Assembly (NCBI RefSeq): GCF_964194155.1
Contig: NC_135895.1
Span: 84,568,001 to 84,632,000 of the forward strand
From: Cetorhinus maximus
Taxonomy: Eukaryota
Direction of reading: 5' to 3'
DNA: 64,000 nt
The first letter of the stretch is position 1, and every line of letters starts with the position of its first letter. A program made the translations under genes and the position numbers. Positions 1 through 64,000 of this stretch are shown in pieces. A model generated the notes under the pieces. That model was not told where the DNA came from and did no database searches. It was given only the letters and a program-made list of their open reading frames with translations.

Positions 1-91
1 TCGGGAGTTCCGCCCGACATCATCCCAGGTCATTTTACGCATCGGCGAGTTGGCCCCGCCCCCCCCGCTCGCCGACCTCAATATCCTGGCC
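1..91. mobile_element. Right end of a Harbinger-type MITE
   Basis: GC-rich end (...cattttacgc...aatatcctggcc) resembling the right terminal inverted repeat (TIR) region at 6100-6172. Confidence 0.5.
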
Positions 92-1150
92 ATTATTTCA
101 TGATCTTCTGAGCCAAGATCACTTTTCACTACTGTACTAATCTCATCCCTTATTAAAAAGGCTACCCCATTCCTTTTCTTTTTGCTGATCCTTCCAAACT
201 GTCAAGTACCCTTGAGTATTCAGTTCCTAGCCTTGATCACCTTGCAACCACTGTAATGGCTTTGCAGTCATACCCATTTATTTCTATTTGTGCCACCAAT
301 TCATCTGTCTTGTTACAAATGCTGTGCACATTCAGGTAAAGAGCCTTTCATTTTGTCTTTTTACCATTGTTCCCTACTCTGACCCTTTTGGGTTGGTGCA
401 TTTCTGGTTGTACACTCAAACCTTCATGTTACACTCAGGTTATCATTACCTATATTTCTGCACTGCACTGTCGCCTTGTCCTTTCTCTTTACTCTTTCCC
501 TCATTTGAAACTTCCCTGCCCCCTCCCCTCCACACACACCACTCTATTTAGTTTAAAGCCCTTTTTTTGTAGCCCTAGTTATTCAGTTTACTGGGACACT
601 GGCCCCAGCATGGTTCAAGTGACGTCCATCCCAATGGAACAGACTCCTCTTTCCTCAATACTGGTGCTGGTACCCCATGAATTGAAACCCATATCTCCAC
701 ACCATCTTTGAGCCACATATTCAACTCTCTAACCTTATAGACCCTATACCGATTTCCTTGTAGCTCAGATAGTAATCCAGAGGTTATTACCTTTGGTTCT
801 GCTTTTTTATTTAGTCCTCGTACTCCCTCAGCAGAAGCTCCTTCTTTGTAACATAGTCTTATTGGTATCCACATGGGCCATGACATCTGGATCCTTCCCC
901 TCCCACTCCAATTTCCTCCCAGTGATGAGGAGATGCCTTTTACCCTGAAACCAGGCAGGCAACATAGCCTTTGGGATACATGCTTTTGGCTGCAGAGAAT
1001 AGTATCTATCTCCCTAACTAATTGTCCCCTAGCCTTACTCCATTCCTTTTTACAACCCCACCTTGAATTGCCCCTGTACCATGGTGCCCACCATTTCCAA
1101 CATGCTACAGCTGCAACACATCACCTGCACTGCCATCTGTATTGTATTTT
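92..1150 (-). mobile_element. Decayed CR1 LINE fragment (ORF1 esterase and ORF2 start)
   Basis: Minus-strand remnants of the esterase motifs (CCLPG, VDTNK, VITSGLL, LNMWLK) similar to ORF1 of the CR1 at 26000-26900. Confidence 0.7.
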
Positions 1151-1639
1151 ACTTGACTAAGTAGATTTTGAAATATCACTCAATTGTCTATTTATAGTTT
1201 TTAATCTAGTTAGTAACTTGTTTAATTTAGTTCTAAGCTTTAGCTCTTTACTATAGCTTAGCCCACAGTCCTAATTTATCCAATATTTATATGTCAAGCA
1301 GCAACTCTTATCCCACCTCATCAATTTCACACACTTGCCGAATTTCTTTATACTCTGGTGAAATCTGCACTCACGTGAAGCTGCTCTGTGCTGCAATAGA
1401 TACTATTCCCTGCAGCCAAAACTCTTGTTATTAATTCACTTACAGTTCTACCTGCCCTGAGTGAAATTTTTAATTTCCTGACTTAGTTTAAACCAATGCC
1501 CTAGTTCAGGGAGAAATAGAAGAAAAAAAGAGAATCAATCATTTACCTGCTTTCCTGTCATGTCACAATTTGATTGCTTTTCTCTGTTTTTTTTATTCAA
1601 AAGCCTCTCCTGCTGCTGCTCCCAACTAGCTTGGTATGG

Positions 1640-2218
1640 GGCTCAGGCTTATCCCATCCCCACCACCGCCACTCCTCCCTCCTCCACCACCAGTCTCCAT
1701 ATCCAACGTACCATTCTCCACCATTTCCGCCTTTGCCAGAATGATGTCACCACTGATACATCTTCCCTCCCTTTCAGCATTCTGAACATCTGCAACATCC
1801 TAGTCCCTCCTCAATCATCCCCAACACCTCTACACACCCACTTCCCGCAGTACATTGCCATGCAAGTACGGAAGATGCTATACCTCCCTTCTCACTGCCC
1901 AGGTTCTCAAACGCTCCTTCCAGGTGAAATAGCGATTTGCTTGCACTCCTTTCAATTTAGTATAATGTATTCGCTGCTCACAATACAGTCTCCTCTACAT
2001 TGGGAAAACCAAACATGGATTAGGTGGAATATCTCCATTCTGTCTGCAAATGTGATTCTAGTCACCTGCCATTTTAATTCTCTGCTCCACTCCCACTCTG
2101 ACCTCTCTGTCTTTGGCCTCCTACATTATCCAATGAGGCTCAACTTAAGCTCAAGACGCAGCACCTTATCTTTCGATTAACAGCCTTCCAGACTTAACAT
2201 TGAATTCCACATTTTCAG
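1640..2218 (+). mobile_element. Penelope-like element fragment (GIY-YIG endonuclease region), decayed
   Basis: Homologous to 23820-24480 (TSLHIQRTIL; tattcgctgctcacaa...ctctacattgggaaaaccaaa; cagccttccagacttaacattgaattc). Confidence 0.75.
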
Positions 2219-2844
2219 AACATAATCACTGCCAATATTTTTTTGTTTGTTTTTGGTTGGAAACTTTTGGTAGTGATTCTACATTTCCAAATAACACTTC
2301 CTGTAGACTCAACTTGTCTTGGTGCTCTAGGATTTTGGTCCCATTGTAATAAAAGCAAAAGAACAATAAACAGCCATCTAGCTCTCACCCCGCACACACC
2401 CTTGCCCCCCCATGCACTTGTCAAGCTCCCTCCATGGCAAGTCATCCCCCCTCCGCTCATCCTCCATGGCCCCCTAAGGCCTTCCATGCAAACTTATGCC
2501 CTTCCACCCATCGAAATGGCCCTTCACACTGTCCATGCCAACTTATGGAACTTCCATGCCAATTCACCCAGTATACACTTTGTATAGAACCAATGAGCCC
2601 TACAGTAACAATGGCATGCATGAAAAACCTTTAAAAATATTCATACATACATAACTTCCTACTTAAAAATAGTGCTTTTCCACAGGGTTATAAAAGTGTC
2701 AAGCATGTGGACCTTTAAAGTATCAGTAACAGAAACTACAAGCACTTGACACCTCTTTATCTTGTGTAAATAAACGTTGTGCAATTGACAGAATGGGTCT
2801 AAGAGAAAGAGCTGTCAATCAAGCAGTGTTTTTCCTGGGTTCTT

Positions 2845-3515
2845 TTTTTCATTTGCAGAATGTGGGTGTCGACGGTTAGGCCAGGATTTATTGCCCATCC
2901 CTAATTGAGCTTGAGAAGGTGGTGGTGAGCTGTCTTCTTGAACCACTTCAATCCCTGTGGCGTAAGTACACCCACAGTGCTATTAGGGAGCAAGTTCCAG
3001 GATTTTGACCCAGTGACAGTGAAGGAACAGCAATATATTTCCAAGTCAGGATGGTGAGTGGCTTGGAGGGGAACTTCCAGGTGGTGGTGTACCATATATC
3101 TGCTGCCCTTGTCCTTCTAGATGGTAGCAGTCGTGGGTTTGGAAGGTGCTGCCTAAGGACCCTTGGTGAGCTTCTGCAGTGCATCTTGTAGATGGTACAC
3201 ACTGCTTCCACTGTTCATCAGTGGTGGAGAGAGTGAATGTTTGTGGATAGGGTGCCAATCAAGCGGGCTGCTTTGTCCTGGATGGTGTCAAGCTTCTTGA
3301 CTGTTGTTAGAGCTGCATCGATCCAGGCAAGTGGGGAGTATTCCATCACACTCCTGACTTATGCCTTGTAGATGGTGGGTAGGCTTTGGGGAGTCAGGAG
3401 GTGAGTTACTTGTGCAGGATTCCTAGACTCTGACCTGCTCTTGTAGCCACAGTATTTATACGGCTAGTCCAGTTCAGTTTCTGGTCAATGGTAACCCTCA
3501 GGATGTTGATAGTGC
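2845..3515 (-). mobile_element. 3' fragment of CR1/L2-group LINE (family B)
   Basis: Reverse complement of the 3' end of 40313-43405 (SKSWNLLPNSTVGV...HHHLLK; tail ...attagggatgggcaataaa). Confidence 0.85.
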
Positions 3516-3924
3516 AGCTGTTTCAAAAGTCTAATGGATGTCTGGACTCTCAGCCAAGAATACATAACGAAGCTTGTTATAGGGGGCATGAGGTGCCATG
3601 GCAGTGGGTGGAGGGCATAGTCATGGCATGGAGAGGGGTGGTATGAGGAGGACCTTTTGCACTTGCCTTTCAAGAGCTTCCCTCATGCAGACTATCGTTC
3701 ATGAAATCTCTGAGGTGCCGTGAACCACGACTCTTTGAAAAGCTGGCCTGACTCAATGAAAATTGCAGAGATCTAGGACATTCCTATCCCCGCAATGGAG
3801 CTGGCCAGGTCGGGAGTGCCGACTTTTCTGCAGAAGAAATGTTCACTCTGTTTCTCTCTCCACAGGTGCTGCCAGAACCTGCTGAGTATTTCCAGCATTT
3901 CTTATTTTTATTTTTGATTTTAAC

Positions 3925-5050
3925 AAATCCGTGCTGGCTTTCTTCAAGTAATCCACACTCGCACAAGTAATTTTTACTTTTGTTCGGATTATTGTTTCTA
4001 AAAGCATTCCCACCACTGAGGTTGAGTTGACTGGCCTGTAGTTGCTGGGGTTATCCTTACACCCTTTCTTGAAAAGGGATGTATTGTGATTCTCCAGTCC
4101 TTTGGCATCAGCCCTGTATCGAAGGAGGATTTGAAGATTATGGCCTGTGCCTCTGCAATTTTCTCTCTAACTTCCCTCATTATCCTCAGTGCCCTATCCA
4201 GTCCTGGTGGCTCATTAACTTTAAGTACTGCTTGCCTTTCTAATGCCTCCTCTTTATCAGTTTTCAGCCCGTTCAATGTCTCAACTACTTCCTTCTTCAC
4301 TATGACTTCAGTGGCATCTTTTCCCTTGGTAAAGAGAAATACAAAATACTCATTTAGTATCTTGACCATACACTCTGCCTTCATGCAGAAATTCCCTTTT
4401 TGTTTCCTAATGGGCCCCACTCCTGCTTTCATCACCTTTTTATATGCCTATAGAAGATTTTTGGATCCCCTTTTATGTTAGCTGCCAGTTTCCTCTCGTA
4501 CTCTTTCTTTGCTCTCTTATTTCCTTTTTCACTTTCCCTTTGAATTTTCTATATTCAGCCTGCTTCTTGTATTATCAACTTACTCTCTATCTCTTTCATC
4601 ATCCAGGGAGCTCTGGTTTCTTTGTCCTACATTTCCCTTTCTTGGGAATGTACCCAAATCATCTCCTCTTTAAAGATAGCCAATTGTTCCATTACAGTTT
4701 TGCCTGCCGAACTTTGATTCTAAGTTACTTGGGTTAGACCTGTTTTCACTTCCTGAAGTTGACCCTCCTCCAGTATTTTTTACTTTAGATTGCTCCTTGT
4801 CCTTTTCTATAGCTAACCTAACCCTTATGATACTATGGTCACTATTCCCTCCATGTTCCCCTACTGATGCTTGATCCACTTGACGCATGTCATTCCAAGG
4901 GCTGGCTCCAGTATGCCTTGTTCTTTGATGGACCAGGAACATACTTATCAAGAAAATTCTCTTGAACACAATTCAAAAATTATTCCCTCTCTCTGCCCTT
5001 TACACTATTACTATCATTATTTATATTAGAACAATTAAAGTTCTTTAAAT
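3925..5050 (-). mobile_element. Decayed CR1 ORF2 fragment
   Basis: Minus ORFs contain ILNEYF, LKV..PPG.D, P.DWR, SQHGFVK and NSDHSII. Confidence 0.8.
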
Positions 5051-5489
5051 CTGTTACATCTTTAACTTTTTCCAGGACTGATGAAAAGTCATTGATCTGA
5101 AATTTTAACTCTGCTTCTCCCTCCGCAGCTGCTGCTTGACCTGCTGAATATTTACAACATTTTATATTTTTATTTCATTCAGTTTCTCACTGTAGCATCA
5201 TCAGAGATACCTCACTTCCTCATTGTAACAAACTCTAATGTACCTACTCTCTCTTGCTGACACTCTTTAATATATCATTCCTTCTCAAATGTTATAATTT
5301 CACACTTTCTGATACACCATAGACACATGATCATATACGCCACCATGCTCACAAAACCTTTTATTTAGACACGTACAGATTCCTCACTGTAACACACTGC
5401 AGAGCCCTCACTACATTTTTCTCTGATGTTTTAAGCATATTTCTATGTAACACTTTCTGCAAGTAATGCCACACCCCTGAGAACCCCTT

Positions 5490-6172
5490 GGGTAGGAATT
5501 TTAGGTTGGTGTGCGGATGTGATCAACGGGACCGGGAGCGGCTGGGGAACGGACTGTCGTCTGCGATCGGCCCCCGAATGCAATTCCAATTAACGGCCAG
5601 CTAGCGTGAAGCACGCGCTGAAATGCTCAGTGCTGCCGGGGTGGGGGTGGGAGAAGGGCAGGCACTGACATAAGTGCGAGTGCGGGCGAGCACTGAATGA
5701 AAGCTCCCTATAGGCAGAGAACCACCTCAGGGAGCTGAAGACTTCAAAACAATTAAATAAAGATTTTAAATTCACAAGAAAAATGTCCAAGCATCACAAT
5801 CAGTCACCTGAACATATACATGTTAAAAATTCTGTCCATAGAGTTTTATGTTTTTAAATTTTATAACGGAATCCTCATCCCGCCCTTGGATGAAGTTTCA
5901 TCAAAAATGCAAAGTCCGCCTGGCAGATTCGTCCGTCTGCCAATTGTAAGGTTAGACGGACCATGAAAAATAGGGGGCAAATGGAACTTTAACAGCTTTA
6001 ATTGTCTTCTTAAATGTTGGTGGGCGAGCTTCTGACACCGTCACACATCCACCGACCGAAATATTGAATGAGCGCGGGATGATGTTGGGACGCTCGCCCG
6101 ACGTCATCTCGTGTGATTTTGCGTCCAATCAGGTCAGGCACGCGCCCGCACACCACCCTAAAAATTCTGCCC
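5490..6172. mobile_element. Non-autonomous DNA transposon (Harbinger-type MITE)
   Basis: TIRs of ~28 bp: gggtaggaattttaggttggtgtgcgg ... ccgcacaccaccctaaaaattctgccc. Non-coding interior. Confidence 0.75.
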
Positions 6173-6645
6173 ATTGAATCCACAGCACAGGTGGGAGGAG
6201 GGGGAGAATAAGCGGGCATCATTTGGCCCACTGTGCCTGTGCTGATTCTTTGAAAGAGCTTTCTAATTAATCCCACTCACCTGTTTTTTCTCCACAGCCT
6301 TGTTAACTTTCCTTTTCAAATATTTATCTAATTCGTTTTGAAAGTTACTGTTGATTCTACTTCCATCACCCTTTCAGAAAATGCATTCCAGAACATTATA
6401 AATTGCTGTGTAAAAATAATCTCCCTTGTATTTTGTTTGCCAATTGCATTAAATTGATGTCCTCTGTTTAGCAATCCTTGAGCCCTGCCACTGGAAGCAG
6501 TTTATCCTTATTTACGTTATCGAAATCCTTCATAATTTGGAAAATCTCTATCAGACTTGCTCTTAATCTTCTTTGCTCTAAGGCAAACAATCCCAATTTC
6601 CTACTCTCTCCATATAACTGAAGCCTCTCATACTGACATGCCTGG

Positions 6646-6861
6646 TGTTACTTGTATATTAATTGTGTTTAATTATATGCAGGTGGAAGGCATTAATTGG
6701 AGTTTTACTTAAGCACATATAAAGAGACACTTAGTGAAACTGTGGTTTGGTTGAGTTAGGAGATACGTGCTTGTAATGTTTCACTCTGTAAATAAATACA
6801 AGAATAAGAAAAGATTGGCTCCAGTATCATCCTTCACCAAGTAGCTTTCTGGAATATAATA
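6646..6861 (+). mobile_element. Solo LTR
   Basis: TGTTA...TAATA ends, internal TATAAA and AATAAA, flanked by cctgg/cttgg (5-bp TSD, one mismatch). Confidence 0.65.
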
Positions 6862-7417
6862 CTTGGGGCCTACTGCAAATACAGTACTGTCCTAGCTTCT
6901 CAAGAGTCAGATAACTAAACTATCATTTCCAGAATGGAGTGCAATGTGGGCTGCTTACTCATCGTTTAGACAGTGAAACTTTTCTGAGTAGCTCAGTGCA
7001 GTCTGTCAATTAATGAGGCTTAACCTCCTCTGATTCAATTTGTCAAGCCGCAAGGAAATGAGCTGTTAGAAGTGGAATGGTAGAATGTTCATCCACCTTC
7101 AGGCATGAAGGCAATTTATGCAACACGTGTGGCTCATTGCAGCAGCACATGGAGGAGCAATGATTTATGCTGTCAATGATCTGTTGCTGGAGCTACTTTA
7201 GAACATTCATGCAGCACTTAGAAATCCATTGCTAAATTCATTCAGTCACATAACTGGCAATAAAAGAGCTGCAATAGTACAAGTTTAAAAATAAGTTCCA
7301 GCTCCCTGAAGGCTCACTTGGCAGATGCATTGGCTGGTGTGCAACTGTGTCCTACAGACTAGGAGAGGCCTAACTTCAACACCTGACAGTTCTTGGCTTG
7401 GGTGGTGGTGTTAGTGG

Positions 7418-7815
7418 GAAAGAAATAACTTGCATTTATATGGCACTTTGGCTGTGAAGCATCTGGGGATGTGCAATGAAGTGCTTTTGAAGTGTTGCCT
7501 CTGTTGCATTTAGAGAAACATGGCATCAAGTCTGCACACAGCAAGTTTCCATAGACAGCGATAAGTGACCAGGTTGAGGGCTAAGAGTTGAATGGGCCAT
7601 TGAGAGAAAGCTCCTGCTCACTGTATGGTGCTCTGGCTTCTTTTACATTCATGAAAGTGAGAAAATGGGACCTTAGTTTAACACCTCAGTAAGGCACTCT
7701 CTGAGTATTGTAGTGAATTATTAGCCTAGATTTTGTGCACAAGTCTCTGAAGTGGGACTTGAACCCACGGCCTTCTGACTAAGAAGTAAGAATACTAACA
7801 CTGAGCCATGGCTGA
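7418..7815 (-). mobile_element. tRNA-derived SINE (DeuSINE/SacSINE1-like)
   Basis: Minus-strand A box TGGCTCAGTG and B box GGTTCAAGTCC at the right end; tail ataaatgcaag. Related fragments at ~11995-12240 and ~30465-31100. Confidence 0.65.
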
Positions 7816-9022
7816 TACAAACTACAACTGGCTTTTGCATCCCGGACTATGAAAGGGGATAAAAACAACTAGGATTTCTTCTCTTTGTCATTCTTGCTGG
7901 AGTGTTTGCATGCATGGACATTGGGCATGGACAGGGTCAGTTGTATTTTGTGTAAGTTATTTGTTTCCATATAGCAATTCCAAAGAGCAAAAAGAGTAAA
8001 TCAGAAATGCCAGCAATTGTACTGGTGTCACTATTAAAGATGTTTAGAATGTAAGGGATGAATTTGTGGGGTACGCATTCCCTTTAAATATGTTGGGCAC
8101 ATGTTGGTGCTCCCATGTGTCGTATCATCATATGGAGGATGTGCAGTTCTATCCACAGCTTCCTCTTCTTCTGTAGTTATTTAGGTCCCAGCTCCAGGCA
8201 GAGATGTATGTCATCCATTCCAGTTTACTATTTTGCTATTCTCTTTCCATTTGCTATTTTGACCACATAAGTTACAGTGTAGAGTATTGCTGCCTTCCAG
8301 GATTGTATTAGACAATCTATTGAGTTTATTGCATGAAAATAGAAGCCTAGGACCAGATTACTCATGTCCTCTTGATCAAGTTAAAGCTGTGACCCAGGGA
8401 GAAATTAGTTCTTTCAAAGAATGAAGAGGAGACAATCTAGAATCTGTGTTAAGCCTCTTTATCATTGTGAAGGAAACCAGTTTTGCATCAGAGAGGCTTT
8501 AATGGTCTTCTAAAGGTATCCATAGGCTCAGACTCATGCCTGAAGAGTCTGCTCACTGGAGAATGCCACTTTCCCACAAGAGCTGACTAGCACAACAATC
8601 AAAGCTCACCTGGAAGCTAACATCTAGATAAAACATCCGTAGGAAGGGAGCGGATAATTTATGGTCTGTGTGGCCGTAGGAAGTAGAAGTTTGTGTAAAG
8701 ATTGTAGGTTCTGTTTTTCTGGAAGTCAACACCCTGAGAATGGAGAGGATAAATCTGGTGAGGAGAAAATAGACAAATTATAGTATAATAAGACAATACT
8801 TAATATAACAGATGTTGCAGTTAGAAGCCCTCAGTCATCAACCAGTTCATTAGGACTAATTGGATCTGTACACTTGAGTTTGATGTTAATCAAGGTTGAG
8901 TCAAACTTGCTATTTACTGGAAGTCTTTCTTTCATCAAAGGTGAAGGGGATATAATGAACACTGCATGTTTTTCACTCAGGTTGTCCTTCCTCTTTCATG
9001 TGCTTGTCTTATCGCATTCCAG

Positions 9023-9236
9023 GTGCTCATCAGCTGAACTGCCAGAGGAACCCACTGATCATAAATGTCACTTACAACCACAGCATCCCCTTCTTTAAGA
9101 CGGCATCAATGCTGCTGAACTTGTCTTCGCCATTAATAGCTATCTCTGGGGTAGCTCTGCGCACATACAGTCTTTTCAATCCTCTCGCCATGTCCAACTG
9201 TGTAGAGCAAGAGAGATACAAGAAACACAAGCACAG
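9023..9236 (+). CDS. PAPPA2: Pappalysin-2 internal coding exon, region before CCP1 (phase 1 to 2)
   Basis: Acceptor ttccag|GT at 9022/9023 and donor CACAG|gtac at 9236. Encodes GAHQLNCQRNPLIINVTYNHSIPFFKTASMLLNLSSPLIAISGVALRTYSLFNPLAMSNC..., matching my recollection of human PAPPA2 (LSCQHNPLIINV...TSVLLNFSSP...ALRT...SNC). Confidence 0.92.
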
Positions 9237-10070
9237 GTACTACTTCTATACTCCTAGCCACAATTCTTTATGGTTGATCCATTTTTAATAATCTACAAGA
9301 TGAAGACTTGTTAGCTAATGGAGCACTTTGGGCACCTTGTGACAGCATCAAGTCTTTTCAAGTTAGGCATAGCAAGGGTTGGATGCAAAATAATACTCCA
9401 CTACCCTGCTGCAATAAGTATCTAAAGAAGTCCCAAGAAATGTCATGTTTCCTCATTTCTCAAATCAGCCAAAAATAGTTCTGCATTAAAAGCATTTTTC
9501 TGTGGCCTCTGCTCCTTCTAAGAAACTGGATGGAAACTACCCAAGCCCAAACTATATAGACCCTTACAGCCATCAGATAGAGAAGACTGTCATCCCCTCA
9601 TCCTGGGCTGGATTTAAACCTAGATCCAAAAATTAAAGCCCAGTATCTAAGACCTCACCACAGACTCAATTGTTAAAATACAAACTGACACAGAGTTCAT
9701 TTAATCTGTCCTTTTCTTTAGCTAGCAGCTTAAATAAGTGTAATCTGCCAGAAGTGAGTGGCTTCCTATCTGATCCAAATCAATTAGTGGAGACCCCATT
9801 TTATCATCAGAATCAGGATGCAGCTTAACGCAATCTTTCCATTTAATCTTTGGATAACAAATTTGAGGCCAACACCAGCAAAGTGTTGAGTACTTTGCAT
9901 TCACTAGCCCTCCAAAGCAGTAAACCAAACTTATTTCCTTTACCTCTAGTTGTGTTTGATAATCAAGTTTCACCATTCATTGAATGAACCAGGTAGCAAC
10001 AATCTACCTTGTATACTCTCAGCTTTAACCCTTTAACCCAATTAACCCTTACACATCATTTCTGTTACAG

Positions 10071-10236
10071 CTGTGTGCAATGTTCCTATGGTCAAAACCA
10101 GTGTGAAACATTGTCGGTGATTCATGCGACCGTAAACTGCACTGTGGGCAATAGCGTGCAAGTGGACTGCCATGTCACCTGCGCAAAAGGATTGTCTTTG
10201 AAAACCGTATGTGGCAAACACCTTGTTCCTCTTCAG
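10071..10236 (+). CDS. PAPPA2: Pappalysin-2 coding exon, start of sushi/CCP1 (phase 2 to 0)
   Basis: Acceptor tgttacag|C and donor CTTCAG|gtatgt. AG+C completes a Ser codon from the previous exon. Encodes CVQCSYGQNQCETLSVIHATVNCTVGNSVQVDCHVTCAKGLSLKTVCGKHLVPLQ. Confidence 0.9.
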
Positions 10237-10729
10237 GTATGTATTATATAAGCTCTGTCAAAAGGAATCATGATTTGGTTGTTAAGGGATGGAGGAAGAC
10301 AGCGTGACCTTAAATTTGGGGTAAGATGCCATCCTGAGGGTTAGAACCCGAAGCAATACCAAATAAGAGGGCCCAGCTGTTTAAATCTAGCCGAATCATG
10401 GTAGGCAATGATCACTTGGCTAAATAAGTATACACACTCTAGAACACCTCCCCTAATGCCTTTCAGCATCTGTTTTCCCAAGTCTTAAGGTTTTACAATG
10501 CTATAAAAGGAGGTATGTAGGGCAGCTTGTGTTATGCGGCCATCTTAATGGTCTAAGCTGCCAAGTCCAATGCAACTTATTCATCACCAACTGCATAGTC
10601 CAGGTTTTAGCAAAGAGACATGCCACCCATTAGCCTGGCTTGCCATCCAAGTCACTGACAGTTCACTGGACACTAGAGCTGCCCCTGTCCACAGATGCTT
10701 TGTCCTTGATCTTGTAGCCTCAAATAGGG

Positions 10730-11175
10730 TGTAGGGGAGGTTTTGTTCCAAGGATGAGGGATTTTAGCTAGAGATTTTAGTTGGAGGAGCTGGAGTTGTT
10801 CTCTTTCGTGCAAAGGAGATTGAAGGGAGATTTGATACAGGTGTGATCAGTTTAGATCAGGTAGATAAAGAAGAGGTGTTCCCATTAGCTGGTACAAGGA
10901 CTAGGGGGCACAGAGATGCGTGGTTGGGAGGGGGGAGGGTGGTAGCGAGGTGGCAGGGTGGTGTGTGAAAGAATTTTCTTACTGTTTTTACGCGGAGTGT
11001 TAATGACCTGGAATGCACTGCCTATGTGGAAGTAGTGATGATGTATGATTTGAAAAGGAAATTGGATGGATGGGGATAGAGTGGATGAATGAGACTGACT
11101 AGATTGCTCTAGAGGGATAGCATGGACTAGATGGGCCGAATGACCTTCTTTTGTGCTGTAATGGCTTTATGACTC
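10730..11175 (+). mobile_element. CR1 3' end fragment
   Basis: gattgaagggagatttgata... and tail gatgggccgaatgaccttcttttgtgctgta. Confidence 0.7.
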
Positions 11176-14100
11176 TTTTCAACCTGGGATTTTGAACACA
11201 GACTGGAAAAAAACCTTTTATTTACATGCCTAGGAATTCTGAGCTGTGAGTCATGTGTCTTCCACACCACAAGCTTTACCCACATTAGAGTTTTCAGTTG
11301 TTCTGAAAGGTCTTCTCCTCTTCCCAGTTTGATCTTCAAGCACTGCACCTTGGGGCTCATGTCCATCAGGTGCTCACTGTATTCTCTATACATTACCTTG
11401 AAGATCCCAGTTGATCCGTGTAAGGCTTTAATACATGGGAGCACCCACTGCCACATCTCTCGTAAGCCCTCTGGTTAAATGGCGAATAGACTCGACTATA
11501 TATTTCCAGGTGAAAATTCATCTCCCTTGCCGAAATTAACAAATAAATAAATCACAACGATGTCCTTTGTCTCCTTTTCTTGACTGTAATTGCTTTATCC
11601 TTCCTATTTCAAGTAAAATTTGCAGTTATGTCCTAATGCAACCGTGCAATTTGATTATAGCTTCTAACAAATGTCTGGAATGAAATGTCTGTTTTTGGTT
11701 CATTTTTATACTGAGGGCCCCAACTAATGTAGCATGTGGTTTGGATAGCAGCAATTCAAAATTACATACACATTTGTCAAAACCATAGATTTTTCAACAT
11801 TTATTGCATTCTGTCTAATACATCCAGCTTATGTTATAGAATGTTAGTGCTCTATAGTGTCTATCAAAGTAATCAATTTAATGTGGAAAGTATTTGTAAT
11901 AGGAGATGGAACTATTGTATAATATATTGTGAATGTAAAGTTTCCCATTCTGCTTTCGATTTTGAAATAATTCTGATTAAGCTTATCAAACAAAGGAACT
12001 TGTATTTATCCAGTGTCTTCCTCAACCTTGGGATATCCCAAAGCACTTTACAACTAACCGAGCACTTTTAAAGTATAGTCATCATTGCCATGTTGGGAAG
12101 CCTAGTGGCCAATTTGCACATAGCAGCATCTTACATGCAGCAATGAGATAATAATCAGATAATCATGTTATTAGTGATGTTGGTTGAGGCATAAATATTG
12201 GCCAGGACAATAGGGAGAGCTCTCCTGGTCTTCAAATAATGTATTGGAAGACTGTCCTCTTGGTGAATAATCACATTGACACTTGCTTAATCCAATGGTC
12301 TCCCATATGGACTAATTTCCAACTGGCAAGTTTTAGTTTTTATGTGAAGTAGAACAATATTTTATTAGCTACTTACATAGTGCATGCCCTAAGTTTTCTG
12401 GGTGCCACAATAGTCTCAGTTAATTCTTGCTGTAAATCTTGACATTCAACTTTTTCAATGAACAGTCATGGATTGGATAGTCTAGGTGACTGAATTTTCC
12501 ATTGGTCTGAATCAGTCAGGTCGTCTTTTCCTGAGGGACAATGGCTTAGCTGTCTAGCCAGGAGTTCAGATCGGAAAACTAAGATTTCTACATCCAGTGA
12601 GGAGTTATCATAACAATCTTGGCTCTCATATGTATTGCACTAGCTCTCTTTTGTCCAAAATACCAAGCAGGAAGAGGACATCTGCAGTAGCAATCCCTGC
12701 TTCCTTTAAATCCTGCTCACGATGTCATAAAATTGCTTTACAGCTAATGAAGTACATTTGGAAGTGCAGTACTGTTCTAATAGAGTTGGAGCCCATTGAT
12801 GTTATATGGAGCAGAAAGTGGGCTCTTCTCCTTCCCTCTGTAGAAAAGTTTGTTCTGACTTAGGGCTCCATCTCACTCTTGATGGTCAGAATTATCGTTA
12901 TTGGCATTTTCAATACAGTGAGTTCCTACAGTAGGCTTTGCAAAAGCCAATGGATGTGATCTATACACTGACGAGCTTCATTACTGTGCATAGCAATATC
13001 ACAGCTTATGATGACCAACTAACCATTATTAGCCTCTGATGTGCCACTGGATTTTCTGAGGAGACCAGATGCTTGGGGCTTAATTCTTAATTAATTAAAG
13101 TCCTCGTTGAGACAGAAAATCATCTGTTTCAGTAATGGAGCAGGTGTGATTTCTGTAGATCCACTTACCCGTACTCCCATTGTCTTGGGAAGATTATCAA
13201 CTAGCAGGCCTATTGAACAGAGCTCATGAATAGTCTGGCATGCTGGTTTACAAAGCTCAAATGTACTGAAATAAACTTTTTCTTTGATCTTTCTTCAAAC
13301 ACTGGAAAATGCCAGCTGGGTTTGCATTTGGGGAGGAATATGCTGGCAGGGGATACTAACCCCTGGACAATCTGGCACCTGGCTCCTATAATCTTATCTT
13401 GGGAAAGTTCCATCTGGGAAGTCTCCAATTTTGCTGGGTGCTGCAATTACATGTTGCTGGGTTTAAGTACTGAACGCTGTTTTAGCCTCCTTAAATGGGA
13501 GGACTAGACTGATTTCCTAATTTACCCCTGAGACAGTGCTTGCAAGTGAAGCTCTGAGATCTTGCTATGTAAATTTCACAGATAAACGCCTAATAATTAT
13601 GCTAAAATCATCATGAAATGGAATATCTTATTACTGGTAGCATGTCTGCTTCTTGTAGTCTTAAGGACCTAAAATTATTGTACTGCAGTTGAGCTTCAGA
13701 ATCCACTGCTTAAAACTAATGCTGCTATTTCTTGAACTACTCCTGTCTAATGAGCTCTTGATCTAATGTGAAGATCCTTCAATTTTGTTGATGGACTAGT
13801 AAACAATCTCTATCGTTCTTGTCCTTTGTCCACTTATGAATTGTCAGACCTGATGCTCAGTGATGCAATGTATAGGCAGCTAGCCCCTGCTGGACCAACA
13901 TTAAAGTTGTTTTGAACATCTCCTATCGCTGCTTAATAACTGACATACAAAGCCAGTGGCAAGACTGTTGTGCTTGGATGATGCGGTCTTCGAACTTGGT
14001 GGAGACTTTGATGTCTGATGAGTCCAACACTGATCAGCTTGACTGGGATCAGTAAAAATACAAAAATGAATGAGATTACTTCAAGTTCATTATGTCCCTG

Positions 14101-15078
14101 GCAATGTAGGATATTTCTGCTCTGGCTAGCCTGGAATCTTTCGCATTGGCAGCTATCTTTGGATAGCTATAGAAAAGCTCTTGCAAAATGCAAACCGTAT
14201 ATATCCAGCCTTTGGCATATAATTGATAATTTCCCAATTGTTTTTAAACACAAAATAGAGTTGCTATCCAAAGCATTGTTAGTTCATGTCCAAAGGGCAG
14301 TGTTCAGGGATTATTCCTCAATCAGCTTTGGAAAAAACACTGATATAAAGATGGAACTAATACATGTGATGGCAGATGGCAAGTGGACCTCTATAGTGTG
14401 TGGTAAAGGCAAGTCATGTAAAAAAATGAATACAGTTATCCTCACTTTGGGCTGGTCACGGTAAGATGAAGAACATTGTGTAATCTTCTCCCATGACTCA
14501 CTCATTCCTGGGACCTCAGAACAATGACAGTCTCTATTTTATTTAAGGCTCTTGCCCTGATATGGTCTACAAGCTCTTGGGAAAACTCTTTATCTGGTTT
14601 TCATTCCTCTTTTCATTACAGGTATTGGCTCTGCATCTGGGATCCACAATGGGAAAACAATTCCTTTGTGTGTTTTAAGTTATCAATCTGATAAAGGGCA
14701 GAAATGCCAGAAATGGCACTGAATAGTTTTGAAATGAAGTTGCTGAACCTTGATAAATGCACATGTAGTTTGCCAAGAAATGTAGTTTGGATCAGTCTTT
14801 CTCGGAGCTTTAGGTTGAATAAAGGGTTCAAAGATTCATCAAAAGAAAAGGACAAGCAAAAAAACAAAACAAAAACATATTTTTCTCAAAAGTGTTTAGA
14901 ATTTGACAATACATTATCCTTACTAAGTGAAAGGTTGAATACCGCCATGGTGGAATATTTAATGTTGTTCTGTTAATTTTAAAGAATAGGATTCAATAGG
15001 AAGAATTATGTGGTCCATTGGAATTCTATACAATGAAAGTGAAAGTTTGGTTCATTGCAATCCTACAAAATTAGATTA

Positions 15079-15745
15079 GATAGGAAGAGCTGAAACCCAT
15101 TGGAACTTTAGAGAGGATAGGAAGAACTGTAACCCATTGGAACTTTAGAGAGGATAGGAAGGGCTGTAACCCACTGGGATTTTAGAGAGGATAGGAAGGG
15201 CTGTAACCCACTGGGATTTTAGAGAGGATAGGAAGGGCTGTAACCCACTGGGATTTTAGAGAGGATAGGAAGGGCTGTAACCCACTGGGATTTTAGAGGG
15301 GATAGGAAGGGCTGTAGCCCATTGAGATTTTACAGAGGATAGGAAGGGCTGTAGCCCATTGGGATTTTAGAGGGGATAGGAAGGGCTGTAGCCCATTGGG
15401 ATTTTACAGAGGATAGGAAAGGCTGTAGCCCATTGGGATTTTAGAGGGGATAGGAAGGGCTGTAGCCCATTGGGTTTTTACAGAGGATAGGAAGGGCTGT
15501 AACCCACTGGGATTTTAGAGGGGATAGGAAGGGCTGTAGCCCATTGGGATTTTAGAGAGGATAGGAAGGGCTGTAGCCCATTGGGATTTTAGAGAGGATA
15601 GGAAGGGCTGTAACCCACTGGGATTTTAGAGAGGATAGGAAGGGCTGTAGCCCATTGGGATTTTAGAGAGGATAGGAAGGGCTGTAACCCACTGGGATTT
15701 TAGAAAGGATAGGAAGGGCTGTAGCCCATTGGAATTCTACAGAAG
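15079..15745 (+). repeat. Minisatellite, 37-bp unit, about 18 copies
   Basis: Unit GATAGGAAGGGCTGTA(A/G)CCCA(C/T)TGGGATTTTAGAGAG repeated head to tail; period 37 measured (taggaag at 15081 and 15118). Confidence 0.97.
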
Positions 15746-15749
15746 TACA

Positions 15750-17810
15750 GAAATCACAAAAAGCTAGGGAACATGCAAAAATAAATTAAAATACTGATAG
15801 CCTTCATCTCAAGGAGGCTGGATACAAAGGTGTGGGAGTTATGTTCCAGTTCTACAAACCTCTGGTTAGAGCCCATTTAGAATACTGTGACAGGTCTGGG
15901 CACTGCATCTCAGGAAGAATAGAATCATAAGAATTTATGACCTAGCGGGAGCCCATTCAGCCCATCATGTCTGTGCCGACTGAAAGAGAGCTATCCAGTC
16001 TAACCCTGCTTTCCAACTCTTGGCCCATAGCCCTGCAGGTTGACGCATTTCAAGTGCATATCCTAGTACTTTTTAAAATGCGATGAAGGTTTCTGCCTCG
16101 ACCACTCTTTCAGGGAGTGGGTTCCAGACTTCCACCACTTTCTGGGTAGAAGTATTTCTCCTCAACCCTCTCCCCCTCCAGTTCTTCTGCCAACTACTTC
16201 AAATCCAAGCTGCCTGGTTATTGACCTCACTACTAAGGGAACTAGGTCCTTACTATCCACTCTATGTAGGCCCTCAGAATTTTATGCACCTCAACTTAAT
16301 CTTCCCTAACTCCGACCATCCAATCTTGCCACATAGCTAAAATTCTCCAGTTCTGGCAATATTCTTGTAAATCTGCTCTGTACCCAACCTGATGAGATCA
16401 CATTCTTTCCTATAATATCATACACCGTACGCCAGCTGTGACCTAATGGTTTTGTACAGTTTTTGTTCTTCTGCTTTAGTTGTGTTGGCATCACAGGCTA
16501 ATATCGGCATTCCACCAAGATTTATATGGGTAGCGCTAGCATGACCTACTGAGATGGTAATCTTGATAATGAAAGCCTTTAAATGGAAATAACCTAAAAA
16601 TGGGTCTTGAAGGTTTCTAGTGTTGGGGCTGTGACCATTTCCTTTGGCAGCTTGTTCCATTGTGGGATTGTCCTTGGGAAGAAAGATTGTTAATGCATTG
16701 TCTTGGAAACAAATGGTCTTCGTAGTTCTAGCATAACCGTTCTGCTCTTCGATTCTGTGACAGAGGAACATAGGAGCAGGAGTAGGCCATTCAGCCCCTC
16801 AAGCCTGCTCTCCCATTCAACAAGATCATGGCTGATCATCTACCTCAATGCTACCCCCATATCCCTTGTCATTAGTGTATAGAAATCTATCGGTCTCTGT
16901 CTTGACTGAGCTTCCATAGGCAGCTGGGGTATTGAATTCCAAAGATTCACCACGCTCTGAGTGAAGAAATGCCTCCTCATCTCAGGCCTAAATGGCTTGC
17001 CTCTTATTCTGAGACTGTTCCCTGGTTCTAGAGGCCTATCCCCCCCCCCCCCCCCCCCCCCCCCCGCCCCACCCCTCCACCGGCCAGAGGAAACATCCTT
17101 TCTGCATCTATCCTGACTAGCCCCTTAAGGAATTAGTAAGTCTCAATGAGATCACCTCTCATTCTTCTAAATTCTAGAGAATACAGGCCCAGTATCCTCA
17201 ATCTCTTCTCATAGGAGAGTGCCACCCTCCCAGGAATTAGTCTGATGAACCTCCACTTCACTCCTTCTATGGCAGGTATATGAAGTTAATGAAGGAAAGT
17301 ATTTTTTATATTTTCTTAGCCACCTTATCTACCTGCCTTGCTACATTTAGGGATCTGTGGACATGCACTATAAGCTACCTCTATTCCAATACACTTCTCA
17401 GTATCAACTGATATATTGGCAAATTCACCAGAACAAGACCAAGGCTAATAGGGTTAAATTACAAGCATAATTTGCATAGACTCAACCTGCACTTCTTGAG
17501 TATAGAAGACAAAAGTGTGATGTCATTGAGTTCTTTAAGGTGATTAAAGTGATTGATAGGGGAGTTCGGAACAACTTTAAAACTAGCGCTTGGGCATTCA
17601 GGGTTGATGCCAGGAAGGATACTGGTTATCTGGAAATCTCATCCCAAAAAGCTGCTGAACCTAGGTCTGTGGAAGAATTCAAAATGGGGATTGATATGTT
17701 TTTGTTCAGTAAGGGTATTGGAATCACTGAGACTAAATAGACTTAAGTTACAGATCAACAATGACAGTGGAATAGAATCAAGGACCAAATGGCCTACTCA
17801 TATTTCTATG
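15750..17810. mobile_element. Cluster of CR1 3' fragments in both orientations, with a poly-C run at ~17040-17070
   Basis: CR1 3' motifs (ctggttagagcccatttagaatactgtg; ggagtaggccattcagcccctc; ctctgagtgaagaaat; caaatggcctactc). Confidence 0.75.
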
Positions 17811-18524
17811 TAGTTTTTTTACTCTGTTCTCCTCCTGTGATATGTTGATTCAAACTTCAGAAGCATCATTGTTTGCTTCACAACAAGTGAGAGGGGAATG
17901 TGAGGATGCTACCAGTGGGACATGGTGATCCCTTGCAATGAGAATAGACCAATATCACAACCCAGAGACTCTGCAATTAACCCACCCAAGCTGCACTTCC
18001 AAAATCTCTCTTGACATAGAAAGAGTAGAGAAATTGTATTGCAGAGCAGTAGATTGGTAGGGTTAGAAAACTAGAGATGAGCAGAATTAAATAGATCACT
18101 GGGTTCCTGGGCTTGAATCCATCCTAAGCCATTAAATGCACTTGAGCAAATGCCCAAGATAAGATGTCCAATCTATATTCTCCAGTGATGACTGGTTGCA
18201 TTGCCCTGTTATTTTTCCAACACAATTGAACCTGCAATGTTCCATTGACTATTGATGAGCTGTATTTTTAATCAGTAGAGTAACCAATTATTAGTTCAGC
18301 TCATTCGAAAGGAGTTAAGAAAGCAATAATTACTTTGGGAGGTTATTCCCAGGCATGTATCTTGCTTGAGAATTACTAATATTGTACTGTATCCCTTCAG
18401 GCTCTTTTGAAAATGTAACTTTGGATTATGGGATTTTAAAAATTCCAGAATATTCCATACTGATGCTTTGAACAAGTGTGACTGATCATGACAATTAAAA
18501 TTTGTTTTGACTTCGGTCTTTCAG

Positions 18525-18702
18525 AGAGATGTTTCCCTTACTTGCAAGTATGGAAAATGGGACCGAACTGTGACCTGTGACCTCGTCAACTGTGGATTTC
18601 CTGACCAGTCACATGTTTACCATGCCAGCTTTTTCTGCCCAGAGGGTACCACCTATGGAAAGCAATGCATCTTCTCCTGCAACCCACCAGCTAAACTGCA
18701 AG
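18525..18702 (+). CDS. PAPPA2: Pappalysin-2 coding exon, end of CCP1 and CCP2 (phase 0 to 1)
   Basis: Acceptor tctttcag|AGA and donor CAAG|gtac. Encodes RDVSLTCKYGKWDRTVTCDLVNCGFPDQSHVYHASFFCPEGTTYGKQCIFSCNPPAKLQ; PPAKLQG is the PAPPA2-type motif. Confidence 0.94.
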
Positions 18703-19699
18703 GTACAAGAATACAATCATTCAGAGTTTTGCTTCAAATAGCGAAAGCTTTTGAAATGGGAGCATTGAAATCTCAGTGTGACTTGCCCATGCGTAAGTAT
18801 GTTAGAAAAAAAACAGTCAACCTCTCCCTGCCCCAAAAAATAGTTCGAAAAGCTGCTGCCCAACTGAACCAAACAGAAGTGTCCAGGTTTGATCCCTGGT
18901 CTGTATCAAGCTACCTACTCTCAGGCTGCAGAGTGGACAAAACATGCTCTCAGTGTACTCTGGTGACTCAAGATCATCAACAACTTATACTTATAGAGCC
19001 TTTAATAAATGCTCCAAGATGCCTCACAGGCGCATTATAAAACTAAGTATGACACCAAGCCACATAAAGGGAATTGGGCCCGATGACCGAAAGCTTGGTC
19101 AGAGAGGTAGGTTTTAAGAAGTGCCTTAAAGGAGGAAAGCGAGAGAGGAGGAAAGGTGTAGGGAAGGAATTCCAGAGCTTGGTGACCTAGGCAATTGAAA
19201 GCCCAGCTACCAATGCTGGAGCGAATGAAAAATAACACTGAGTTTTTGGATGATGTCGCCAAGGGGCAGCATGTAGATGACTCTGATCCCCCGAATGAAT
19301 TCCCAGATCCAAATTGCTCAATACTTCCCACCTTACCATCCCTCTGTTATTAACCATCGCAGTGTCCTTTTGAAATAAAATACACCACAGAACAGCCATT
19401 CCACACTGACGCCATCCAGCAACACTTCCATTATTCCATACAACACTCAATAAATCACTCTTCTGCATTCCCTTAGTGCCTGTCTTGCGGATATCTTTGC
19501 CTGGTTTAGTGCTCAAATGTAGTGCTACCCCAGTAAGCCCAGCATGGCTGGTAGAAGGCTGCAGACTTTCAATGGGGGAAGACTGTAGATGGTCTTGCAG
19601 GACGTCTCAAACAACTCTGGGTGACATGGTGCAATACCATCCTTAATTCTGTTAATTGTTTCTTGAGCGCTGTGGCTCTGCTAATGTTGCAGTAAAGCC

Positions 19700-20160
19700 T
19701 TGTTATATCTAATTGGAATTGCCAAACTTACTTGACCAGTCACACACATACTGTGGCTACAAGAGCAGGTTAAAGGTTGGGTCACTTGTGGTGAGTAACT
19801 CACCTCCTGATTCCCCAAAGCCATTCCACCAGCTGCAGGGCACAAGTCAGGAGTGTAATGGAATACTCTCCACTTGCCTGGATGAGTGCAGCTCCAACAA
19901 CACTCAAGGACCAAGCAGACGGCTCGACTGATGCCTCATCCACAACTTAAATATTCACTCCCTCCCACCACTGGTGCAATGTGTCTGCGGTGTGTATCAA
20001 ACGCAAGATGCACTGTTGTAACTCACCAAAGCTTCTTTGACAGCACTTCCCAAACCAGTAACCTTTACCACCTCGAGGAACAAGGGCAACAGGTACAAGG
20101 GACCACCACCACTTACACGGTCCACTCCAAGCTACACTCCATCCTGATTTGGAAAACCTG
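19700..20160 (+). mobile_element. Family B LINE 3' fragment
   Basis: gcacaagtcaggagtgtaatggaatactctccacttgcctgg is shared with 36380 and 42880. Confidence 0.8.
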
Positions 20161-20269
20161 TTAATGCTAACTGCAAAGACTTGGAAGTGTGCTGTTGATG
20201 TTTGTACAGTAAGATACTGTAACTTTACATCGTACTGTGTAGGGTCACATGTCGCAGTGGTATGTATGG

Positions 20270-21352
20270 ACATAATATTTACTTGGATAAGGAATTTGTT
20301 GGGAGGTAGCATACAGGGAGTGGGGATGGTGGGTCTGTACTCAATTATCAGAGTTAACTGGTGGCATCCCTCAGGGATCTGTACTGGGCTTTTAGCATTT
20401 CATTATATTTATAAATGATATGGATGAAAGAATAGAGAGCTGTATATCCAAGTTTGCTGATGACACTAAGTTGGATGGCACAGTAAACAGTGTAGATACG
20501 TGGGAGCAGCAAGTTACAAATGAACATTGATAGATTATGTGCATGGGCAAAACTGTGGCAGATGGAGTTCAGTGTGGGGAAAGTGTGAGGTCATCCACTT
20601 TGGACCTCAGAAAGAGAGATCAGAGTATTTTCTGAATGGAGAGAAGCTTGGAGTTGTGGATGAGCAGAGAGATTTTGGGCTTCAAGTACAGAAATCTCTA
20701 AAAGCTAGTGAAAAGGTACAAAGGGTAAGTAAAAAGATGAATGGAAAGTTGGCCCCTTTATCTCATGGGATCTGCAATACAAATGGGTGATACTATGAGC
20801 CATTAGATAAACTCCATCTGGGATATTGCATCCTGTTCTGGCACCACATCTCAGGAAGGATATACTGGCCTTGGAGTGGGTGAAGCTCAGACTCACTAGA
20901 ACGACAACTGGGCCTAAAAGGGTAAAATAGGTTTCACAGGCCAGACTTGATCTCCTGTGAGTATAGAAGATTAAGGGGCAATCTAAATGAGATGTTTTAA
21001 TATGATGTGATGGGGCAGATGGAGACAAACCATTTCCTGTGGAGGGAGAACCCAGAACAAAGGGAATTCTAAAATGCACAGTTAGGCTGTTCTGCAGTGC
21101 AGTGATGTCAAGAAGCACTTCTGCACCCTGTGGGTAGCGGAAATCTGGAAAACTCTTCACCAAAAAGCTGTTGAGGTTGTGGGTCAGTCGGAAATTTCAA
21201 AACTGAGATTGATATTTTTTTTGTTTGGTGAGGGTATTAAGGGTTACAAAGCCAAAACCGGTAGATGGAGTTAAGAAAGCGATCTCGAATTGAATGGCGG
21301 CACAGGCCGGAGGGACTGAATGGCCTAGTCCTGTTCCCACATTTCCTGTGTT
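20270..21352 (+). mobile_element. CR1 RT/3' fragment
   Basis: SKFADDTKL and KCEVIHFG motifs; tail gggactgaatggcctagtcctgttcc. Confidence 0.8.
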
Positions 21353-22149
21353 CCCAAGATGACAACAGCTTGCGCTTTGAGTGAGCAGTCAGCTTTCGTA
21401 GTCGCTGTTTGTGTGACTTCACAGCCCTTTAAGGCTTGCCAACCTTTGGGACTTTAATTTACCCCATCAGACCTTACGTAATACAAGCCTTCTGTATTGT
21501 GAAGTGATCCCTCTAACTTATGTCCAGAGGCTGGAGCTGTGGACAGGCATAAAGGTAAATCTTGAGACACAGACTGTATTATGATCTGAGGGGCTCAGCT
21601 GGTCGATAGCCTACATCAGTAGTGCGTAGAGGTAGATTGTGTTTCTATGACTTTAATCTTGTAAAACACCATGACTTATTTTTGTTGATTGATTGGTAAT
21701 ATAAATAGCAGATTAAAGTAATGTTTGTTTGGAGTTTTATTTTGCAGCAGCTACTTTTTCTGAACAGCTGGGATTTATTTACCAAGTTTTCCCTTTGTGT
21801 TTACTCTGTGCGTGCGTTAATTGGCCAAGCTTTCTCGCAACAAAAATACCACTATCTGTAATCACAGCTTGAAATGGGATTACAACATTCACCAGTTAGC
21901 AAATTTACGACAAGGCCAATCTGTGTAAAAGTTATGGTTGGGAAAATCATTTTCATTCCTGACAGAAGTGGTGGTCTGATTTTTAAGTATATAACTGCCA
22001 TGTAATGAGTTGAATATATTCCATTTCCTCTATCTGTGAGGCAATGGGTCGTTGTCAGCTTGTATTGCTTAATTTTATGGGGTCATAGATGAATGCAGCA
22101 CAGCAGGAGGCCATTCGGCCCAAGGAGATTCAATTAGCCCCGTTTATAG

Positions 22150-23395
22150 TGCGGAATTTTCCCTGAATTGCACTAAGTGTGGTGGCAGCCTTCAAAAACG
22201 GCGTTTTTCCCGTTGGCCGCAATGGCGGGTTTTAGCGCCGTATCGTCCCCTTCCCAGCTCAAAAACCCCGCCTCATTAATAATGCATTCATAGGAAACAT
22301 GCCGGGTCGCTGGCAGACGGTCTCTGATTTGCCCGCCACACCATCACCACAGCGCTTCCGCACTTCGGGCGCTATATTTAAACCGCAGCCTACTTCATGT
22401 CTGCAGACCAGGGCTGCTCCAGGTGACAGACGGCCCCGAAAGGCAGGAAGACGGCAGCCCTCAAATATAGTGAGGCCTCAGTGGAGCGCCTTTTGGGTGC
22501 CTTTGAGGCCCACTGTGATGTCCTCTACCCCTGCTCTGGCTGCAGGAGGTCCACAGGAGTCACCAATCTGGCCTGGGAGGCAGTGGCAGCAGCAGTCAGT
22601 GCCATTGGAGCACATAGGAGGTCAGCCATCCAGTGCAGGAAGAGGATGAATGATCTCATCTGTTCTGCCTGGGTAAGTCACCTCATCACTCTCAACTCAC
22701 ACACTCACAAACCCATCACACATCCTCAGGGATCTCACACCTCAAGGGGCAACACCACTAACTCTCACATACACCCTCACATCTCCATCAGGCTCATATC
22801 CTCTGGAGCTCATTTCCTCATCCCGTCTATGTCTCCGCTCACCACACAAACATTCCACGCATCCTTATCATCTGCCGTGGCACGCGCCTGCTCACGCTCC
22901 CTCTGTCTGTTTTCATGCAGGAGAAGCTGGCTCACAACAAGAGGGAGAGGTTCCAGGCCAGGGGTGGAGTATCCAAAATTAGGCACCTCATTCACTTTGA
23001 GGATCGTGGCATCGCTCTGACTGGTGAGGACGTGGACTGTTCCTACAGTGACGGTGAGGTTGGCAGTGAACACCCGCCTGAGGACCCTGCACCTGATCAT
23101 CCCTCTCTCAATGCAACTGTGAGTGCTCTCTCTCCTGCTTTTAACTCTGCTGCCATGCACTACTTATCTCTACTCTGGTTCACAGGGAGCTCTGTCAAGC
23201 AACCGACGCCCTCAGCCAGCCAGTCCCTCAGCTCCATCCAGGTCCTCACCTCCAGCCAAGAGGACACCTTCTCCATTGAAGACCTAGAAATAAACAGCCT
23301 GGAAGACCCGTCACAGCGTTTACCCACACCCTGCACCAGCGCAGAGACACACACTTCGGGTGGCACCTAGATCTAGAGCAGGCTTGAGTTCATAA
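22150..23395 (+). mobile_element. Harbinger-type DNA transposon remnant with a spliced Myb/SANT-like gene
   Basis: Left TIR gcggaattttccc. Exon 1 at 22430-22672 (ACG in place of ATG; ...WEAVAAAVSA...RSAIQCRKRMNDL|gtaagt). Exon 2 starts at 22921 (tttcatgcag|EKLAHNKRER...GG). Confidence 0.75.
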
Positions 23396-23538
23396 ACTCT
23401 TCTCCACCCCTCACTCTATAAAAATTACAATTATATTACCTGAGCTAATTCCCTCTTTAAACATTCTAAATCCACCAGTGCAAATGTTATACTTTCCGTC
23501 GTTTGGTAGTATGGTGTATTGCTGAAAAAAGAAACATG

Positions 23539-23574
23539 CTGTCAAAGCGTTTCATCTTGCACTCATCAGGACAG
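23539..23574 (-). ncRNA. Minimal type I hammerhead ribozyme motif (Penelope-associated)
   Basis: Minus strand reads CTGTC-CTGATGA-GT-GCAAG-AT-GAAA-CGCTTT-GACAG, with a perfect stem I (CTGTC/GACAG) and the CUGAUGA/GAAA core. Confidence 0.6.
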
Positions 23575-23698
23575 ATATGCAAGAATACCAATAGTATTAT
23601 TGTTGCATGAGAAAAGCGTGCTGATTGGCTGGCAAGTGGACTCTGATTGTAAGAGACGTTGCCATGGAGAATGCACCAGGCAACAGTTAATTGCCAAG

Positions 23699-24973
23699 AC
23701 AAAAACAGAATTACCTGGAAAAACTCAGCAGGTCTGGCAGCATCAGTGGAGAAGAAAAGAGTTGACGTTTCGAGTCCAACATGACCCTTCAACAGAACTG
23801 AAGTATAGTTAGGAGTATAGTTAGGCCCTCACGCCTTCTCCTCCCTCCCAGAAACATGATAGGGTCCCCCTTGACCTCACTTATCACCCCACCAGCCTCC
23901 GCATTCAAAGGATCATCCTCCACCATTTCTGCCAACTCCAGCATGATGCCACCACCAAACACATCTTCCCTTCACCCCCCCGGCGGCATTCCGTAGGGAT
24001 CATTCCCTCCGGGACACCCTGGTCCACTCCTTCATCACCCCCTACTCCTCAACCCCCACCTATGGCATCTCCCCATGCCCACGCAGAAGATGCAACACCT
24101 GCCCCTTCACTTCCTCTCTCCTCACCGTCCAAGGGCCCAAACACTCCTTTCAAGTGAAGCAGCATTTCACTTGAATTTCCCCTAACTTAGTCTACTGCAT
24201 TCGTTGCTCCCAATGCGGTCTCCTCTACATTGGAGAGACCAAACGCAAACTGGGCGACCGCTTTGCAGAACACCTGCGGTCTGTCCGCAAGAAAGACCCA
24301 AACCTCCCTGTCGCTTGCCATTTTAACACTCCACCCTGCTCTCTTGCCCACATGTCTGTCGTTGGCTTGCTGCATTGTTCCAGTGAAGGCCAACGCAAAC
24401 TGGAGGAATAGCACCTCATCTTCCGACTAGGCACTTTACAGCCTTCCGGGCTGAATATTGAATTCAACAACTTTAGATCTTAAACTCCCCCTCCCTTTTG
24501 TTTTTTTTTTTCAATAATTTATATAGATTCTTCTTTTCCCACCTATTTCCATTATTTTTAAATCTACAACTAATACCTTGTCAGTCTTTCCACCCCATTC
24601 CCCACTAGAGCTGTACCTTGAGTGTCCTGCCATCCATTCTTAATTAGCACTTTTCTTAGATAATATCACCACCTTCAACACCTCTTTGATCCTTTTGTCT
24701 GTGACATCTTTTGATTATCTGCTCCTATCACTGCTTGCTTGTCCCCACAACTACCCCACCCTCAACTTCTCTCCCCCCGCCCCCCACCTTAAACCAGCTT
24801 ATATTTCACCCCTCTCCTAACTATATTCAGTTCTGTTGAAGGGTCATGTGGACTCAAAATGTCAGCTCTTTTCTTCTCCACCGATGCTGCCAGACCTGCT
24901 GAGTTTTTCCAGGTAATTCTGTTTTTGTTTTGGATTTCCAGCATCCGCAGTAGCTTTTTGTTTTTGTCTCTGT
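23699..24973 (+). mobile_element. Penelope-like element (GIY-YIG end) with inverted pseudo-LTRs and a 14-bp TSD
   Basis: Encodes NLVYCIRCSQCGLLYIGETKRKLGDRFAEHLRSVRK. 23699-23815 is the reverse complement of ~24814-24928. AGTTAATTGCCAAG is duplicated at 23685-23698 and 24974-24987. Confidence 0.9.
23760..23799 (-). ncRNA. Minimal hammerhead-like motif in the left pseudo-LTR
   Basis: Minus strand reads AGTT-CTGTTGA-AGGGTC-ATGTTG-GACTC-GAAAC-GTC-AACT: stem I AGTT/AACT, stem II GGGTC/GACTC, GUC site. The core is CUGUUGA, not CUGAUGA. Confidence 0.5.
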
Positions 24974-25275
24974 AGTTAATTGCCAAGGTTTTGTTTAAAT
25001 TCAAACCAGACGGGTGGACACTGATTGATCAAGGCATTGCCAAGGGGAATGAACTGGGGAATGGCTGTCCCCCAAGCTTCTTTTTTAGTTTTAAGCAATA
25101 TTACACTTTAATCACAGTATTTGCCCCATATAATGGAACTAATGATGTGCATAGCTGCAGCTTATGTCATGATTTGTTCATATTCTACTGCACTTCCACC
25201 ATTGCTACTTTTGTTTGCATGTCATACCGAGACCATTTTATGCAGAAAAGCAAATTGAATCGTGCAATGTAATAC

Positions 25276-25490
25276 CACTCACCTTCCAGGAGCGGAGATA
25301 GTCCAACCCGCGAGGGACACCTCTACTCGGGTAGCGGATAAATAGAGGGCAAGGCTCGGGGCCTTCACTCACCTTCTGGAAGTGGTAACAGCCGGACCTG
25401 CGAGGGACGCCTCTACTCGGGCAACAGATAAATAGAGGGCGAGGCTCGGGGCCTTCACTCACCTTCCGGGAGCAGAGACAGCTGTACCTG
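25276..25490 (-). repeat. 90-bp GC-rich tandem repeat (~2.4 copies), inverted relative to a copy at the CR1 5' end
   Basis: cactcaccttc recurs at 25276, 25366 and 25456. The reverse complement of the unit is at 25566-25631. Confidence 0.85.
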
Positions 25491-25566
25491 CAAAACCTTG
25501 GCAATTAACTGTTACCTGATGCATTCTCCATGGCAACGTCTCTTACAATCAGAGTCCACCTGCCAG

Positions 25567-28500
25567 GTGAGTGAAGGCCCCGAGCCTCGCCCTCTATTTA
25601 TCCGCTACCTGAGTAAGGTGTCCCTCGCAGAAGCGGAGACAGCAGGACCTGCGAAGGACACCTCTGCTTGGGCAGGGGGCCGAGTTTGAAAAAAAATCCA
25701 GGAGTGACATCACAGGAAAACTGCAAGTTCATTGATCGGTGAGAAGCTGCTGTCAGGGAGTGCATTTAAATAGCTTACAACTAGAAAAACATTTCATTTA
25801 TTAGGAAGTATCTAAGGAACACTAGCAATAGGGAAGTAAAGTTAAATCAAGTCGAAGTCAAAGTGAAATGAAGTAATAAAGTAAACCAAAGTAAGATAAA
25901 GTTAGCGTAAGTATGGTAACGTTGTTACTAGTAATTTATTCTAGACATTCTACTTACTTTAAGTGTAATAAATAATTTTTAGAGCTAAGGGATGGCAAGT
26001 CAGCTTGGCCAAGTGGAGTGTACATCCTGTGGTATGTGTGAAGTTGTGGATGCACCAAATGTCTCTGACAAACACATCTATAGGAAGTGTCACCAGGTGC
26101 ACAAGTTTGAGCTCTGGGGTTTTGACGCTTGAGTCACTGTTCTGCTTCCGCAAGGCTGAGGATTACGTGGATAGCACGTTTAAGGAGGTGGTCACGTTGC
26201 AGCTCAGAAGCGTACAGCCAGAGAGGGAATGGGTGAGCACCAGACAGTCTAAGAGAATCAGGCAGATAGTGCAGGAGTCCACTCAGCCTATCCTGCTTGC
26301 TAATCAGTTTTCCATTTTGGAAGCTGATGAGGGCGATGGTTTCTCAGGGGAGTATAGCCAGAGCCAAGCCTGTGGCACCATGGGCGGCTCAGCTGTACAG
26401 GAGGGAGGAAGAAGAATGGAAGGGCAATAGTGACAGGGGATTCCATAGCCAGGGAATCAGACAGGTATTCCTGCAGCAGTAAACGTGACTCCAGGATGGT
26501 GTATTGCCTCCCTGGTGCCAGGGTCAAGGATGTCATGGAGTGGCTGCAGGATATCCTTCAGGGGGAGGGGGGATCAGCCAGAAGTCGTGGTCCATATTGG
26601 TACCAACGACATGGGTAAGAAGAGGGATGAGGCCCTGAAAGCAGGTTTCATGGAGTTAGGAAGGAAATTAAAAAGCAGGACCTCAAGAGCAGTAATCTCT
26701 CCCAGTGCCACGTGCTAGTGTGCATAGGAATAGGAGGATTGATTGATTAAATACATGGCTGGAGAACTGGCGTAGGAGGGCAGGCATCAGATTTCTGAGG
26801 CATTGGGACAAGTTCTGGGGCAGGTGGGACCTGTACAAGCTGGACGGGTTACATCTTAACAGGACTGGGACTGATGTACTCACAGGGAGGTTTGCTAGTG
26901 ATGTTGGGGTGGGTTTAAACTAACTTGTCAGGGGGTTGGGAACCTGAGCGGTGGCCCAAATTGGAAGAAAGTAAAGTTGGTAACAGGGAGTAGTAGTGAG
27001 ACCAGAAGGCAGGAGAAACAAAGCAGAGCATTGATAATGTTTTGAATGCAGAATGATGTCAAAAAGACAAAGCTAAGGGCACTCTACCTGAATGTGCGCA
27101 GCATTTGCAATAAGGTAAATGATTTAAAGGCACAAATAGAGGCAAATGGGTGTGATATAATTGCCATTATGGAAGCATGGCTGCATGGTGACCAAAGCTG
27201 GGGACTGAATACTCAAGGAGTATTCAATGTTTAGGAAGGGCAGACAAGAAGGGAAAAGAGGTGGGGTTGCATTGATAATAAGGGACGGGATCAGTGCATT
27301 AGTAATGGCGGACCTCAGATCGGAAGAACAATTTGTGGAATCTGTTTGGGTGGAGCTAAGAAACAGCAAAGGGCAGCAGTATTGGTTGGAGTTATTTATA
27401 GGCCACCAAACAGTAGTGGTAATATGGAGCACGTTATTAATTAGGAGATGAGAGAAGCATGTAGCATGGGCAACACAGTAATCATGGGTGACTTCAATCT
27501 GCATATAGACCAGGTAAACCAATTGAACACTAATGCTGTGGAAGATGAGTTTCTGGAGTGTGTTAGGGGTGGTTTTCTAGAGCAGGATGTTGAGGAGCCA
27601 ACTAGAGGACAGGCTATTTTAGATCTAGTATTATGTAAGGATAAAGGGCTAATTAATAACCTCGTGTAAAAGAACCTTTAGGGATGAGTGACCATAATAT
27701 GATAGAATTTTACATTATGTTTGAAAGTGAGGTCGTTCATTCTGAAGCAAGGGTGTTAAAGTTGAATAAAGGAAATTATGAAGGCATGAGGGACAAATTG
27801 GCTGAGGTAGAATGGGAAAATATATGAAAAGGTATGACTGTACATAGGCAATGAATAGTCTTCAAAGAATTATTACATAGTTTGCAGCAACCATACATTC
27901 CTTCAAGGCACAAAAACCCAAAAAGAAAAGTCAGTCAACCGTGGCTAACAAAGGAAGTTAAGGATTGTATAAGATTAAAAGAAAAGGCTTAGAAAGTTTT
28001 CAGAATTAGTAGTAAACCCGAGGATTGGGAGGTTTTTAGAATAGAACAAAGGAAGACCAAGAAACTGGTAAAGAAAGTGAGAACAGAATCTGAATGCAAT
28101 CTAGCAAAAAACATTAAAATGGATTGTAAAAGCTTCTATAGGTATGTAAAAGGGAAGTGTTTGACTAAGAACAAATATGGGTTCATTACAGGCAGGGCCA
28201 GGAGAATTCATAATAGGGAATAGAGAAATGGCAAAGAATCTCCCAGATTTAGAGACCCAAGGGATTAGGGAGAATGAGGAGTTGAAGGAAATTAATATAA
28301 GTAAGAAGGTTGTATTGGAGAAATTAATGGGACTGAAAGTTGATAAATCCCCGTGACCCAATATTCTGCGTTCCAGAGTGTTGAAAAAGGTTGCTATAGA
28401 GTTAGTGGATACATTGGTGATCATTTTCCAAAATCCTCTAGATTCTGGAATGGTTCCTGAAGATTGGAAGGTAGCAAATGTTACCCCACTATTTAAAGTA

Positions 28501-29905
28501 GAGGGAGAGAGAACACAGGGAACTGCAGATCTGTTAGCCTTACAGCAGTAGAAAGGAAAATGCTACAATCTATAATAAAGGATGTGATAAATGGATACTT
28601 GGATAATCATGATCTGATTGGGCAAAGTCAGCATGGATTTGCAAATGGGAAATCATGTTTGATGAATTTGTTGGAGTTTTTTGAGGAGGTTACTAACAAA
28701 ATTGAAAAAGGAGAGTCGATGGACATAGTATACTTGGATTTTCAGAAGGCTTTTGATAAAGTCTCCCACAGGAGGTTGATTAGCAACATAAAAGCACATG
28801 GGACAGGAGGCAATGTACTGGGATTAAGGATTGGCTAACAGGCAGAAAACAGAGAGTAGGAATAAACAGATCATTCTCGCGTTGGCAGGCTGTGACTAGT
28901 GGAGTACCGCAAGGATCAGTACTTGGGCCCCAGCTGTTCACAATATATGTCAATGATTTGGATGTGGGGACCAAATGTATTATTTCCAAGTTCATGGATG
29001 ATACAAAGTTAGGCGGGAATGTGTGTTGTGAGGAAGATGTAAAGCAGCTACAGGAGGATTTGGACAGATTTAGTGAGTGGGCAAGAACATGGCAGATGGA
29101 ATATAACGTGGAAAAATGTGAGGTTATCCACTTTGGTAGGAGGAATAGATGTGCAGAGTAGTTCTTAAATGGTGAGAGGTTAGAAAGTGTAGATGTACAA
29201 AGGGACCTGGGTGTCCTTGCCCATAAATGAAAGCAAACATGCAGGTGCAGCAAGCTAATAGGAAGGCTAATGGAATGTTAGCCATTATTATAAGAGGATT
29301 TGAGTACAGGAGTAGTGAAGTCTTGCTTCAATTGTGTAGAAGCTTGGTTAGACTGCACCTGGAGCACTGTGTGCAGTTTTGGTCCCCTTACCTCAGAAAG
29401 GATATTATTGCTATAGAGGGAGTGCAATGAAGGCTCACCAGACTTGTTCCGGGGATGGAGGGACTGTCTTCTGAAGAGAGATTGGGGAAACTGGGCCTGT
29501 ATTCTCTAGAGTTTCGAAGAATGAGAGGTGATCTCATTGAAACCTACAAAATACTTAAAGGAATAGACAGGGTAATAGATTCAGTTAAGATGTTTCCCCT
29601 CGTTGGGGAGCCTAGAATCAGGGGATACAATTACAAAATAAGGGGGCAGCCGCTTTGGACCGAGATGAGGAGAAATTTCTTTACTCAGAGGGTTGTGAAT
29701 CTTTGGAATTCTCTACTCCAAAGGGCCGTGGAAGCTCAGTTATTGAGCATGTTTAATTGAGTTTGATAGATTTCTGATTAATGATAACGTAAAGAGTTAT
29801 GGGGATAGTGTGGGTAAAAGGCATTGAACTGTTTGGTCAGCCATCATTGTATTGAATGGTGGAGCAGACTCAACGGGCTGAATGGCCTTCTCCTGTTCCT
29901 TATAA
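25567..29905 (+). mobile_element. Near full-length CR1 LINE, inactivated (5'UTR, ORF1 zinc finger plus SGNH esterase, ORF2 APE-RT, 3' tail)
   Basis: ORF1 from ~25992: CTSCGMCE, GDSI, CLPGARVKDV, HIGTND, DGLHLN. ORF2: LYLNVRSI, MGDFN, LDLVL, QHGF, YLDFQKAFDKV, GVPQGSVLGP, FMDDTK. Many stops and frameshifts. Tail gggctgaatggccttctcctgttcc. Confidence 0.93.
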
Positions 29906-30791
29906 CAGCAGTAAAAACAATTCAATAAAAATAATTAAATTTTCTTGAAGCAATAACGTTGATTGTAGAACTTTATTAAGCACTCATTATCAGTTAGATA
30001 TTGTTTTACGCTTGTCAACTTTTTAGAAGCTGACAAGGTTTTGAGAGTTTTGTAGTTTGGCATGTATGGGACAGTACAAAGGCTTTATTTTCAGCCACCC
30101 AAAGCAGCATTATTAGGAACATTGGAATTTCTAGATGAAATGGTCTATCTAGTTCACGGTATTCCATCCTGGTAGTTTAGAAGTACTATAAGACTTCTTT
30201 CTGCGCTTGAGCATTGTAAAAGCATATTGGTTAATGTTTTTTCTGTTTAAATAAGAGGCGAGTTAAATCTTTGGTCCCTGTCTGACCTGATAAAACTGTA
30301 CATTACACTGTATGGTTATACCTGGGATCTGTAAATGCTGGCATGGTGGTGTGTAGAAGTAAATCGTTGAGTTAAAGTCCAGTGATAATTAACACATCAT
30401 GGTGTTTGAAGAGCAAGGATTTTATGGTGGAAGGTGTGTAGATGATTGGGAAGGGGAGAGAAGAATTTATAATTATATAGCATCTCTCATATCTTCGGGA
30501 TTTTTCAGTGCTTCTGAGAGAATTACTTGCGTTGAAGTGTAGTTGCTCTCATTTTGAGGGCAAATATAGCAGCCAATTTGCAGATAGCAAAGTCTCATAA
30601 CTGGCATAAAATGACATAAAAACAGCCTACTTTTCTCGTGTTGGTTGAGGAATGAATGTTTCCCAGCACATCAGAGGAGCTGTTTGTTCATCATAGAAGA
30701 TCTTATGCGCCCATCTGAGAATAGCAAACGGTATCTTGATTTCACATTTCAACCAGAAGACAATGCGCCTGACAAAGCCTTATTACCTCAG

Positions 30792-31019
30792 ATATAAAAA
30801 GAGAAAATGCTGGAAATGCTCAGCAAGTCAGGCAGCATCTGTGGAGAGAAACAGCTAAAGCTTACGATCGATGAAGTGATGAACCATTGAATGGTCATCG
30901 ACCTGAAATGTTCGCTTTGTTTCCCTCTTTCCACAGGTGCCACCTGATCTGCTGAGCGTTTCCAGCATTTTCAATTTTTAATTTCAGATTTTCAGTATCT
31001 GCAGTATTTTGCTCTTGAA
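30792..31019. mobile_element. Short hairpin Penelope-derived element (two inverted pseudo-LTR ends) inserted into a SINE
   Basis: aaaatgctggaaatgctcagca...gtggagagaa pairs with tttccacagg...tgctgagcgtttccagcatttt. 11-bp TSD TATTACCTCAG at 30781-30791 and 31020-31030. Confidence 0.8.
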
Positions 31020-31099
31020 TATTACCTCAGCCCTGATCTCAAGTGTTACACAGGCTCCACACTCGATACCTGAGTGCCAAATCAGCCTAGATAATAACA

Positions 31100-33837
31100 T
31101 TAACTAAGGCCCTTGTCAACAAAGCTCAATGTCAAACAACTCACTCATAACATCATGGCTTCCCATACACATGCAGAAGTAATGAGGCACGGCAACATGT
31201 CAAAATTTATTGAGTGAACAAATGTAACTTCATAAAGCAAAACAAAAACGGCGTTGGGCATCACACCGAGTCTTCGACTAGTGCTGTGGGCCAACATAAA
31301 AGCACCAGTGAGAAACCCGTGGTGTGCCTAAGGTGCCTTAAATTTACACTTACGGGTGCTACGTCTAGGTGCTGTCCCCTCGTTGGCACTGGCATCTGAG
31401 ACAGCCTGCTCACTCTGCTGTCCTGTTGGCCTCGATGACCTTGGCGGGCGTCCTCTGGCCCGCGGAGCATTTGCTGGCCCCGCCTGGGAAGGAGCTGCCA
31501 GTTCCACAGCTGGCATCTCCCCAGTCGCCGCAGCCTCATCGGATGCCATGGTCACTGGCAGAAGGGGGGAGGAGCTGCTGCCCTCATCCGGAACGTCCTG
31601 AGAGGAGCCCGCAGAGACGACAGGCAGCTGCTGTGCCGACGTGACGTCGCCTTGGGCCTCCCTGCTCCCCGTAGATGGATGGTCACCAAGCTGGGATACT
31701 TGGTGCCCAAACCATTCCCCACACTGGCACTGACCAGCTGTGGCCAATGCCACTGTGAGGGCTTGCAGGTCCAAGCCCAACCCCAGGAGGACCTGATTGT
31801 TCTCCTAGAGGTGGCTCTCCACAAAAGTGGCCACTGTCTCCATGGAGGAAGATGGTGCTCAGCCATGAGGCTCATTGCATCAACAATGCTCCACGTGGAC
31901 TCTTCCAGCATGGGCACCATGCCACGTACAGCCTCATGTATCTCCACCAGATTGTCCCACATACCCTGTTGCACTTCCTGCGTTCACCGCCTCACGGATG
32001 ACTCCAGAGGCTCATCATCAGCTACCGACTGAGCATGTACCTGGCCCCCAGCAGTCCTCCGACTGCCGGCGCTCTGGGCACTCTGTCTTTACCCACACCT
32101 CAAGCGACTGTGAAGTGCCCTCACTGCCATGCCCCGGGGCACTAGCCAAAGATCTAATTCCCACCAAAGTGCCAGTATCTGCTCTGGTGCCTGCCTGGCT
32201 GAGATGGTGTGGCGCTGGTGAGTGCATTTGCTCTGGGGCTTCAGGGATGAGAGGTGGGCCCTCTGTCTCCTCCTCCTGGCCCTGCTCCGATTCTGCTGAA
32301 AGGAAGGAAAAAGACGTTTGATTAGTTACAGTGCAGACAATGTCAACTTGCATGCCGCTCCCCCAGATCATTATGTGTTCACCCTTCCATAGTCAAGGGT
32401 AAACCCATGTTGCTAACTTCAATCACGGAGCATTCAGCAGTGCCATGGCTTCTGTGACACACATGGTGACCTGACTGCTCGCCAAACATACCTCCCCATG
32501 GCACCCCAGCCTCACCGCCACTGGTGGATCTGGGGACATGGTACCTCTCCAGATCCATGGCCTGCTGCTCGAAAGCCGTTAGGATGGCCAACTGGGCCTG
32601 GCCTCCGCCAGTTCGCATTCGTTCCAACGCATGGTGCACAGTCTTCTCCTGAAAAGGAGAGCGGAGCATTGATTAGTCCAGCCTGCGCCTGAATTCCGAT
32701 CACATCCCTGCCAACCCAGCCAGAGTGGGACATTGCAGGGCTCCAGTTCTTCTTCACCCCACAGGTGCCGCACACTCACCCAAACAAGCCAGGGCTGACC
32801 CCACCCACCCCCGGCCAAATGCTGCCTCCTTCACATGTGGCATCACAAGGTCTCACTTTGCTAAGCCAGGAGGCACAAGGACGTGGAGCGCCAACACCAG
32901 CAGATGGATTGATGCCCCACCAACTGGAAGCTCCCCTCCCAGCATGTTAGCACCCTGACTTTGACATGCTTCCCAGTTCCAGCACTCTGCCCAGGTGCAG
33001 ATCCTTGACTTTCAACCCCATTCTATACTCTGGGTGTCAGTGTCACACATACTGCGGATGCAGAACACATCCTAGCTCAACCCTCTCAGGGTGAACTGGG
33101 CATGGGCAATATCTGCTGGCACACCCAGCGAGGGATACATGCCGTGAGGGATTGAATGACGTTACTTTACTCGGAGACGCCGGGGGGTGGCTGGGGTGGG
33201 TTTGGGGGAAAGGATGACTGACGGCTGCAATTAAGCGACTTGAGGCAACATGTTATTCACCCTTCCCGAGCGCAGGAGATCATTGAACCTTTTGTGGCAC
33301 TGAACCCGTGTGCGCTGCACCACATCATGGGGGAGCTCACACTCTCGACCACCTCCTCCCACACGTTTGGTCAGGTGGGGAGCCAACCACCTCCCATCCC
33401 TCAGAAGAAGGATCTCCCACCGTGCTGCCACCTCCTCCAGGAGGGCAGCTAGGCACTCGTCTGAAAAATGCAAGGCACACTGCCCTGCTGGCCTACCCTC
33501 AAGCCTGGTCTGCCCCGAAGGCCTACCCTCTGGACTTGTGTCACCCACATTGCCCCTCTGAAGAGCCCTTCACCCAGCCATTGCGAGCAGCCCTCCCCAG
33601 GGTGCCAAGCCTTCCTTTATACAGGCTGCCGGGTTGCCATTGGACCCAGCAGTCTGAGCGTGCCCACCGCCTACCCACTCCCGCTATGCACGGGAGTCGT
33701 GAAGTATGCTGGGCAGGCCCTAATTGGGCCGCCCATGTAAACTGGCGGCGCAGACCTGATCGCGGGCGGTGATCGGGTCCGCGCCCGCCTGCGCCCGCTC
33801 CTGCACAGCCTGCCCGACATGTGGAAAATTCTTCCCC
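31100..33837 (-). mobile_element. Harbinger-type element with a three-exon Myb/SANT-like pseudogene
   Basis: TIR aaaattcttcccc at the right end. Exon 1 ~33548-33261 (FSDECLAALLEEV...RTRVQCHKRFNDLLRSGR|gtgaat), exon 2 32648-32492 (EKTVHHALERMRTGGG), exon 3 32295-31328 ending in basic PRRSTRKCKFKAP*. AATAAA on the minus strand near 31206. Confidence 0.75.
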
Positions 33838-34143
33838 AGGCCTCTGGGTTACTGGTCTAGTTTAATAACTACTGCACTACCATATCCCTCTAATGTCATT
33901 ACCGCTTCACACATGTGAAAGTTCATCCCTTCAAAAAGGTTCTTGATAAGCAGACTTTGCTGTTCGCAGATGTTTTATTCTGCCAGCACTGCAGGTAGAT
34001 GTGCCAACCAGAGCTCTTGGTTCCTTACATCTGTACTGCCAAACTAAGAATGATCGGACACCGAGCACATATGAAACTGATTTACCTCGGAATTTTTTGA
34101 CTAGAAATATGCTGATGGTCTTCATCACATTTATATGAATGGA

Positions 34144-34766
34144 AGGGCTGAATTTTCCCAGCCCTTGATGCCAAGCTTGGTGGTAAGGGGGCTGGGAAAA
34201 TAGGAATGTGGGGGGCAGGGTAGCCACTTTGGGGTGCCTCTCCAACACATTCTTGCTGCCAGGGAAGGTTCCCAGGGTGGCCTGGCATGTGGACAGGCAG
34301 CCTATTCCATAGAGGCGGGCAACCAATTTATTTTGTTGAGGTCTCAGTTATGGACGGTTTTGTGGCCTCCCTGGTATTTTGCCAGCGGCGGAGCGGCCCA
34401 GACGAGGGCTGCAATTGCAGCCCATATCGATTCAACGGAAGGATCCCCCGTCCAGGCCGACTCATGCGCCAGTTTGGCGTAGAGGCCAGTGAGTGTACCT
34501 TTATGTTGAGGCACCCTCGTGGTCTCCGACCTACCTCAGCAGCGCCCACCTCTCCCAATGGGGCTGCCAATGCTCTGCCCCCTTGATTGAGTCAGCAGCA
34601 ACAGAAGCCCATCTGTCATCCTTATTTGGAGGGCAAGCCCAGAGGCAGCCAGTAGGGAGACAGCCTCCTGGAAGATTGCTCCACAGCGCGGCTGTTGGCA
34701 AGTGTGATGTCAGGATCCCATTGGATCCCAACATCGGTGTCCTGAAATCTAGGGGAAAACCCAACC
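34144..34766. mobile_element. Harbinger-type MITE
   Basis: Starts gggctgaattttccc and ends ggggaaaacccaacc; GC-rich non-coding interior. Confidence 0.55.
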
Positions 34767-34929
34767 TGAGGACTGTTGATGTAAATGATTTAACTTCATT
34801 CTTCATATTCAACCTTAATACTAACTATGCAAATCCATTCCGTTAAACTTTTATACTGTAAATCATTGGTTAGGCCTCAGCTGGAATATTGTGTTCATTC
34901 CTGGGCACCACCCTTTCAGAAGGATGTCA

Positions 34930-36905
34930 ATGAAGAGTGCAGGAGGGCACGCCAGGAGCAGCACCAGGCATACCTAAAAATGAGGTGTTAACCTGGTGAA
35001 GCTACAACACAGGACTACTTGTGTGCTAAACAACATAAGCAGCAGTGTTAGACAGCGCTAAGCGACCCCACAACCAACGGATCAGATCTAAGCTCTGCAG
35101 TCCTGCCACATCCAATTGTGAATGGTGGTGGACAATTAAACAACTCACTGGAGGAGGAGGCTACACGAATATCCCCATCCTCAATGATGGGGGAGCCTAG
35201 CACGTTAGTGCAAAAAATAAGGCTGAAGCATTTGCAACAATCTTTAGCCAGAAGTGCCGAGTGGATGATCCATCTCAGCCCCCAGCATCACAGTTGCTTG
35301 TCTTTAGCCAATTTGATTCACTCCATGTGAAAGCAAGAAATGGCTGAAGGCACTGGATAGTGCAAAGGCTATGTGCCCTGCCAATATTCCGGCGATAGTA
35401 CTGATGACTTGTGCTCCAGAACTTGCCGTATCCCTAGCCAAGCTGTTCCAGTACAGCTACAACACCGGCATCTACCTGGCAATGCGGAAAATTGTCAAGA
35501 TATGTTCTGTACTCAGAAAGCAGGACAAATCAACCCTGCCAATTACCGCCCCATGAGTCTATACTTGATCATCAGTAAAGTAATGGAAGGGATCATCAAC
35601 AGTGCTATCAAGCAGCACTTGATCAGCAATAACCTGCTCACTGCTGCTCAGTTTGAGTTCCACCAGGGTCACTCAACTCCTGACCTCATTACAGCCTTGG
35701 TTCAAACATGGATAAATGAGTTGAACTCCCAAAGTGAGGTGAGACTGACTGCCCTTGACATCAAGGCAACATTTGACCGAGTGTGGCATCAAGGAGCACG
35801 AGCAAAATTGAAGTCAATGGCAATCAGGGGGAAAACTCACCACTGGTTGGAGTCATACCTAGCACAAAGGAAGATGATTGTTGTTGTTGGAGGCCAATCA
35901 TCTTAGTTCCAGGACATCACCGCAGGAGTTTCTCAGGGTAGTGCCCTAGGCCCAACCATCTTCAGCTGCTTCATCAACAACCTTTCTTCCATCATAAGAT
36001 CAGTAGTGGGAATGTTCACTGAGGATTGCACAATTTTCAGCACATTTGTGACTCCTCAGATATTGAAGCAGTCCATGTCCAAATGCAGCAAGACCTGGAC
36101 AATATCCAGGCTTGGGCTGACAAGTAACGTTTGTGCCACACAAGTGATAGGCAATGACCATCTCCAGCAACAGAGAATCTATCCATCATCCCATTGACAT
36201 TCAATGGCATTACCATCACTGAATCCCCCACCATCAACCTCCTGGGGGTTATCATTGACCAGGAACTGAACTGGACTAACCATATAAATACTGTGGCTAC
36301 AAGAGCAGGTCAGAGGCTAGGAATCCTACAATGAGTAACTCAACTCCTGACTCCCAAAGCCTGTCCACCATGTACAAGGCACAAGTCAGGAGTGTGATGG
36401 AATACTCTCCACTTGCCTGGATGAATGCAGCTCCCACAACACTCAAGAAGCTTGGCACCATCCAGGACAAAGCAGTCCACTTGATTGGCACCACATCCAC
36501 AAACATTCACTCTTTTCACCACCGATGCACAGTAGCAGCAGTGTGTACCATCTACAAGATGCACTGCGGAATTCAGCCAGGCTCCTTAGACAGCACCTTC
36601 CAAACCCACAACCACTACCATCTAGAAGGACGAGGGCAGCAGATAGAAGGGAACATCACCACCTGCAAGTTCCCCTCGAATCAGTCACCATCCTGACTTG
36701 GAAATATATCACTGTTCCTTCACTGTCGCTGGGTCAAAATCCTAGAATTCTCTCGCTAACAGCACTGTGGGTGTACCTACACCACATGGACTGCAGTGGT
36801 TCAAGAAGGCAGCTCAGCACCACCTTCTCAAGGGCAATTAGGAATGGGCAATAAATTCTGGCTGAGTCAGCAATGCCCACATCCCCTGAAAGAATTTTTA
36901 AAAAG
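34930..36905 (+). mobile_element. 5'-truncated family B LINE (RT region and tail)
   Basis: NPANYRP, ALDIKATFDRVWH, VRSVMEYSPLAW; collinear with 41416-43405. Confidence 0.9.
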
Positions 36906-37079
36906 GCTTTGGAGAGGGAACAGAGAAGATTTCCCAAAATGATACCGGAGGTGAGGCATTTCAGTTACCTTGAGGGACAGTAGAACCTGGGACTGCTTTC
37001 CTTGGAGCCGAAAGTTTTCTCCTGCCCTTCTATCTAGATATGTTTCATCCTGAGGTATGGAAAATACACGCTTTGTTTT

Positions 37080-37485
37080 AGGAACAGAAGAACATAGGAG
37101 CAGGAGTAGGCCATTTGGCCCATTGAGCCTGCCCTGCCATTCAAACAGATCATGGCTGATCTACAAACAGATCTACCTCTACCCCATTTTCCCCATATCC
37201 CTTTATGTCATTAATATCCAGAAATCTATCGACTTCTGTATGAACATGCTCAATGATTGAGCTTCCACAGCCCTCTGGGGTACAGAATTCCAGATTCACC
37301 GCCCTCTGAGTGAAGAAATTCCTCCTCATCTCAGTCCTAAATAACCTGCCCCTTATTCTGAGCCTGTGTACCCTGGCTCTAGACTCATCAGCCAGGAGAA
37401 ACATCTTACCCACATCCACCCTGTCACGCCCTGTAATAGTTATATAAGTTTCAGTGAGATCACCCCTCACTCTTCGAAACTCAAT
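37080..37485 (-). mobile_element. CR1 3' end fragment
   Basis: MRGDLTETY...EMRRNFFTQRAVNL and tail aggagcaggagtaggcc. Confidence 0.85.
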
Positions 37486-39224
37486 CAGAGATTGATTCAG
37501 CGATTGGTTCTTTACCAGTGTGGGATCCTCCTGATCTTTGGTAGATGGTCAAATAACTGCACTCAATTACGCTTTAGGCTTTAACTACCAAGCACAAATG
37601 GGATGAGTGAAACGAAAGCAATAATACAGCATATATTCTTATGGTACTTAAGCTTAGCTTGCCCTGCAGTATAGTAGAAAATAACAAATAATTGTCAATT
37701 ACTATATTAACTAAAGAATAATTACGTTACTACTTTTTATAATACAGAAACACTTGGCCAGTTAAGAATCATTAGTAGTTTTAGACAGGTTCATTTTAAA
37801 GATTACACAAGATGTCTTGTCCTTTCAAAAGCTCCAAATAGATTATCAAGACATGAAAGAGGGAGGCTGATTAAACCATTTCAAAAATGTTTACTTGAGC
37901 CAAGGTGAAATTTAATTTCAAAAAGCTGTCAATTTGACACACTTCATGTATGCGCGCAATTTAACATAGCTACAATTTAACATTGTTATTAAATATATCC
38001 TGATGCTGTTCTAACACCCATTCTGAGATTATCAGACAGAGCAACGACTGGAGGAGATCACAGAGATAGGGAGGGACGAGACCATGGAGGGATTTTAAAA
38101 TGGGGGCGAGAGTTTTAAAATCAAGACATTGCTTGACAGGAGCTGATGGATTTTGGTGAGCAGGGGTGATAGATGAACAGTCCTTGATGCGAGTTTAGCG
38201 CATTAAGCAAGCAGCAGAGATTCGGATGATGTCACGCTTACAGATTTACTGCATTAATCTCTTCACCTCCACGTCCACCTGAGGTCTGTGTGTGACCTCT
38301 CATTTGCTCGTGGCGCTACCACCTTTGCTGCAGGTGAATGCTGGCTGGGGAGGTGATGCATAGCAACAGGTAGAGGCCATTCAGCTCCTCCAGCCTGTTC
38401 CAGCATCTGCACATATCTCCAACTTGATGCCCCACAGTGCATGATTCTGACCTATGTGCTGTACTCACTGCAGCGGTCCTTGTGTTGTGTTCCCGATGCT
38501 CTGGGTTCACAATGAAGAGCAGACATACATCAGCAAAGGATAAAACTCTTGTTACTTTCAGGAAGTCAAATGCTATACGCTGGATACAGCATTTATTTTA
38601 TTGCCATTTAGCAATCTGCTTAGATTATGCATTATACATTGTGCTTAGATTTACCAGACCCAGTGACCATATTTCCTGTGTCTTTTGCAACCTTCTCCAG
38701 GTTTTTTGTGTTGAGTAGATGCATGGCCTGTGGCTCTGCACCACTGTTGCTGGGCAACTCTCTGTCCCTCTAAAGTGGCCTAGCAAACCACGTTGTTGTA
38801 ACCAACCCATCAGCAGTTCGAGAAGGTGGCCCTCCAACACCTCCCGAGGGGCATCCAGGGGTGCACATGGTGGGATTTGAGCTCTCATTCCCTTGATTAT
38901 TAGTTCGCAGCTGTGCATTTACAGCTGTGTAAAACTTCTTGGCATTTTTAGAAACTTTCTCGACTTTGAGTCTGGATCTTTACTTTGGAGACTGGCTTTC
39001 TGAATTGAAGGGCGGCTAGAATCAAGCACTGTTTGACTGTGAGTGCTGTGGAGCTGAAGGCTTCCCTGTGGAAGTCCAGCATTTTGCAGTTGGAGCTGCA
39101 AATTCCTTTTTGGATAAATACAATAAGATCTTCAGATCATTAATTGCCAAGTACCAATTTGACAAAATACCAAGAGTTCTCCCTCCCTGGGTTACTGACA
39201 CCATTGAACTGCTGCTCTGGGGCA

Positions 39225-42200
39225 GACGGCGACAAGACTAACACCTGGGGGGAACAGCCGAATGGGCTACCCCAGGGATCTCTCTTCACCCCAACCCTAT
39301 TCAACTTGTACACCAATGACCTACACCAACCCAGTCCTGAAAATTTATCCATGCAGATAACAACTGCTGTGGCATCCAGGCCCAGACATTCTCGGAGCTT
39401 GAAGACGCACTAAATGATGATATTACAAAGCTGGCCGACTACCGCAAGACACGGTCCCTACAACCGAGCACCAGTAAAACAGCCTCTAGCACATTCCACT
39501 TTCACAATGCCAGCATTAAGAGGGGACTGAACAGCACCCTGGATGGCCAGAGACTGAAACACAATCCCCATCCTGTTTATCTAGGTGTCACTCTTGACGA
39601 AGATCCACAAACAGACACCGCCTCATCAAGACTGTTGAAAAAATTTAAACCTAAACAGCGTCCTCAGTAAACTGGCCGGTACCTCATGGGGATCAGAGGC
39701 CAAGACCTTAAGGACCTCTGCTGTTGCCATCACAACAACTGCAGAATACTGTATGGTAGGTATTCCCCCCCACCCCAAACTTATTGGTTTGCAACTCAAC
39801 TCAACAATGCGCATCATCACAGGCATTCTTCGACTCACTCACTTCCTCTAGCTCCCAGTCCTCAGCAACATTGCCCGCCCCCTCACCCCTCCACATCAAG
39901 AGGAAAATTGCAACAGGCAAGCTACTGGAGAAGGTGTACTCCAAATCAAGCATACCCTTATTCAATGAACTTCTCAACTCCCCAGCAGTACGACCTCCCT
40001 CACGCCACCCCATATGGTTAAACCCACCATGCTGAGGAGTAACAGCTGAGAGACCCATGGCAGGAGGATTGGCAGAAAACAGCCACCAGAAACCACTGTC
40101 CCTTTGGACTCCGCTGCTCGCTCACCCAGCTTTGATCTTCCGTGGCTACAGGGGGCCTTTTTAAACTGTTTCCGGACTGGCCAAGGCCTCTGTGCAGCCA
40201 CCCATTATTAATGGGGTCGCCAAGATCATCTGGGCTGCAGCTGTGGCGCAGTCCAAATATGACTCACATTGTTGAGGAGTGTCAGCTGACTAAACTTGAA
40301 GGCGGGCTTAAAGGGGAGGTGGTGGCACAGTGGTATTGTCACTGGACTAGTATTCCAGAGACCCGGGGTAATGCTCTGGGGATCCAGATTCGAATCCCAC
40401 CACAGCATTTGGTGGAATTTGAATCTAATAAAAACCTGGAGTTAAAAGTCTAATGATGATTATCCTAAAAACCCACCTGGTTCACCAATCCCTTCAGGGA
40501 GGGAAATCTGGCTAAGGAATGAAACTAGATGTACACTCAACACCGGAAACGACAATGGCAAACTCAGCCCTGTTGACATGGCAAAGCCCAAAACTGGGAG
40601 AGCTGTCTCACAGACTAGTCAAGCAACACCCTGACATAGTCATCCTCACGAAATCATACCTTACAGATAATGTCCCAGACACCACCATCACCATCCCTGG
40701 GTATGTCCTGTCCCATCTGCAGGACAGACCCAGCAGAGGTGGCGGCACAGTGGTGTACAGATGGGAGGAGTTTGCCCTGGGAGTCCTCAACATCCGCTCT
40801 GGACCCCATGAAGCTTCATTAGATTAGGTCAAACGTGAGAAAGAAAACCTCTTGATTACCACGTACCAGCCTCCCTCAACTGATGAATCAGTGCTCCTCC
40901 ATGTTGAACACCACATGGAGGAAGCACTGAGGGTGGAAAGGGCACAGAATGTACTCTGGGTGGGGGAACTTCAATGTCCATCGCCAAGAGTGGCTTGGTA
41001 GCACCACTACTGACCGAGCTGACCAAGTCCTAATTGACATAGCTGCTAGACTAGGTCTGCATCAGGTGTTGAGGGAATCAACAAGAGCGAAAAACATACT
41101 TGACCGCATCCTCACCAACCTGCCTGCCGCAGATGCATCTGTCCATGACAGAATTGGCAGGAGTGACCACCGCACAGTCCTTGTGGAGACGAAGTCCCGT
41201 CTTTACATTGAGGATATCCTCCATCATGTTGTGTGGCACTACCACCGTGCTGAATGGGTTAGATTTCGAACAGATCTAGCAACTCAAGACTGGGCAATCT
41301 TGAGGCACTGTGGGCCATCATCAGCACCAGAATTGTACTCAGCCACAATCTAAACTCATGGCCTGGCATATCCCCACTCGACCATTACCATCAGGCAAGG
41401 GGATAAACCCTGGCTCAATGAAGAGTGCAGGAGGGCATGCTTGGAGCAGCACCAGGCATACTTAAAAATGAGGTGTCAACCTGGTGAAGCTATAACATAG
41501 GACTACTTGCATGCCAGACAGCATAAGCAGCAAGTGATAGACAGAGCTAAGCGATCCCACAACCAACAGATCAGATCTAAGCTCTGCAGTCCCGCCACAT
41601 CCAGTCATGATTGGTGGTGGGCAATTAAACAACTCATTGGAGGAGATGGTTCCACAAATATCCCCATCCTCAATGATGGGGGAGCCCAGCATGTCAGTGC
41701 AAAAGATAAAGCTGAAGCATTTGCAACAATCTTCAGCCAGAAATGCCGAGTGGATGATCCATCTCAGCTCCTCTGGAGGTCCCCAGCACCACAGATTCCA
41801 GTCTTTAGCCAATTCAATTCACTCCATGTGATATCAAGAAACGGCTGAAGGCACTGGATACTGCAGAGGCTACGGGACCTGACAATATTCCGGCAATAGT
41901 ACTGAAGACTTGTGCTCCAGAACTTGCCGCGCCCCTAGCCAAGCTGTTCCAGCACAACTACAACACTGGCATCTACCTGGCAATGTGGAAAATTACCCAG
42001 GTATGTCCTGTACACAAAAAGCAGGACAAATCTAAACTGGCCAGTTACTGTCCCATCAGTCTACTCTCGATCATCAGTAAAGTAATGGAAGGGGTCATCA
42101 ACAATTGTATCAAGCGCCATTACTTAGCAATAACCTGCTCACTGATGGTCAGTTTGGGTTCCGTCAGGATCACTCAGCTCCTGACCTCATTACAGCCTTG

Positions 42201-43480
42201 GTTCAAACATGGAGGAAGAGCTGAACTCTAGACGTGAGGTGAGAGTGACTGCCCTTGACATCAAGGTAACATTTGACTGAGTGTGGCATCAAGGAGCCCT
42301 AGCAAAACTGGAGTCAATGGGAATCAGGGGGAAATCTCTCTGCTGGTTGGAGTCATATCTAGCACAAAGGAAGATGGTTGTGGTTGTTGGAGGTCAATCA
42401 TGTCAGTCCCAGGACATCATTGCAGGTGTTCCTCAAAGTAGTGTCCTAGGCCCAACCATCATCAGCTGCTTCTTCAATGACCTTCCATCATAAGGCCAGA
42501 AGTGGAGAGGTTCGCTGATGATTACATAATGCTCCGCACCATTTGCAACTCCTCAGATACTGAAGCAGTCCATGTCCAAACGCAACAAGTCCTGGACAAT
42601 ATCCAGCCTTGGGCTGACAAGTGGCAAGTAACATTTGCACCACACAAGTGCCAGGTAATCACCATCTCCAACAAGAGAGAATGTAACAATCATCCCTTGA
42701 CATTCAATGACATTACCATTGCTGAATCAATCCTTCACTATCAACATCTTTGGGGTTACCATTGACCAGAAACTGAACTGGACTAGCCATATAATTGCTA
42801 CAACAGCAGGTCAGAGGCTAGGAATCCTGAGGCGAGTAATTCACCTCTTGACTCCCCAAATTCTGCCCACCATCTACACGGCACAAATCAGGAGTGTGAT
42901 GGAATACTCTCCACTTGCCTGGATGAGTGCAGCTCTAACAACACTCAAGAAGCTTGACATTATCCAGGACAAAGCAGCCCACTTGATTGGCACCCCATCC
43001 ACAAACATTCACTCCCTCCACCACCGATACACAGTGGCAGCAGAGTGTACCACCTACAAGATGCACTGCAGGAACTCACCAAGCCTCCTTAGACAGCATC
43101 TTCCAAACCCATGACCACTACCACCTAGAAGGACAAGGGCAGCAGATGGATGGGAACACCAAAACCTGTTTTTTTTCCCTCCAAGCTCCTCACCATTCCG
43201 ACTTGGAAATATATCACTGTTCCTTCACTGTCACTGGGTCAAAATCCTGGAACTCCCTCCCTAACAGCACTGTGGGTGCACCTACACCACATGGACTGCA
43301 GTGATTCAAGAAGAGAGCTCACCACCACATTCTCAAGGGCAATTAGGGATGGGCAATAAATGCTGGCCCCACCAGCGATATCCACATCTAATGCATAAAT
43401 TTTTATTAAAAGTTCCATCTAGCTGCTGACAAGGCTATTGCCTGGCTCTGAGACAGTGCACACGTTAAATAAATAAATAT
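39225..43480 (+). mobile_element. Vingi/Ingi-like LINE 3' portion, split by the LINE at 40313-43405
   Basis: GLPQGSLFTPTLFNLYTNDL, HPVYLGVTLD, KLAGTSWG...TLRTSA and a C-terminal CSCG...THIVEECQLTKLEGGL motif. The frame resumes after 43410 (...HLAADKAIAWL) and ends in a taaataaataaa tail. Confidence 0.7.
40313..43405 (+). mobile_element. Family B LINE (single APE+RT ORF, no ORF1) with a tRNA-derived 5' head
   Basis: Head has A box TGGCACAGTGG and B box GATTCGAATCC. APE motifs PDIVILT.SYL, G.FNVH, SDH, followed by RT motifs and tail gggcaattagggatgggcaataaatgctggcc. TTAAA flanks both ends. Confidence 0.85.
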
Positions 43481-44483
43481 TAAGTGTTACTAATTGAATG
43501 AAAATCAGATTCTGGGCTGCTTAACCTGTTAGAATTCAGCACATTTGTACCAGCGTTATCGGTGTTTTGTTTGGAAGTTCAGCAATTTTCAGCTTGAGTT
43601 TCATGCTTTCTCAATGTCAGGCCAACAATCTATTGCTGAAACTGTTTGTGGCCTTGCACTTCACCTCTATAACTAGGGAACCTCTAGCAAAGCTAGAACA
43701 CGCCATTGCTGAAAATGCTGACTCTATCGGGAAGCAGTACCCCATTGCTAAAATACCAAAGCTCTCTGAGTAGGAGTGCAATCCTCCATTGTCAGACCAA
43801 TGTCTCTGAACCATAGCATAGCCCTCTTCTGCGAGAGCCAGATTTACAGGCTCTCTAATGCGAGTCTTGGGCTCCATTTGTCAAACCACATCTTCCGAAT
43901 GGGAATCCATTAGTTCGCCACTTGAGTGAAAGCCATTGGCACAGCAAGGTCCCGCAGTGTGCCGCATGCACAATCTGAATGGCAATCGCCGCTCTCCCTA
44001 GCTATCTTCGCAGCAGAGTATACTTTTAATACCAAGCTGTGCTTATCAAACGTGATTTGTTGAGACCGTTTAGCAGCAGGCAAGTTAAATTATTTGGGAG
44101 ATTGTTCAAGAGTCAGATTCTGCCAAGCCACTGCTCAGAACAATGTCACCATTCATCAGCATCGTCCTCTGATTGATCAATTAAATAATGCTGGGACCTT
44201 TCCGAACATGTGGTTCAAATTTGGAATTCTTTGTGTTTCGAGGGCTTTATGTTTGTAAAATATGTTGTTGTTGTAACCTTTTAAAATGCTGACAGCTGCC
44301 AACAATTTATACCTAAAATAAAACTCTTGAGTATATTTTAGACAGCACCAGGGGAACTGGCATTCATCACATCTTCAATTAAATCTTGATATCGAGGCTG
44401 TCACAGGTGCCCTAGAATATGTTGTGTGGTAGGATAGTCAAGAGCATGGTGGAACCGCTGTATTCATGGCTTTTTCTCTTTAG

Positions 44484-44697
44484 GTGAAAACCACTTGCTG
44501 ATGTGTATGGAGGATGGCCTGTGGTCGCTCCCTGAGGCCTACTGCAAGGTGGAATGTCTCGCTCCGCCACCAGTAGCCAATGCCAAGCTGCTGGTGCCAA
44601 GGTGTCAACAAGGAGCTCATGACGTTGGTTCTGTCTGCAGATACAAATGCATCCCCGGCTATTATGTTCATGGAAATAACGACAAGAGATCCAGAAA
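44484..44697 (+). CDS. PAPPA2: Pappalysin-2 coding exon, end of CCP2 and CCP3 (phase 1 to 2)
   Basis: Acceptor ttctctttag|GT and donor AGAAA|gtaagt. Encodes [71 protein letters not shown]; WSLPE.YCK.EC, HDVG and GYYV favour PAPPA2 over PAPPA. Confidence 0.95.
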
Positions 44698-45174
44698 GTA
44701 AGTAAGCTAATGCACTTATCCTAAGGTGAAGATCCCAGTGTGAACAAAATGGTGCAGTTGTAACTGGAGGAACCACAGGATGTCCTCTGGAGGTAGCAGA
44801 GCTGTTGACTGCTAATTTCCATGCCTGTGGGTGGGTCAAGCCCTTTAGCCAGTCAGTGCCCACACCAGGGAAGGTCTGTGGTTGTAAATGAAAGGTTCAG
44901 CTGGAACTTCGAAATGCCTGGTCAGCGTGGCGCTCTGTGGTTGTGATCCTCCGCAGGTTGCTGCAGCTTTGGCTGCCGAGGCTCTAATTGTGGAGCCCTC
45001 TGCCCACACCTCTCTCCCCCTTTAAAATGTTCCTTGAAAAACTATCTCTTCGACCAAGCCTGTCTTAATACCTCCTCATGTTGCTCAGTGCCAAATTTGG
45101 TTTGGTAGCGCTCCTGTAAAACGCCTCGGGCTGCTTTACAATGTAAAAGGTGCCACATAAATACATAGAGCATT

Positions 45175-46354
45175 GCTCCTGAGTCGGGTGGTGGGAGTTG
45201 GGAAATTTTCTGGTTTGTTGCGCTCGCTTCGGGTAAAGCGCCCCAAATGGTGGGATCCTCATTCTGGTTGGGGAGGGGGAGGAGGGGGAGACGGCTGCAC
45301 GATGGAATCGGGCCCTCCCCTGGACCCAGATTGGAGGTGGCCACGTGGGATGCCAAGGCGGGCTATTTGAAAGGCACGCCTGGGTTCTCTGGGAGTTCGC
45401 CCCAGTTGTTTGGTTACAATTTGGGTCCCTCACCCCTCTCACCCCAATCTCCACCCACCTACTCCCCATGCCAACTCATATCCCCATCCACCCCCATGGT
45501 CCCTACCACTCTTCCATGCCAACCCACGCCCCCACCAACCCAATGGCCCCTTGTAGCCCCTAATGCTAACTTAGTAACAACTCATGACCTCCACCTTCCT
45601 TTACAGCCTCTGCGCCATCTCAACCTCATCCATTAGGAGCCATCCTGAGATGAAATAAAATTAAGTTCTAAATATTTAATACAGAGTGCACTATGTAAAA
45701 AACACACTGCCACTCATAAAAGCCCTTTAAAAATATTGAAACCTCCTCAAGTACTTAATCCCAATCAAAGCATACAGACTTTTATTCATAACCCTGCATC
45801 AAAGACAGCTAATCCTTTAATAGCCATTTGAACTGTCAATCAAACTGTGAATTTACAACCCCCTCCACTATGTATGTGATAGATTGTGGAAAGCAGCCAA
45901 GCATTAATAATGCTATAATGATAGCACTTAGGGTAATGTCAACAAATTGAAACTGTTAGAACAGATTTTTTTTTTAACTCCCCCAGACATAGCCAGGCAG
46001 TTTTTTTGTTGTTTTTAAAGGGCTGGGGAGTAAAATAACTTGACAGCTTGATAGTTCTACAAACCTTTTCTGCCCTTCAAGAGCATTTACGACTTCTCTA
46101 AAGATTTATAACTCCCACAGTGTGGCATAAGACCCTTGTTCCAGTGAAAATGGGGAAGTTGGAACTCGGCAATGTGTTCAAACGGCCCTGCAGGGTTTGT
46201 GATTCCCACATTGGGGAATCACGTCACGCCTCATTTCCTCCCATCCAGTGGCGAAAATAGGATTCTTTGGAAATAGGGCAAGACTTCTGGATCCAGTTCC
46301 GCACAGTATTTGGCAGGTCCTCAGAGTGTCCTTGATCCAGAGAAAATTCAGGCC
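45175..46354. mobile_element. Probable non-autonomous DNA transposon (Harbinger-type end)
   Basis: Right end gaaaattcaggcc. The interior (ccccatg-rich tract, tgtcaatcaa) resembles 2330-2830. Confidence 0.45.
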
Positions 46355-46365
46355 AAGCTGTTTCA

Positions 46366-46376
46366 TGTGTGTGTTG

Positions 46377-46403
<27 letters not shown>
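46366..46403. repeat. (GT)n microsatellite
   Basis: Direct run of gt dinucleotides with one interruption. Confidence 0.9.
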
Positions 46404-46407
<4 letters not shown>

Positions 46408-46414
46408 ACTAATT

Positions 46415-46624
46415 TGTCCTGGATGGTGTCAAGCTTCTTGAGTGTTGTTGGGAGCTGTACTCATCCAGGCAAATGGAGAGTATTTCATCACATTCCTGAC
46501 TTGTGCCTTATAGACAGGCTTTAGGGAGTCAGGAGGTGAGTCACTCATCACAGGATTCCTAGCCTCTGACCTGCTCTTGTAGCCACAGTATTTATATGGC
46601 TAGTCTAGTTCAGTTTCCGATCAA
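46415..46624 (-). mobile_element. Family B LINE fragment abutting the truncated Gypsy integrase
   Basis: Matches 3274-3490 (tgtcctggatggtgtcaagcttcttga...). Confidence 0.8.
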
Positions 46625-49586
46625 TAGGTATGGTGCAGTTTTCACATGAGTGATACCGTTGAGGCTGATAAACCATTGAAACTCAGCACTCGCAAATGCT
46701 GTGCTGTTATCGGAAACGACTATTTCTGGTAGTCCGTGAATGGCAAAACTCTGACGTAGTTTCTCAATTGTAGTGGCCGACATTGATGTATTCACTCACA
46801 TACGTCCAACTATTTTGAATGGGCATGGACAATGAGCAGAAACATTGTTCCCAGGAAAGTTCCAACGTAGTCAATGTGTAACCGCATCCAGGGTCTACCT
46901 GGCCACTCCCATGGGTGTAACAGAGCTGTCACTGGCAACTTTTGCAGTTGCTGACATTGCATACAGTGTTTTACTAAACTCTCTATTTCGCCATCCATCC
47001 CAGGCTACCATAGATAGCTGCGTGCTATGGTCTTTATTTGGGAAATTCCTGGATGGACACTGTACAGTTCAACTAAAAGTGGCTCCGTTCCCTTTGGAGG
47101 AACTATCACTCATGCTCCCCAAAATAAGATGCCATTTTGGCTGGTTATTTCATGTCTTCTGATGAAGTACAGTTTCATTTCGTCAGATACGGGCTCCTGT
47201 GACCAACCATGTAACACTTGTTCTCATACCTGAGATAGGACTGGGTCCCAACTTGTCCAGTCTCTGATCTGTCGATGCATACCGACGAGGAACCTAAGAA
47301 ATTTAACAATAAAGCAAGTTCCTGTGGAACTGGGATGTGCTCATCATTTTCTTGTAAAGGCAAATGACTGAGGCCATCAGCTTTTGCGATTTGATTGTCA
47401 GACTTATGTACAAAAGTGTATTCGTACGCTACCAGGACTAAAGCCCTATTAGTATTTCTGTATCTTCGTGCAGACTTTAATCTCGGCCTTCTTTTTGCCT
47501 TCACTATTGGCCAGACTTTTCTCAGATGCAAGTTCAACTTGTTTGAGTTCAGGGGCTGAGTCTCCCAAAATTTCATTATCCGTCTGCTTCTTGGAAAATT
47601 CTGTGACTTTTGCTTCCAAAGCCTCTTTGGCTTCATTTAGCTGATTCTTCAGCTCCTCCATCTCTTTTTTGTATTTGTTTGCTGCCTCCTGGAAAATTGA
47701 ACATTGTTGTGTCTTCTCTGCCAACTCATTCTTCAATTTGTTTAGAGAAGTGGCGAATTCTGTCTGTTTCTCTTCATACTTTTCCAGAGGTACCAACTCT
47801 GACTTGAGGGCATCTTATAGTGTGTGAAGGTCTTTCCACAAGTTTTCTTTTTCCCTTCGAAGATTGCCCACCTCATCTCGAACTTCATCATCAAGCAGGG
47901 TCTCTTTGAGTTCCTTCTAAGACAGCCTGCATTTCTTCAGGCTGTTGAGTCCTTACACACTCCTTTTTCAAAACAGGAACGCTTCCAGCTTCCTTTTGGA
48001 ATCCTAGTGGCCAATCAAGGTTGATTTCCCTTAGCCAATTTCACCCTAGAAGGCTTGGTCCTCTGCTTCTCAATACTAACACTGGTAGCTCTGGCGATTG
48101 GCTTCCATAATGGACAGTTACTCTGCTTATGCCTTCTGCTTGAATGTCTTCACCCGAATATGTTTTTAGCTTAGCATCTGTTTCTTCTAAACTTAATTGA
48201 TGTTCACCACTATTCAAGTATCTGAAGGTATGTTCCCCAATTACTGTAATGGGAGCTCCCGTGTCCATTTCCATTTTAACAGGCTTGCCATTTACTTTCA
48301 CTGTGACAAATATTGATTCTGTCTTTCCAACTTTCAGATTAAACAATGAGTAAATGTCTGAATTTGTTTTTTCAGGCTCTTCTACATTGTAGATTTCATT
48401 GGGATTTTTCTTTTCTTTACAAGCCTGCTTGAATCTTTCCTTGCATTGCCTCGTCGTATGTCCGTTTCTCTGACAATAGTAGCATTCGATTTTTTAAAAC
48501 TGCCAATCACTAAAAGACTGATTGTTTCTACCTCTATTAAAATTATTCTTCAATTTTGCTGCTAAGTTATTTTTCATTATTCTTCGGCTAGCAGGGACTG
48601 TTTCCCACTTCTTGGCAGAGTTTTGCTTTTTCGCGCCTCTTTCGGTTGAGGTTTCCCACCCAATGTGGAGGATGGGGCCATTTTGCACACCCTGTATTGC
48701 TTTTGAATGTCTTACTGCACTCTCCATGGCCAGCGCTATCTCTAGTGCCTTCTTGAAATCCAGATTCAATTCGGACAATAATCTTTTCTGAATAGTGTTC
48801 TCTTTCACACGACACACTAAATGATCTCTGAGCATGTTGTTCAGGGTCATACCAAACTCACAATGTTCTGTTAGCTGCTTCGAATTTTCCACATAGCATG
48901 CAATTGTCTCACCTGGGGCTTTGTTTCACGAATTAAACTTGAGCCTCTGCATTGTGACTGAGGGCTTTGGTTGAAAATGACCCTTCACAAGGTCCAACAA
49001 TTCATCAAAATTCTTCGAATCTGGGGCACTTGGTGCCATTAAACTTCGAATAAGACTGGAGGTTTTGCTCCCACAAGTACTCAAGAGGATTGCTCGCCTC
49101 TTCTCTTCCCCCCTAATCTCATTCGCTTGAAAAAAGGTTAGACGTTGTATATATTGAGACCAATCATCTGTGGCAGGTTCAAAAGGATCAATTGTCCGAA
49201 ATTGTGGCATCTTGAGAGGGGATAATCAATTCTAATGGAGCTTTCTAATTACAATCACTGGGCAAGGACAGTGCCAATTTCTTTCTTACTTGATTTCTTC
49301 TGTTCAATCCTCTTTTATCCTCACCGGCAGTTTGTGGTAGGGTGCCCGAGTTATACTATTAGTGAAAGAGTTGAAATGCAGACACTTCTTGGGTGGAAAC
49401 ATTAAGTTTATTTACAATATACTCAGCAGCAACTACACGTGTGCTTTCAACTCCAACTCTTTCTCTACACTGACTGCTAAGGTAGCCTGCACTACTCTCC
49501 TTATGGTTACTACAGATCATATGATCTTGCCCAACAAATATTATTCTTAAAGGTATTACACACTAAATAAAACCATAATTGCTACA
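46625..49586 (-). mobile_element. Decayed Gypsy/Ty3 LTR retrotransposon: 5' LTR 49333-49586, gag, protease, end of RNase H, integrase; RT absent
   Basis: TG...CA LTR and a degenerate PBS (aactgccggtgaggat). gag: FEPATDDWSQY, CEFG...LRDHLV. Protease MEMDTGA. RNase H end AYEYTF...ADGLSHLP. Integrase HPWEWPGRPW.RLHIDY and GLPEIVVSDN. Confidence 0.9.
47455..48005 (-). pseudogene. Captured host-like coiled-coil coding fragment (UACA/RAI14/ANKRD24-family-like) inside the Gypsy element
   Basis: Reads DEVGNLRREKENLWKDLHTL*DALKSELVPLEKYEEKQTEFATSLNKLKNELAEKTQQCSIFQEAANKYKKEMEELKNQL. E/K-rich heptads with no retroelement motifs; the family call is from recall only. Confidence 0.5.
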
Positions 49587-51107
49587 CTTCTATTATTGCT
49601 TGTGCTGTGAAATACGCCAGATCTACTTTGGGCTTGGCTCAACTATTATCGAGGGGTTATTTAGGGTGACTCATTGTCTCACAGCACAGTGTTGGATTCC
49701 CAACGCTTGAGCATGCAAGTGTTTACTAATTCAAACAGTGTTTCCCTTCACTGCCCACATTTTACAAGAACTTAGTCAGAACAACATGCGGTGCTTTATG
49801 TATGAATCCATTATTCCATTCTAGGGGTAAGGACAACTGGTCAGATCAGTTCTGGCCAGCAAGAGGGTTCCTATCATTGGTAGACAGCAATGTGCAACAT
49901 GAATGAATTCACAGGGTGACCTGCAGTCCACATTCGTCGATGCTAAAAAGGTAAACATGAAACTGGAAAGTGATGCTAGGGAGAGAAGAGAAACTTTTCA
50001 TTCATTCTTGAACACAAAGGACACATCCAAGAATCAGAAGAGTACTGCATGCACAAGATGGAATCGGAATGTGAAATACAGAGCCACTAATGTAGGCCCA
50101 GGGGAGTTAGCGTTGAGATTGCACCCGAAGATGGTGATCAGTTCATTGGATCTTTGATTTTTGGAGCAGAAAATACACAAAGTTTATTCCAAGATAAGGG
50201 GGAAGTGTACCTAAAGAACTGGAGTGAGCTCAAAATAGGTCAGTGGTCTTTAATCACTGAAACCTCCTTGTGTAATACACGCCATGATGTGATGGATTCA
50301 TGTGGGTCTGTCCAGTGAGAGTCTACACTGACGTGCAACTAATGCTTCAGGTAGAGGTGCTGGAAATGTGAAAGCTCACACCTGTAGCCTTCAGCCATTT
50401 ATAATGCAGTTCACCACACCATGTTAACTGCTGGTTGTGTTCAACGGCAATAGAAAGGGTAATTTTACCAATGTGAGCTCTCTGCATCAAACCTCCCCAA
50501 CTGTAAATACATGTCAGGCTGTCTTTCTCCCCTTTCCCTCTTTCCTTTTCTCTCTCCTTTTCTCAACCCTTTCTCTCAACCCTTCTCTTGCCTCCTTCCT
50601 ATGTCCCTGTCTCTCTTCCTTGCTTTGGGTTCGTACTCAGTGGAAGAAAGAATTAGCCATTGAATTTTCTTTTGAATGATGGATCCATGCCCTTGGAATA
50701 CCCTCTGACCAATTCTGAATGCTTGACACAAGGACCTAACAGGCAACTATTGCGCCCAGTGCTCCAAGAGGGCAAACAGCGGGAAACAGCCTCAGATACT
50801 CCAGGGGAGATAAGGGCCCATCCATCTTGCATATGTTTAAATCAATTCAATTCCCAAAACAGGATTTATTCAAAATAGTATTTATTTTATTGTGTTGAAG
50901 TGATAGTTTGAAAAATTCCAGCCAATATATAGTTTTCTTCCCTAGCCCTTTGGAGTTTTGGGTATTATGCTACATGCTCATAAGTGGGGATATTCTACGC
51001 TCCTCGCTTGCCTGGAGCATTGGGTTTACTGAGAAGCTACAGCTGGTTTTAGCCAGTTGCTTCCAGTGTTCGTTGCTTCCTGGTGAAGAGAGAGAGAGTC
51101 AATACGA

Positions 51108-51950
51108 ACATAACATACGAGCAAGGAGCAGGACTAGGCCATTTAGCCCCTCGAGCCTACTCTGCCATTTGATAAGATCATGGTTGATCCAATAGTAACC
51201 TGAAATCTGCATCCCACCTACCCCCGGTAACCTATCACCCCCTTGCTTACCAAGAATCTATCCACTTCTGCCTTAAAAATATTCAAAGACTCTGCTTCCA
51301 CCGCCTTTTCAGGAACAGAGTTCCAAAGACTCTGAATGAAAAAATTTTGTCTCATCTCTGGACAACCCCTTATTTTTAAACAGTGACCCCTAGTTCTAGA
51401 TTCTTCCACAAGAGGAAACATCCTTTCCACATCTATCCACCTTGTCAAGACCCCTCAGGATCTTATATGTTTCAATCAAGTTGCCTTACTCTTCTAAACT
51501 CTAGCAGATACAAGCCTAGTCTGTCCAACCTTTCCTCATAAGACAACCCATTCATTCCAGGTATTGGTCTGGTAAACCTTCTCCGAACTGCTTCCAACTC
51601 ATCTACATCCTTCCTTAAATAAGGTGACCAATACTGTACACAGTGCTCCAAATGTGGTCTCACTAGTGCTCTGTGCAACTGAAGCATAACCTCCCTACTT
51701 TTGAATTCAATTCCCCTCGCAATAAATGGTATCATTTTATTAGCTTTCCTAATTACTTGCTGTACCTGCATACTAGCCTTTTGTGATTCATGCACTAGGA
51801 CACCCAGATCCCTCTGCAATATCTCACCATTTAGATAATTTGCTTCTCTTTTATTCTTCCTCCCAAAATGGAAAATTTCACATTTTCCCAAATTATACTC
51901 CATTTGCCAGATCTTTGCCCACTCACTTAACCTTTCTATATCTTTTAGTA
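51108..51950 (-). mobile_element. CR1 RT/3' fragment
   Basis: DIERLSEWAKIWQMEYN.GKCE, ALVRPHLEHCVQYWSPYLRKD. Confidence 0.9.
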
Positions 51951-53578
51951 GCCTCATTTTTTGTAGCCTCATATTGTACCCATAAGAATGCATGTGTGAG
52001 TGTGTGGATATGCGTGTATACATGCATGTGAGCGTGTGTCTTGAAGGTGCTGTAGAAATGGAAATCGTGTGTGGAGTTTGGCAGAGGAGTTGGCTTGGAT
52101 CTTTCAGGGATCATGTTAAGAGTTGGGTGAGGACAGGCACCGCCTTTGAAACTGTGTCCCAACCATGAGAAAGTGTCCTTGTGAGGAGCAGGAGAAAATG
52201 GAGGGCTGAAAATGCTGCAGTTCCTTAACTGTCTCCTCCACAATTGCTAAACCTTTCCTTGTTTCACTGTACAAAGTTGTGACATGTAGGAGGGTGGTGG
52301 TCAACTTTATGACTCAATGGTGCTGCTGTCATGCTGGGAGGAACTGGACAAGACAACATGGAGCTAACATACTTCCAGCATTTAAGTTTTCCTTTGTCTT
52401 CTGTTTGACTGCAAAATCAGGTTCCTGGAAACCAGCGCAGGGGTGAAATGAGACAAGGAAGGTATCTACACACACCTCTCCACCAATATCTGCTTACACT
52501 GAAGACGTTTCCACGCACACAGCATAGTGCTCGTATTCTTTTAATATGAAGAGGTGTACTGGGGTGAAACGCTAGGGCTTTCAGGTGGCATTCCATCTAA
52601 CACAGTGCAGATGGCTACTGAATGGAAACGGTCAGTGATTATGCTAAAGGGAAGCAAGAGACAGCCTCAAGCACGGAAGCTAACGTAAGACTGCAATCAA
52701 CTGGGTGGAAGGGCAACTGTAATTGGTACCGCACTGCCCTGTCCTGTAATCCTTGCTGTAATTGGTATCGCACTGCCCAGTTCTGTAATCCTTTCTCCCT
52801 CTAGTTGTAATCAGTATCCATTGCTCTAATCCATTTTGCTGTCATCATGCTTCTTCAGTTTGTTAGCAAGTTTCCCCAGCCCCTCATATTTAGTTTGGAA
52901 ATCAGATATTAAATTTCTAGGCCCTTCTTTCTGTCAGCTGGGCAGACAGCAGATACATAGTGATAGGTATCTATCCGGAATCTGCTCCACTCTGCGATAA
53001 AGGTTTATTGGGAGACTTGATTTGACTATCAGCCTCTGGGTTTAGTCAGATGTCATGTTAATGCCCTCAGCGTCCTGCTGTCTAGAGGGGCACCCATATG
53101 CTGAGGGTTTAGGGGTTCTTCGGGGGCAATTCGAGGAATCATGGGAGGGATATAATCATTCCAAAGAATTCCAAGGAAGGAAACGTAGCTCCTTCATTTT
53201 TCCCATACGCTCTCCCACCCTTTCTCCCTCCAGTCTCCTGCCTTCCACCCCCTCCTCCCTCCCAATACTTATGTAATATCTGCTGCTTTCTCAATGGTTT
53301 CAACTATTTTCTTTAACCTTGTTCTTTACGTCCATGATCATTAATAAAGGGACCTGGACCATAATCTACTCACTCTGCTAACTTCAACACAAAATTAAGC
53401 TCAAGTAAAAGGAGACATCGAGGTTGGTTCAATCTAAGCTGCAGGTGATAAGCTATCTGGATTGAATTGACCATCTGTTGTACAACCCGCCCAATTTTAC
53501 TCTCTCGCAGTCAGTGGAAAGACAAAACAGGTGGCTGATCTGATCCTGGCAGCTCCCACCTGTCAGGTTAGGTTACGT

Positions 53579-54833
53579 TGTTATCATCACCAGCTGAGGT
53601 TACCCCTGGACAAGCCTACCCCAGAGTGGAACCCAGCTTGATAGATCCTAACTTTTAATTTGTTTGTTCAGATACTTGGAGAGTAGCTACTGAACGGAGT
53701 CACAGGAGTCAGCTGATAACCTTTTAACAAAAGAATCAAACATTCATTCAACAAGAAAAGATGAACTATATTACAATACTCCTTTGCCCACAACTATACT
53801 TTTACAGATATATACAGATTTGTAAGGATAACTCAAGTTACAAAAGCTATCTTATACTCTAATGCTCACAGTGGGTACACAGTCCATGTAAATCTATGGC
53901 ACCCTGTGGTCAGACACACCACACTCTGAAACCAAGTGACAGATGGCACCTCAACCAGATGCTAAAGATCTCTCCTCAACTGCCCCCGATGCTTGTCGCA
54001 CCATGAGCCAATCAGTCTCGTTGAACTCCGTCTTTCACACAAGGGTTTCCAATCTCTATTCTCCAAGATCTCACCTTGGAATCTTTTCCCAAACCGATGC
54101 TTTCTCTCAGACGCCTTCCACAAGGGTTCACATCCAGGGTTTCAAACTCTTCTTCTGATGTTCCTTTCCCCTGGGTTGCTACATGCATTCAACCTATCTT
54201 CCACACACTCCATATCACCAACTCAGCATTAGCAGTACACCACTGTTTCACATGCCTATAAAAAAAGAGTTACAGACCTTCAGTTGTCTCTTTGGACCTT
54301 CTTGCCTCTCTCAAGCCTTTGTCTCTTTAAGGTTGAAGCTTTAAACTTGAAGCTTGGGGCCTTTATCTGCCCCTCACTCTGAACTTCACTTAACGAGACC
54401 TTTTCCAGGTTTTCCTCCTTCCTTTGACTAGAATGTCTGCTTGAGTTGATTCCCCTATTTCCATCTCACTCCTTTGGCTTTGGGACCTTTTGGTTCTTTT
54501 GCAGTGCCATCTCCCAGTGTCCAGTCTCTCTGGGGTCCTGGCTTCAAACTGAGCTTAAAACTGCTGTTTCTTTAGTTTTTCTGTGTGTCTGTGGGAGCCT
54601 CTCTGGACCCCTGTTGCTAGGCAACAGCACTGCTCTTCTACTCGTGTTTGTTTACAGTTGTAAAACTCATTTGAAATGCAAACATCTTTTAAAGTGAAAC
54701 TAAAACTCAATTTGACCTTTCTTACTGCACAAACACAGAAATACGAATCAAACTGAAACATATAAGTTAAAGCTCATTCCTAACACCCACAATTGCAAAC
54801 ATAACTTACTTAAACTATTTCTATTTCCTAACA
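53579..54833. mobile_element. Long (~1.25 kb) solo LTR-like element
   Basis: TGTTA...TAACA ends and a 4-bp TSD ACGT/ATGT (CpG decay). Non-coding. Confidence 0.6.
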
Positions 54834-57231
54834 ATGTTTACCTCAGTGATGTCAGGGCAAAGTTCCAAATCACTCTTGTGTTTTTTTAATCCTTTCACAG
54901 GATGTGGGCATCACTGGCTGGGCCAGTAATTGTTGCTCATCTCTAATTGTCCTTGAGAAGGTGGTGGTGTGCCACCTTCTTGAACCACTACAGTTCATGT
55001 GGTGTAGCACATGCTGCTGCCGCTGTGTGTAGGTGGTGGATGGGGCGAATGATAAAGGTGGTGGATGTGGTGCCAATCAAGCGGGCTGCTTTGACCTTGG
55101 TGGTGTCGATTCAGGTACCAGGGCTTCAATTTTGTCGAAAACTAGAGAAGCTGTGATTGTTCTGCTTAGAGCAGAGCATGTTGAGGGGAGATTTAATAGA
55201 GGCCTTCAAAATTATGAGGGATATTGACAGGCTAAATAGGGAGAAAATGTTTCCACTAGCAGGAAGGTGGATGTCTGGAGGACACAGAGATGGTGATACA
55301 GAATTGATAGAGAAGTTGACATAGAGGTACAGAACTCTACCTGTTAAGGCGTCTGTGCAACACACTGCATTTGTACTGCCGATATCATTACCTTAGAAGT
55401 TGTGCAGTGGAAGAAAATATCTCTGCACATTTTAGTTGTTTTGTAATGGACTGCAGGACCTTGCATGCATGCACATGCACACACATCGGTGCATCCTTCT
55501 TAATTCCTTACTTCTCATCCATATTTAATGCTCTTTTTGTATATCATTTTGCATGGCATTGCACTGGGAATCAGAAGGCTATTCATAACTGCTATTTCTA
55601 TTAATGTCAGTTTCAGGGTTTCTTGAAAGCAAATGGCCACATTTCTATGCTACTGGATTTTCCTCATTCCAAGCTGGCAGTGGAAGGGCCTCCATAGTGT
55701 TACATTCTTCTATTTATCATAAACGTACCAAAGATTGGTGAAACAATAAAGTGGGTTCTTTATGTGAAGATAAGACTATACACAGAGAATGTTCACTGGG
55801 AGGCTCTGGAAACACGTCTGACCTGTAGGATTGCTGCTGTCTTCTATTTGCAGAGCCATGGGACTATATGTCAAACCCTATCTCATAGTGGAGCGTGATG
55901 GACATCAGTTTAAGATATGCTCCCTTAAAGATACACATACATCACATCACAACGTCCCTTTTATTCTAATTTGAAGGTTTGATCCTTAACAAATCAAAAA
56001 CTATTTATATGACAGCAAAAGAAAATTATGTTTTGTTTGAATATACTATTATGCAAAGAAATTAACATCTAAGTCTCTGAAATGTGTTGGTGGTTTACCG
56101 ATGCGTCCAGACTTAATTACGGTGATTTTGGTTGGATGCTGCCATATGTTTTCAAAATGCTGGCTGTGGGTAAGGGTGCTATTTTTGGATTGCATCTTAG
56201 ACTGTGTTCTACCTGAAATAGGGTTGCTTGGTGTTTCTGATTGTGGTATTGGTCTGATTTGGCATCTATTCCATCGAATTGTCATGCCATTTGGTATTCA
56301 TACTTAATACAATGTTGACTATGGCATATGGTGATGATTTCTACTAGATTCCATGTGCCATCGGTTGGGTGTTGTTCTGATGTTTGTCTGACTTTTAGGT
56401 TCGGTAATTTGTTGCCTGCGTGCTGGCTGTGGACAGCTTCCACCTTCCCTTGGTTTTCAATCAATGCAATCAGTGTCGACGAGTGATGGCTGGGAAGGGT
56501 TGTCCGTACTTGTCTGCCGAACGGGAATTTCTGCAATGAGATGAAGTCTGTTGGTTTGGAATCAGTATACATATTCAATTCAGATTATGCTGCATAGCCT
56601 GTCAGCTGAGGATCTACATTTCAGAGTTATGTGGTCTTTTCCTGGTGTAAGTGCAGGGCTTTGAATGGTACTCTCTGTGGTCCTCATCATTGTCTTGACG
56701 ATACCATGGGTTAGGGACCAAAGCCAGGTCCCTGCACGCCAGTAGGCCTGAAATCACTGGACTTGTGGTATCTACAGTATAAAACATCTGGGGTGCGTTT
56801 TTGTAGCGACAGTTAAGTGTAATGGATCCCAAGAATAGAAGCCCCAAGCCATGCCAGGTGATGAGTTTGGCTGTGGTTGGCTGAACCATCACTTGCCACT
56901 TCTGTTGGTAAGCAGATCCCAGTAGGTGGAGCGGAAGGATGTTTGCACCTGCATTGAGATCCAGTTTTGCATATAATTTATGCTGTCCCTGCATCTGTGG
57001 GCATGTAATCTGGTTGGTGGCAAAGGCTTCTGTTGGTTCCACTGTGCCAATACTATCTTTGATGTTTACCATTCTGAATGTCTGCTCACTTTGGGCAGTG
57101 ATGCTTTAGTCATCCCCATCATCTGAATACGTAGCTTGGCCAGACATTTTGTGGATCTTGTTCTGGTGATACCTGGTACGCACCCTGTTGTTTGGAATGC
57201 CATACCTACCTGGCCTCTGGTTGTGGCTTCT

Positions 57232-58822
57232 AGTGGTTTAGCGGCCTTAAAAGTGGATAAACCCACAGGCCCAGATGAGATGTATCCCAGGCTGTTGAGG
57301 GAGGCAAGGGAAGAGATATCAGGGGCCCTGGCAGTAATTTTCATATCCTCTCTGGTCACAGGTGAGGTGCCAGAGGACTGGAGGACTGCTAACGTTGTCC
57401 CATTATTAAAAAAGGGAGGAAGGGATAGACCAGGAAATGACAGGCCAGTCAGTCTAACCTCAGTGGTGGGGAAGTTACTAGAAAGAATTCTGAAGTACAG
57501 AACATATCTGCACTTGGAGAGACACAGATTAATCAGGGATAGTCAGCATGGATTTGTTAAGGGAAGGACGTGTTTGACAAATTTGATCGAATTTTTTGAG
57601 GAAGTAACCAGGAGTGTTGATGACATTAATGCATTTGATGTGGTCTAGATGGACTTTAGCAAGGCTTTTGATAAGGTCCCTCATGGCAGACTGGTCACGA
57701 AAGTAAGAGCCCACAGGATCCAAGGCAAAGTGGCACGTTGGATCCAAAATTGACTGAGAGTCAGGAAGCAGAGGGTGATGGTAGAGGGATATTTCTGTGA
57801 CTGGAAGTCTGTTTCCAGTGGGGCTCCGAGGGCTCGGTGCTGGGGCCCTTGCTGTTTGTGGTGTACATAAATGATTTGGACTTAAATATAGGGGGCATGA
57901 TCAAGAAGTTTGCAAATGACACGGAAATTGATCGGGTGGTAAATAGTGAGGAGGATCACCGTAAACTGCAGGACGATATCAATGGACTTGTCAGGTGGAC
58001 AGAGCAGTGGCAAAGGAATTCAACCCGGAAAAGGTGTGAGGTAAGGCACTTGGGGAGGGCTAACAAGACAAGGGATTACACTATGAATGGCAGGACCCTG
58101 GAAAGTACTGATCAGAGGGACCTCAGTGTGCATATCCACAGATCCCTGAAGGTAGCAGGGCAGGTAGATAAGGTGGTTAAGAAGGCACATGGGATACTTG
58201 CCTTTATTAGCTGAGGCGTAGAATACAAGAGCAGGGAGGTTATGCTGGAACCTTATAAAATGCTGGTTAGGCCACAACTGGAGTACTGTGTGCAGATCTG
58301 GTCACCACATTATAAAAAGGTGTGATTTCACTGGAAAGGGTGCAGAGGAGATTCACCAGAATGTTGCCTGGGCTGGAGGGTCTGAGCTATGAGGAAAGAT
58401 TGGATAGGCTGGGGTTGTTTTCCTTGGAGCAGCGAAGGTTGAGAGGGGACCTGATAGAGATGTATAAGATTATGAGGGTCATAGATATGGTGGGTATGAT
58501 GGCACTTTTTCCATTTGTGGAGGGGTTAATAACCAGGGGGCATAAATTTAAGGTAAGAGGTAGAAGACTAAGAGCGGAGTTGAGGAGAAATTCTTTCACC
58601 CAGAGGGTGGTGGGAGTCTGGAACTCTGTCTGAAAGGGTGGTTGAGTCAGAAACTCTCATAACATTTAAGAAGTATTTAAATATTTACTTACGTTGCCAT
58701 AGCCTCCAGGGCTATGGGCCAAATGTGGAAAATGGGATTAGTGTAGTCTAATCTTTGTTGACCGGTGCGGACACAATGGGCCGAATGGCCTCCTTCTGTG
58801 CTGTAAACGTCTATGAGTCTAT
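57232..58822 (+). mobile_element. 5'-truncated CR1 (RT and 3' tail) nested in the LTR element
   Basis: LKVDKPTGPDEMYPRLL, PEDWR, QHGF, LGPLLFVVYINDLD, RLRGDLIEMYK; tail gggccgaatggcctccttctgtgctgta. Confidence 0.92.
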
Positions 58823-59013
58823 GGTTTTGAACCACTTGTTCTAGCCTTTGCTTACTTCATTGGTGCTTCCAGTGTTCTCTGGTGCCACACGCTTTGCATG
58901 CATCGTTGAAAGCTGGGCATTCTCTGGGTGCATGCGTGGGGCCACATGCCCTGCATTACTGAACGCATTAGCTACATTGCCTATGGTGGATGAATAATGC
59001 ATAGCCTATAGAT

Positions 59014-59336
59014 CAGGGCTTCCCAAACTGTGGGTTGCTGCCCTGGAGCTCGGATTGATTTCTGATAGCTTCAAGGCCCCTTTAAATCCTTGCTTTCTTT
59101 CTGTTGGTGGGTATGGCCTGATGGACAGATACCTGAGGCCTGATTGATGCAAAAAAAAAGCCTTTGAAAAGGTAGACATTTATTTTTTTTAAAAAACCCC
59201 TGCAGTTTAAACAATGCCCACAATGCTGAATGCTGAACTTTGGTGGCCCCCCCACACCTCCCCACCCACACTGGGGCCACACAAAGTGTGAGGCATTAAA
59301 ATGGGGTCACACCCAGAAAATGTTTGGGAAGCTCTG
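59014..59336. mobile_element. hAT (Charlie-like) MITE
   Basis: TIRs CAGGGCTTCCCAAAC...GTTTGGGAAGCTCTG and an 8-bp TSD ctatagat/ctgtagac. Confidence 0.8.
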
Positions 59337-61349
59337 CTGTAGACTCTGTCATTCCAGTATTATGGCTTCATACCTGTGTCCACTTTGCATTAGGGCTTCC
59401 ATGCTGTAACCTTTGGGTTTGTGCAAGAGGTCTTTTTTGAAATGCTTAAATGGGGGTAAATGCTATCACGAGCTCAATTATTCTTCCAGCCACCTCTGCT
59501 GTCTTAAAGTCACAATCACCCCTTTTGCCTCTGCATCTGCTTATGAATTGACCCAGGGTCTCCAGTTGTTGTATTCTAAAAGACCTGAATTCCAGGTGGT
59601 GTATTCTGAAGTTGAGCTTCACTCACAATTGACCTTCGAGTGCTGACCATATGTACAGCCTGTGGAGGCCTTCATTGCCGACAGCCATTTTAATGTTTAT
59701 GGCTTGTTTATATGGTATGGGAATACCAAGGTTCTGAAAACAGAATTCTAGGTGATGTCAGAACAGAGTGTACTCAGAGAGGACGTCCTGCTGCCTTCTA
59801 GTTGAGTGTTAGAAATGTTATGGTCATCCTGTGGCTTTTGTGTAGTATTAATCTGAATACTTGTAAGAGGAAGAAATCTTCAGGACTTTGGTTCTGTGGC
59901 TCCCTGACTTGCAGTACCTTCCCTGGCCACAGTGTTAACTGGCCACAGCTTGTTGCTTGACTGCAATGGTGGCGCTGTTGCTGTCTTCCCCGCTTGCTGG
60001 AAGCTCCACCTATGAAGCTGTGATTTTGGCATTAAAATGGACTGCAAGGCTAAAAAAGCATTAAAAAAGACTTTTTACAGCCATCTTCAAGCTGTTTTGG
60101 ATCTTTCGGGAGCTATCACTGGATGGACTCTTATTTCTTGGCCCAGTGCCGAGTGTTTAATCACCTCTTCCCCCCACCTCCTGAAGAGATGATCTGCAGC
60201 AATAATGGACTCTCTTGCCTGTGGAGTTCTGCTGATGCTGGACGCCTGGAGTCAGCGATTTAATGGCTGCTCCTGCACAAACTTCACAGTAGGTAGGCTC
60301 ACATTATTCAAGCCCGCCCCATTTACAGCAATCTTACTGGGACCCAATGCCTGCTGGATGGAGCAAGGTACAATGTCCCAGAACAAACGTGTGTTGTGTA
60401 GGATTCCTAGAGTGGTGCAGAGTCACTTACACACTGTGAGTACATGATAGCTCTTTCATTTCCCACCAGCCCTTCTTCCTGTGAAAGAGTTGAGGCTTAC
60501 ATATCTCTCCATCGAATCTTCAAAACTCACTGGCTACCAGCCCTGCCAGCATGTTGCATTTTTCTATTTAGCACAAACATACCAATAAAACCCAAGGATT
60601 GGCAAAACTATAAAGTGGGTTCTTTATTTGAAGGCAGAACTATATACAGCGAATGTTCACTGGGAAGCTATGTCAATGATTCTGACCTGTAGGAGTGTCA
60701 CTGTATTCCATCTGCAGAGTCATGCAATTATACATCACACCCTGTCTCATAGTGGATAGTGGTAGACTACTGTTTAAGATATGTCCCCTTAAAGGTACAT
60801 GCACCATCACCTCACAACACAAAGAATTTCTGAAATTATGCAATAACTACCATAAGCATGCACGGTCCATGTCCTGAAATGTACTCTAGGGGCCCCAGTA
60901 GAAAATCAAAACCTATTATTTCAGATTTAGCATTTAAGTGCTCATTAAATTCTGCCATTAATGCAAAGGCTTAGCTCATGTCCAGAGGGGCACCAGGTCC
61001 AGAACTGCAGTGATGAACTTAGGGGAACTCTTGATCAGACAAGTAGTGCACTAATGGTGAAACACTAGGTTGGAGCCAATTCTCAGTAAAGGCGGAATCG
61101 CAGGCTAGACAATTAAAAGTGAAAGCTCTATCAATAAACAGTCGGATTCATTCAAAGGGCTTTGTCTCTGAATCTTGTTTTCACTGTTGTAGCCAGTAAT
61201 TCTAGAAAAATTCTAGAAAAATTCTAGAAAATGCCAGTAATTCTAGAAAGTGTCAGTTTTCCCATCCGGAGATGGCCATGTTTCAGCCCTGCTTCATTGA
61301 AACTGGGGTACAGCCTTAGGTACTTACCACAAATCCACTGTGTCAATCT

Positions 61350-61465
61350 GGCCAGGATGTTCCAGTCCTGCCCGTGGTGGGAACTGCCGTGGGTGGCACT
61401 GGAAAATTTGGAGGTCAGCCAAAAGTCAGTTGACTTTGGGCTGGCGGGACCGGAAAATTCCGCCC
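61350..61465. mobile_element. 116-bp Harbinger-type MITE
   Basis: TIRs ggccaggatgttccagtcctgcc / ggcgggaccggaaaattccgccc and a 3-bp TSD TCT. Confidence 0.7.
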
Positions 61466-62132
61466 TCTGTGTCTCACGAGGGTGGGAGTCCAGAGTGGGG
61501 ATTGGGAAAAGGAAGGTCAACAAGACAACAAAATGATCTCTTCAGCCCAGGGAAATCCCTTTTCCGTTGTGTCAGCTAATGCTGAGGAGGGTGGTGTGGA
61601 GACAAGAGAGACCCTCAACGGGGTAAGGACGGTGCAATGTGCAACGACAGCGAGGGGGATGTGAAATTCTGTTGATCACAGAAAGGTTCGCCATTTGTTG
61701 CACGTCCAGTCAGCTAGTTAAGCCCATGCCAAAATGAAAACATCAGTAAAATGAGAATTAATTCACACAAGATGCAACGTTTCTGCCGTTGGTTCTACCA
61801 GAATGGTTTTTTGCTCAGTGCTGTATCTCGGATTTCATCCCAGATAATTGATTGGAGTTTGGGATGTTTATTATTGCTTTTGAATTTTGGGGTTCCCTAA
61901 TTCTTTGCAGGGCGTATGTCAGTGACCAGCCTTCTCGCATATTCCTAGAAATAACCTTGTTATTTTGTTGCATAATGGATCGTGCAGCAGCTGCCGTGAA
62001 ATCAGATGAGGTTTGCTTTGGCTGCCTTCCAGAAATGTTTGTTTGAATTATTCCTTCCACTCAGCCCTCTCCCCTGAGTACCACCTGTACAATGTAGATG
62101 AGCATGTGGCCTCAGCTCTTGGCCGACACTAT

Positions 62133-64000
62133 TGCTGGAATTTTCTGGCAGCCATTGGTGCCGGGTATCTTGGCCGGCGGGGGGGGGGGCGACAATATGA
62201 CAAGAAGGCCAAAAATCGGTTTCACGCCAGCCTGAAAGCACAGTGGGATGATCGGATGGTGTCTACCGTGACAGGCCGTGAATCCAGCTGGAGGCCGGCG
62301 TGTACCTGGTTTGCATCCCGTAATGGTGGCGGGAAAACACGCCGGCCCAGAGCACGCCTGGACAAGTGTGACGTGCGGAAGTTGGAACTTACCATTAGGG
62401 CCTTGCTCAGACCGCGGGCATCCGAGGAGCAGGAGATGCTGGAGCCCTAAAGCTACCAGACCCTGGATGAACATGTGCCTCGCATGGTGGGTGGATTCTC
62501 ATGGTCATGGTTCTGTCACGTAGGAAAGTGGGAGGTCTCTGTTTATATCTCTGGCCCGAAACATCACGGCCTTGGCCATGGGCTGCTTCAGATGATTGGC
62601 GAAGGCAGGGGGGAGAGGAAGGTGTACTGGGGGAGGCGGTGTGGTGGGAGGGGAAGGTGTAGGTTTGAATGGGAGAGGAAGGTGTACTGGGGGGGCGTGG
62701 GGGCTGAGGTTGGGAGGGGGGGAGAGGGACTACGGTAGGAGGAGGGTGTAACGGGGGAGAATGTGGCAATTGGGGAGGTGGGGATAAGGGCGGGGGGAAT
62801 TGTGTAAGGGAAGGAGTTCAGAGGAGGGAAGGTCTCTGGGGGGAGGAGGGACTAAGGATGGAGGAGGAACTAAGGGTGGAGGAGGGAGTAAGGATGGATG
62901 AGGGATTAAGGGGGGGGGTGACATCCAGGTGAACATGCAAGGGAGTGGTCTGTGGAGTCAATGACTGCCTCATGGGGAGTGAACTGAGGGTGGGTGTGGT
63001 AGGATGGAATGGTGAGAATGAGAGGGGGCAGAGGGAGCCAGAAGAGTAGGAGGGTGAGAGTGTGTCAGTAACGGTAGAAGGGGTGGCGAGGGTGGTTGGT
63101 GGGGACTCGGAGGCAGACACAGACCCTAGGGGTGGGAAGGAGGAGGTTGGGATGGGGTGGGATTCTCAGGAAGGTTAGGGACATGCTATTCACTGGGACA
63201 TCCTCGAAAGAAAAGAGTTGTGGCTGGTAGGTCACAGAGGTGAGGTGGAAAGTGATGCCGGTGGGCGGGGTGGGTTAACAGTGATGGGGGAAAGGACATG
63301 GGTGACTGGCGGAGGGGAAAGGATGGGAGATCGAAAGTGAGCGGATCCTGGTTTTGGACGGGCACAGGTGCTGCATGGGAGTGTGATCAGTGGGTGGGCG
63401 GCGATGCAGGTCAGCTCAGATGGGCAACTGAGAGCAAACCCCAGCAGGCAGCAGTGAAAATGCTCAGGACAGTGAGATGAATGTGATGGATCAAGGCTCT
63501 GCGTGATTGGGAGAGTGCTTGCACGAGGCTCCGAAAGGCCCCGACACACACACACTTCTCCCTCCAGAATCACTCATGGTCTGGCTGCACGCAACTGAGC
63601 TGCTAGTGGGGGGGAGGGGGGTGGGGTGGGGTGGGGGGAGGGACTCACAAGCCTGTCAATGAAGCTGAAAGACAACATTACACATTATCCAGTGAAAGTG
63701 AATATATTTTCAGATTATAAAGTGATAAAATGTGTTCACCTGCTTGTGATCAGGATTTCTTAACTTTTCTAGGGCTACCACTTCTTCTAGGTGCTGCCCT
63801 GACATCCGCAGCAGGAGTGGAAACAGCCTGTGCAATGGTTGGCCCTGTTGCCTCTGATGACTTTGATGTGCGCCCTCTGGAGAGCCAAGGCCTTGAGGGC
63901 CCTGGCTTGCAATGACTGCCCTGTGGGCCAGCTGCTCCCTCTGCAGCGACAGAGGATGAGGTTAAGGGGTTCACAGGCAAATGGGATTCGGAGGGAGAGG
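62133..64000. mobile_element. Harbinger-type element running off the window, with the 3' end of a Myb-gene-like ORF on the minus strand
   Basis: Left TIR-like gctggaattttc and a G/purine-rich interior. The minus ORF ends AAPRRSGSPRKVKKS* (63750), like the basic C-terminus at 31328. Confidence 0.55.

Follow-up and report, generated by a model that had tools for sequence, protein, structure and literature searches.

LTR-mediated retroposition, described in zebrafish, chicken and mammals, places a partial mRNA without poly-A within a discontinuous LTR element and can give rise to multi-gene chimeras and to secondary retroposition, as set out by Tan et al. 2016 (PMC5131818). The mouse 'Super' retrocopy described there is a four-gene chimera (Tan et al. 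2016, PMC5131818). Crocodilian ERVs are described as having captured KIT-ligand and nectin3 mRNA, with nectin3 replacing env, signs of purifying selection and 6-9 copies (PMC4299795). Bdelloid rotifer retroelements exchange extra ORFs across diverse types, ORFs which that account presents as not recaptured from the host (PMC5408684), and host gene pieces fixed in the consensus proteins of transposable elements have been tested for selection (Abrusan et al. 2013, PMC3597677). The locus described here lies in a 64-kb stretch of basking shark DNA (64,000 nucleotides, hereafter the window). It is a decayed copy of a high-copy Gypsy family that lacks RT and carries an in-frame coiled coil of UACA, in our judgement likely acquired through mRNA capture by an older lineage and subsequent relay between families.

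Results

The Gypsy element in the window

The minus strand of the window (49586-46627) carries a decayed Gypsy element of the LTR retrotransposon type, which presumably resembles Mag elements. It comprises, in order, a 5' LTR, gag with a zinc knuckle, an aspartyl protease (PR), an E/K-rich coiled coil, an RNase H tail and integrase (IN) (Table 1). The sequence-only reading had described the pol part of this arrangement, including the missing RT, and it was borne out by ORF and Pfam analysis. While the parent family P, introduced below, displays the pol order PR-RT-RNase H, the window copy passes from PR to the RNase H tail and IN, RT being absent from its sequence and ORFs. Both integrase domains, rve and Integrase_H2C2, were matched below the Pfam cut-off. 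No 3' LTR of this copy was found within the 64-kb window, and its decay is apparent from stops and a private 23-bp deletion. Comparison of five copies revealed conserved motifs at the primer-binding-site and polypurine-tract positions. The previously noted lack of poly-A at the end of the insert was confirmed, none being found there in the window copy. Elsewhere, the window contains a tandem array with a 37-bp period (14968-15859) and two same-strand LINE copies, ~6.5 kb apart and 86-92% identical (34927-36900 and 41415-43405).

Table 1. Features of the Gypsy element and its immediate surroundings, in window coordinates.
Feature	Position	Strand	Basis or remark
5' LTR, ~255 bp, starts TG	49333..49586	-	matches both LTRs of full copies
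Primer-binding-site position, degenerate	49315..49332	-	sequence beyond the LTR examined across five copies
gag, interrupted by stops, with CCHC zinc knuckle	48308..49210	-	zf-CCHC E=0.004, below cut-off
Aspartyl protease	48011..48307	-	Pfam PF13650 and PF13975 over cut-off, including Asp_protease_2
Gypsy protease-RT linker, diverged, non-host	47971..48010	-	by-eye alignment with linker of RT-bearing copies
UACA piece 1, ~residues 900-1020 of shark UACA	47645..47970	-	in frame with Gag-PR in less decayed copies
UACA piece 2, ~residues 1160-1200	47543..47653	-	joined by in-frame 450-bp deletion at 9-bp repeat GCTGAAGAA
Non-UACA tail (94 bp), ends in stop codon	47449..47542	-	first part common to lineages U and C
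RNase H tail and integrase, downstream of stop	46627..47446	-	from RT-bearing parent, form B junction
LINE fragment, presumably CR1/L2-like	46413..46630	-	element cut off at 46627 here

UACA as the donor of the insert

A sister copy of the element matched the UACA proteins of four cartilaginous fishes (E 1e-30 to 1e-16), and the window insert itself is 74% identical over 221 nt (E 3e-35) to the UACA exon of its own genome, so that UACA, the donor proposed earlier by eye, is upheld. The large UACA exon (G000:C27; open frame, 911 aa) aligns with ~47970-47543 of the window in two pieces at 70-74% identity. The sequence-only reading had placed the insert at 47455..48005; the UACA coiled coil does lie within these bounds, although the host DNA starts at ~47970 and ends at ~47543, the 40 bp before it representing Gypsy linker and the 94 bp after it the non-UACA tail. 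This tail (47542-47449) matched neither ninein nor UACA. Other searches were less informative: among the 673 candidates obtained with the window ORF as sole query there was no homologue, searches of Pfam, ESM Atlas and PDB returned generic coiled-coil matches only, and none of the 150 matches listed in the own-genome protein search with the window ORF has the long frame of the donor. All captured UACA sequence falls inside one 2.7-kb exon and, because of this, intron loss can be read from the TPR cargo described below and not from UACA.

A high-copy, non-autonomous family with shared junctions

The Gypsy family of the window copy, which lacks RT and occurs in two forms, A and B, is termed here the window family. 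Searching the own genome at the DNA level yielded 3589 first-look candidates; each of the 40 that were scored matched (39 besides the window, 82-88%), while the protein search gave 9745 candidates, with matches for 150 of the 150 scored; 3589 and 9745 are numbers of search candidates, not of copies. The junction between protease and insert (5' junction) was present in 37/37 distinct loci examined, located on many contigs; these loci were picked by insert similarity and partly for open frames, with self, one duplicate and 12 re-fetches excluded. At the 3' junction, 30 of the 37 loci display form B, the window type, in which the insert joins the RNase H tail after the stop, and six display form A, in which it joins the RT tail out of frame; one locus was left unclassified. 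Form B measures ~4.0 kb. LTR pairs, 82-93% identical, were observed in 17/20 larger loci, and the LTRs of the family have TG...CA ends. Target duplications of 5 bp, exact in two copies and with one mismatch in five, were observed in 7/13 full copies, several of the remaining six having imprecise ends. The common junction at 37 loci, combined with own target duplications, reveals secondary retroposition of the chimera. In the less decayed copies L033, L036 and L044, Gag, PR and insert constitute a single open frame of 382-522 aa. The window family is thus a high-copy, non-autonomous Gypsy family with a UACA coiled coil fused in frame to Gag-protease, and the suggestion that copies with shared junctions would define a non-autonomous LTR family proved correct. 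At L041:1073-2344 we observed a 424-aa open frame, which may be a Harbinger-type transposase.

Multi-gene cargo and mRNA capture in lineage U

A distinct LTR lineage, termed U (L083-L100, e.g. L093:2956-7314 and L095:1960-8640), carries pieces of UACA, ninein and TPR in their own reading frames. Its LTRs differ from those of the window family and none of its 18 loci matched the gag, PR, RT, RNase H or IN probes of that family; a short gag-like start was recognised by visual inspection alone. Further segments lie between this gag-like start and UACA. The cargo comprises up to 1.2-1.5 kb of the UACA exon, followed by ninein and then TPR, and UACA-tail-ninein-TPR reads through in natural U copies. 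Identity of U copies to the donor exon is 77-93%, depending on the segment. The ninein piece (E 5e-21; own exon at G000:C19) was matched in 16/18 loci, and the TPR piece scored over the cut-off for Pfam PF25481 in three of the seven ORFs scanned; searches with the TPR piece gave ~3500 candidates. The TPR piece consists of eight to nine host segments, most of them with AG/GT borders, which are spread over 16 kb of G000:C18 and are joined in U without introns. This spliced, intron-free structure demonstrates mRNA capture in lineage U, and RNA-mediated capture is therefore established for its TPR cargo.

Family C and the probable relay of the cargo

Another Gypsy family, C, is ~75% identical to the window family. 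It contains gag-PR followed by the trimmed UACA piece and the tail found in that family, has a second cargo as well and retains only the C-terminus of integrase, the cargo thus replacing RT, RNase H and the integrase core. The second cargo, ~250 bp in length, follows the stop and is in frame with the integrase tail (L057:1536-1781, L122:3871-5019). It matches a host-exon-like, Q-rich open frame of 383 aa at G000:C7 and received no name from Pfam or Atlas; a further 28 copies, 81-93% identical, exist of the neighbouring part of that frame, suggesting another capture family. In L050 a window-family copy is inserted within a family C copy, which fits C being the older of the two. RVT_1 scored over the Pfam cut-off in L115. 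At L115:5235-6064 and in L117, C-type copies were observed with RT joined to the UACA piece, representing further recombinants of RT-bearing and cargo-bearing elements.

The UACA exit point and a homologous tail are shared by six U, four C and six window-family copies. In a tree built from 73 rows and 343 columns, donor plus U, family C and the window family were separated (both branches 100/100), the window family lying furthest from the donor. Mean identity to the donor is 82% for U, 74% for C and 70% for the window family, and identity within each family is 83%, 86.5% and 90%, respectively. The tree is midpoint-rooted, and its direction rests on the donor as source and on within-family ages. 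The net dS that separates C from the window family amounts to 0.92 in gag-PR and 0.32 in the insert, and the cargo is therefore younger than the split of the backbones. Because of the tree and the shared breakpoint, the order host, U, C, window family is preferred; the simplest reading is that the cargo passed from host to a U-like element, then to C and finally to the window family, having moved to new backbones at least twice. Candidate microhomology at the switch points includes the 9-bp repeat at the internal deletion, with none clear at the first Gypsy/UACA junction in C.

The sequence-only reading had instead proposed a single template switch from UACA mRNA directly into the window element, a proposal that conflicts with the shared 3' break and tail, the tree and the C-derived tract that includes the linker. 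It had also allowed for a later single insertion with its own target duplication, against which stand the lack of poly-A and the junction common to 37/37 loci, and for misassembly, contradicted by the same 37 loci. Nor does the insert fit a LINE-made processed pseudogene, of which a single locus, poly-A and its own target duplication would be expected. An independent UACA capture by the window family, a later insertion or an assembly error would, even taken together, be highly improbable, given that the breakpoint and tail are shared with U and C and that family sequence including the 5' junction occurs in public runs of three organism labels.

The RT-bearing partner family P

When RT tail and RNase H from a form A copy served as the query, 29 other loci were retrieved, of which 25 have RT upstream and four have the insert. 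Loci of this RT-bearing family, termed P, that contain both RT and PR (n=20) are 80-89% identical to the window protease. By eye, the sequence of the window family is P-like up to about 48085 in the protease, C-like from there on, and P-like again after junction A or B. As further candidate microhomology, junction A displays an A-rich overlap and junction B an imperfect similarity. The window family thus comprises the gag-PR, RNase H and integrase of the separate family P, into which a C-type tract has been swapped in one of two forms, A and B. Its copies may be mobilised in trans by P.

The proposed mechanism is as follows. An older LTR lineage likely took up the UACA piece from mRNA, after which recombination, probably template switching in shared particles, passed it from family to family. 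Lineage U, carrying UACA, ninein and spliced TPR pieces, stands for the first step. A trimmed part of its cargo came to occupy the place of RT, RNase H and the integrase core in family C, as the tree and shared breakpoint show, and the P backbone took up the C-type tract, yielding forms A and B of the window family. Copies would be moved by the RT and integrase of P, presumably while making their own Gag-PR-coiled-coil protein. Finally, selection may have preserved the open frame and a moderate conservation of piece 1, the most likely reason being that a translatable, soluble Gag-PR is needed to package the element's own RNA, with the coiled coil as a tolerated tail. The relay of UACA indicates that fragments of host genes can travel, as cargo, from one retrotransposon family to another.

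Selection on the cargo

Constraint was assessed by a codon-position test against a within-family baseline, piece 1 comprising 102 codons; a Nei-Gojobori omega compared with 1 was dropped as a test, since omega within families is already ~0.5. For piece 1, U and the window family gave a ratio of 0.49 against a neutral 0.94 (P=0.003, a moderate third-position bias), and the third-position test gave P=0.03 for U versus C and P=0.07 for C versus the window family. Piece 2 with the tail displays no third-position bias (1.08 vs 0.97), and the bias of gag-PR is far stronger (0.22). Large shared deletions are in frame, namely 126 and 282 bp in U, 450 bp in the UACA join and, by eye, 54 bp. An in-frame deletion of 147 bp, computed by hand for three U copies, did not reappear among the shared deletions and was left uncounted.

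These data bear on three explanations. That the cargo is entirely neutral filler, with frame keeping and codon bias reflecting chance or mutational bias, would agree with the neutrality of piece 2 and tail, with the non-significant comparison of C and the window family and with four 1-2 bp indels, common to 3-4 U copies, that break the frame. The two significant comparisons involving U speak against it, however, and only 9 of 36 private indels of at least 4 bp are multiples of three whereas both large shared ones are, which makes fully neutral filler quite unlikely. A useful coiled coil, spread by the same relay and serving to oligomerise Gag or to steer particles to the centrosome, nuclear envelope or pore, would fit the third-position bias of piece 1, the frame kept by large shared deletions and cargo fusions, the repeated moves to new backbones and the fact that UACA, ninein and TPR are all long coiled-coil proteins. 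Nevertheless, the cargo becomes shorter in the course of the relay, its amino-acid identity falling to ~50%, piece 2 is unconstrained, and the microsimilarity to A-rich Gypsy RNA may simply be greater for coiled-coil coding DNA because it is purine-rich; we consider this explanation improbable, and a positive role for the coiled coil unlikely. It is likewise doubtful that shark Gypsy elements maintain a common pool of coiled-coil modules of host origin (UACA, ninein and TPR, perhaps others), attached to Gag and exchanged among lineages for particle assembly or steering to centrosome or nuclear pore, which would make them a host-derived parasitism module for non-autonomous LTR elements. Instead, we infer a pressure to keep a translatable Gag-PR to which the coiled coil is attached as a tolerated tail.

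Public sequence data and annotation

In five public runs guessed to be RNA, copies of the family are represented by contigs, some of which extend across the PR-UACA junction; these contigs are unstranded, and the runs may contain DNA, so that the contigs need not stem from transcripts. The window family is present in public runs of three organism labels. Two of these have a contig that is ~97% identical to the unique 5' flank and reaches 27-28 bases into the LTR, short of the 31 bases of the bridging rule, which is only a hint that the insertion at 49586 may be shared across organisms. Two basking shark database proteins labelled 'uncharacterized', P0006 and P0007, represent copies of cargo-bearing elements (P0006 at 73% and P0007 at 53% to the insert), and such copies thus mislead gene annotation. 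P0007 displays a 450-bp-type deletion together with a U-like tail and may be an intermediate.

Comparison with known systems

Capture of host sequence by LTR elements is known. The literature searched yielded no precedent for its scale here, for a relay that spans three lineages or for coiled-coil cargo taken up repeatedly, nor any report of UACA, ninein or TPR capture in sharks, although supplements, Repbase or Dfam may list these families. In this vertebrate case, captured mRNA pieces became the core of several very large LTR families, not single retrocopies. Donors, intermediates and the RT-bearing partner all reside in one genome, so that transfer order, trimming, frame keeping and selection can be measured. 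Thousands of UACA-, ninein- and TPR-like copies could also yield small RNAs against essential host genes.

Host gene pieces within the proteins of transposable elements are common to the shark families and to Abrusan et al. 2013, although the word 'coiled' does not occur in the main text of that study (PMC3597677). Exchange of cargo between retroelements is a property common to the shark and bdelloid elements, although the bdelloid extra ORFs, as described, are enzymatic, occupy the ORF3 position and have remote origins, whereas the shark donors are identified exons of the same genome (PMC5408684). Similarly, in both crocodilians and sharks host mRNA in a vertebrate LTR element replaces an element gene; the crocodilian ERVs are presented as Retroviridae with near-complete proteins in separate ORFs, in contrast with the shark Gypsy elements, where internal coiled-coil fragments are fused to Gag-PR in place of RT (PMC4299795). 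Partial host mRNA within discontinuous LTR-element sequence characterises both the window family and the retrocopies of Tan et al. 2016 (PMC5131818). Those retrocopies, as reported, are young and occupy one or few sites, while the shark chimeras form families with thousands of search candidates and a cargo distributed across three LTR lineages (PMC5131818).
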